From NCBI GenBank assembly GCA_951804945.1, contig OX638153.1:57412001-57476000 (forward strand): a DNA stretch of 64,000 nt. The letters are read 5' to 3'. A program made the translations under genes and the position numbers. Origin of the DNA: Podarcis cretensis. Lineage: Eukaryota. Shown piece by piece: positions 1-64,000 of the stretch; position 1 is the stretch's first letter; every line of letters starts with the position of its first letter. Under the pieces are notes generated by a model. That model ran no database searches, had not been told where the DNA came from, and saw nothing but the letters and a program-made list of their open reading frames with translations.

Positions 1-12
1 TATATATATATA

Positions 13-125
13 ATATCCCACCTTTCCTTTCCTCCAAGGAACCCAAGGTCACTCAGTGAACTTTATGTATGAGTCAGGATTTGAACCCTGGTGTGCCAGG
101 TCCTAGTCCCAACATGCTAACCAAA
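13..125 (-). mobile_element. Decayed MIR-like/L2-tailed tRNA SINE fragment
   Basis: B-box-like GGTTCAAATCC (plus strand ggatttgaacc) and L2-type tail followed by (TA)n. Confidence 0.4.
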
Positions 126-1057
126 GAGGCCCCAATGATCCTAACATGTTTTCAGCCAGCCTGGGGCTGTGAAAATGACTTACCTGTGGATAATTATTTC
201 CCCCACAGCCAGTCTGTTTATTAGACCTTTATAACTCAAAAGATAGATCTTTAATCTCTCTTTCTTTCTTAAGCAGGACTGTGACTCTGACCTGGAGAAG
301 GTGGGTGGGAGGTGAGAAAGAGAGAAACTGCTGTGTTTTTATTTAAACAGAAGAATCTACACGTTAAAGCGCCTAATAGGTTTCAGGCTAGCCAAAGCAG
401 GAAACCAAAGACTGTGTGGGGGCCAAGTGAATGCTTATAGCAAGTTCCAGGAAGTGTTACTTAGTAATCTGGCTAAGCCCTCACAAACACAACTTGTGTA
501 GGCAGAGTTGAGAAAACAGCCACGCGGCACAAGCAGTCAGGCTAGGGAGAGAGCAGGGAACCAAGTGAATGAGAATCTAGCAAATGCAGATGAAAAGCTG
601 ATGATCCTGGGTCCCACAGATACCAGCAAGATGATGATATTCAGGGAAGGCTCCTCCCAGTAAAATGGTGTTGTGGAGATGACAGGAATGCCTAAGCTCC
701 TGCACTAACACCTGCCCTTTAAAAGCCACATGCAGCACCTTTATCCGGCACGGCTTGTTGCACATAGCCAAACATAGCAGTAAACACGAAGGCTAGAAAC
801 ACACTTTAAAAAACTATTTTAAAAACTGAATCTCAGGGATTAGCTAGCAAGGCACCAGAAAACTAGGGTCCATTCACAGGTAGTTACCATAATCAGAGCA
901 CAATGAGATTTCTGTGTGCCAAAATATGCAAAAAAACAAAACAAAACTGTGCAATGCAGCATTTATTTTGCAGAGCACATTTGCTTCCAAGATCTAGATT
1001 TCAAATACTTTTTTTTAAAAAAACCACAAATGAGAATAAGGAACACTAGCATAGGTA

Positions 1058-1078
1058 GGGGGTGGGGTGGGGGTGGGG
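1058..1078 (+). other. G-quadruplex-forming motif
   Basis: GGGGG-T-GGGG-T-GGGGG-T-GGGG: four G-tracts with 1-nt loops. Confidence 0.6.
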
Positions 1079-1595
1079 TCACACTAGGTGGCCACTTACC
1101 GTGGGGGCAGCACTTACCGCAGTGCCTGCAGCTCGCCTGGGAGTGACACCGTGGCTTGGGCACCTGCAGACACCATGTTGCCCAAAAAGGCAGTGTGGGG
1201 CTTGTGTCCATTCGCTGCCTCCCCCTCAGCCACCCTGCAGTGCCCCATGCTCCAGCTCGCCCTGCCCCCAAGCCCTGATAAGGAAGGAGAAGAGGATATG
1301 AAAACAGGGGGCAGGCCATTGGAGCAGATAGTAAGGCATGCAGGCAGTTCAGGAGCTGTACCCATATCCTCCAGTCTGTGACCAGCAGAACGTTAGTCTG
1401 GTCTTGCCTTTTCACTGCACAAGGAGAGGGGTCTGGCTCAATTAACCGAGTTCAGTTTCCTCCATTTGCAAGATACAGAATAAGGCAGGGGGAAGTGGGA
1501 GGAAAACAGTCTTTTATTTTTTAGTTGGAAAATCTCCACCTCTGCAAGAAAGTTTGGCTCTAAAGGAGGCATACTTTTTTTTGGGTATCTTTGTT

Positions 1596-2070
1596 GGATG
1601 CCGCCCATAGTGGCTGGGGCAACCCAGTCCAGTTAGATTAGTAGTATACTATTATTATAAAGTGCAGGTTTGATCTATAAAGCCTTAAACGGTTCAAGGC
1701 CGCAATACCTCAAGGACTGCCTCTCTCCATATAATCGCAGGACTGGACCCTTTGACCATCACCTGAGGCCCTTATTTGTGTGTCCCCTCCACAAGAGGTC
1801 CGGAGGGTGGCAACACGAGAACTGGCCTTTTCTGCAGTGGCTCCCTGCTTGTGGAATGCTCTCCCCAGGGAGCTCACCTGGTGCCTTCATTACATATCTT
1901 TAGGTACAAGGCGAAAGCATTCAAGCAGGCCTTTGACTGATTAAACAATCTATGGCCTTTAGAACTGTGTGTGTGTGTAGTGGGTATTACGTTACACATT
2001 TTTGTGTTTCTATACTGTAAACTGCCCTGTGATCCTCTGATGAAGGATAGTATATACATTTAATAAATAA
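1596..2070 (+). mobile_element. L2-clade LINE 3' fragments
   Basis: ORF2 C-terminal remnant IYKALNG..PQYLKDCL, then AFSAVAPCLWNALP in a shifted frame. Ends in a stem-loop-type tail and AATAAATAA. A second L2-type tail lies at 1596-1655. Confidence 0.8.
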
Positions 2071-3335
2071 CTACTACTGGTCACACGTATTTCTGGGCAA
2101 CTTAATCTGCAGCACAAGCCCCTTCCTGCTTTTTCCTTAGCTCATGCAGACACTAATGCCAACAGAGTTGGGAGATCAGTTATTTAAATCTTAGCATTCA
2201 CTTTCTGCACAGCATCCTTGATGCATCTTCAAAGTTCAAAAACCAAGTTGTTTCATATTGCCCAATGTTAAGGCTGACCAGATGCCTAAGGGCACTTCCA
2301 GATACATGTTTTGCAGAAGACTGCAGCAGCCTGCCACCATTGGACCAGATGGGACTAGTAGGATCACACAGCTACTATACTAGTAGCAACTCCTTGTGCT
2401 CCCCCCTCCCTTAGATCCTTTGTGGTTTGCTTCTCTCATTGCTGCTAGGATCAATGCCTGGGAGTGCATTACCTTATTTTTTCCCTGTTTCAGTTGCTTC
2501 AGAGCAAAAAAAAATTGCAGACTGAGCAGCTCAGCTTTTGCAAAGCATGTCTGAACCTTACGACGATGGTAAGGAAATCAGTGGCAATAAAAACGTTCTG
2601 CAGCCCTTTAGAAGAAACAATCAAAAACTAGAATTCACTCTGGGATAGTAGAAAAGATTTGGAAGTGGTAGGGAAACGGTGTCAGCCCCATTATTAGTTG
2701 ACTGCTGCCTAAAGAGGTAAATGTTGGCTGGTCTGCAAGAGCAAGCCCATAGCTGCCTATATGCTGCAGACGTATGCCTCCTCCAACCTCAGTGGATATT
2801 TAGCATTCAGCCCAACCTCAAAGCAGTTGAAATATTAACTTTGTGCCATAGGCCAGATGCGCATTGCCTGAGGGTGGTGAGCACAGAACTCTTTCTAAAT
2901 GGCTGAGTAAATCAATGCCCCATTCTTGCTGGTATTCTGTACCTCCCACACCCGTGTAGATATACTCTTAATCTGTATGCACCGACTATCTTGTGTGTCA
3001 GCAAGATCTAACTTTCCGTATCATATGAGAATGCCCTATATGCATTCAACACAAAAAGAAATTCCAAATTCTGCACTGAAATAAATCCCAGAGTATGAGT
3101 TAAGAGTGAACCAACTCTGCAGGTATCTTGTGTTATGCACCACTTTCCAGTTTCATATAATGGAAACATCTGTAATTTTTAGTAAGGAACTGGGCATTGA
3201 ATGGCGTGAAGGAGACAGGAGTGGGCTGTAAGGGTCCAGTAACAAGCCTGAATCAGGGCTTTGCCTAAAGCATGGGTGAGGAACTGGTGACCCTCCAGAT
3301 GTTAAAGCATAAATCTGTAACGTATGCTTTAATTG

Positions 3336-3400
3336 AGATTCCTGCTTTGCAAGGGGTTGGACCAGATGATCCTCAGGGTCTCTTCAAATTCTACAGTTTT
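3336..3400 (+). mobile_element. CR1-type SINE tail fragment
   Basis: ttcctgctttgcaaggggttggaccagatgatcctcagggtc..., same tail as the SINEs at 30464, 31338 and 52082. Confidence 0.75.
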
Positions 3401-3599
3401 ATAAACCTGTGACTACCAACTTCCATCAGCTCCATCAATGCTCAGGAATGATGGTTTCTGTAGTCCAGCATCAATCATTTGGAAGCCTAGGTTACCCCCC
3501 TTTGACCTATGGGTACCTACAGAGTTCCTGAGATGAGATTTGAACTGTTAGTCTTCCAATAAAGTTCACACACACACCCCTTTGATTAAGAATAATATT

Positions 3600-4440
3600 T
3601 ATCTCAGGGAATATCAAACAGTAACAAAATCCATATAAACATGGGGAGAAAGTCCAACAGAGGAATCAAAACGGCTTCCCTGTCAAATAAACAAATCCTG
3701 CCATCAATTTCCAATTATCAGGTGGTTCTCAGATCACCTATAAGTATATATGAAATATATTCATACCTTAGTTTATAAAATATTCCTTGTCTTAATTCCC
3801 TTCTGAAGCCTTTAGACTTTTGCATTTGTTCTTATAGTAATACAATATCCCACACTTGTGTGTATCATCGCTCAACTGCAGACCCCTCTTCTGTTTTTCA
3901 TGTCCAGGTTATAAATGGCCTAGCAATCTTCAAGAGGAAAATTGTTAGCTCCTTATCCGTTACTTCTGCCAAATCATTTTGAAAGACTGCTAATATAAAT
4001 GTAGGACTCACCTAAAAACATTTGACCAGAATGACTGGAGCCTTGTACACTGCCACCACATGTGGAAGGATATTCCAACCTCTGCAACTCCAACTGAGAT
4101 GATTATATATTCTACTGAAAGTGTAATACCATCTCAGTGAAACTTTAAATGTGTTCTCCCTGATCCTTGATGACACAGATAGAAATGGCTCCCCCCCCCC
4201 CCAGAAAAAGTTCATGCTTTTAACCTACACTCTACACTCTCCAAGGCTGTAGAGGATGAACAAGTAACTGTACAGGCCTCTTCCCTCGCCCTTCATTTGC
4301 TGAATACTGCAAGTCCTTGTCCAGCCTTCATTAAAGCTCTCCTCCACATTCAACACTAGAATTAGGATGCTGATCCCACACCAGATACTATAGCGATGCA
4401 AAATACAAAAACAAGACACCCCCTCACAGCCCTATCTATG
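3600..4440 (-). mobile_element. Decayed L1-clade LINE ORF2 C-terminus
   Basis: Minus-strand peptides SRIRENTFKVSLRWYYT and HMWWQCTRLQSFW, typical of the L1 ORF2 CCHC region. Boundaries approximate. Confidence 0.75.
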
Positions 4441-6272
4441 TGGAATTGATTCCATGTCCTCCTTTGACCCAAACCCACAGGAAATGCTAGACTGCTAAGG
4501 ATCTTTGATTAAAATTGTGGATGTACCACTCGTTGACTTTGGGAGTCTCCAATTCAATTTCAGGAACGAATGAAGCACAGAGGAGCTCCATCTTGTCAAT
4601 TTCCTTTAGCTCTTTATAACACATAAGCGCCATTTTTGTGTGGTTCTTAATGTGGCTGTAAAAACAAAGAGAAACCCATCAGGGCTGAGATTCAGACAGG
4701 TACTGTAGCTAGAAATTTGGATGACAGATTTTATTTACAATTTTTGGGGAAAAGATGTGAATTTAGCAACACTGAAATGTAGATGGAATATGCGTCTATT
4801 GGTCCTCAAAGTGACCACTGGATACAAGAGACACCATCTTCCCTAGCAGCAATAACTTCCAATGCTATAGGCCTCTGCCATTCAAGAGCATTGATGCACT
4901 AAAGTGAGAAACAAGATCCAGTGAGCAGCCACAGTATTTCTATGCAGGCAAAGTACAACAGAATGGGGGATCCGTGCAGTTTGGGCATGGATGTGTCTGG
5001 TGTCCCACAGCATGCTTCACATGATACCTCCACAATTGACTGTGGGAGTTGTACAGGAATATGGGCTAGGTGGGGCAACAAACGTAATTTTTTACCTTTG
5101 TACACTGGTAGGCTAGTTTTTACACTTGCACAGCCCTCCCCCGCCCCAAATCCAGAAAAGCAAGAGGCTCAATCAGTGTTCAAAACACACTGCAGCCAAG
5201 CAAAAACATTCAGGTGCAAAGCAATGTCAGTGAGGAGTATAGCCTGGAGACAGAGAGGTCTGAAAGGCCATGTTTGGCTCTTGAGCTTGAGGTTCCCCTG
5301 ATCTAGTCCGATAGAGCTAACCATCCCCAACACAGGCTGAAGAAAGGAAGACTCTCTGTAGGAGTCAGGCCCTCTACAGAACAGGGTGTTATGGTGGGAC
5401 CAAGCCTCAGTGAGTATTTCTAACCTCTGAGGAAGGTGTCTTCATTTAAACTGCAATGTTTCATGAACAAGACGTTTGTGTATACAAATAAGGTTCATTT
5501 TGTGTGAAGGCCAAGACTTGCCTGTTATTACTTAAATAAAGCCCAGGTGTTTTTCAGATACATTGCAAGGAAGCTAGGAAATATAAATGATATACCTTCA
5601 TTCTCTTTGTCCTTTCTTGCAGAGACAAAAACCCCAACAGCCCTATTATAGACATTAAAACTTCGAACACTTGTCCTCAAGCCATTATTTTAGGATCCAA
5701 TTTAATGCACAAATGATTGCCGTTAAGACAAGTCACTATCACGCTCCATCTGCAATTCAGTGTGGTAACAGTACCAGTGGCTACTACTACCCATGGGAAT
5801 GTGATTTGTAGGAGTGTGACTTGAACCTTGGAGTCGTTGATCAGAGTACAGAACTCAATCCATTCTCGACCACAGCGGTTATGGTATATCCAGCCTATCC
5901 AAATATAGTACACACAAAAACGTTAATCAGAGCAACTTAATGTGCAACTGTGGTTGTGAGGGTAAAACTGATAAAAAATTGTAAAAGCACCTACCACTTC
6001 AAAGTAAGTGCCATGGAAATTATTAATACAAGCCTTCTCCTGAGGCAGATCATATTGTGCAAAAGGAAACAGACCACATCAGAGGACCGTTGATAAGCAA
6101 ATGCTGGGGCCCAGGCTCTTACGTTTGTGGGCAGACAAAGGGCCCCCTAACCTGGCTGAAGCTTGTAAAGCACTGGAATGAGAAAGTTAAACAAGAGTTA
6201 GAGTATAAAGTCTCATTTATCAGTTCTGCAATCACTCAATAAATGCACACAAGACACAACTATGCAAACAAG

Positions 6273-6278
6273 TTTAAT
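6273..6278 (-). terminator. Candidate distal polyadenylation signal ATTAAA
   Basis: Minus strand reads ...TGTGTATTCAAAGTGC-ATTAAA-CTTGTTTGCATAGTTGTGTCTTGTGTGC. TGTA elements at 6289, 6329, 6387 and 6470. Confidence 0.45.
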
Positions 6279-6554
6279 GCACTTTGAATACACAGGAGGG
6301 AAACAAAGCTTTGTGATCACAAAAATATTACAAAAAGTAGTTTTGCGCAGGTGAACACACACCGGCACTGTGATAATGTAAGAATATACATTAGAAACTA
6401 ATATAAAATATTTTTAAAACCTCTGCTAGTTTAGGTTCCCATTGGTTTTTTGGTAGAAAAAAAGGCATACTACAAAGTACTGAGAATTTCACTGCAGGAA
6501 TGGCAAGCCATTTTCAGACAGCTTCTGCAATGTCCTTAAGATTTTTGTTGAGAA

Positions 6555-6588
6555 ACACACACGCGCACACACACACACACACACACAC
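6555..6588. repeat. Interrupted (AC)n microsatellite
   Basis: Seen directly. Confidence 0.95.
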
Positions 6589-8949
6589 GCCACATAGATG
6601 AACTACAAAAAGGTTCATCTCAGCTGAAGCTGGTAAAAGTAGCCTCAGCAGTCAGAATTAAAAGTTGAGCAGGTCTAAGGATTAGGTCCTCCAAAAGCAA
6701 AACCACTCATTTTGTTTTCTAGCACTACAGCCATCCAAATTATAAAACTACAGTAACAACAAGAGCACTATCATGTTTTAAAAAAATAAAAAATCCACCC
6801 TGCTTTAACAGTGAACTCTGGTTCCTACCGATATAAAACAGTCTCAAGAAAGGAAGGCAAAGGCAAACCTGGAGTGTAACATTACCTTAATTTATTCCTT
6901 TAAGTCTCATTAGCAGCAGCGACAATCTGATCTGCTAGAACTGAACACCAATGCTATGCTCCTGAGCCCTCCCACCCAAGATCCAGCACACGGAATGGCC
7001 CTAAGAATGGGGGCTGGGCCACAAAGCCCGTGGCTTTTAGGAGCTTTCTTCCACAATGGCAGTTTGATCCTGCTAAATTGTGAACTGCAACTCCAGAAAA
7101 GCCAGGCCCCAGACTGTGTAATTCATCAGCAATCAGAGCACAGAATCTTTTGAATTAACTCACTGGTTTTATCACTTTAATAGGTTTCGCTTTCCCTAAG
7201 GTAGGTGAAGTCTTTATACAGAATTGAGATTCTGTTCAGTGTTGAAAGGGAAACTAGCGAAAGGGATACTCGGCTTAAACCTGAGCCAACAGATCCTTTG
7301 AAGACAATTGCACACTCCTGTGTTTCCCCAGAATATTAACCAGGGCTGGCAGTGGCTATCCTCCCTTATTGAAGGGCTTACACTAACATGCACTATTGTC
7401 AACAAGGCTCAAACCATTCTCCCCCTCTTTTTCCATTATGTAGAGGAGCAGTGATGAATGCAGACCTTTGCCATCAGGGCCCAGGAAAGAAAACAGCATC
7501 CATGTTGATTTCGACCCAAACTAGGAAACAAGCAAAGGGAAATGTGTGCAGGAGGGCGAGGAGAGTAGTAAGAGAAGTGTTTGCAAAACCAGAACCATCA
7601 GCTGGTAAGCAGATGCTGGTCTGTGCTTTTAAACAAATCTGTTTTCTGAAATTAAAGTGTATTTGATTGAGCCCTTTAAACATTTACTTCACACGCTGGC
7701 ATTCATTACGCTATTCTGCTATCAGGCTTCCACATTTCAACAGTGAATCATAAAAGTAGGTAGATGGAAAGGGTATTTCAGAATACTTCTCCAACCTCCT
7801 TATTAGCTGGCTGGCAGAAAGTAGAAAAGGCATACCTTTATGACAGCCTTGGAATGATACTGTAAAGCTAATGTACCACTTATTATGACTTTATGGTCTG
7901 TAAGCAATCTGAGGAAAAAATAATTGTGTATGAAATGAAGAAGCTGAAAAGTGCATAATGCCCATGGGTTAATTGTCTGAGAGGCAGGTCAGCCTAGGGA
8001 TCCTTTTGAAACCCTCATCAGCTACAGGCTCATTTTCTGTTTGACATTTTGGATGCTCAGCAAAGGAGGATTCAAAAGAGACGGAAGAACTAAAGGTAGG
8101 AAAAGCTACAGTAACATAGGGCTGCCAGAATATGAAGGTATTCTTTCTGTTCCTATAAATTACAGTGATGGTAGTGGTGGAGAGAAACATTAAACATTAA
8201 CACATTTTTGCCCCAAGCCATTAAAAACACTTCTGCAAATACATTTGCTTTCTGACCCTTACTTCCCTTGCTTTTATGTGTAAAGGGCTTTTCTTTAAAA
8301 CAGTTCATGATTTTCTCCCTGCTGCTAGAAAAACACAAGTGTGATGAGATGGAGCAATCCCTACAGCAGCAACGAACTCCACCAGCATGCATGCAGATGT
8401 GAAACCCATGCTTTCATCTGCCATAGAAGTGCCTGACACTTCAGATCTGCAAAGCTAAGTGGATGATCATGGTGCAGTGCAAAACATGCTGAAGAAGCTT
8501 GCAGTGTGCATGTAGAGCATCTCTGTCCAACCAACCATCTGGCTTAGTGGCAAAGTTCAGATTTACACACCAGAAAAACAAAATCCTGAGCTATTATATC
8601 TAATGGTGCATACAGAAGTACAGGAGCAAGCTTCTTTTGTCCCTATGGGGTAAGCTCAGTAACCCTCATTCTTTACTCTCTCTCTCACACACTCTCTTTG
8701 CAGTGAGCACTAGTTTCTAGGCCACCCTCACCCTTCTCTGCTGAGCTGCCTGTCTTTCTTGTTATCTTTAAAGTGCTGCTGGTAGGACCTTGCATTTAAA
8801 CAATCATACAGTGCCTGACTTATTGATGATTAAAGAGCCATCATTTATTCTGAAGCTGAAAATTATTACAGGCAGAGGTTGTTTCATGGTGTCACAAATG
8901 TCCAGCCAGTTAGCACTTTGAGCAGCCCGTTCAGCTTCAAATTGACATG

Positions 8950-9249
8950 TGTAATATGGTTTAATGCAAATGAGCAGTGTGCAGGAATGAGCTGGGAGCA
9001 ACAATCCACAGGTGGTGTGTCATCTAAACTTAAACGCATGGCTTGGTTCCCCCAAACAAACCAGGAGCATGGGTTTGGACGACATGACAAGTCAAGTCTT
9101 GTAGTTTGTTGCTCCCAGTATGATGCAGCCAAGAGCGAGGGAGGAGCAAAGCAGGGACTTTTGAGCAGTGTGCACCAGCATGCTGCTCATTCACATTAAA
9201 CCACAGTTAAATATTAACTATGGTTTAACCTTACATGCAAACACAGCCG
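8950..9249. mobile_element. Old palindromic MITE-like element
   Basis: Nested inverted arms: tggtttaatgcaaatgagcag/ctgctcattcacattaaacca, ctgggagcaacaa/ttgttgctcccag, tgtcatctaaac/gtttggacgaca. Confidence 0.65.
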
Positions 9250-12200
9250 ATGAGTGTGCTTTGAAGAGGGGAGTGGATTCTGTTTTTATAACTTCCCTTG
9301 CTACCAATGTCAGTGCCATGGGGGAGAGGAAACCCACAGAAGTGGGGATGGATTTTTTTTGTTTTGCTAAAACTATATTCTTATAGCTTGCAGTGTTCTC
9401 ATGTGAAATTCTACAGCCCTTCTATATTTTGCTCACTTACTTACTGACTGCTTCATATTTAGACAGTAAACCCTCTGGAATGGCTCTTTTGTTGCCATTT
9501 GGTCTGATGGCTAGGTTAGCACTGTCCTGGCACATGGCTGGTGCAACAGCTGCACTGAAAGTTAATAATTGTCACAGCAACCGAGGAATGGTGTTTACAG
9601 CTCCAGGTGCTGAAGGGATTAAGCAGCAGGTGCAAACCAACTGAAGAACAGCCAAAGCTCCAGTTTCCTGTTAGCCACTTTAGTAACTAGCAAGTGGAGA
9701 ACAAGAGTGCAAAGTAAACTCTTCCTGCCTTGTCTTAGGGTGGGAAGAATGGTCAGCATAAGTGACCACAGTGAAAAGTTAGCAATACACAGTAAACGGA
9801 GAGACCGAGCTCCATTCCATTAAGTCCTCTGGGAAGCCAACAATAATAGTTTCTAGCAGTTACTGCCATAAACTGTTACTGATTAAACACCAAGACACTT
9901 TACCTTTGATTTGCCAAGGTAGTAATTTGTGGGTACTTTCAGGCAGATATGAAATCTGAATACTCTGCAAACCCTACAAGACAGTCATTTTAAATACACT
10001 TTGGACCAGTTCTTTCTCTCTAAAGGAATGCTCATGCAGAACAAAACGTTTAAAAGGTTATGGAAAAATGTAACATCAGTGTGGACTTTGCAGCAAACTA
10101 TCAAAAGCCACAGAAGACTGTAGTCTAGTCTCCAGCTCACAGATCCTTCCTGAAAAACCCACAAGATTTTTTTTTCATTTCCAGATTAACATTTCATAGG
10201 ATTTCTGGCTTTCCCTCCATGGATTCTTTCATTTCTCAGATAGGAAACTCCTCAGCTCTACTGCATCCAGAGGGTAAACTATAGAGAGTAACAAATGAGA
10301 CAGTATAGCTGTGTAAAGCCTCACTACATTAATTAAACTACTATGGAACACAAGGCTTCCAAGATAAACTGTAGAAAAGCCAGACAGTTTAGACTCTAGA
10401 AATGACTTCTAAAGCCTCACATAATTGAATTCTCCTTCATCCAATAACATTTCTATGTACATAGGAAATTAACGTCAGGCAGAAGGTTTCTACTCTCCTC
10501 CCTGACATGCCAGTTTTCTATGTGCAAGGATTTTTTCTCTTGCACAGAGGAGCATTCTGTCATATGAGACTCCATTGCAGTCCTAAGAACAGCAGTCAAG
10601 AAACAGCTTTATCATCCCAGCTGCTGTTTGTGAAAGCTAGGCCTAATAAGGATGGCTTTTGTGGGGAAAATATGCTAGGTATCTGACAGTAACATTTGAG
10701 TGACAGCACACCATTTGAATGCCAAAAGATTTTCCTCATAAGCAGGGACCCCTTACAAGATTTCACTACAACCTTCTATGGCTTGGCCTATTTCAACCTT
10801 GCAGTGTTTTATGCTTAGTCAATTTGGCAATAGCGGTTAGTCAATTTTGCTTACATTAGCACATTTGAATTGTGCTCACGACAGCACAACAGCTTCCAAA
10901 ATACTACAAACTAAGTGAGTGACTCCCAAAGCTTTTTTGCCTTGTATGCCCTAAACATCAGACCACACTAGTATACCATGTGATCCTAAGTCACTTAATG
11001 TGAAAGGTGAGGCGTCTAGGATTCTGACTGGGAGCCTGTGGGCAATATTAAATAGTTTATTGTGAGCTACTTTATGTCACCAGCACATATCTATCTAAAC
11101 TTGCTCGAGGTCCAGTTCCCTAGCCATCAGCCCATGGGTGTACACAAATTCTGGTGTACATCAGTATACAACAATTCTGAGCAATTTCTGAAGAATTTCT
11201 AAAATTTCTAAAGAACCTAAGTATACACAACAAGAGAACATGGTATTTTGAACAGTTGCCTAGTTGAAGTGGACTTTCATTCTCTTGGGAAGGGAAGGGA
11301 AGCGAACCAACATGTTTCCTTCTACAAACTTTGTAACAGAAACTTTCAGAAGATAGTTTTAGGTTGTAGATTTCTGCTTTAGCAGTGCCAGATTTCATTT
11401 TTGGTGGTGAGCTATGGAGCTACTACCACTTTCCTCTCCTAGGAAGTTAGTCAAACTGCCTATAAACACAAAGTCAAAGTCTGCACAAAATGGTGTTAGA
11501 AATACAGTGTAGCTGTCTCAAAATCAGGCCATAACTCTGAAAATTAATGCCTGTGTATACAGCAGTACATCAAGCTGAATTTTCAAAACATTCTGAAATG
11601 GCCTGACTCAATATGCATTAAAATTAACAGATATGCCTTCCCAAAATATGTGAATGGAAAGTGAAAACATGATTTCAGCAGAAATAAATGTTCTTTGGGA
11701 AACTTTGTTTTTAAAGGCAAGTTAGAAACAAGGCAACAGGTTTTCAGGCATCTCTTTAACTCATGTACCCTTTTCTATTTCTCTGCAGTATGAGTCAGGA
11801 AAATTGGTAGGAAACTTCAGGAAGGATACAGTATCAGAATTGTTAACCCAGAAGATCTGGCTGTACCAAGTTAGAAAATAAACACCCAAAGCCCTCCGCT
11901 CATTGTACAGCCCAATGAGAAATACCTATGAAACCCAGTTCTCCATGTACTTGTCCCTTTTACAGGTGACCATGAAACAAGGAAGTTTTGCTTATCTTTG
12001 AAGAGTATCAATTATCATTTTGGCCTATCACCCTAGGACACACTAAGATAGGTGTTTAATCCTACAATCCAGTAAATACTTACCTGGTAGGAAGCCCCAC
12101 TGAACACCATTAAGTTTCATTCTGAAGAAAAACACTTAGGCTTGGGTTTCACAGAACTTTTTAAAGCAACCTTTTCCTAAATATAACCCAAGCTGTATCT

Positions 12201-12916
12201 CTTCCCTAGGGCAAACTCCTGACTTAAATAGGATGTTTATAGGCCTCAGAATTCAGAATCTAAAATGACAGCTTAAGTACAGCCCCCTCTGTAACATCAT
12301 GGCAGTTTAGCCAGTGGGACCATGATTCCCCTGCCAAATCAGTCCCTAGTGTGGCATCAAAACTGATCAGTGTTTCCTCAGTTTGATTGTGTGTACATAA
12401 AGTATAAACAAAATGGCCTTTCTGGAGCAATTAAAAAAAAAAATCACACTGAAGGAATAATTCTGGCCAGGAGAAGCATGGCTAATTAAAGAATTTGAGA
12501 GTTACAAAAAATACTTCTAATGGATTGTGTGTTTACGCCTGAAAATTGTGTGATTAAGCCAAGGCAGATGAGGCACATAAACCCTGAGCTGGGGGTTGCA
12601 GGGACCTCTGGAGCCAGTTAAAGTAGGGAAAGGAATTCTTACAACTACTATTAATAGTTAAATACTTCTCTCTCCTTGCCTCACTCTCGCACTCATTCAT
12701 ATGCAGGTTATTCAGAGTTCTTCCATGACGGAAGAGAATGCCAGGTACTGGAAGAATTGAATTCTGGCTGGACTGCTGTTGAGTAACCCCTCCATTGTTT
12801 GCAGTGGATATGCAGCAGCATCTCTTATTTGCAGGAAGAGCTTTTACTGCACTAAATTATCCCATGAGTCACTGGGCAGCATACAGCAACTTGTTGCTTG
12901 TGGGTGTCAGCTGACT

Positions 12917-13006
12917 TTAATGCAGTGGGTTGTCAAATACAGCATCAGGCAAGATGGAGACTTTCAGTTTCTTTTCAGGCCAACTATACTCCTTTGGAAG
13001 TTTGAA
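12917..13006 (-). CDS. SUFU: SUFU terminal exon 12, coding part (90 nt): FKLPKEYSWPEKKLKVSILPDAVFDNPLH*
   Basis: Manual translation; tttAG acceptor; TAA stop at 12917-12919. Confidence 0.98.
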   Translation of the reverse strand, partial: FKLPKEYSWPEKKLKVSILPDAVFDNPLH

Positions 13007-13899
13007 CTAAAAAAGCAAAGAAGTTATTAGTTAATATAACTTACTATGATGTATGATACACAAAGCAAACAAAATAATACCATTAGACCCAATAGAAGCA
13101 AAAGTTTCCAGCTATTAGGTAAATAAGGAAATCTTTTTCCAAAGTGTTCATTTGGGAGAGACGACTGTTATTTTATCATTATTTATTAAAAATGTATGCC
13201 ACCCTTCATCCAAAGATCACAGGTCAGTTTACATAGATTACATAGCCAAGTATTTTTTTCCTATTTCTACCACTCACTTGTGCATTACTGTCTTACTTTG
13301 CTTTCTCTTAATTCACCAGGGCCTTTTTGGCACCTGCTTAAGAAGGACTGAGTCAGTGAATTCAGAGGTTTTCTAGCCCAGCGTATCATGCATGGACTTC
13401 AGGGTACAGCAGCACGCATGGAGTTCAATACATTGAAAATACAGTGATAAAACAGTTTTAAAATAGGTTTGATATACAGCAAACACAAATGAAACCCCAC
13501 AATAAGGTAGTTGAGGAAGAAGCTGGCGAGACTGGCAAATAAAGGATCATGCAAGGGTCGTGGGGAAGTGAAGTCCCAATATGCCTCTCAAGGTTAACAT
13601 CAATCCCACATGAACGTAACAAAAACAGTAGCAAAACTAGAAAACTAGCAGAAATATAGGGACTTATGAGCTCCTGGTTATTTGGGAACAAATTCATTCC
13701 GCTGAGGCTGACTTTGAAAAATAGAGGGGCAGAATTCAGGGACACATAGAGGAGCCTTACTCCATGCCAACAGTTCATTTGCTATTATGGAGAATGAGGG
13801 TCTTAGCTGAGGAATTGGGAGGGGGGAATTCCATAGAACTGTCCTATTTCTTGGGTGCTTAATAACTTACAGGAATTGCTTGGGGAAGGGTCTAGTAAG

Positions 13900-15100
13900 A
13901 GGCAATCACAAAGTTGGGGGTGGTGTCTGCCTGGTGGGAAGACTGTAGACTGGATAGACTTGCTGGATGGACTGTTAGATGGAGGAGTCAATGACCATTG
14001 TGCACACTGGCTGAGGAGTGGTTAAGTTGCATGGGCTTTTTTTCTGCCAGAACTCAGTTCCAGCAGCTCTCAGGCGGGCGCCATTGCCATTCGAAGAGAA
14101 CGAGGGAGGTGTTCATGCTGAGTTCTGGCACCTCTTTTTTCTAGAAAAATAGCTGAGTAGAACATTCAGTCAAAGCCCTCCAAGGTAGTATTTTCAGAAA
14201 TGCTCTCTCTTCCACATACAGGACCAGGTAGACTGATGGAACTGCAGGGCCCTAGTTCTTGGATGTGATAGTGGTATGAAGAGGAAGCGTATAGATTAAG
14301 GACATTTCTATCACACTATTGAGCAAAGCATTTTAGAGCAGTCATTTGCTAGACATTAGGGTCTCTTCTGGGACAAGCTGAGCCTGTACAAAAGAGGCAC
14401 CCTCCACTTCAACTGAAGTAACCAAACTGCTGGTGCTGAACATGAAAGAAGTCACAGAGCAGCTTTTAGACCTAACTTCTCAGGGTAAGCAAACAGGAGT
14501 TGAGGATCATCAAGTTCGGGATGATTTAACACTTAAGGATGATGATGTAAATGTTTTTCAGGTAAAGTGAAGGACAGAGTACAACTCTAAAATGAGTGTA
14601 CAGAGAAAAATGGTAGCTAGCAAAAACCCAAAGAGTGACTGAAGATATTGAACTAGAAAATGTCATTTGAAGAGAGATAGAATGTATAGGTGTTTATATG
14701 TTAACATTAAAGAAATCTCTTAACCATGATGGGAGAGTTTAAGAGCTTGGCAGCTAAACAAAACAGGTATCCTGGGCATATCAGAAACCTACTGTAAACA
14801 GAGAAAACCAGTAGATCATGCTTACAGAAAATCAAGAGAAAGCTCACATTAGGGCTCTCCTTCACTGAGGGAAGATCATTCAGTGGTAAACTTATTTTAA
14901 AACTCCTCCAATAATTTCGTCACATGAAAAAATGGTTAAAAAGTAATTTAGAACTATCATTTATTCACTAAAAACTTGGATGATCTTGAGATAAATAAAA
15001 ATTAGGGAGGCAGTAAACTTGGTGTAATAATGAAAGACAACTTCATTCACATTTACTGGGTTAAGTACTAGATGCAAGATGAAACAGTCTTTTAACTTCA
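13900..15100 (+). mobile_element. Decayed CR1 LINE: ORF1 (esterase-like) end and ORF2 endonuclease start
   Basis: Remnant peptides CLPGGKTVD, FWDKLSLYKRGTLHFN, KLLVLNMKEVTEQLL, then CLYVN and LGISETY. Many frameshifts; boundaries approximate. Confidence 0.65.
14031..14155. mobile_element. Short MITE-like element nested in the CR1 remnant
   Basis: Ends gggcttttttct... and ...agaaaaatagc; internal repeated agttc(c/t)(a/g)gca(g/c)ctct. Confidence 0.55.
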
Positions 15101-16242
15101 TTCTAGTTTTTGTTGCTGTAAAAAAAACACACCCCCATTTTTGATGTTGATTGTTCCTCAAAATGTCTCTCAAATCCATTTTTAGTCCATGTAAGAAGTG
15201 TGCCAAGGCTTCCTGCGTGGTTTTAAGATTCTAGGTAACTGTGCAGTCCCCGAGCCAGCTGTCTTTCTGGCCCTGACCAAGAGGCAGTTGCCAACTCCTC
15301 ATATGATGAACCAAACTTCTCATTGACCTAAGACTTTGGGGAATGGAGAGGGTTCCCCACTGCCAACCCTGAAGACTGTTATGAAGCACCCCTAAAAATA
15401 AATATGAAGCATGCCTAAAAATAATTTTTCTATAGTAGCTTGCACCTTAAAAGGAAGTTTCAGTTTTGGCCAGGGGAGGCCCCAAGACATACTCCATTTC
15501 AGAAAACCAGGTGTGCACGTTCCAAGTTGGTTGTGTTATCTCCTTTGACTGTAAATTTCTGCCACCCTCCCCTTATCCTTTGTCAATTTAAAAATAAACT
15601 ACTATTGTAACTTTCATTACAACACAGCCTTCTAATTCTGAGACTACAAAACTTCAGCAGTAAGAATTAAACAACAGGGCAGTTTTGGCAGTAGAAGTAG
15701 GAAAGGCTGTTCTACAAGCAGACAAACCTTGACTGGAGTCAACAGGTACTGTGAGAATTAGGATTATTTGCTTTTCATGGCAATGAATGAATGTTAGGGA
15801 GGATTACCTTATGATATGCACATGAAAAACCATTAGCAGCCCCACAGGAGTCATATAAATGCTCTTACCACAATGTAAGGCTGTCAAGTAAGCAGTAAAA
15901 AACTACAGAAGGTGTCATTACGGACAGTCTATGTCTACATTCAGTAGACTATAAGGGATAGGAATTCCGTCGGAATTTTGCCAAGACATCAACAACTGCC
16001 AGGGGAGTGACTAGCATAGATGTCCTAAAATAGAACATTCAATCTTTACCATCCCCAGTGCTCCGACCACATAATCTTGGGGTGGCCACATGAAGGACTT
16101 TCAAGGACTGGGTGATAACAGCAAAGAAAACATGAGCCCTGGATTTATAGCCAAGAAACCAGGCCATCAAACCATCAACCAAGCAAATCAACCCCCTGAA
16201 TACAGAAAGAGTCCCTTTGGATATTAGAGTTAAGAAACTTAC

Positions 16243-16311
16243 TTCCTCTGAAGAATTCAGATCTTCTAGGTCTTCCAGCATTCTTTCCACAAACTCTTCA
16301 GTCAGCAGGAT
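16243..16311 (-). CDS. SUFU: SUFU coding exon 11 (69 nt): ILLTEEFVERMLEDLEDLNSSEE
   Basis: Contained in ORF 16039..16317; gcAG acceptor, GTAAGT donor. Confidence 0.98.
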
Positions 16312-16969
16312 CTGCAAAAGGGAGAAACAGTAGTTTTATTCTTTTACGCTCCAAGCTTCACCTAATTGCCAAGCAACAGACTCTTTCTTAGTGCACAGAG
16401 AAGAATCTGTACTGTTGTTCATACAGAAATTCACAAAGCCCTTGGAGGTCGGTTTGTTTCCTCCCCTAGTACCTACAAAATGCTGCAATTATTAGGGAAT
16501 CTAGTTGTATCATCAATTCTCTCCCTGTGTCAAAAACTGAAAGCTTTGATTCAGAGAAGAAGAAAAGCTAAGAATTGTGAAGAGAGATCACATTATCTGA
16601 AAAGACAGGCAATAGGAGAAAGGAGGTGCTTTTTGTCTGAAACACCATGAGCTAGCCTTAGGCTTCAATGAACTGATAGGAGGAAGAGGAGCAAGATACT
16701 ATTAGCCTGCAAACACATTTCCTACCAAATGGGTCAAATAATCTAACCTTCAAAGAACTTCTTTGTTAAATCATGCCTGAAATACCAAGACGTAATCCAG
16801 CGCTAATAGACAAAAGATATACCTGCCCTAGCTCAAATCATGTTTCTCCTGCAAGGGTCAGATAAACCAGATACACAAGGGCATTTAGGCATAGCAGCAA
16901 AAACCCTTATCTCCTACCCATGTCTTCACCCTCAAGAGTTCCTACTGCATGGCTTTTAAGGAGACTGTA

Positions 16970-17336
16970 CGCTGTGGGTTAAAGCCTCAGCGCCTAGGGC
17001 TTGCCGATCGAAAGGTCGGCGGTTCGAATCCCTGCGGCGGGGTGCGCTCCCGCTGCTCGGTCCCAGCGCCTGCCAACCTAGCAGTTCGAAAGCACCTCCG
17101 GGTGCAAGTAGATAAATAGGGACCGCTTACCAGCGGGAAGGTAAACGGCGTTTCCATGTGCAGCTCTGGCTCTGGCTCTGGCTCTGGCCAGAGCAGCGAT
17201 GTCACGCTGGCCACGTGACCCGGAAGTGTCTCCGGACAGCGCTGGCCCCTGGCCTCTTAAGTGAGATGGGCGCACAACCCCAGAGTCTGTCAAGACTGGC
17301 CCGTACGGGCAGGGGTACCTTTACCTTTACCTTTAC
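16970..17336 (+). mobile_element. Sauria SINE, young subfamily, slightly 5'-truncated
   Basis: B box GGTTCGAATCC, body gtgcaagtagataaatagg, (ACCTTT)n tail; CpGs intact. Confidence 0.95.
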
Positions 17337-19335
17337 AGTTAGCTATTATCAATAATATCTTTTTCACAGCATTCCTTAAATTCAGCACTGTTCCTGCAGT
17401 GGCGGCACCACACTGCACTAGAAATCGCATGCATTTGATGTGCATGATATTAAAGGTGACATCTGCAGCAAATCAACATCACAGGCTGTCATAGCTCTAG
17501 GCACCTCATTTAATTTCTTCTGGGATTTAGAAGCTTAGAAGTTGAAATTGAACAAATAGGCCCTGTTCTTTGAAAAATGTTCAACTTGAACTGAGCACCA
17601 CCTTTTGAGAATATTTAAGAGCTCCTAACAACAGGACACTATGAAGAGACTGGTAGCAGACAGTAGCCATTTATTCCCCTATTGGGGGGGATTCCCTGTA
17701 GGAAAATGATAGGAAAATCTGAGATAACTATCTCTGTTGTTCTACACACATTCAAAACTCTCATCCAAGAGGATCTTTTCCTCCCAGGGAAACTTTCAGC
17801 TACAACTAACATGGTAAACAGTCCCTAGAGCAGCAAACAGTCCCTAGGCTATCAAATGGTACTCACTATGAGGCTTTTGAAATGCCACAACACTTCAATA
17901 GACCTGGTGGCATTGTGCAAACAGTTCCTGCCTCACTAGCCTGCTGTAACTGGTTTCTCAAGCTAGGACATGGTTCTGCCTTTGTATGGAGACTGTTTGT
18001 AAAACATACAACACCCCCCTCTACCTTACAAGTGTGCTCCGCCTTTAGCAACCGATGCTAGGTTTTCTAGGCTCAGGCAAACAGTGGACATATCTGGACA
18101 GCAATAACTAGAAATATGCTTTGGGAAAGACCACAGCAGGGTATGAAAACAGCCCTCCTCTGCTGTTTGCACCTCAGCTAGAGATGTTCAGAGAAAGACA
18201 ACCTCTGAGATTGGGAGGCTCTGTTTAGCTATCACATTATGCAGTGATACACCCATCCTCCATAAGTGTGCCACTCTCATTTTAAAGTCATCTAAGCCTG
18301 TGGCCCTCACTACATCTTGCAGCACTGAATTACACTAGGCAAGAGGGAACAATGAGAATACTGTGCAAACACAGAAATGATGCTTTACGTTTATGGAGAA
18401 GACATGTTTGTATTTTGAGGCTATTTCCCCCATCATGCAGGATCAGCAGTTAGGAATTTGAATCTCACTTTCATTGACCAAGAGCACTTAAAAAAACACA
18501 ACTGAACTCACATTTCTTGTGTACAATGAAGGCTTGGCATATACTATGCAATGACAAAATAGGAAAGCTGCAACATTTTCTAAAAATGTAAAAAAAGAAG
18601 AAGCAGAGGTATGAGTGGCATGCCCAGCAAAACCTCTCTCTCATCCATTGGAGGGAGTCTCTACAGCAAGGCTAAAGGAAACTGGAGGTTTTGAGGAAGC
18701 AAAGGTAACTCTATAGGTCTGGTTGTTGATGCCAAGAAACAATAACAAATTCCTTAAAATTACATTATATGAACTAATGTTAACAGGAAAAACTTGGCTG
18801 GCCAACAATAGATGTTCTCTGAAAAAAGGGTTTGTCTGCACTGGTTGTTACCCAACCCCAGATGTATCCTGGAAACATTCTCATTCTAGTAGTCAATCTC
18901 ATACAGCAGGGGTGGGGAACCAATGTGGCCCATGAGGCCATTTATCCCAAACCACGCCTACCTGCCAATGTCAGTAGATCAGTGGGAGGATGGGGTTTAA
19001 GTCTGGCTTGGCTGTGTATCCTGTTCCCAGCAGGATGTAATCTCTGCTCAATTGCCCATGAGTGGGAATTATATCCTGTTCAGAAGTGCTGTTTGAGGCA
19101 GCGCATGTTCTTCTCCTACAAGTACGCAGGCAACAGCAGCAATGTGGGGAAGATAGGTCTCTCACACTCTCCCCCCTGCCACTACCACCTGCTCACAAGA
19201 GAAGTGTGCAAGTGGCTTCAAACAGTGCTTTTGAGAAGCCCCATGCTCCTGTTTCAGCAAAGAGTTGCATAAAAGCACTGTTTAAAGGAGAATGGGGATG
19301 GATATTTCAAATAGCGCTTTTGGAACTCAGTAAAA

Positions 19336-19688
19336 GGACGCGGGTGGCGCTGCGGGTTAAACCACAGAGCCTAGGACTTGCCGATCAGAAGGTCGGCGGT
19401 TCGAATCCCCGCGACGGGGTGAGCTCCCGTTGCTCGGTCCCTGCTCCTGCCAACCTAGCAGTTCAAAAGCACATCAAAGTGCAAGTAGATAAATAGGTAC
19501 CGCTCCGGCGGGAAGGTAAACGGCATTTCTGTGCGCTGCTCTGGTTCACCAGAAGCGGCTTAGTCATGCTGGCCACATGACCCGGAAGCTGTACACCGGC
19601 TCCCTTGGCCAATAAAGCGAGATGAGCGTCGCAACCCAGAGTCGGCCACGACTGGACCTAACGCTCAGGGGTCCCTTCACCTTTACCT
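19336..19688 (+). mobile_element. Sauria SINE, second subfamily
   Basis: ggacgcgggtggcgctg head, B box, ACCTTT tail. Confidence 0.95.
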
Positions 19689-20439
19689 AGCAGCAAGCAT
19701 GAAGGAAGAACGATCCTCCTAAGAACTGGGCTTTCGGTGCATGTGAGGGCTCTTTGCTGAGTAGGATGAAAGGGCAAGCGAACCTGTTTGGTGCAGGAAT
19801 GCAAGAGTGCACCCTGCAGGGAGCTCTCTCACATGCCTGAAATTAGCATTAAAAGAATCCCCCTCCCTAAGCACTGGCTAATGTGAAGGGTGAGCAATCC
19901 TGCTTGCTCTTCGAAACAGCAGCAAGTGAGGCTTCTCTGCTTTTGCTTGCAAAATATAGCTTTATTTCTCTAACCCCAAATCAAGTGAAGGGGAGAGGAG
20001 AAACAAAGCTAGGTTTTGCCATCCTTCTCCCTTGATCCAGGTACCCCAAAGGCTATATTTCCAACACACATTGTCTGACTTCTTCAACTATGCTAGAATC
20101 CACCGACCTGTCCCTCTGTACACAACTTCCTCAGCCTACAATGATGATATGATGACCACGGACATAACAGAAATGTGGTAGGTGGCTGAAGTGCCACAGC
20201 AAAACAGCATTTTTTTGGGTAGGGAGAGACAATGCTGCTGCAGCTTCTATGGAGGAAGAGTGTTTTGTGGGAACAAGCAGTTTGTTGTTGGAATCCTGGT
20301 AATTATTTCACTTATAAAAGTTGCCACGTTAGACCATTCTTGCTGTGACATATTCACACCATCTAAAACCTGAGGAAGTATTTTTTGTCCTTCCGAACGA
20401 TTGTTTAAGCCACTAAATGGAATCACACAAACTAAGGTT

Positions 20440-21705
20440 TATTAAATTAGGTTGATGGTCTGAACATGGACCTGGACCTGGACCACTTCAAGCACCCAGT
20501 TCACTTTCTGGACACCAGTGTGTTTTTATGCAATAAAAATACAAGCATCACCTTATGCCAGAAACCCACTGCACATTTGTAATCTAACTTTCACCACAAA
20601 GACACCACAAGATCCACTGTCCATAGCCAAGTCTTATTAAGAGAACTGCATCTGTTCCAACTTGTTGGACAGGGACTCACACCTTTAGGATTTACATCAG
20701 GCATTTCTTAAACTATTAACACCCACCCAATGAAGTGAAAAAGCAGGATCATCAAGGTTATACTTGTATCCAGAAATAATCTACTACAGGAAAATCCCGT
20801 AAGGGGGAAAAATTGACAGAACACTACCTGTCATGTACAGCTCACAAGTAAACCATGTCTGCATAATGTCAAGGATCTACAGGCCATCCTGAACAATGAT
20901 ACTGTTTTCTCACAGGTCTTGAGTTGACTTATCCTTGCTTAAAGATAGCTACTCTCAAATTCAAGGTTCTGGTTAACATAGAAAGCCCGGAATAGTTGGG
21001 GCTCTGACTACCAGAAGGAGTGCCTCTCCTGCCCAGGGTCTGATATTTGCTGAGATCTTTTTAAGTAGCTGTACATGGACACAGACCCTACTGCAACCCT
21101 AGATGCCGGAGTGTTTTTTAGGACAAAGTTGATGCACTACTGTAAGACATAACGTTAAGGACTCGTGCACCTGCTCATATTCCTTTGTAATATATTGTCA
21201 CCTGCCAGCAATGTCCTTCTACATAAAGGTCAGTCTCTATGCAAAAGACGAAATGTTCGCAAATCAGACACTAGAAATGGCAGCATTCAGAAACCAGTAA
21301 GAGTACATTTCAACATCCCAGAGCCCTGTTACTAACCTGAAAAATTGCATTCTCTGAAATTATTTTATAAGGAGACTCCAGCGTGAAATTGTTGAATTAG
21401 AACCAAGAAGTCCAAGTCTGTTCAGGCTTGAATACAGACAATAGTTTCCTGTTCAGTACAAATGTTAACTAACAATTGCAAAACTTAGGATAATTATATT
21501 ATCATCAATTGCTGCCTTTGTGAATGTTTTCGCCCTTCTCTTCAGGTTTATAGTTGTGACAATTTTATGTACTTGTTGCTGTTCAACGCCATTTGGCCCC
21601 CCTTTCTCTCTCTCTCTCCCTTCTCTATTCCCATACTGCCAACTGTGTATAATACTACGTGTATCTGATGAAGTGGACTCCAGCCCACGAACACTTATGC
21701 TAATA
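20440..21705 (+). mobile_element. Decayed Penelope-like element (RT thumb, GIY-YIG endonuclease, 3' pLTR-like end)
   Basis: Remnant peptides VHFLDTSV, TLCQKPT, TTRSTVHSQ, CQQCPS, KSDTRNGSIQKPVRVHFNIP, RRLQREIVELE, GLNTDNSFL. Ends in a hammerhead-like motif. Confidence 0.8.
21659..21700 (+). ncRNA. Degenerate minimal hammerhead ribozyme of the Penelope element (probably inactive)
   Basis: GTAT-CTGATGA-AGTGGACTCCAGCCCAC-GAAC-ACTTATGC. Core CTGATGA and stem II present; GAAA mutated to GAAC. Confidence 0.6.
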
Positions 21706-24700
21706 GAACACTGATGCCATGGGACCCTTTGTTTCCAATTCTCTGCAATGTACCTACCCAATTCTGGACAGACATTGCCAAGAACAGTGCCTCCTTCCCT
21801 CCAACAGCGGAGGGGAGGGAGGGAGGCCTGCATCTTCATACTGCTAATGGACCTTCTTATATGAATAGCAGCCAGGAATTTAATGGGGCAAGAGCTTGCA
21901 AACTTGAGAGAGCTGACTGTTTCTTCTCTTGCTAAAAATGGAATGGTGCGGCAGAGTCATTCAAGCTTAGACTGTAGAATCAACCCTATGCTGGTCCCTA
22001 GAGAGGCTAAACATGGCTTAATAGTGCCTCTCAACACCTACCAGAGGGTAAGGCACTATTGCCTTGTTTTGCTTCAACAAACTTAGGGGATGATTTGCAC
22101 AGTGCTATGTATGTACACAAATCTTGAGAAAGTGATAAAACTGCTAAATGCTTGCCTCTGGATAGCCTTACTAGAACAGAGCAATTGTACAATATATTAA
22201 GTCAGCTCTCTAAGTTTGTTCAAGCAACAAGTAAAGCAGTTTGTGGTGGGTGTTGGTAATAGTGTTGGAATGTGCTTGTCACAATCATCACACTTCCCCT
22301 GTACACTACTCAAGGGAGACTTGAGGAAATGACACAAAAGACTCAACCTATATTGTTCCACAAACCTTTAGCATGTATTGGTATTCCCAACATGCCACTG
22401 AGACTTGGGGAACTTTAAAGAAAAAAATTGTCATTATTTTATTGAACAAGAAATTACTCTTCAGAGGTAATCTCAAAAACTGCATGTCAGAGACCCTTAT
22501 TTTCTTATGAAATGCTTGGATAAGGATTTTTATGAAGAGAAATCCTTCTTTATCAACGTAACAGAATTTTTTGGGCATGAAACCTACATGAAACCTAAGA
22601 GTGATTCAATGCACATCAAAGACATGGACCTTTCAAAAAGGTACATCAAGCTCCCTGCTCTAAAAATAAAAACCCAAGTCAAGGTCTGTTAGGGATTAGC
22701 CTTCTGTTAAATATTAAAGAAAAGTAGCTAACAGGAGGCAAAAATGGCTGAATAGCAGGACATTCCAAGGACTGGTTTTGAGTCTGGCTGGTTACAACTT
22801 ATGTTTGCTTTTTTCACCTGATGCTATGGTTTTCACCTGTTTTGCCATGTTTGTGACTTGTTTCCCTATGCTGTTGCATACCACCTTGGGACCCTACATG
22901 ACAAAGGGTTAAATAAATAAAATATGTGTTACAGCTGTTGCTATTATTACTGTTATATAGCCAAAGCTTGAGAAGAACTTGATTAGCAAGGGTGATCAAC
23001 AAAATGGCAGACTGAAACCTTAATAGTGACTTCAATGTGCACAGTGGAGCTTCTCACTTCCCATGCCAGGCCTGGTTCAAGTGCTGCCCTGCATACTTGC
23101 TTGACAAGCCAAATGCCAGGCACTTTTGAATGCGGTATGAGCAGTGGCTGCTGCAATTTCTTGTGTATTTCTTCCCAATGTTCACATATGCAGCTACACT
23201 TAGACAACACCAAGCGCAGAATTAGTTGTTACCACTACTTAAAAGGCAGTACCCATTTCTCACAGTGGCCAGCTCCTGGGAAGATGGCAAACACAACATA
23301 AAGGCAAGAGCCCTCCAACACTGTTGCTCCCAAGCATATTGTTGTATTCACTGGCATACTGCCTCTTAACATGGCTCATGGGCACAGCCGGGAGGGGGAA
23401 GCTGCCTCTCCCATTAAGTAAATAAATAAAAGTACTTAACTAAAAGTCGAAACTGTAGAAAGATTTTTGACAGATTTTTCTGAGCAAAAGAAAGTGATTT
23501 AAAACAGTTGTTGAGACATTTCATTCCAAATCTGCCAGACAGAGGATGATGACAGGTGGGTGTCCTGCCTCCCCCCGCAACATAAATCCTGCCTATGCCT
23601 ATGGCATGGTTGTTTCATACACCCATTATGGCTTACACCTGTTGAGATGCCTATGCTCTGCAACTAATAGGAAGTTAAATTTTATTTGGAAACAGATAAC
23701 ACACAGCAACATCAAGAGGAGACATTTTTTACACTGCTCATACCTGTAGGCATAATCAGGCATGGCAGCAGCCTTCTTTGGTTATTAGATTTTTATCACT
23801 GCCTAAATTGTAGGAAGTGATTGTGTCAAGGAGGGGAATTTTTGTATTTGTGGAGGCTCCTTATAGGGGAAAGTATGGTTCCAAAATGTGCTGGAAGCCT
23901 CCATAGATATTAAAGGCTCCCCCACTAGACACAGTCACATTTTACAAAGTGGAACACGACAAAAACTGATGAAGGCCAGAGCTAGAATACTCATCCCTAA
24001 CAGCCCCTGTTTCCTTACCCACATTTCTTACATCTGAAGGCAGATAGTGTTGCTATTTTTAATACTTTAATAATAGCTGGGAGGGGGTGGCAGGGGAGAT
24101 CTAACGAGAATCATAGAACTGGAGTGTGTTTTAACCACTTTCTCCACACCATTCTTTCTGTGGGTCAAAACATGCAGATATTAGAAAGGTATTAATTTCT
24201 GCCCAAGACAAATGACAGCCCCAGGGAGAGGCATTATCCCTTTCCTCTTACACTGTAGTTTCAAGGGGGGAGGCATGGCTGTGACTATTAAAATACTGTT
24301 TAAAAAACCAGCTGCCTACTGTTGTATCTAGTCTGGCTCTGAGCTGTAGAACTTTTCTCACCAGCAGCATAGTAACACCCAAAAGCAAAACCATGTTACA
24401 AAAGATGGCTAAACATGTTAAAGAGACTATAAATTACAGGACTGCTTTTCAAATGAGTTTTCGCCTAGATGAAGGTGAGGTCAGGCTCAGCACACCAGTT
24501 TCTCCAACATGTGTATTTACAGCAAAATGAACATTTGTGCCAGTTTCAAAATAATGATGTTCGCCATTTTTCTTACCTTTCACATTACAGTATATTGTTA
24601 GATGTAAACATACAAATTCAGAGTGGGCAAGCAACAACTATGCATTTGCAAATGCCTGTTAAGCAGATAAAGACACAATGGAGCCAAGAGAGGGGTGGTC

Positions 24701-26926
24701 CTTTAATAAAGCAAAGGCACTGGCAAATGCATGAGTGCTGCTACACAAAGAATGAAGCAGCCATTTTATTATTTCAGAAAAGGGACTGTCTTAATGCAAG
24801 TTCTGTCTTAGCTTTCTAATGCTTTGACTATTCCTAACACCATGGACTGACAGATGCTAGAAGAAAACAGGAAGAAATGGAAAATGCCGTTTTAATAGCT
24901 CCAATGCTATTAAAATTTTTGTATGTGGTTTCTATGACAGAAAGCCCATTACACAACACTGGATAGGCTATTTGTTTGACCCAGCATGGCTGTTTTAATG
25001 CTCACCTGAAGCATTCACTCTGCCCCCAGGAAGAGGTTTGCCTTAGCAATATCTTCAGAAAGAGGTGCTGATGCTTTTGGCAGCCATTATTCCAGAGGAG
25101 GTGAAACCGTTGCTGGAAGCCTTTGATCATGTACAGCATTAGTAGGAGTGTTACACATCAGAGACACTGCCACAGTAACTAACATACAAACAGAAGCTTA
25201 GTGCTAACAAATGAGACTTCTTGCTTGCTTAGCATCTTTGTGGCTCAAAGTGATTTTCTCATTGAACAATACCGGAGACAGTGGAAGGTGTTAGGGAATT
25301 AAGCTAGGCTGACACAAGGAATCCTGAAGTTTCAGCTTTGTGTAACTGATTAGCAGGTATAAAAAACTTGTAGAAAAGTTTTCTTCGTTGACTTTAATAT
25401 GTAATGCTAAAAAACCTCAAATTTTGTGGCCAAAAAACCTTAATTTGCTATGAGATTATTATAAAATCTAAATAATATTAAGTTGCACTCCTCCCCCCAA
25501 TACTATTTGGGGGAGCATATAGATTCCTAAACAATCTGGAATTGTGTGTTGCAAGTTGGTGTTAGGGAGCTCAGCAAGTTCTGAGCTTAAAAAGGTATGC
25601 AACTGCAAGAGAGTATTTAAAAAGATATTGAGGAAGGACTATGAGCTGTACTGAGGGCAGAAGGCTCACTTTATGACTAATGGATGCTCTCTGTGTGAAA
25701 AATGGATAGTACATGCATCAAGTACTAGCAATGGTAGCTTTCGGGGGGGGGGGGATCCGAACTTTTGGTGTGGAAGCTAAATCCAAACATGACAGAAGCC
25801 TTATTTGGGTGTTCAATCACCTCACATGTAAGCAAAGTGGGGCCAAGTGTTGAACTCAAACCATGAAGTCAAACAAAATGGGGTCTGTAGTCACTGCAAG
25901 TCAGTTCATCAGTGGCAGCTGCAAGCCCCACTTCCAGCAGGAACTGGCTGCACTCATGAGATCATGTGTAGAACCAATCCCAGAAGTGGATTTGACACCC
26001 ATTTTAAAAGGCACCAAATAAAAGCCTCCTCCCAATGCAGCTGTGTCCTTTTACCTGCCTCACACCTGACATGTGACGTCAAATGTGGGGTAAGTGGACA
26101 TGGATTGGGGGAAATTGCCTCCAGAGGTATCTCGCCGCTGCTGTAATCCATTGGACGTGTGGCTGTCTTTCAACAATGTTCACTGAGGCAGAGTGTGTGC
26201 CTATTAACAGATACTGACTGCCAGGGATTTTATTATTTCAGAGTTAAAACATCTAGACTGGATTTCAGTTTGCTTCCAAGGTTTTGTTTGTTTGTTTTTA
26301 CCAGAGAAGTGAGTAGTTTGCTTCCAAGTTAAATGCAAAATACTGGGTTATGTTTTGTTTTCCTTTTAAAGCCTTAAACAGGCTAAGGTCAGAGTATCTA
26401 AGAGCAGCCCTGCTGGATCAGACAAGGGGATGAGCTGCTTTTTCTTGCTCAATTTAATTCACCTTCGCCTTGGCAAGATTAGTACTTAAAGTGGAGCTAA
26501 TCAATTCTTGGTAAACACACCTTGTTCCTGTAGAAGTATGACCTTAGGGTTTTTGGCAGCTGATTTTCTGTAAGGTAGTAGTAATAGAAGGAAAAGGTGC
26601 TTGGGAAACATGAGTGCCATATTTCCAAAAAAAGGCATACAAAACACTGGTTGACCTCTGTGTCAAGATTCAGAGAGCACAGCTGGATTGCTGACTGCTA
26701 AAAGGTTTAAAGATCTTTCTATAAGGATGTACATTGTATTTAATTTATAGCTGAACATTTACATTTCATCAAGTTCAGAATCAAGAAAAGTCCAAGCTGG
26801 ATCTTCCTTAGTTAAGTCACGTGCTCACCTTTATATCCACATGCTCACCTTAATATCCATCCTTGCTATCACAATTTCCTGGTGGTTTTTACATTAGGAA
26901 ACATAATATAATCCTCTACATGTCTA

Positions 26927-27290
26927 AAGGTAAAGGTAAAGGTACCCCTGCCCGTACGGGCCAGTCTTGACAGACTCTGGGGTTGTGCGCCCATCTCACT
27001 TAAGAGGCCAGGGGCCAGCGCTGTCCGGAGACACTTCCGGGTTACGTGGCCAGCGTGACATCGCTGCTCTGGCGAGCCACAGCCGCACACGGAAACGCCG
27101 TTTACCTTCCCGCTGGTAAGCGGTCCCTATTTATCTACTTGCACCCGGAGGTGCTTTCGAACTGCTAGGTTGGCAGGCGCTGGGACCGAGCAGCGGGAGC
27201 GCACCCCGCCGCAGGGATTCGAACCGCCGACCTTTCGATCGGCAAGTCCTAGGCGCTGAGGCTTTAACCCACAGCGCCACCTGCGTCCCC
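26927..27290 (-). mobile_element. Full-length young Sauria SINE with TSD
   Basis: Near-identical to the 16970 copy. TSD CTACATGTCTA at 26916-26926 and 27298-27308. Confidence 0.96.
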
Positions 27291-29669
27291 AACATGTCTA
27301 CATGTCTACTCAGGAGTAAATCACATTATGTTCAGTGGAGCTTATTCCAAAGTAAACAGGCAAAGGCTTATAGTCTGAATCTTACTATATTCTCTTTTGT
27401 TATCGTTAACCAAAACATGCTTTCCATTTAGAGCCAAATACCTTTATGCTTCTAATGAGGAGTCAAAGCACTCATTTAGAGGTCACATTTTTTACACTTT
27501 CATACATATCCCACTTCCTTACTAGACAAAAATGAAACACAGCAAAAGGGCTGGGTACAAGTAGACACTGTTAGGTACAGAATCGAACAGGGAGTAAATA
27601 TGGTTGGGTGTCCAGAGTACACCCAGCCCCAACGAGGATAAGCAATTGGTAGTTTAGTTCTTTGTTGGCAAAACACTCAACTACATCACCTCCTAAGGTG
27701 CAAGGGATATACACAACACTCCTACTAATTAGCTAGCTAGGCACCTACTTCTTCAGACTTGTACTCTGGCCCAGACAGTTGGAGCAACCATGCCCCTTCC
27801 AGCCCCCTCACACAAGCAACTGGCGACTTCACCTGCACAGCAGCTCCAGCTGCTCCTGTCACTTTAAGCCCCTCCTTGTCCTTGGAGACAGCAGGGGAGG
27901 GACAGAGGAGCCCCCACCACTGCCCGCCCTGACTCTTCCTCTTCCTCCAACCCCAGCCCCTGCCTCACAGGTGGCACAGAACCCCACAAATCGCTGGCCT
28001 TTCCCCCCACCCCATCCTCCTACCCCTGTGCCTTCTCTGCCCACCTCTTGGGACTCCTGCTTGTCCCTGACATTGGGGAATTCTTTATCTGATTATACAA
28101 AACCTCTGCTGAGGACAAATGTACTCTTCCATCCTCCCAAACATGGGTTGTGCCAAGCTGCTATTTCATTTCGAAAACCAAGAATATTCTACAACTACAG
28201 GTTCACCTACTAACCTGCTTGCTCTAGGCCCTAACTACTCATTCTAGCTTTCCTATATCTGTCAGTTATGTCTAATTATAGGGCAGGTAGCAGCAAGAAG
28301 GACGGCCAGAGGTGCATGAAACTGGGTAAGGTTATTTCCAAAAATGCCACACCCACAACCAGAAAATGTAGATCATTCTTTGTCTATTCTGAAAAGGGTC
28401 TGTACTTTCAGTCTGTGCTTTCTTAACAGCCAGAGCACTAACTGAGAAGCTATACAGGGCTCTTCAATACATTCCCACATGGACAAATCCTAAAAAGCCA
28501 TTATATGGAGCAAATATTCAGAGGCCACAGGCAATAATACAAGAACCAGAACAATGGACTGGATCCTTTGAGTGTCTATCCTAAATCATTAGTGTGCTGG
28601 GAAAGTGAATCCATTTCTCAGAAAACAAGCTGGCAGGGACTTCCTACAGCTCTTCAACATGTTCTAAAAGTGTATCGGGCTCATATGCCTTAATAATTTT
28701 TTTTTTTAAAAAAAGTTCATACCCAGCCCAATTGTGACACCTACAGGAGCAAAGAACTGAAGGGTTCTTAGGAAAGAAATGCATCTTGAAAAATGTGAGG
28801 GGGCAGAAATGGCCACACATCTAAACTTCCTGTCCTTTTCTTAACTAGTTGTAGATTATATACACAAAGCTACAGCCTTTGATAGTATTTCAAGACAAGA
28901 AAGAGTCCTAACCTAACTGTGAGATACAGAAGCCATGCAGAGTTCCATCCTTCATAGGCATGGATTTCACTCAGTTGTTTCAAATAGTTCCTCTATTTCC
29001 TGCCCCCACTAGCTCATCCTAGAGGATGTACGCAGTTATGATGGCAGGATTTTAGGAAGGGTGAAACATACCCGGTGTACAAAGGGGCTGGAAGGAGTGC
29101 TATCATTTCTAGGAATTCATGTTGTGGATATCTTAAGAAAAAAACTATTAAATCAAAAGTGTGTTATAGTTTCATCTTAAGGGAAGAGGAATTCTGTGCC
29201 TCTCTCCTCAAGAACCAGGCCTCTTCACAACAGCGCCCTAGGCGAAGATCATTTTGCAAGGTTCCCATTTCTGCAGTTTTGATTTTCCTTTTGAGTTTTT
29301 CAAGGGTTCAAGTACTGTAACCTTATCTTCTAGGCTGCATTGTGCTGTTCAAAAACAGTAACTACAAGAGGTAGCTGCATTGCAGTGGTAAGAGAGGGTG
29401 CAGAGTGGTAAGAGAGGATGCAGAGTTTGTAAAATGTTCTGGGATTCTGGGAGAGAAAATTGCTGTTTACGCAGAAGAGAGTATTAGAGACTGCCATTAC
29501 TTTTTGGCTTTAAATTCTCTTTCCTAAACACTTCAAAAGAAACTGCAGCAGAATGCAAAGGCTTCCTTGGCCTAAAAATAATATAGCAAAATGAAGTGAA
29601 GAAATGTTCTTTTGGGAAGAAGGAAGGAATGACTGCAGCAAGATGGAAAGAGGATGAGAGGGCTCTTAC

Positions 29670-29808
29670 TTGTAACCAAGGCCCATGTGCTGCATATGGA
29701 TGCTCCTCTGTAGCAAAGGCCCCTTCAACTCCTGTTGACACAAAAGTGATTGCTGTATCTCCCGTAATACTTTTGTATGTAAAGTGCCGTCCATGTAATA
29801 GTCTGCCC
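29670..29808 (-). CDS. SUFU: SUFU coding exon 10 (139 nt): GRLLHGRHFTYKSITGDTAITFVSTGVEGAFATEEHPYAAHGPWLQ
   Basis: Contained in ORF 29484..29876; ccAG acceptor, GTAAGA donor. Confidence 0.98.
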
Positions 29809-30463
29809 CTGGAAGAGTAAATATAAACACTCATAAATGTGATTTCTAAATCCACAGTATCTTCTCCATGTGACACACTGCTATATCATAAGCACTAAAC
29901 TACTCAAGTCTCACAGCATGTAAGCACATTACTCTAAATTCATATAAGGCATAAGCGGGTGAACATAACATGACCACAGGAAGCTATGATTAAGGCCCTT
30001 GCTGACTATTTTGGCCCTGGGTAAAAAAGAAGACGACGACTTAGATTTGACCTGTGTTTCAGTTTCAATACTGATGAGCATAGTGCAGCCTCATGGGTTC
30101 ACACCACAGGGAATTAGCTCCTACACTACTGAGTGTGTTATAAGGGAGCTCAAGTGAAAGCAATTCCATACCAAAACTCCACTTTCGATAACCACACTCA
30201 ATCGTACTCTTCCTCACTAACTGCAATACACAATCTTTCATAAATCAATCAAATCAGCTGACAACTACTTAGGATTCTATCGATACAGGGCTGTATATTG
30301 GACTAAAGTATGATAAAAGCAGTGCCTTGTGTACCAGTGCATTATTATTAGCATGTACATTCACAAGTGAATGTCACGTGGACAAAATGCCTTGTTAAAT
30401 GGTGACAGTGTGCTTGAAGTGACAGTAGCAAGAGGGTGGTAGTTCACAGAAAGCTGTAGTTCG

Positions 30464-30609
30464 CATAATTATAGAGTTGGAATCAACACCGAGGATCATC
30501 TCGTCCAATGCCCTGCAATGCAAGAATATGCAGCCATCCCATACAGGGTTTGAACCTGCAACCTTGGAGTTATCAGCACCACGCTCTAACCAACTGAGCG
30601 AACCAGGCT
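30464..30609 (-). mobile_element. tRNA-Ile-derived SINE with CR1-type tail
   Basis: Head GCCTGGTTCGCTCAGTTGGTTAGAGCGTGGTGCTGATAACTCCAAGGTTGCAGGTTCAAACCC resembles tRNA-Ile. Tail ...ttggacgagatgatcctc...ttccaactcta. Confidence 0.85.
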
Positions 30610-30619
30610 GAATACTCAC

Positions 30620-30754
30620 CTTAAACAAAGTGGAATCAATGCTCCTGATTCCTGGTTGAATTTCAGGTGCACACTCTCAAGCTGTCTTGTGCGAATCAAC
30701 TCATGAGGAATAATTGTTGCTGAGCTTTCACTTTCTAGGCTGTCCTTCCGACTC
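30620..30754 (-). CDS. SUFU: SUFU coding exon 9 (135 nt): SRKDSLESESSATIIPHELIRTRQLESVHLKFNQESGALIPLCL(R)
   Basis: Manual translation; pyrimidine tract plus tAG acceptor, GTGAGT donor. Confidence 0.98.
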
Positions 30755-31170
30755 CTAAGAGAAAGAAAAACATAGGCGTGAATTTAGAGCCCAAGACCAA
30801 AACCTTGCTTTACATCACTTTGTAAAGAAGATTTTTTATTAATGGCAAAGGCAGACAGCTGTGCCCTGGAAAATGGACAACACACTTTTCCAACAGAGAG
30901 GAGCATGGCTGTATGTAACCATCCTCAGCAAAAGTACACACAGGAAGCCACTACAGATACAAAAGCCTTCCCACTGCAGACAGATATTCTCCTTTCCCAA
31001 GGCACAAGGCAAAAAAATAGAGAGAGGCAGGGTGAGGGATGAAACGAACACACTTGTTCCTGCTGCCTCATCTCACAAGTTTCAGGACTTTGAGGCACCT
31101 GAAAATGGCTACACTCTCATTTTAGTATGATCTATATTTTTTAAAGATACTTTCTAGTATCCAGGCTACG

Positions 31171-32891
31171 CTTAGGTCTTGTGATTCTTTCGATTGGATT
31201 TGTGCCTCACTGGGGAAACTGGCCAGAAGTGTCGAGGAAGGGTTGACAAAAAAATTCAAATCCAAGCTTTTGCAAAAAATCATGAAGACATTTGTCAGGA
31301 TTGTATAACCTGAAGGTAATAGCTATGGGTTGGGAATATAGAATCATAGAATTGTAGAGTTGGAAGGGACCCTGAGGATCATCTCATCCAACACCCTGCA
31401 ATGCAGGAATATGCAGCTGTCCCTTACGGGGACTGAACCTGCAACCTTGGGGTTATAAGCACCACTGAGCTATATGCACTGCATGTGAACATCCATCTGA
31501 GAAGTGACCTGATGTCATTTCCCTGCTGGAGGAATCACTTAGAGATGGTAGCATACCATGAAAATATTGGGAACCTGCTAGAGCCAAGCTCCTGCAGTAT
31601 CCATATTAATATTTGTATGCCTACATAAATTTGTTAAGTCATCCAACCTCTCACATAGCCAAGATGTATGTAGCATGCATGTCCCGCTGAGTAAAATAGG
31701 ATGATTCACAAGTAAATATTCATAATATTGCCTTTTCACAGTTAAAGACCCACAGGCATATTTTCCAGAGGATTTTTCACTGCACAGCCTAGCCAGATCC
31801 TATCACAGATGGCCTATTTTTACAGGCATCTTATAAGGCACTGTGAATATCCTCTTCAATGTAGAAACAACCTTACTGCCAATTTTATTATCATAGTGAG
31901 CTTAGAATCAGTGTGAGAAGTTACTGATGCCTCTAGACATCATCTGTGATGATGGAGTCACTAAAGGAAGAATGACCATGTCTGTTAACACTTAGTATTG
32001 ATTCAAATATACATTCACACACAACGGTACCTGAAGACTTGAAACGTCTCCCTAAGTGGTACTCGATAAGTCTGGTTGCCTTAGAAGCAAAGTTTCAATC
32101 ACTGTTATATGGAATTTTAAAGAGATCAGGTCAGTTCTTACAGTGCTGCTTGATTTACATATGGGTGTATATCAGGAGCACAGTCTGAAGGCAGTCTGAG
32201 GTCCAAACACAAGGTCAGAATGAGAAGCAAGATCTGAAGGCAGTCTCAAGTCCAAACATCAGGGTGGTAGCTAGAGGTCCTAGCGAACAGTTTGGTAATC
32301 AGGGGATATTTAAGTCTAGGAGCTGGTACACACATTGTTCCAGGACTCTGTCTAGAAATGAAGGCTTTTAAGCCTCAAGTCTTCAGAGCCCCGACTTGTG
32401 AAGAGTGGCTTATTCTCAAATATCTCTTTGCTCAAGTGGATACTTTATTTCTCAGGCAGGTACCTGCAGCTGGAGATTGACCAATTCTGCACCATTAGGT
32501 ACCTGCACTCTTGAGGACTAGGTGACCACTTGGCAACTGTCTCTAAGACAAAGATGGGGTTACCTGTCCCGAGGGCACAGAATCAACAGATCTCCTTCAA
32601 GAGCCATTGCCAAAGACTGCACCATTGTGATTTTAGCTTCAGGAACTCCATGTGAGCCCTTAAAAAGGATTCCTCCAGGAGGGACATGACATTGGATCAC
32701 TTCTCAGTAGCCGGTTGTTCACATGCAATAAATATCCATAGCTACTGCCTTCAGGTTATACAACCCTGACAAACATGGTCATGATTCTTTGCAAAAGTTT
32801 GGATTTGGAAAACTTTGTCAACCCTTCCTCAACACTTCCTGCCAGTTTCCCCAGTGAGGCACAAATCCAGTGGAAAGAATCACACCTAAGC
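31171..32891. repeat. Long inverted repeat pair (arms about 230 bp: 31171-31540 minus SINE; 32665-32891)
   Basis: For example tgtgcctcactggggaaactggc vs gccagtttccccagtgaggcaca, and ttgtataacctgaagg vs ccttcaggttatacaa. Confidence 0.9.
31338..31472 (-). mobile_element. tRNA-Ile-derived SINE with CR1-type tail, inserted in the left arm of the inverted repeat
   Basis: Homologous to the 30464 copy; ATTCTATGATTCTAT tail; short deletion in the head. Confidence 0.85.
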
Positions 32892-34325
32892 CGGTAGAAG
32901 TTTTATTAATGCCAACCTATCTATAAGATACTAGCCATTCTTTAATAGACGGAAGGCATAAAGAAAGGATGGGGAAGCTACGGTTCTCTGGATATTGCTG
33001 GACTCTAGCTCCTAACATTCCTGGTTATTGGCCACCCTGGTTGGGGCGGATAGAAGAGCCCAACAACATTTGAAGGGCCACTGGGTCCCTACCCTGATTT
33101 AGATTACTATAATCTAAGAGTGAAAAAAGGAAATAAATCTCTCCATGCAAATAGTGAAGAAAGATGTGAACAAAACCCTTTGTGATTTCATCTAAGGCAA
33201 GCATGGGGAATACTTTTCAACAAAGGGCCACAGATTCCCGTCGGCAACCTTCCAGGGTGTTCATGCCAGTCATGCGTACAGCCAGATCCAAAAGCAAGTA
33301 GAGTAATGGATGTGACTCCTACCTTTCTTATAACAGGCTATATCCCAACTATGTACAACTCAGAGATTTCTACACATCTCCACTCTGACAACCAATAGAA
33401 ATGGCAAGGACACATTCCTCCGAGGCAAAAGCACTTGATCAGGGTACAGAGCAGGGCTAGTGAGAAATATGGATGGGGAGAGAGGCCAGAGATTCCCCAC
33501 CCAATTTAATGAACCCTGGCAAGAAGTGCAGAGGAGGATGTCTTCTATGACTCACTGATTTATTCCAGCCCACCATTTCAGAACTGTTGCCATGTGGGTC
33601 ATAGAACATTCAGGTTGATACAGCTGGAACCTCTGGAGAAAATACATTTCACTCGCTGCCAAATGCTTTCAAACTAGATAGGATACAGAACTGCACTGAT
33701 GTATAGGTGGGGGCTTTGTTGTTGTTGTTTTTAAAAAAACCAACCATAGCATGGAGCAGACTCTTGAATATCTTGAATAATGAGTTTGGAAGTTTATCAT
33801 TTTGTTCTAAAATAATTGAACAGCCAATTGACCACTAAGTTAAGCTTTCTTGATCTCCAATGTACATTTAGCAAAATTATCCTGCTACCCACACATTCTA
33901 TTTATCTGACACTAACTCCTAAAAGCAGCATATAGTCACCAGAAGAATATTAAATTTTGGCTGTGAGTCGTGGAAGACTTGCTCCCTGCCTTACTAGCCT
34001 GTTCCACCTGGCTTGGGAGGGCAGAGCCGACTGACTGACTCCAGCTACAAAAGCTGAGGCTGCTGAATAGACTCTTGGGTTGGGGCATTGTTTAGGAGGG
34101 ATTGTTGGGTTTTTTTGGTGCTGTTATATTATTTTTTGTATGTTTATGTTTACATCTTATTTACATCTTATTCATGCAGAAATTGTTCAATAATGGTTGT
34201 GTACTTTTGATATGCTTTATTCATTGTTTTTGACTACTTTTGATATGTTTGTAATTATATAAATCTTTTCACGTGTAAGCCGTCTTGAGCATGGTTTTAA
34301 GTATGGAAAGACGGCATACAAATTA

Positions 34326-34494
34326 CCATGTTTTTCCATGTATAAGACTAGGGGTTTTTTTACCAGAAAATTAGGTTTACAATTGGGGCTTGTCTTATAC
34401 ATAGGTAGTGCTAAAGAGTGTTTTCTTAATTTGGAGTCCCCCAAAATAGGGGGAGTCTTATACATGGGGGCGTCCTATACACGGAAAAATACGG
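34326..34494. mobile_element. Short Tc2/pogo-type MITE
   Basis: TIRs CCATGTTTTTCCATGTATAAGAC / GTCCTATACACGGAAAAATACGG; TA on both sides; inserted in an L2-type tail. Confidence 0.85.
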
Positions 34495-35302
34495 TAAATA
34501 GTGATGGAGAAAATTTTCATCCCTAAGTTGCAAGCTAAGAAAACAGTTGCAAACCTTATGCACACTGGAACCAAACTGTCTTTACTCTGTAGTTATAAGA
34601 AAAAATGAGATTAAGTATTCATCGTAATGCTAAAAAAAGGGCAGAATTCATGCTTATACTCTGATGCACCAACTGTGACAATATATTTGGCTCTAGTGTT
34701 AAAGCAGTAATAATGGCAGCTGTGTGTTTCTCCAGACAGCAATTTACAAGTAAATTTACAAGTTTTGGGGATTAGGCTCACATTATGTTTTTGTATGAGG
34801 TCCACTGCTGAGAGAACCCTAAACCACAGGAGTTCTAGGGCATAATGGAAATAACTGTATCCACTTAGATTTACGTAGCTGTGCTTCTGTTTACAAAACC
34901 CCCAGATAGAACTGTTCTTACTGTAGATTGTGCTCTAGTGTTAACTTGACCACATGAATTGTGCTTCAGTGCCAACTCCTCCATTGCCAAGCCCTAATCA
35001 CAAGATCAGGTTCATTCATCTTACTGAGACAGGGGCTGCTATTGACCAGAGCACCAAACTATACATAAAACAACAATGACCAGAATGCAAATGCCATGTT
35101 GTCCAAATGCAGTGTTATGCATCCAGAATCGCTGTAGCTGGGTCCACAGAACGTCATAGATCAATAGAATATTCCGATACTGTTGTTTAAAGGTGTCTCT
35201 GCAGCTTCAGAAGCCCGTATCTTTTTCTGGCAAGAGTGTAGCTGCACCACTATCAACAGCATATGTTGTGTATCTGATCACAGGTTACATTATAGTTACA
35301 TA

Positions 35303-35658
35303 CAGTGGTGCCCCGCAAGATGAACGCCTCGCAAGACGGAAAACCCACTAGACGAAAGGGTTTTCCGTTTTGGAGGCGCTTCGCAAAACGAATTTCCCTA
35401 TGGGCTTGCTTCGCAAGACGAAAATGTCTTGTGAGTTCCTGCGGGTGTTTCCCCCTTTTCCCCCCCTTTTCCTAAGCCGCTAAGCTGCTTATCAGCTGAT
35501 CCGCTGATAAGCCACTTAACAGCTGATTGCTAAAAGCCGCTAAACCGCTAATAGCGCTAATCCGCTAAGCTGTCAATGGGCTTGCTTCGCAAGACGAAAA
35601 AACCGCTATACGAAGAGCCTCACGGAACGGATTAATTTCGTCTTGCGAGGCACCACTG
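35303..35658 (+). mobile_element. Tigger/pogo-like MITE, family A copy 1 (orientation arbitrary)
   Basis: TIR CAGTGGTGCC(C/T)CGCAAGA(C/T)GAA, TA TSD. Confidence 0.93.
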
Positions 35659-35722
35659 TATTCCAGCATTCATTCTGGACTGATACAGAATAGGCTGTTA
35701 GCATAACAAGGGATATTATGTA

Positions 35723-36450
35723 CCATATTTTTTGCTCTATAAGATGCACATTTCCCCTCTTAAAAAGTAAGGGGAAATGTGTGTGCGTCTTATGCATCGA
35801 ATGCAGGCGGGAGGCTCTGCTCAGCGCTCCCTTTAAAGAGCTGCACACACACTCTGCGCACTCTTTAAAGGGAGCGCGGCTCTTGGGGGAGCCTCAGCTG
35901 CGCGCAGCCTCTCCCGGGCAGGGGATGAAGGCACGCGGCTAAAGAAGAAGCCAGGACAGCGAGCGGGAATCATCCCACTGGCTGTCTTGGCTTAAGCCAT
36001 AGCCGCGCGCAGCCTCTCCCGGCCAGAGAGGCTGCGCGCAGCTAAAGAAGCCAGGACAGCAAGCGGGATCCCGCTGGCTGTTCTAACTTTTGGCTTAGCC
36101 ACGGCATAAAGTCTCCGCAAGGGAGTGGGGAGCCTTCATCCCGCTGCCCTGCGGAGGCTTTGCGCAGCTATCCCTGGCTTTTGCGGGAGGTGGGAGAAGG
36201 GACAGAGCGTGCGGCTCTTGCGGGAGGAAAGCTAGTAGGCTTGCTTTTGCTGAAGCCAGGAGGGCAAGAGGGATCGGTGCGCACCAATCCCGCTTGCTCT
36301 CCTGGCTTCAGGGATAGCCCTGCAAAGCCTCCTGAGCGAAGATGGAGGAGCGCTCCCTCTAAGCTCAGGATGCTTTGCGTTCTTATTTTCCTCCCCTAAA
36401 AACTAGGTGCGTCCAATCGTCTGGTGCGTCTAATAGAGCGAAAAATACAG
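35723..36450 (+). mobile_element. Tc2/pogo-type non-autonomous element with internal GC-rich palindrome array
   Basis: TIRs CCATATTTTTTGCTCTATAAGATGCAC / GTGCGTCTAATAGAGCGAAAAATACAG, TA TSD; at least 7 internal hairpins. Confidence 0.9.
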
Positions 36451-37097
36451 TACTTTTCTTTCTCAGAAAAATGAACAGAACAGATTTAAAAGTCCATGAA
36501 CCCTCCACATGCCTTTTGCTGCTGCAATTTCCTCCTTAAAGCTCTGCCTGCTCCAGTATTCCAGAAGTCTGTTCCCCTAACCTGAACTGTGCCTCATTTC
36601 CTGGCTTGACCACATCCTGATGAGCTTCTTCTCAAAACATGACAATATATTAAGTCCCTGGAATAAGCTCCCCGTAACCCATATGTGATTCAGATTTGCT
36701 GGTTCTAACTCTTAAACCAAGAGATTTTCTTTACAGAGTGACTCCAGAAGCATAGAATTCCCCATATAATTTGTCTCCTAAGTGAAGGCCCTTCTCTTTG
36801 CCTTGCCAACCTTTGAATGGGAGGGTACTGGAAGGGCCACCCACACATTAGAAGTTCAATAACCTACACACTAAGCTGAAAACCAAGTATGCAGGAGATT
36901 TTCACATTCTTCAAGCATGAATGAAAATCCATGCCTGGCCTTTGGAAAAGAAGGCAACCTAGATAGTGGGGGGGGGGGAATCAGTGTGGGAGGGGAGGAA
37001 CCCAATAATTCATTACTGCACTCTCTTTTATCTAAAAATTATAGCTTTAAAAATGACAATTAAGCATGCCTTTTGTTTCAATTACTTGTATTTTTGT

Positions 37098-37106
37098 GAC
37101 CACCCA
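37098..37106 (+). promoter_or_regulatory. GLI consensus site GACCACCCA in intron 8
   Basis: Exact match; variant GGCCACCCA at 36835-36843. Function untested. Confidence 0.35.
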
Positions 37107-39924
37107 TCTTGGCCTCTCCCTGCTCCTTCCCAAAAGCGTTAGTAAAAGGTGGCGCAAGTTTTCTTTTTTTGCAGTAACTAGCACGTAAAAATATTGTAAA
37201 CATCTCCACCAGACTGAATGCTTCACCCAACCCACACAAATAATTCATGATCCTCGGTTTGCATCCAGAAAGAAATGAAACAAAAAACTGACAAAAGCCA
37301 AGGCTGCTGTGTTAGGAGAGGGAGAGCATTTGAATGAGAGCAGTGTGCCGGAAATGCCCCAGTTTGAAGACTGCATATCTAGCATTTTATGGAACTGGAG
37401 GGGAATCTGAGATTAAAGCTCATTCCCTAGTGATTGAAGGATTGTGGGAGGTGTAAGTGTGGGCAGTTGTCAGATTAATTCTTTAGATGATTAAATTCTT
37501 TTTGTTTCTTTAAAGCTGTTTGTAGTCATGTTTGAAGTCTCTTCATTCTGAGCGAGTGTAATGCTGCAGTTACCAAGGTGACTTTTGCTGACTTTCAACT
37601 ATTTCTTCCCCCATCTTCTGTTCTTACCAACAGCCTGAATTGGTTTTTAAATCTTGTGAACTGAGATGAACAACAGTGCTGTTAGCCGCAGTGCTGTTAG
37701 CTGCAGCCACATTAGACTTTGGCACTGGGCTTGTGCAGCAGTTGGCCAAACTGGTAACCTGCAGCAAAACCACATACTGCAGCATCTCCTTATCTTTTTA
37801 CTATATGCAAAATGACTGAAGAAACAACCTGGTTAAAACACGCCATGACCACATGCACAAACCTGCAACCACCGTTGGTCCTCTTGCCACATTAGAAATG
37901 GATGGCTGAAATCAGCATCCCTTTATGCCAATTTGTAAAAATCTTTAGACCCTTGGAGATATTCCAACATTTACTTGCTACACAAAGTTTAACCATTCCA
38001 TTCTTGGTTTAAAATAAAAAAGTCACATGCACAAAACTACCGCAGACACAGAACTCCTTGCAAACTCTTACTTTGCAGCAAACTATATTTAGCAATTTTA
38101 TCCAAACCAGACAAATTCTGCTTTGCAAAAGCCAGAGATTGCAAGCAAAGCAGAGTTCACAGGTAGCTGAAGAAGGAATCTAACCACACAAATTCAAGGC
38201 TCAATAATATAATGCCAAACCACAGTTTGATGCTACATTTTAACTGACACTATGTCCATTTTATATGCTAGGATAGGACAATTCAGCAAACAGGAAAATG
38301 ATAATTGGATGTTAGTAGAGTTTAACTTGCATGTAGTGCAACAACCTTGGCACTGTGAAAGTCAGTCTCCTCCACTTCACAACTGAACTGGAAAAAAGAC
38401 CGCATTTGAGCGCTATTAAGCTGAGTAAGACATTTATACTTCAATTTTGCCATATTCATAGTTGAGAAAGCCTTACTGCCTAGAATATTGCTTTGGTTAG
38501 CCCATTATTTAAACTGCTTTTAGATTCTCATACCACACAACTTCCCTGTGCTTCACCTGAACAAATGGTGCACTCACACTAATTCCATGTTGTATCACAG
38601 ACTACAAATGGTCTTTAGAACATTCTAACTGAGAAAAGGTGTTTAACAGATACATGAAAAATAATTTGAGTTACATTCAACTAGGTCCTACTCAGGAGTA
38701 GAACTGGCACCCACCCTTTTATTTCTAATCCCATTTTGAGGTATTGAGACCATCGGTTTGATCTACATCTCCTAGATTTCTAGTGGGATGCAGAGGCAGC
38801 TTTAAATATGTTAAGGTTTCTGGTGCAGGATTTATTGTACTGAGAACAATTAAGAAGTCTGGCTGATCTTTGCTACTCTGAGCCAGGGCATTTCATACCA
38901 GCCCATTATGCTGAAAGCATGCTTAAGACTGTTGCCAGTTCTGACAGTTGTGTGCCCGTGCTAGCCTTTCTTCTGACATCCATCACAAAGTATGCACCAG
39001 AAAGAATAAAATACAGCTTCAGCATACACAACCATTCTAATACTCCAATTTTACTACATATACCAGTTCTCTCTTATGCATTTTATTTGGCCAAAAGGCA
39101 GAGAACTAACCTTTTCCATGATGGTATATATTATGATACCTGGAAGTAAGAGAGCTTTTCATTTTTCAAATCCTGACTATCTGAGGTGCTCCCATGGTTC
39201 CCCTCATTTTCCTTAGAAGCTGCATATCTTAACTCTCCATCTTACTCATTGATCTGCCTTGCCCTTGCTCCAACACAATATGCAATGCATGGCTACCTAA
39301 ACTGTGTTCTAGCTGCATCTGGGTGGGCTTAAACAATCTAAACCACCACCCTTAACAAGACCCTAATCCTAAAGATTTGTTCTGGTTCTGAGACTCTGAA
39401 AAAAGTCTCCATGTCCGTGACAGTACACTGCCATGGTTGAATTTGCTCTATTTGCAGGTGAAAAATGCTTGGGATCAAGCTATTTGAAAGGCTTAGCATA
39501 ACATAGTTTAAGAACTCCTTTCTAAACTGAGAGCAAGAGTACTGGGTAACCAATATGAATACTTTTTGCAGGTTTGCTAGTCATACGTTTCAGCATATAC
39601 ACTGAGTCAATAAGTGCTATGAACAAAAGCATAATTTTGATAATTTTGTCTATAGGCCTCCACTTACTAGGCTAATGAGAAAAGAACCTACATCACAGGT
39701 AGCAATAACCTTCTTTAGTATGCTCTGAAGAGTTTAAGATCAAACGCAATGCAAGATATATTGCTCTGGTAGAGAACTTGTCTTCAGCTTAAAGTTTGTA
39801 GACCTAATACCATGTGCCACTATCCTTGGCCAAACCAAAGTCCAATCTGAAAGGTAAATTCTGTGGCCAGTGCCAGATGCTTCTGATCAAGTGCATGGAA
39901 AGCTGCAGAAAAAAAGTCTTCTTT

Positions 39925-39953
39925 AAACAAAACAAAACAAAACAAAACAAAAC
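39925..39953. repeat. (AAAAC)n microsatellite
   Basis: Seen directly. Confidence 0.95.
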
Positions 39954-42900
39954 CTGAGGATACTAGAGGCCTGTTTAAGAACTGCTGCAAGTAATTTAGG
40001 CTGCCCCATAACCTCACTAGCCTGGGAGTGAACCCCATCAAATTCAGTAGAACTGTTAGATAAATTTCTTCCTTTCAATAACTTTCCTTTGAGAGAAACT
40101 GAAACAGTAATTAGAAAGAACACTCATAACTAGTGTTCATGTTAATCCACATACTACCTGCTTTATCAATAGTAACTGGTTCTTCATATAGCTCTGAGAA
40201 TATATCCAAAAGCATTTACAAAACTGAAAATCCTTTCAGCTATCCACCAAACTGAGCACACATACATCCCACCAATCCCCCCCCCCCCAGAACATTGAGA
40301 AGTAGCTGCATTTGATTCATGCAGAATGCAGGAGAATATTTTCCATCACTATGTTCCATAGGATCAAGTAAAATGGCAAAGACTATTGATTCCTGTGCTT
40401 GTTTGCTCCCAGCAGTTGCTGGAAGCCAAGCATGTGAAAGGATTCTCTGTCACACCCCTTGGAGGTAAGGCAACTGGGAATATGGCAACAATCACCATAC
40501 CATCACTTCCTTACTTCCACTAGCTTAAAAGGCCAATAGCTCAGTTCAGAGGTAGGTCTCCTTAAATATCTGAAGCCCAAAGAAGCAACATTCATGCAGA
40601 CATGCAATCGCATCTCTAGCCCAGCCCAGCATAGAGTGTATTGCAGTTTATTGATTATGCAACAGAGGGCGATCTAATGCTACTTCATGGAAGAAAGAAA
40701 ACAAATATTCCCTGTTAACTGTTATTCTTAGACTCTTCTGTTCAGTCACACACACACACAGGACTGAATCTGCACAGTTCCCCCTTCCTCTATAACCATC
40801 TGGAAGCAAATAGTAGGGCACAGTAGCTTCTCATTTAGTTATTTCACACCACCGAAAATCTGCAATTCAAATCATGTCAGTTATATTCCTCTTGAAGAGG
40901 AGAGGAGTACAATGCAATTTCAACATAAAAGGTAAGAATCTTCATTTTCTTCATGACGTGCGATCCTACATACAGGAGACCAGCAAACTAGCTTACCTGG
41001 GAAAATCTGTCAATTACACAACTTAAGAACTGCCTGTTCTATTGCTGCAGCCTCTCTTGGTTGGAGGACCCTAGTGTAGGCTGGATGATCTTTAAGAAGA
41101 TTAAGAAAGACCATGTTGCCCTCCTGAAATGTCTGTTAGGTATTAGCCTTACCAGAAAGCAACAGAGGATAACAAAGACAATCAGCCAGACTACTGTACA
41201 TACAAAGTCTACATCTCTGAGAAAGACTGGCAAGATACCAGCAGACCTTTTTGCTATTGGCAAAACCTGTGGAACAGCTGGAAATTTTGATAATTCCTGG
41301 TTCTGATTAAACGAGAAAGTAAGGGCTTGACAAAACACAAGTGTGGAGAGAGAGAGTATGGAACACAATGCAAGTAATAAAGGCTTCTTAGGCTGCATCA
41401 AACCTATCCTACAACAACCTCTCACGTTCCTTTGCTTGTTCATAATCTTATTCTTTGCTAACAGTACACACCACCTCTGTGGAGTTTATTCAAACACCCT
41501 CAAGACTCATGTCACTGATCTTTATTCCAGTGAACTGACTTGTGACTTGGGTTCTGAGATCACAAACAACCTCCCTTTCAATGAGTATACCAACCTGTCA
41601 CAAGTATTTAGAGCACTCTGGAACAGCATCTTTGACAAGGGTATAAACCACATGTTGTCTGAGAGCAATATTCCACCACCATTTTGGGGTGGTTCTAAAA
41701 TATACATTTTTGGGGAGGGATGAAAGTAAGCTATTAAAGTTCTAACAAACTATGACAAAAGGCACTTGGAAGTAGTAGTAGGTGTAGTAGTAGTCGCAGC
41801 AGTTATTATTATTTAATGAAATTTATACTCTCCTACTGTAAAGCCCATCTAAACTTAACTTTTAAAAACCCCACTCCCTCTCTTTTCTTGTGACAGGCAA
41901 CAACAAACTTCCTTTTGTGTACCTGGAAATTATCATTTTGGGACCACCCTACTCTTTTGTAAGTCTTTGTACATCAGAGGCCGACTTTCCCAACCTGGTG
42001 CCTTCCAAATATTTTCAACTACAACTGCCACCAACTAGCACAACCAATAGTCAGAGGGTGGTGAAAGCAGTATCAAAAACATCTGGAGGACACCAGGCTG
42101 GTGAAGCCTATCAGATTATAACTACCTGGACTCAGTGCATCTCTAGGAAACACTGAAGTATGTGTTTCTCGTTCGTTTTGCTGGCATCCCCACTGTCTCA
42201 GGGATAGCTTTTATTGTTAATCATTAAATTGCCATTTTGTTACACTCTCTCAATAAAACTCCATTTGCGTTCTTCTCTCTGTTGTTCCCTGTATGCCTTA
42301 CACGAGGGCACTGGACTAAAACAAGGCAAAGCTACTCATGCTACACTCCTGTGTATTTTAATAAGTGAGCTAGTTTCTGAGTCAGCTCTACCAGATGGAC
42401 AGCAGCTTATCCTCTGGCAGAACAGGCAGGGCTGCAGTGGGAAAGTGTCTCCCTAGCACACGCAAAGCCTCAGTCATTTGTGTTCAGGAATATTTTATTC
42501 CCTGAACAGAGAAGCCATCTGCAGACGTGTTTAGGGATGTGTGGTTAGAGCAAGCTGGGGCAGGCAAGTAGAGACAAGCTATATATACTTCTGATATTCC
42601 TTTGAAGGGACAAAGCCCTACAATAAAGGAAATGTACCGCCAAATCAGGAATCAAGTAGCGAATTGGCAATGGATCATTTGCATTGGTTCCAGATGGGTT
42701 TTCTGGCAAGATTCAAGCTTGTGTATCTTGAGTTCAGAACACAAAAGTCCACAAGTTATTCCTGCAAGGAATGGCACACTTAGTGTAGCCAACTAAATTT
42801 TACTCCGAGTAGGGCAATTAAATTAATGGATCAAAGTTAGCCATGCTCATTATTTTCAATGGGTTTACAATAGGTAAGACTATAATTTGCTACAACCCAA

Positions 42901-43734
42901 AGATAGCAGAATTGTTGTTGATGTTGGTGCCGCCTCAAACAGGGCACTGTGCATCCCTATTCATGCGCTTTTTTAAAAACCATCAATGCCATGCGTAAGA
43001 TGAAATATGAAGATATATGTCTTTCAGGTCCAAGGGCACAAACTGCTCAGTGGAGCAGGATTTCTAGCAAACAAGGCATATGGAGTTCTACATGGCCAAA
43101 ACATGTTCAACAACAAAAGATCTAATACTGGAGGGCAACCATCTGCCTATCTTGGGAACTGCAAATTAGTAAGAACAATCCCTTGCTCTCCTCCCCAAGG
43201 GGAACTGTTCTCTCACTCTTGAACAGAAGTGTTTCTGACTCCTGTAGAAGGAAGAGATTCTGACAATCCTTGCAATGTCCTGGTCTCTGTCAAGATGATT
43301 AAGAAGACTCTGTTAGAACTCTATAAAGAGCAACTGGTTCTGAAATGGATGGACACAATGTTCCAAGTAATGGATTCCCACACTAGAAGGATGTAATTAA
43401 GCTGATACCCATACGAATGGCTGGCCAGGATGCAGTGCTTACAGATAAAGTTACTAAGGCTCTGTCTCTCATGGGAAGTCCGAGTTGGCTACGCTTTTTC
43501 ACAGACTTTTAACAAGATTCAACAATGTAATCCTCTCCAAGGTATACTGAATAGCAAATGAAGATGAGATCTTGCCCTCGGAAAGACAGTGTTTTTTAAA
43601 ATAATTCACCCCTTTGAGTCATCTACAGATAGCAGACACTGACAGTGCTAAGAATCACCTTTGAGAACAAATTCTGCTCCTCGTTACTATCACAAAAGAG
43701 AGTACGAAGGAAAAACATCAAAAAAAGAAATGTA

Positions 43735-44087
43735 CAGTGGTGCCTCGCAAGACGAAAAGAATCCGTTCCGCGATTCTCTTCGTCTAGCGGTTTTTTCGTC
43801 TTGCGAAGCAAGCCCATTGACGAATTAGCGGATTAGCGCTATTAGCGGCTTAGCGGCTTTTAGCAGCTTTAAGCGGCTTATCAGCTTAGCGGATAAGCAG
43901 ATAAGCGGCTTAGCGGCTTAGAAAAAGGGGGGGAAGGAAAAAAAAGTCGGAAAAACTCGCAAGACATTTCGTCTTGCAAAGCAAGCCCATAGGGAAATTC
44001 GTTTTGCGAAGCGCCTCCAAAACGGAAAACCCTTTCGTCTAGCGGGTTTTTCCTCTTGCGAGGCATTCGTCTTGTGGGGCACCACTG
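43735..44087 (-). mobile_element. Tigger/pogo-like MITE, family A copy 2 (inverted relative to copy 1)
   Basis: Same TIRs and interior in reverse complement; TA TSD. Confidence 0.93.
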
Positions 44088-44856
44088 TATAATAGTTATA
44101 CAAACAAATTTCAGAGTACAATGCTCTTCTTTATTGCTACTAATGCACTGGTCTTAATCTCATGTGTGAAGTGCAAAAGGCCTTCAAATGAAGGGAAGGA
44201 TGAACATATGCTTCCAAGAAGGCTCTACTATTAACTGAATGGCAAGCAGGAGAAACATAAAATACCCCAAGTATCAGTGACAGGCCTCCAAATTTACTCA
44301 CTCGCTTGCAGTCCATAAGTAGTCATGCTTATGTTCTTTTTTTGCAATTAAGTTTATTAGTTTATCAATATTCCCCCAATAATAGCCAAATTATAGCAAT
44401 ATCAATTAATTTCATAACAATATCAGTTAATTGCCATGCTTATGTTCTGCCCACCCATTGATAAGATCACTTAGGCCTGTTTTGCAGAGCCCCGTTTATT
44501 TAATCCATTAGTATCTATGTTCCTATCTGGCCATCATCCACTTTGCTTATATCATCTACTTTGTCAGTCTGGTAACACCATGGATGACTTAACTATCAGA
44601 GGTCCTCACTGTGTAATTCTTGGTCATCTGTCTATAAATTCTGAACCTGCTCTAAAACACAAGCCTACCTTTATGTTGCATTCTCCCTTTTCAATTTCTG
44701 TCTTTTAGATTGTGAGCCATACAGAAGTATTGCATAAAGAACTATCACCAGGTTAGAAACATTAAGCCAGTCTTTCCTTCCATTATTTTCCCAAGGCTAA
44801 GCCAAATTAGACACATCTTCCACCACCTCAGGACCCAAACACAAGACTAAACTTAC

Positions 44857-44968
44857 GGAGCTCTGTCATTATTCAGTCCATTCTGTCTCTGATGGTTAAT
44901 TGGGGGCAGAACAGGCTTGCTGTTAATCTCAAGTCCCCTTCGCAGAGTCTCCCGAATTTGCTCTGTAT
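44857..44968 (-). CDS. SUFU: SUFU coding exon 8 (112 nt): DTEQIRETLRRGLEINSKPVLPPINHQRQNGLNNDRA(P)
   Basis: Manual translation; ttcAG acceptor, GTAAGT donor. Confidence 0.98.
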
Positions 44969-45890
44969 CTGAAACGATAGTTAAAAAACTGAGTCAGGTT
45001 CAGTTCAGATGGTCCTCCAGAGCATGGACCGGAAGATTAGAAACAAACTTCACACGCTTCCCCACTCATATGGCTTCCTTCCTTTCCTGCACTAAGACAA
45101 ACTATTCTTGGCTGATTTGGGAGCCGCCGAGTGGCTGGGCAACCCAGTCAGGGGTGTGTGTGTATGTTTGTGTAAATTTACTGTTGTTGTTGTTGTTATT
45201 CATGGTGCTTACCCTCCAAACCACAATCAGAAGCTACAGAAGAAGAAGTTAAATGTAATTTTGTTTGTTTTAAAAGAGAGTAGTTGCGGGATGTGGGGAG
45301 ATGAAACACCACAGAACCGACACTAACTGCTGAGCAGCACACAGAGTACAAAGTGATTCAGGTTTGCTATAAATAAATGAGCAAAAATTGAGAGGGTTGG
45401 GAGAGCTAAACCTTGAGTTTTGGGCTTTGAATTTAACTTGATATAACAAAAAATTCAAGTTCCATACGAAGCAACTTTGCTCATAAAATAATCATATTAA
45501 ATTTAATGAAGACCTCTTAAAGCACACCAAATATCTGGTTTCCTGTTTTAATACATAACTTGATGCAGTACAGCCTCCCAATTTCATAATTTTAGCCATG
45601 CCTTCTACCACTTTTAAAAATACCTGTGATTATCAAGTATGTGACTTGTAAAAAGAATTTTTTAAAATAGGGAACTATCTTCTTAAAATAGTCCAAAAAC
45701 ATTATATTTTTTGTATGCTGACATCGGATGAAAACAAAAGATCAAGGTTGTAATGGAGGAATACTGCAAGTATTTCAAGTTGTAAACAAATTGTACCTAT
45801 TTAGAAACACAACAGGGTGAGAACTCCATCCAACTTAGCTGTGATGCCGAGAAAACAACCTTCTGAGTGGCTTTCCGGGTTCCCTCTTAC

Positions 45891-46044
45891 CTTTCCCAGA
45901 CAATCGTCGGGGATGTGTGCCAATGCAGATACTTCTACTGTCTTCGTCATCCTCTGGCGGCCGGCTAAGATCATCCCAGGCACACTTAGCACTGACACCA
46001 CTCAGGTTCGAACCGTCTGTCTCAATCCCTTTATCAACTCTGTC
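45891..46044 (-). CDS. SUFU: SUFU coding exon 7 (154 nt): DRVDKGIETDGSNLSGVSAKCAWDDLSRPPEDDEDSRSICIGTHPRRLSGK
   Basis: Contained in ORF 45835..46104; cAG acceptor, GTAAGA donor. Confidence 0.98.
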
Positions 46045-46529
46045 CTGCTTAAAAAAGATCCAAAACAGCCAAGTCTTTTGAAGCCAAAATCCCACCTGTG
46101 CCACTACAGGAACTACAACCTCATGGAGTATGTTTTCCTAGATTGTGGTTCACCAACACAGAGCCTGTGGATGCCCGCAAGTCTTCAAACTCCTGCCTTG
46201 TCATCCCACCCCCCACCCCGGCTCCTTGAAATTAGGCTTCAAAGCAGCCTTCTGGTGAAAACAAAGGAAATAAGATTCCACTACCCTTGAAAAAATGCAA
46301 CTTAACAGAGTTAAAGGGAAAACATTCAATTCTAAACTGTATAAAAATAGATTTTTAATATTCCATAAGATAAAATGAACGTGTAAATGAATATAAATAT
46401 AAGTACTTCTTTTTCACTTACAAGCCACTGCCAATTAAAAACAAGGGCTTCTAAAAACAAAACAGCCAGACACATTTCAACACTGAGTCTTTTTCTGTGG
46501 CTCAGTCATTATTATCTAAGACAAAGGTA

Positions 46530-47374
46530 CCGTATTTTTCGCCCTATAGGACGCACTTTTTCCCCTCCAAAAATGAAGGGGAAATGTGTGTGCGTCTTAT
46601 GGGGCGAATGCAGGCTTTCGCTGAAGCCTGGAGAGCGAGAGGCGTCGGTGCGCACCGACACCTCTCGCTCTCCAGGCTCCAGGAAGCTATCCGCAAGCCT
46701 TGCGTGCCCGGGGGAACTCCCCCCGGGCGCGCAAGGCTTGCGGGCGGCAGCCTGCAGTGCGGAGCACGGGACGCCCTTTGGAGGACGCCCCGTGCTTCGC
46801 GCAGGTGTCCACAAGCCTTGCGCGCCCGGGGGAACTCCCCCCGGCGCGCAGGGCTTGCGGGCGGCAGCCGGCAGCGCGGAGCACGGGGCGCCCTCCGGAG
46901 GACGCCCGTGCTTCGCGCAGGTGTCTGTAGCCTGCCGCCCGGCGGGAGCAGAGTGACCCGCGCGCCAGACAGACATCTGCAGCGTGGGGAGCCCTGCAGG
47001 AGTTCCCCGCAGGGCTCCCCACACTGCGGATAGCAGCCTGCCGCCCGGCGGGTGGGGCGCCCTGAAGCAGAGCGCCCCGCGCCGGACAGACATCCGCAGC
47101 ATGGGGAGCCTTGCAGGAGTTCCCCGCAGGGCTCCCCACGCTGCGGATAGCAGCCTGCCGCTCGGTGCGTGTGGCGCCCTGAAGCAGAGCACCCCGCGCG
47201 CCGGACAGACATCGGCCAGCCCCACAAGCTCGGGGGACAGCGGGGAGGTGCAGCGCCACCATCCCACTGTTCCCCGACCTGGTTGGGGGGGGGGGAAATA
47301 AAGGAAAAATTTTTTTCCTTTATTTCCCCCCCCCCCAAAAAAAGTAGGTGCGTCCTATGGGACGAAAAATACGG
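46530..47374 (+). mobile_element. Tc2/pogo-type non-autonomous element with internal GC-rich palindrome array
   Basis: TIRs CCGTATTTTTCGCCCTATAGGACGCAC / GTGCGTCCTATGGGACGAAAAATACGG, TA TSD. Subterminal aaggggaaatgtgtgtgcgtcttat shared with the 35723 element. Confidence 0.92.
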
Positions 47375-47671
47375 TAAGTAGAAATCGTTATAGTCAAAAT
47401 CCCACACAGGCAAAACATTATTTCAGAAACAAAAATATAATTCAATTACTCACCCTTATGCCTCATTAAAAAAACTTTTTAAACTGGAATGATAACCTAA
47501 GTGTCCATACATTTCTACAAATCAATGAATTCCATTGAAGACATATAAACACATTTCAAATATCAATGCAAAGCCATTCTGGAATATTAAAATATGGAAT
47601 ATTAAAACTCTATATTTATACAACTTATAATGAAAAGCCTTCTAGTGTGGCCTTTAGAAGACTTTTTCCAA

Positions 47672-47969
47672 GGCTAATTACAGCAGGGGAGGGTGACTTT
47701 GAGGGTCACAGCTGGGGAGGAAAGGGTTAATCCTCTTCTTTGGAGTGAACCTCACCCTGAAACCACCCCCCTCACCACGATTAAGATTCAAGGAAGCCTT
47801 CTATTGGCTATAATAAAAGGCTTCTTTGAAGTCTAATTCCAAAGGAGGGGCAAAGTCTGAAGTTGTCACTGCTGGAGAAGGGAAGGATTACTCTTTCCTT
47901 CCCCGCCCCCATCCAAGCAGCTGTGACCTCCCCACCAAAACATCCACACACTCCCCACTGTAATTAGGC
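47672..47969. mobile_element. Old fully palindromic MITE-like element
   Basis: ctaattacag/ctgtaattag, ggtcacagctg/cagctgtgacc, ttcaaggaagccttctatt/aataaaaggcttctttgaa. Confidence 0.75.
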
Positions 47970-49381
47970 TTTAAAGTAGCTTTCTACCATAACATGTCCC
48001 TCTGTCCCCCAAGGTAATTTATGGGGTGGAGAAAACTGTGCGTGTGTGATCTCCTAGCTGAGGAGCCACAGTTAACTCTTACCTCCCCAGCTGAACTCTC
48101 CAGGAATATCACAGGCTGAAACACTTCCGCCCCCCCCCAAAAAAAACTAATTGCAGGGGGGAGAAGGGATTGTGTATGCCTTTGTATGGTTGCCATGTGA
48201 GCACTTGGTGGTGTGTGTTTGGAACCCAAGGTAGAGTCTCTAAGTTTGCAAATGGAAAATTGGAGATCCCCATTCTACATTTTATTGGCAGTCAGCATTT
48301 GAGAAATGAAGGGCTTTTATACTGTCCCACATTGTGCTAAAGGAAAGGAAATGTGAGCCACAGCTTTTAATTCATCAAAACTAAATTTTGCAAAAAGTTG
48401 TTACATCAAGAATAGGTTTCAATGAATCCTCAATACATCCTCCCGACACGCGTCACTTGTGATTATCAAATTTCCCCCTTTGAACAGTGCCTGACTGTCG
48501 AAGAATCAACTTCATAGTGATTCTACAAGGTTAAATCTGAATGTCTGAATGAAAAGTTCTGAACATAGTATTCCTGCATTACATGCAAACCAGAAATTCA
48601 AAATGTAGACAGAGCAACTTAGGAAAATTACTTGTGTCAGCTTCTAAAATTCACCACCAGATGTTGCTGTTAAGCTAAATATAGCAGTGAAGGGAGCCTT
48701 ACAAGGAGAAGCAACTGCAGCAGTTTAATGTAAAAACCAAGGAGAAAATATTTATTCAAATTTTCTTTTCACATGCAAACATATACACTCAACTCTAATG
48801 GAACTACATTTAAGAAACTTATTTCTCTGCTGCACCAATCAAATATGCTTAGCTCTTTAGCATGGTGAAAGAAAATTTCACTCTGGCCTACCAGACTCAC
48901 ACATGCAGTGTTTCGCCGTTTTTAATGCCAAATTTGGAAAGGTAAGCTTCTCCTACTACAAGAACAAAATTCTGTATTAAATGTATTTATGAACAGTTTG
49001 ACATTGTGCTTTATTAAGAGTTGTACAGAGGTAATTGCTTTTCAGCTTTTTGTACTGTATGGTTGCTGTGTTGTTCAATATGATCTGAAGAGAACCAGAG
49101 TATGCTGTGTTGGTTATTATGTCCTTCTGGTGAAGGTTAGTATATAAAATTCTTCATAATTACATGTGCTAAATTTCTGCACAACTGTTAAAGGCACAGG
49201 AACTCTACTCTGTCATTGTTGTACCTTGTAAACTTGCGGAGAAAACTGCATGTAGCAAGTGACTTCCCCATTCATTCCCACCCTCTCCAAAGCACATGTG
49301 CACTAGAAAACAGACAAGGCAGGGAAAATAGAGGTTCAGTAGGGTAGGAGACTGAGCTGCTTGTGGCCCAGTTGCCCAATA

Positions 49382-49709
49382 CAGTGGTGCCCCGAAGACG
49401 AACACCTCGCAAGACGGAAAACCCGCTAGACGAAAGGGTTTTCCATTTTGGAGGCGCTTCGCAAAACGAATTTCCCTATGGGCTTGCTTCGCAAGATGAA
49501 AATGTCTTGCAAGTTCCTGCGGGGTTTTTTTCCTTTTTTCCCCCTTTTCCTAAGCCCTAAGCCGCTTATCAGCTGATCCGCTAAAAGCCGCTAAACCGCT
49601 AATAGCGATAATCCGCTAAGCTGTCAATGTGCTTGCTTCACAAGACGAAAAAACCGCTATACGAAGAGCTTCACGGAACGGATTAATTTCGTCTTGCGAG
49701 GCACCACTG
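49382..49709 (+). mobile_element. Tigger/pogo-like MITE, family A copy 3
   Basis: TIR and interior as copy 1; TA TSD. Confidence 0.93.
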
Positions 49710-49960
49710 TATTAAGCTGTTGAAATGAGTTCAGGGACACTCAGTGAAGCCAATCACACTTTGATCAGGCAATCAGTGATCTACAACCATTGCCTCTGGG
49801 AAACGGTATTCCAAAGATACCCAGGTTGAGTCCCAGCAGCTTCTGACAGTAATCAACAAGTCTATCCTGAGCACATTCAGTTATCAGAAGGTAGCTGTTC
49901 CTCATGACTAAGAAAGCAATGCTCTGCTGTCATCTAGGACCAGATTGAGTAGTTACATAC

Positions 49961-50033
49961 TTGCAGGTGTGGATCTATTTCAAATATGGTCTCTCCACGT
50001 CGCATGTCTGTTATCAACCATGGGCCTCCTGCT
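49961..50033 (-). CDS. SUFU: SUFU coding exon 6 (73 nt): AGGPWLITDMRRGETIFEIDPHLQ
   Basis: Manual translation; T-rich tract plus tAG acceptor, GTATGT donor. Confidence 0.98.
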
Positions 50034-51439
50034 CTATAAACAAAATCAAAAAAAGAAAAATAAGTGACTGTACTACCATTGCTCCAATGCTTCTAGGTCT
50101 CCAATGATTTTAGTGCAAATGCAATGAGGGACAAAAAGGAGGGATAAATTTGGGGTTCTGGATGAATAATTAGCACTTCTACCTGTCCATTTTAGATGTT
50201 GGATTATTGTTAAGCCTCTAATTCAACTACAGAAAATGGACAATTTAACTACAGGATGGTAATCTGTACTGTTTTCCCATTTATCATGAAGAAAACAGAC
50301 CCCAATTTTCCGTATGACTGCAATATCTCACAGCAAGAGGGTAAAAATGGTTGTAACATCAAAGAGAGACAGGGATCTTCATGGTCTGGACTTACCCTTC
50401 TGGCATATAAATGGCCCCTCAATTCGAAAGCAGAGAACAATTAGCAAAAAGATTATTCATGTCCAAAGATAAAAGTACAGAATTGGAAAGGACCTCAAAA
50501 GTGATGTAATCCTTCTACTGTCAGCATTCTCTAGAATTAAACTGTACAAGACAGATGACAAACCAGTTTTCTTCAGATAATACTCATATTGAGCTTCTTT
50601 GTTCCACAGCTTTCATTCCTAGAAGTGGAAATTCTGTAATTCATGTTTAAGGGTGGAGGGCTTGTATTAAATAAAAGCCTGAACACTTAAATACTTTTCT
50701 AGGGCAAAAGGTTAAAAATTGATAATGGAATTTTAAATACAGAAAAAGCAAATGGTCAAATATGAATTTCTAGATTAATTTAATTTCTAAAATAAAAGAT
50801 ATTCGAACATTCCCAAGCAGAGGTAGAGAACCTCATATGTGGGGCCCAAATGCAGATCTTCGGGTTTCTGCATCTGGCCCTCAGGAGCTCCCAACTAGGT
50901 CATGTGTCTCTCAATGTCATAACCCCACCAGTTCTGCTCCACACAAACCTTAAGGGCTTTTGCCTGGATGGAAAGTATCCTTAAACTGTACTAATGCTTC
51001 TTACATGGCCTGGATGGAAGTGGGAGAGATGTGGGTGGGTGGGTGGGTGGGAGGGACAGTGAAGAAACCTCTTAACTTTGATGTGGATGGAATGTATCTC
51101 ACAAAATGTAGAGAGGTATTCTCTGCCCACCCATGCCTCTTACCCTGCCCACTTTTGCCTCCAGCATGCACCCCTGCACCCATAGTTCTCTATGAGGGTG
51201 TGTAGCCACTGGTCTGAACAAGGTTCCACAAACTTTGAGCAAAAAGACTGAAAAATTCAAATTGAGCTTTGACATCAGAATAAACCATGTCAATGTATAT
51301 GCAGATATCCCAAACTACGTAATTTATTCCAGGTGTAGAATTTATAAGCTTTTATGATTGCATTCATCTTTATCAGGCAATATTTCTTTAAAGAATATTT
51401 ATAATACTGTTTTTAGTCAGCTGGCAATGCTGTACTTAC

Positions 51440-51525
51440 ACAGGAACGGTCCGAAGCAGTTCCAATATACCCTGTCCGTTCCACTGCTGTGCTGCATGAA
51501 GCTCCTCTGTACAGACGCCAACAAT
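51440..51525 (-). CDS. SUFU: SUFU coding exon 5 (86 nt): IVGVCTEELHAAQQWNGQGILELLRTVP(V)
   Basis: Manual translation; tccAG acceptor, GTAAGT donor. Confidence 0.98.
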
Positions 51526-51701
51526 CTGGAAAAGGGGTTAAAGGGGGAGGGTACACACTTATAACATATATTAGGATCAGATTCTACATTGGAGTACCAT
51601 ATCCAAGGCTTGAGACTCTGGTTATACACTCTTTTTTGAGAAATCCCTCCTCCATCACGTTTCATCTAGATTTCATTTAGCATGAACTAGATTAACTATG
51701 A

Positions 51702-52064
51702 GGGACACGGGTGGCGCTGTGGGTTAAACCACAGAGCCTAGGATTTGCCGATCAGAAGGTCAGCGTTTCGAATCCCCGCGACAGGGTGAGCTCCCGTTGC
51801 TCGGTCCCTGCTCCTGCCAACCTAGCAGTTCGAAAGCACCCCCGGGTGCAAGTAGATAAATAGGTACCGCTCTGGCGGGAAGCACAACGGCATTTCCGTG
51901 CGCTGCTCTGGTTCGCCAGAAGTGGTTTAGTCATGCTGGCCACATGACCCACAAGCTGTCTGTGGACAAACGCCGGCTCCCTTGGCCTATAGAGCGAGAT
52001 GAGTGCGCAACCCCAGAGTCGGTTACGACTGGACCTAATAGTGAGGGGTCCCTTTACCTTTTAC
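51702..52064 (+). mobile_element. Full-length Sauria SINE with 15-bp TSD
   Basis: TSD CTAGATT(A/T)ACTATGA at 51687-51701 and 52065-52079. Confidence 0.95.
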
Positions 52065-52081
52065 CTAGATTTACTATGAAG

Positions 52082-52230
52082 GATATCACAGTTGGTAGAG
52101 CATGAGACTCTTAATCTCAGAATCATGGATTTGAGCTGCATGTTGGACAAAAGTTTCCTGCACTGCAGGGGGTTGGACTAGGTGATCCTCATGTTCCCTT
52201 CCAACTCTACAATTCTGTGATTTTGTGATC
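52082..52230 (+). mobile_element. tRNA-Lys(CTT)-derived SINE with CR1-type tail
   Basis: Head CAGTTGGTAGAGCATGAGACTCTTAATCTCAG matches tRNA-Lys; tail gggggttggactaggtgatcctc...ccaactctacaattctgtgatt. Confidence 0.85.
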
Positions 52231-53018
52231 CCTGATTGGGCATCTTATGATAAGTACTAATTCCATAATATGGATTTGTACCTGGGGCGGTTAGATTAGT
52301 ATTGACCATAGCTTTCCTGATTCAAATATCATCTCAAACTATAGTCAAAGGAAACCCAGAAATGAAGAAGGAAAAGGAAAAGGAAATATGTCAGCCCATG
52401 GCACATTCTCAGTCTTCCTGTCAGAACTTAGCAAGATGACTAATAAGGCCAAGGGCATGGCTATACAAATCCTTCACATTTGTTTTCACATGTTGAGCTC
52501 CTCAACAGAACCATAGAGATGAAGCAACAACCTTCCATCTGCAAAGCCTAGATCTTTTCTGGAATAATACACACAGCCAACTGTATATGGAGTGATCTGT
52601 TCATTGGCATAGTGGAAGCCAATACATCATTCTGAGGTTAAACAAGTTTGCTACCATTGCAACATACCAAGCTATGCCAGATCAGTAAATATCACCAGCT
52701 GCCTCAGAAATCAAGACACACAAAAAAACTAAAAAAAACTTTAAACACAGAATAATTGCTAAGTTAACTACAATACTTCAATACCAGTTGGAATATACTT
52801 TGTTTTGTATGTAAAAAATAGATATTGCGGACTGTATCATGGTAGAGTTTTCCCGCTGCCCTGTTAAGGACTATGAATAAGCAACTGTAGTAGTAATATT
52901 TGCAAAAAGTCAGGGATAGCGATTCTCCCAGCTTTACTCTGTTTAAACCCAGATTTATGTATTTGCAGTTCTTCACTTTTCCGCTGCTATTAATACTCTC
53001 AGAATACTTACAAAACTG

Positions 53019-53085
53019 TAAGTAACAGATATATTAAGCTTAAGTATAAGGTATAAGTAACTGATATATTAAGCTTAGGTATAAG
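53019..53085. repeat. 35-bp tandem duplication
   Basis: taagtaac(a/t)gatatattaagctta(a/g)gtataag twice. Confidence 0.9.
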
Positions 53086-53173
53086 ATGGACACCAACACT
53101 AAACACTAAAGCTGGAAAGTATTTCAACTAAGATTGTTGGTGTATTAAAAAGATACTATGTACATAAGGAATA

Positions 53174-53425
53174 CAGTGGTACCTTGGTTTATGAACCTAA
53201 TCCGTTCCAGAAGTCCGTTCTTAAACCAAAGCGTTCTTAAACCATGGTGTGCTTTCCCATAGCAGCGGGGGACTCAATTTACAAATGGAACACACTCAAC
53301 AGGAAGCGGAACATGTTCTGCTTCCAAGGCAAAGTTCACAAACCAAAACACCTACTTCCAGGTTTGCAGTGTTCTTAATCCAAGTTGTTCATAAACTAAG
53401 CTGTTCTTAAACCAAGGTACCACTG
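53174..53425. mobile_element. Tigger/pogo-like MITE, family B
   Basis: TIRs CAGTGGTACCTTGGTTTA(T/A)GAAC, TA TSD, repeated gttcttaaacc motif. Confidence 0.92.
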
Positions 53426-54290
53426 TACCTTGTTTACTGTACAATGTACTGTACACTGTACAATTTACACTGGGATCCTAAGCTACCTGGTGACAGTTTC
53501 TGTTCCTGACACTAGCCTTTAAGCAGCTTTTACCTCAGGCCAAATTCTCTGAACCTCCACCCCAGTCAATTACTCCCACAACCCAGTCCAGTTACTGGGG
53601 ACAATCAGCCTCTGTACCCCAAAGCTCCTCTTGCTGTACTTCTGGTTGCCTGAACAGTTTAGCCAACTTAAAAAACCCAGTTGTGTGGCCTTCCTCTGGT
53701 AAGACCTTACACAGGGTAGCCTCTCAGACCAACTCAGCCACCGGCTCCTTACTCCTGATCTTCACCAGACAAGTGTTATTATCACAGTGGGAATTAATAT
53801 TCAGGCCTCAACTTTTCCCTCAGCTTATATTGGAGGTTTCCTGAACAATAGCACATCACCTGAACCATTTCTCCATGCTTCTTAAGGCAAGGGCTAGCAC
53901 ACCATAAAAAAAAACCCTGGAAATCAGAATCCAAGAATATGCATTCCATGAATGAAAGCACTTCATCCAATTAAGTTGACAAGAACAAGAAAATATGCAG
54001 AATTTACTCAGGGTACTGGAAAGCTTTTCACAGCTGAAAAGGCTCAGTATCATATTAGATATACATAGCAATAAAAAACCTGACATTTGAAAAATATTAT
54101 TAAAGTGACATGAAATATTACCATAATGGATGATGGAAAAGATCTAGTTTTGCTTTCAGCCATGCCAAACCTGAACCTGCTTTTAAGTACCCCATAGTTA
54201 TCACAATCTCATTTCAAAGAAAACTCCATTGTTCATTTCAGTTATTAGCTCCTTAAATGAATACCCAGAATATTGATTCTGTTACCATAC

Positions 54291-54433
54291 CTGAAGAAAA
54301 GTCACCACCCCAAATGGTGTTTGAACTGGCTGCATTTGTGGATCTTCAGTCAGCAGCATATGTTGGATCCTCGACTCACTGTTGTCTAACGGACTATGCC
54401 ACGATACATGATCACCACTACAAAATGTATTTT
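54291..54433 (-). CDS. SUFU: SUFU coding exon 4 (143 nt): ENTFCSGDHVSWHSPLDNSESRIQHMLLTEDPQMQPVQTPFGVVTFLQ
   Basis: Manual minus-strand translation (not in ORF track). AG acceptor, GTATGG donor, phase consistent with exons 3 and 5. Confidence 0.98.
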
Positions 54434-57400
54434 CTGGTGGGGAAAGAGAAATATGAGCAATGAATACATATTTCTAGCTGCTAAAAAAAAAAGACGCCTG
54501 CACAAAAAGCCTTAACAACACTGAGGAAACATCCTCACAAAACAAGATATATAATTTTTCCTATTACTGTTACCCACCTTAAGTGGTGATATAGTACAAA
54601 AAACAAAAAAGGAGAGAGACTGCTTGATAAAGCTATGTTGATATTTGGTGCATCAACTTGTTAATACCAACATTATAGAAAGGCGAGTAGCTCTTGCCTA
54701 TGAACAGGGAATCTGTATGTTGGGGTTCATGTAAGATGAGTGGTTAATGTACATAACAACCTGCGATTGTGCACATGCATCAAACCTGACCCCACTGCCA
54801 TCACATGGTTGCATTAGGCCTGATTCTGGCTCCAGACTGCCATGGAGATTTGCCTCCCCCATCTCACCTAATGACCCACATGAGCCACAGGGACTGACTG
54901 TGGCCCCAGTTCTATATTAAGCAATATGTAGTATATTCTTCTAATTTAGCATGCAAATTGCAGCTCCACTCAACCAGCTGAACAAAGCATTTTAGTTATT
55001 TCAAGTCAACTGTAGTCTGGACTACATATGGATAATGTACACTGGCCTCACAAACATAATGTAGTGCTTGGTAACAGGAGGTTTAAAAGCATGGAGAGGA
55101 ACAGCAAACTACAACACAGCTTTTTTTTGGCTCTGTCTTCTAGATGCAAGGGCTCCTGGAATTTGGTTGGAGAATGGGGTTCCAGGTGAACCACAGCTGT
55201 TGAAATGCTGGTTTAACACACATTTCATAAATGATCAGCTTCCCCACTCAATTTGATTTTTGTATTTAAACTGCTCAACATTAGCTGTGAAGTCAAGTGG
55301 AAAAAAGAGGTTAGAATCTACTTTCTCAGGAACAAATCTTTAAATACCAGCTGCAGCAAATCCACTGAAATGCAATCATGAAAACCAGCCTCACAGTCAC
55401 TTTGAAGATACTTTCCCATTTGGGCAATAGAAGAGGTGACAAGTACATGATCTGCACTATTTTCCTCCTGCTATGGAGAGATACGATATGATAATGAAGT
55501 CTGAAAGATTATTTAAGTAAGGAACTGATCATCTTCTTTCTTCTTGCCAGATTGTAAATGGTCACAATGAGAGTCAGGATAGCAGATAGAGCTTTCTAAA
55601 TCAGACAACACTTCAGGAATGAAGGTAAGGTGGAACTCATCTCATTAACACATTATAGCTTGCTTGGTTCAGACATCTGGTATTCCTAATCTTATACTCT
55701 TCATACACACAAAATGTGCATGGTGCACTTCAGTTGCTCCCACTCAATGGCATGCTGTAATATGCATCAAGACTAGCATTCCTCTATTATCATATAAACT
55801 GATCTGCGGGAAGTGTTTGTTTATGGATGATCCTTCTTCTCAACAGGCCTAAAATTGCAACATTCACACCTTGAATTAACAGCCATGCACTTCTGCAATG
55901 ATACCAATCTTCTTTTCATTCTAGCACCTTTTATCAGTAGATTAAAAGGAGACCCACCATACCAAGATGCTCTTTAGAAAATTCTCATGATCATGACAAA
56001 ATGAATGAGCTTTGAATAGAAACATTCCCAGTCTAGAATGCCTACGTATATTTCATGGAGAGCTCCCTTGACGTGAAATTCTTCCTCTTGCTTGAAATGT
56101 AAACTAAGATTATTTCAAGTTTATATATTGACTATGAACCTGTGACATCTAGATTCATCATACTAACTAGGCTCCAGGCTCACATAGTCTATGAGATATC
56201 AGTTGGCCAGGAAAGCTCATTAGCTCACCAACCTTCCCTGCACTACAAATTCCCAAGGCAGTGCAAGAATGCACATAAATCCCAGAAAGGAGGTTTACAA
56301 ATGCAAAACAAGACAGCAAGAACTCTTTAAAAAAGCAGAGGGTTTTTAAAAAATGTGTTCTGCAGCTGATGCTTGTTATTGCATTTCTGAAGTTCACACA
56401 TCACTATATTCAGTACAAATGAACACATCTTGGATGGATCTATCACTTCAGCAAGCATTAATGAATTCGTGACCAGAAAAGTTTCAGACAAATTCTGTTC
56501 AGTTGACAGGTTAAAAGACTGAATCTACTTAGCCTCTTGTGGTAACTCTGATCATCCACCAGATGTCCTCACTGTTAATTTAGGCATAAATTTAGTTCTA
56601 CATTTTTTAAAAAAGCTGAATTTGACTTTTTACTTTAAAAAAAAAAAAGCAAGCTACCCAGGATTCCCAACCTTGACTATAGAAGTCTGAATTGAGCTTT
56701 AAAATGTATTCGAAATTTAAGAAACCTTAAACCAAAATTGTGACAGTTTGCTCAATATCAACATTATCCTGACGATGGAAATACAACTGTAGAGTATGGG
56801 GAGCACCCAGATTCTGAGCACAGAGAAGATTTTACAACATTACAGCTTAGATAAACAAAAGGGACATTTATTTGTAATGCACTGTAGCCCATAAGAGTAA
56901 GGAGAAAATAATGAGCAAAATAGTTAAGTAGATTTTCAAGTCTACTTAAGATGTACATAGCATTGGATCAGAAAATGCCTTCACCCCAATGGAAACCCTT
57001 TGCAGTTTCCCAGAACAGCCTCATTGTATCATCACCAAGCTACAACAATTTGGCCAAAGGGTTGGGTGTGGGGAACATAAGTGCTGACATGAGTATAAAG
57101 GAAATGCCTCTCCATTAACTGGCAGATAAGCAATTCTTATCTGATACTTTTCCTTAACACTAAATATGATAAACTGTTCAGTTACACCAGTTGCATAGTG
57201 TGAAAAAAACCACTTACTGGTTGTTTAAAAGTCAGTGTAAAATGGACTTCACATGCATTTAAAGACTTTAGTGGAAGAAGAACTAGAAGTGGTTGTTCTA
57301 CAGCATTAAATAAACTTAACAGTCTAACTTAAATTTCAATTCCTAATACTTCCCAGGTCAGATGGATCATCCAAGATTCTGCTGATTAACTAAATGTTTT

Positions 57401-58429
57401 AATGATGAAGGCCTCACAGTCACAGTTCTCCAAAATGAACAAAGCTACAAAGGCATTCATTCTTGAAGCCTGTCTTTCTGTCACAATATTCTGAATGTCA
57501 AATGCTCACTCAATTCTATGCTGATCGATCCCCGCATTTTTTTGCTGCCCAGACTCCTTTTCCTGGGAAATCCTAGCCATTTGGAGCTGGTTTTCAAATG
57601 CTAATGTCTCTGCTGGAGACCCACCTGTTTGTGTCTATTCGGGTGTAGACTACTTTAAAAATGTCTCTCCTCCCCACACAAACCACAAAATTCACAGTGA
57701 CTGCTCAATTAAACTACAGAAAACCACCCATGTGAAAAATGATATGAAGGCCAATTCAAATCCCCTAGAGCCAGTAAACCCGATGTTAAAGCTTGAAAGC
57801 CAGGCCTTAACTCACCATACAGTGTCATGCAAGATCAGTCTTTCTATGGCAGTCCCAACAATACTAAGATGAAGTTACAATCTAGAGGACTCTTACTATG
57901 CTACTTGAGTTTAGTGACAAAACACAAGTTCTAAGGCAAGATTTTAACCAAATAGCGGTTTAATAATTCGTCCTCTCTTCTGTGAATTCAGCGGTTCTAA
58001 CTAAAGGGTCTTGCAACCCTAAAACTGAAGACAACTTAACAAAATTCTTGACACAGGAACAATGATATGGAAAGAGTAGCACAAACAAGGGTGTAGGACA
58101 CAACAGGGCTTCTGTCTGTACTGTGCTTACCAGATTCTGCTTCAGCCAATTAACATTTTGTTGGGAAGCAGAGGCGGGGCAGGAGGAGCAGCCTACTTAG
58201 CTGTCAGAGAGAGTTTCTGCGTTATACACCAGGTTTAATCATTCATGCCTGCCAACTTTTGAAGATGTAAAAGAAAGAGTTAGCTCTTTCCCTGGTCCAC
58301 AGCTGCTGCTGCCCTCTTCACAGCAACTAGTACTACTAAGAGAAAATGTCCAAGGTAAAGCCTCCAATTATTGCAGCGACACATGTCAACTACACATAAC
58401 ATTGCTAGATATACTAGAAGCAAAACGTA

Positions 58430-58535
58430 TGTCAAACTGAGACTGGGGAAACCCAAGTACAAATCTCCATTCAGCCATGAAGCTCCCTCCCTGGGTGACC
58501 TTGATAACAATCTCTCAGCCTAACCTACCATACAA
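58430..58535 (+). mobile_element. MIR-like SINE core fragment
   Basis: cagccatgaagctc...ctgggtgaccttg...tctctcagcctaacctacc. Confidence 0.6.
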
Positions 58536-58946
58536 ATCAGAGACTGGCCAGCTGTTAACATGCAACCCAACCCTTGTGGTTAACAGCAAGACAACCTCTG
58601 GTTTGTTTCCTGCCCACTGTGCTTGAGAATAGAGTAGTCTTTTATGCAGCATGCCCTAGCACACTGCTCATTCATAAACTATGGTTTCAATATGTCATGT
58701 GAATCATGGCAATGACTGGCAACATGTTACAATCATTTTGGTTCCAGGTTAAAAGTTAATTGTTTTTGCAGGCATTTTTAAATTTTAGAATTGGCTTTAT
58801 AGTCTGCTTGTCTTGTTTTTACTTTCCTCCATGTCAATAATGAATGATAACTTTACTATTTTCAGTGTATTTTATTTTTATGTTCTGTTTTGTAAGGCCT
58901 TTACATACTGCCCTCGTATCTTTACAGATGGACAGTTTAAAATATT

Positions 58947-59000
58947 TTTAGTAAACAAATAAATTTAGTAAACAAATAAATTTAGTAAACAAATAAATTT
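58947..59000. repeat. Perfect 17-bp tandem repeat x3
   Basis: (TTTAGTAAACAAATAAA)3, at the tail of a probable L2-type 3' end. Confidence 0.95.
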
Positions 59001-61247
59001 CCATCACCTACAACATAAAGGAGAAGGGCAAAAGTCTGATGCTCATACTTGCTCATTCTCAAACTCCAAGCCATTTGGTTATTACACTTCAACTGGGCAT
59101 TATTTTTTGAAAGAATGTCAAATCCTGCCAACAGATGGTAGCAAACAAAAAACATCTTCTAGAATTAACAGAAGCATGAAGCTGTTTTAGTGGAAACTGT
59201 GAATTTCAACACTTAAAGTAGTTAAGCAATGAGGGTAAGTATAGTTTTGAAAAGCTTATGCACATGCCTATTTGCCAGTGGCTATCCATGTTTTGGGCTT
59301 CTTCCACTCAAAACTTTATATTATCACCCATTGGCTAAAATGCACATACAATAATCCTGACAAGCAAAGCTTTACAGAGAAGTCCCCTATCTAACACAAT
59401 ACCTACACTTTGTAAATCTGAGAGCAGACACATTTCTCCATTTCTTAAAAAATGCCAGCTATGATTGGGTTCTTTCCCACACATTTAATTCCTACCCAAT
59501 ATATCTTTCTGATGGTTACAGCCTTATATTTTGCCTTAGTAATGAATAAATAAGTAGCTCCCTAAAACTTGAGAACTGTCCAAAATCAGCACAAGACCTT
59601 TCTATTTAGTTGGTATGAACTGCCAGGGTTTTTATTTTTAAAGAAATAAATACATAGAAACTTGCACAGTTGTTTTTCACCAAGTATACATAGACATAAT
59701 TATAATAAATTCATATGTAGATTTTAAAAATATTAATAGCACAAATTATATTATTCATAAAAAGAGCAAGCAACTGAAGAAATACTAATGTTTTGTCACT
59801 TCCTTTCTTTGCTTTTCTTACAGAGGAAGTTGGGGGTAGCCTAGAGTTATTGTTTGCAATCCATGCATCTTTGAAGAAATTACTGTAAATATAATTAGAT
59901 GTTCCAAACACAGAGATATTACGGCACGGTCCTATGAAGTTCATGTGTACACTTCTGTGTTTAGAGTTTGAACGTGAAATAAAAGTTTTGCAAAATCTCG
60001 AAGAAGCTGTCTTTATTTTGTCTTTGTTGAATGACTGGAAAGTGGGACAGCTTTAATACAGCTGACCCTCTTAATTGTCTAGGCCTGGCCTACTATTACA
60101 ATTATCTTGGCTCAAATCCATCTGAATTGGGGTGCAAAACGAACATATATATTTGTAATAAATAATTAAATGGAAAATCCCCACACTCAATGACTTGCAA
60201 GCAAACTGGCTATATTTTTTAAAATGTTTGGAAACTAAAAATAAACATTTTTTCCACGAAGCAAGCCAAATCTAAAACAGCCTTTGATGTTAACTTCCCC
60301 TGCTTCAGTCAGATGCTCAGCATACACACACCATTGACACACTGCAAAGTTCTGTCGCAGAGCCCCACATAGTGATTTTAGTTCTCCAAGGGTCATTCTT
60401 TATGTAACTAAAATAGCATCCATGCACCAGCATGCCTGTGAGAAATGACACATTTACAGAAGTACAGTTTTGTTTTTTGTTTTGTTTTTCCTCATGAAGG
60501 AAATCTCCCCATTCCCCCAATCTTAATGGTGCAAAGAGGAGTGGGCATGCTTATAAACTGAAGGGATAAAAATTGTGATTTTTTTTTTAATGAATAAATA
60601 CAGATTATCAGTAGTTGCTTTGTACTTTGCATTATTGAAATAAAAGAGGAGACAGCTATTTTTCAATCTGCTGGCAGAACTTTAAAAGATGCTTAAGCTT
60701 TGTAGTTTCATGAAGTCCAGGCCTTCTATAATCCTTTTAAATATAGTCCTGATAATTCACTAAAAAAAAGATAAAAATTGGCCACTCAAGCCCAACATTC
60801 TGGGGAAGCAGAAGGAAGAGGAGAGTAACCGTGAAGTATTCATGGCTAGATGTTGCCAACATTCTAACAGCAATCAACAGCAGAGGCTCAGCAGGGGCTC
60901 TTCTGTACACACAAGGCCCTATCATCTTACTTTCTCCAAAACAGCTTTCTCCCTAGATCATGAAAATCAATAAGGTTTTCGGCTATCAGGTTTTTTTTTA
61001 AAAAAATACATTATTATAGCAGTGTGCAATATACGTTCATTATAACCATTTTTTTTAAAAGACAAAGAGAGACACAAGCAGAATAAAAAGGCTGGAATGG
61101 ATCCGCAGCTTCTGCTTGCGTTCCTTTCTGGAAGCAATGTTGGGGTGACTGGCTCCAGCAGGAATAGTATGGGAAGAGGAGGGTGTGACAGACACCCTTC
61201 ACTTAAGCTCAGTAATGTGACCACTACCTGTAGGTGTGTTTTAGATA

Positions 61248-61568
61248 CAGTGGTGCCTCGCAAGACGAAAAGAATCCATTCCGCGATTCTCTTCGTCTAG
61301 TGGTTTTTTCGTCTTGCGAAGCAAGCCAATTGACGGTTTAGCGGTTTAGCGCTATTAGCGGCTTTTAGCGGCTTATCAGCTTAGCGGATAAGCGGCTTAG
61401 AAAAAGGGGGGGGGAAGGGGAAAAAAGTCAGAAAAACTCGCAAGACATTTCGTCTTGCGAAGCAAGCCCATAGGGAAATTCGTTTTGCGAAGCGCCTCCA
61501 AAACAGAAAACCCTTTCGTCTAGCGGGTTTTTCGTCTTGCGAGGCATTCGTCTTGCGGGGCACCACTG
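61248..61568 (-). mobile_element. Tigger/pogo-like MITE, family A copy 4 (inverted relative to copies 1 and 3)
   Basis: TIR and interior as copy 2; TA TSD. Confidence 0.93.
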
Positions 61569-63369
61569 TAAATCTCTGCCTGTATTTCCTCAGAAGTTTT
61601 TCAATTAACTGTTCGTGATAGTGATTATATTTACCAGCAGCAATATATTATAATTAGGTGAAGGAGAACTCACAAACACTTAACCGTCATTCAGAACATC
61701 TAAATAAGGGTAAGGCACTTTTAGAACAAAATTTGAACTTTGTTTACACTCCAAGATGTTATACTGTAGATTAATGGTTACTTTTGACAGGTACAAATCT
61801 GTTTCAAACAGAGCTTTTAAGTTTGTTTGTTTTTAAATGATTTAAACCTGTCACTAGACATAAATTCTTTCTAGGATAACTATTGCCTTACACTACCCCA
61901 TAAAACACTTCCAGCCCTTCTAGAGTCTTGACCTTCCCTCCAGGCAGATAGAACCTTGTCTGTCCACATACAATCTCTATCTCTAACTGTCAGTCAATTC
62001 ATTATCTGTCCTCACTGACATCAACCCTTTCTAATTCCACTCAGATAGTCAGAGACCCCTTCCGCCCACCCAGACAGAAAGTCCCTATCTCCAATCCCAG
62101 GTCCCTATCAAACCCACAGACAATCTCCACCTGCATTCTATCAGACATTCCCTATCTGGATCTTAAATTCCATTCTCCCTCTCCCCCATTGGCTGATTGA
62201 CTTGCCAGCTCCCACTGGCTGCCCTCAGCTTGATCTGACTTGCCTCTGGTCAGATCAACATGGGTCTTTTTCTCTGCGTGAGAAATGTCCTGTTTTGGCT
62301 TCTTGGCCGTTCTTTCATGGTTGCATTGTTAGCTTTCTGCCGCTTTATCTTTTCTTTGCTATTTTCTTTTACCTATTATTCTGTTTCTTCCTTTGTTGAA
62401 ATAAACAGAGAAAAATTCCTGGCTACACACCCCAAAGAAACGTGCTGCACACGCCTATTCATATAACATGAGTAGGTTTAATGAGTAGGCCCTTTTGGAA
62501 ATGTGTTAAAAGAAATAACAAGCATACTGAGTTATGATCTCCTAAGAGATGCTGAGATAATAATATTTGCATACCTTAAGGCCTGAGAAATGACAGTTCA
62601 TTTATGGACAGCAGCAAAAATTATTTGCCCAAAATGGATAAGCTCTACAGACACTGTGATACTGATTATCTGGGATATGGCATATATGGTGAAATTAAAC
62701 AACTTCATGAGACAGATAGACTGATTAGCTTATTGTTTCAACAAAAGAAAAGCTCAATTTTTCCAAAAAGCACAAGATCAAATTAACCCACAGTTTTTAT
62801 TCCAGTAATTTTATGCGTAGCAAAAATACATTTCATATTTGCACCATAATATTTGCTTGTAATTTTTAGCATTTTAATCAGCCTGTAATAATATTTGTTT
62901 TATGACATTTGTATATATTAAATCAATCACAGTTATTTAAAGATTTAAGCTGATCTGTATATTTATATCTGATATTCTAAAGTTCTCTATGGACCAATCC
63001 ATATAAAAAGAATGAAATGAAGAGAGATCAAAGCCAAGATTATGAAGATAATTGGACATAGACTACTGAAGTCTGCAACAAAGGAATTAAAAATAATCAT
63101 ACTTGGATGCCGCATTTGTTATCCACAAATCATGAAACAGTCTCAAAAGGCTCAAATATATAAATGGCAGTATCTCACTCTATTCATTTTACTTCCAGGA
63201 AATAAATATTTGAATTTGTTTGATCTGTCATGCAAAAATTCACAACCATATTAGTTGTAAGTAAACGGAATAAAAGCTGAGTGCCTCATAAAAGGCATAC
63301 TACAAAAACAAAAGAAAAAACTCAAATATCACCAACCTTTTGACATAAAACAAGCCACATAAATAGTAC

Positions 63370-63506
63370 CTGATTGGAAGACGTATCTGGCTAAGCCTTG
63401 CATCAACTCTGCTGGCCATGTCGGTGGTGCAGATTCCCCGGTTTCACGCTTAAGTCGAAATGTCAGTTCAAATCCAAAACCACTTGGTCCGTCTGATCCA
63501 GTAAAC
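63370..63506 (-). CDS. SUFU: SUFU coding exon 3 (137 nt): (E)FTGSDGPSGFGFELTFRLKRETGESAPPTWPAELMQGLARYVFQS
   Basis: Translation matches vertebrate SUFU N-terminal domain. Acceptor ccAG at 63507-63508, donor GTACT at 63369. Length equals human exon 3 as recalled. Confidence 0.98.
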
Positions 63507-64000
63507 CTGGATGAAGTTAATGACAAAAGGTTTCACAACAATAAAGCATCATAAGCAGATGAAATTATGATGCCACTACGTCATTCATTCCTGGTGCAAG
63601 GGAAAATATTAGAAAGAACCCCCAAATATGTCTCAGAAAATGACATCAAAATCTGTTCAGGACCAAGAGTTAATTATCTCAGATCCTACCAAGATCTAAG
63701 AGCTGTAATGCCTTCCCCAACTTTAGCATCTTATTTATTTTTTAAAAATATTACCATGAAAATCAAGTCAAGGAATGGAATTGTATGGATGGATCATCTA
63801 CTTTTCTCCCACACACGTTTGTATTTCCTATTCTGTTTATATTTACCAAACATGTTTGCCCTGCATTCCAGGCTTTGCCAACTACCATGATACAGAAAAT
63901 AAACTGGGACACTCTACAAGTATACATCTATTATTATTTCTATTAATTAACCTATACAAAAGATACAATTTAAAGGGAGCATTTAGAACTGGCTGGTTAT

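Follow-up and report, generated by a model that had tools for sequence, protein, structure and literature searches.

The window, a stretch of 64,000 nucleotides, carries at 46530-47374 an element of 845 bp with TA on either side and with inverted ends of 27-29 nt that are 93% complementary. The element is a young non-autonomous copy of the lizard cut-and-paste transposon Passer (pogo, DD35D) and lies within a SUFU intron, at a distance of 486 nt from the exon at 45891-46044. This agrees with the distance of about 490 nt to an exon acceptor given in the original prediction, in which the exon is numbered 7, presumably after the human gene. The features of the locus, in window positions, are as follows:

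35723-36450, plus strand: copy 1, an older sister-lineage Passer MITE with only the ends and an H1-like hairpin in common
45891-46044, minus strand: host SUFU exon by the insertion (context), with a Pfam SUFU_C match
46528-46529, no strand: left TA target-site duplication; the empty site elsewhere skips 847 bases, that is, 845 plus TA
46530-46556, plus strand: left TIR, CCGTA-type, 27 bp, matching the ends of the autonomous elements L082, L090 and L091
46538-46608, no strand: left-end hairpin (TIR motif plus inverted inner copy), common to the whole family
46621-46682, no strand: hairpin H1, found in the autonomous L082 and L090 and kin to hairpins of copy 1 and of a 259-bp sister MITE
46691-46808, plus strand: monomer A1 (H2 and H3)
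46809-46924, plus strand: monomer A2 (H2 and H3), identical to A1 at 108/118 positions
46925-46976, plus strand: A/B junction with an H5 remnant (46936-46968) that has an internal deletion
46977-47093, plus strand: monomer B1 (H4 and H5), identical to the monomer of autonomous L090 at 95/120 positions
47094-47212, plus strand: monomer B2 (H4 and H5), identical to B1 at 108/119 positions
47230-47277, no strand: H6, a weak hairpin
47283-47338, no strand: H7 palindrome with perfect 27-bp arms and AATAAA on both strands
47348-47374, minus strand: right TIR; the 17-bp inner repeat of most copies is missing here
47375-47376, no strand: right TA target-site duplication

Folding recovers the H2/H3 pair twice (46691-46918) and the H4/H5 pair twice (46977-47203), within two 117-bp tandem arrays at 46690-46925 and 46947-47213. 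The whole element, folded as DNA, has a z-score of -23.7, with none of 20 shuffles equally good, and a strict hairpin scan finds nine hairpins in the element versus zero or one in each of 19 window tiles of the same length. About 11 serial hairpins had been predicted, and 11 do fold where they were placed, along with the H5 remnant and the left-end hairpin; the proposed G-run/C-run palindrome H7 was likewise confirmed, its arms being perfect over 27 bp. The right arm of H7 is the ordinary right-end tract of the family, and the left arm is the mirror of that tract. The GC content of the element is 0.68, and its observed/expected CpG ratio is 0.85 versus 0.27 for the window. Judged from the frames alone, the stop-free frames in the element are only GC-driven and contain no transposase coding.

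The element was first described as a non-autonomous transposon of Tc2/pogo type, which is right: it has a TA duplication, a CCGTA TIR and ends common to Passer parents. A genome of 1.5 Gb in 51 contigs was surveyed, and a DDE_1 search, used to reach autonomous elements, led to elements of 2.0-3.3 kb with the same ends as the MITE, so that the suggested search for an autonomous partner yielded one with a 425-aa transposase. The full ORF of 425-428 aa is kept in 5 of 14 autonomous-type elements, and the two transposases tested contain BrkDBD, HTH_Tnp_Tc5 and DDE_1 domains with DD35D spacing. Passer is characterized by CCGTA ends, a 26-28-bp TIR, a TA target-site duplication and a 425-aa transposase with Brk, HTH and DD35D (PMC9976928, PMC7386202), and the parents found here have the same ends, TIR, duplication and transposase. 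Among the copies surveyed, a TA duplication flanks 91 of 95 and the TIR is shorter than 30 bp and starts with CCGTA, and the partner encodes a transposase within 400-500 aa with Brk and HTH motifs and DD35D. The assignment to Passer is thus one by features, the tree that was built covering within-genome ORFs only and the published Podarcis row being compared by eye.

In this tree, L082, L090 and L091 form a clade with a support of 1.0, and the terminal motif of the MITE is found in these three at all four repeat positions where present. The MITE matches the autonomous copies only outside the ORF. It resembles other MITEs in having no transposase coding, ends as in an autonomous element and at least 121 dispersed sites, but its copies are not of small, uniform length (387-1181 bp, median 674). 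The Tigger-type DDE_1 loci L051-L080, L088, L092, L095, L096 and L098 were rejected as the partner as their ends do not match. A separate cluster of about ten DDE_1 open frames (533-753 aa) without Passer ends occupies G000:C2:117.9-119.2 Mb and may represent domesticated genes of Tigger origin in a tandem family.

Passer of Podarcis muralis (Pomu), Lacerta (Laag) and Zootoca (Zovi) is included in the part of Table S1 seen in PMC9976928, and the left end and repetitive 5' region of the partial Pomu row, compared by eye, read like those of L083 and L085. The closest proteins to the L085 transposase are 92% identical, from Podarcis lilfordi, and named POGK. Together with the lacertid rows of Table S1, these records show that the autonomous Passer family is already known from lacertids. 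More distant relatives of the L085 transposase, also recorded as POGK, occur in a caecilian and a frog (83%), a bichir (81%) and the tick Nuttalliella namaqua (79%), a distribution that suggests horizontal transfer. Each element has four copies of the terminal motif, which change together from one sublineage to another (L085/L083, L087/L089 and L082/L090), giving three versions that are accompanied by only a few changes at the transposase N-terminus. In L082, L087, L089 and L090, the presumed intron ahead of the transposase ATG contains a small nested inverted-repeat element, which we take to be hAT-like. In L083, the 5' region (positions ~90-950) has grown to about 1 kb of tandem repeats that are direct and form no hairpins, and the available part of the published Podarcis row is similar.

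Copy 1 had been regarded as the same transposon; its ends and H1-like hairpin are indeed in common, but it belongs to a sister lineage and is without monomers. Two further repeats are present in the window in four copies each. One is a TA-flanked MITE of about 350 bp with internal repeats of 8, 16 and 17 bp (35300-35662, 43733-44090, 49379-49713 and 61245-61570), presumably Tigger-like, and the other is a repeat of about 365 bp, 78-95% alike among copies (16970-17335, 19336-19690, 26925-27289 and 51703-52068), which is probably a SINE. Elsewhere in the genome, L158 (G000:C11:62836863-62837681) and L181-L183 (C1:6882012-6883932) have three family motifs in a row at a spacing of 350-1000 bp and may be complete or partial elements arrayed in tandem.

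Monomers A and B give a global alignment score of 49 in direct and 25 in inverted orientation, compared with a maximum of 21 after shuffling, the first hairpin alone giving a slightly better fit when inverted. They are thus diverged versions of one two-hairpin monomer of about 118 bp, arranged head to tail, in place of the two different units originally described. H4 had been read as an inverted relative of H2, and the loop of H2 is indeed the reverse of that of H4, but the monomers themselves align directly. Monomers related to H4/H5 lie upstream of the ORF in the autonomous L090, L091 and L094, and C-type monomers occupy this position in L090 and L091 and are absent from the other autonomous 5' regions; no A-type monomer was found in the 16 autonomous 5' regions examined. 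The arrays form a series, namely C(D) in autonomous elements, H1-C(n)-B(m) in an older MITE group (left motif with 196 exact matches, 30 fetched), H1-A(n)-B(m) in the present group, and a third group with monomer E, carried by L208 and L218. Since one monomer occurs in several versions, and also in the parent, the array is not captured cargo of two kinds, and the suggestion of unstable cargo gives way to an array common to the 5' region of one autonomous sublineage.

Monomers A, B, C and E are 61-80% alike in direct orientation, whereas left ends are 92-94% and ORFs 91-97% alike in comparison with L082. The divergence of the array is several times that of the ends and ORF, and the array changes far faster than point mutation would allow. 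Other sublineages, with ORFs 91-94% identical to that of L082, have different GC-rich 5' regions, and 5' regions are largely non-homologous between sublineages whose ORFs are 91-97% identical. In the autonomous L082 and L090, the G/C inverted repeat of H7 is imperfect, and in the MITEs H7 is a near-perfect palindrome.

Arrays also differ strongly among MITE copies. The genome contains at least 121 exact matches to a 25-mer from the end of H1, and 110 loci were fetched, which after removal of 6 duplicates and 9 unparsed loci gave 95 elements; the first 20 of the 110 were picked by left-end likeness, which biases that part of the sample. Jumping alignment to a family consensus identified 63 hairpin orders among the 95 copies, 52 of them singletons, and even copy pairs with nearly identical ends have the same order in only 5% of cases. 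The module diversity that a copy survey was expected to reveal is therefore there. Copies contain 0-7 A units and 0-3 B units, and A never follows B (0/95). The jumps are in monomer register in 137 of 275 cases, and microhomology at out-of-register junctions is small (mean 1.5 vs 1.0); 13 hairpins are C/B chimeras. Sister units within a locus differ by 0.111, compared with 0.122 for units of different loci, and therefore most tandem units predate insertion, although some duplications happened in place, as 7 of 84 locus-private variants are common to sister units. The 259-bp sister MITE with one H1-like hairpin, whose left motif has 2400 exact matches and is shared by elements with other interiors, has kept its length (12 of 14 copies at 255-267 bp) despite higher divergence, which indicates that length change needs direct repeats.

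Growth by duplication and inversion, as originally proposed, holds for duplication of modules; inversion of whole modules is rare, and what inversion there is mostly affects a loop. Whole-module inversion was accordingly rejected as the mode of growth, since the monomers align directly and, H7 apart, segments in reverse orientation occur only in a few copies and at one junction common to eight copies. Some of these segments may be alignment alternatives within palindromes.

The stems remain paired between monomer versions. The first hairpin of A compared with that of B has 17 pairs unchanged, six changed on both arms (all transversions) and one pair indel, and no change is one-sided. The remaining comparisons between versions are similar, with at most two wobble changes; here monomer types were set by arm motifs, only predicted pairs were compared, and C was derived from 21 hairpins and E from one copy. 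The loop in A is AACT in 88 cases, the reverse AGTT in 21 and a single-step intermediate in 5, and both orientations occur in C too. Because the AGTT loops cluster mainly in the first unit of one sublineage, independent loop inversions may number only two or three.

Within inserted copies the pattern is the opposite. Among 93 copies (two messy parses being dropped from the 95), 1428 stem cells show one-sided changes and 43 compensated changes. Of the latter, 41 are at CpG, where two transitions compensate automatically, leaving 2 compensated cells outside CpG in 9419 cells. The G-run and C-run lengths of H7 are also uncorrelated (rho 0.02; 44 of 95 parsed). Ongoing arm-to-arm copying in inserted copies is not supported by these counts and by the H7 arm lengths, and the inserted copies, this one included, simply decay with one-sided stem damage. 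CpGs had been described as largely intact; the composition is CpG-island-like, but transitions across the family reach 9.1% at CpG versus 1.5% at other G/C positions, about six times faster, and the state of the CpGs reflects youth. On this substitution spectrum an unmethylated CpG island was rejected, and resting copies appear to behave as methylated, neutral DNA.

At SUFU, one 4.5-kb contig in run X7 (organism D) joins the two flanks and skips 847 bases, whereas runs X1 and X5 (organisms A and B) have junction contigs at both element ends and none spanning the array. The insertion is thus common to organisms A and B and absent in organism D. On the SUFU sense strand, H7 (47279-47324, minus strand) provides an AATAAA and a polypyrimidine tract ending in CAG, and no strong splice donor was found downstream of it within the element. 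Co-option of this copy for SUFU, as a CpG island, small-RNA source, cryptic exon or polyA site, would draw on these H7 signals, the CpG-island-like composition, stems of pre-miRNA size and the presence of the insertion in two organisms, yet it is highly improbable. The copy decays in an ordinary way (CpG transitions 7.7% and other changes 1.8%, with family medians of 8.9% and 2.2%) and the insertion is lacking in organism D. One raw RNA run, of which 12% was read and which was matched by species label, is possibly from another species and is not small RNA, showed no RNA specific to the locus: 97% of 1500 reads continue into other sequence, the unique flanks have zero depth, and start or end pile-ups are absent. 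The RNA reads at the array come from other copies. In Rfam, all 95 matches were weak and below the gathering score. As nothing at SUFU points to a function, this copy probably has none for the host, and as a host feature the element is ordinary.

Several known systems resemble the array in part. Hairpins are not mentioned in the main text of PMC9976928, and hairpin-array derivatives and the L082-type sublineage are not among the Table S1 Passer rows compared. DTC84-type MITEs (PMC3879986) likewise use their flanks as a cassette for ordered core repeats with a palindrome per repeat and position-fixed variants, and nearly every element is unique, as here; the ordered variable core repeats with one palindrome each place the present array among tandem-repeat MITEs. 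DTC84, by the same account, has an AA target-site duplication, subterminal inverted repeats, a linked microsatellite and a 12-nt palindrome, and the pearl-type features of this set are not shared: the Passer array belongs to a pogo element with TA duplications and true TIRs, has no microsatellite and can be traced to a parent; its monomers consist entirely of 17-24-bp stems, both arms of which have been rewritten from one subfamily to another. In Anolis, recombination and capture have given non-autonomous families that resemble each other at the ends and differ widely inside; the part of PMC3014272 covered describes Tc1/mariner-like families without an autonomous partner and does not mention hairpins or palindromes. 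The mouse and rat L1 5' UTR is similar in having GC-rich tandem monomers upstream of the ORF that are replaced while the ORF is kept, but L1 is a retrotransposon with a demonstrated promoter function, and its monomers are not described as hairpins (PMC5381506); any such function in Passer is putative. Template switching at hairpins (PMC8794818) predicts loop inversion, multibase compensation and stem perfection, although in RNA genes under selection and not in a repeat array of a DNA transposon. PMC10058329 concerns a different element. The original prediction of an undescribed architecture stands in that searches of the open literature gave no description of a Passer derivative whose monomers consist of hairpins only and have both arms rewritten, although Repbase or Dfam may hold a consensus, and falls in that MITEs with a palindrome per unit are already described for DTC84. 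Tandem-repeat MITEs with palindromes being known, the array is of interest for how hairpins evolve.

The reading that we consider somewhat probable is that an inserted, decaying Passer MITE carries an array from the autonomous 5' region, whose stems were likely rewritten by fold-back or template switching, with slippage as a likely contributor. Cut-and-paste elements go through gap repair of excision sites (PMC3014272), and excision of a source element would lead to gap repair that exposes single strands. Fold-back or template-switch copying during this repair would likely create the stems and rewrite both of their arms in source elements, so that rewriting would be confined to the transposing lineage; the direct repeats would likely slip or recombine and thereby change the monomer number. 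As the array diverged by both-arm changes, multibase template switches fit better than stepwise substitution, and template switching yields perfect stems and multibase compensations (PMC8794818). Against it, arm-to-arm repair is not visible in inserted copies, there is little microhomology at out-of-register junctions and no intermediate was caught. The monomer versions could also have been captured from elsewhere instead of evolving in place.

The main rival is selection on structure, as paired stems under selection would show the same pattern between types. Hairpins in source elements would then serve as a transposase promoter or transposition aid, with sequence turning over and pairing kept. 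We hold this possible though somewhat unlikely. It would account for stems compensated between types and not in resting copies, for the position of the array, which follows the left end and precedes a branch-point/acceptor immediately upstream of the ATG, for the GC-rich first 350 bp (0.53-0.67) in 16 of 16 autonomous copies examined, and for 5' regions that are largely non-homologous despite similar ORFs. Rodent L1 monomer arrays contain CpG-island promoters (PMC5381506) that are repeatedly replaced, and by analogy with those of mouse, turnover could serve escape from sequence-specific silencing. However, long hairpins are few or absent at this position in most autonomous sublineages, insertion occurred over the whole range of 0-7 A and 0-3 B units, the commonest sister MITE has a single hairpin in place of an array, and MITEs need no promoter. 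An unlikely account is that the array is neutral, unstable GC-rich filler shaped by replication slippage and recombination after insertion, the monomer types being old paralogues sorted by deletion. The in-place duplications and chimeric hairpins fit this, as do position-specific variants like those of DTC84 (PMC3879986) and the recombination reported between Anolis DNA transposons (PMC3014272), but both-arm transversions and paired indels between types are left unexplained, and most tandem units predate insertion. Less probable is that the left-end region of this Passer lineage is a structure-encoded cis element whose tandem two-hairpin monomers would act as promoter or transposition aid; fold-back repair would rewrite both arms in one step, so that the element could change sequence, evade sequence-specific silencing by the host and keep its shape, a DNA-transposon counterpart of L1 promoter turnover.

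The Passer family provides a dense natural record of both-arm rewriting in a propagating lineage and decay in resting copies, so that the setting in which compensatory change arises can be told apart from that in which it does not. Passer is an active tool in cell assays, so that template switching and selection can be directly tested against each other. If the structure is selected, it would point to a cis element inside a transposon that is now used as a vector with TIRs alone.
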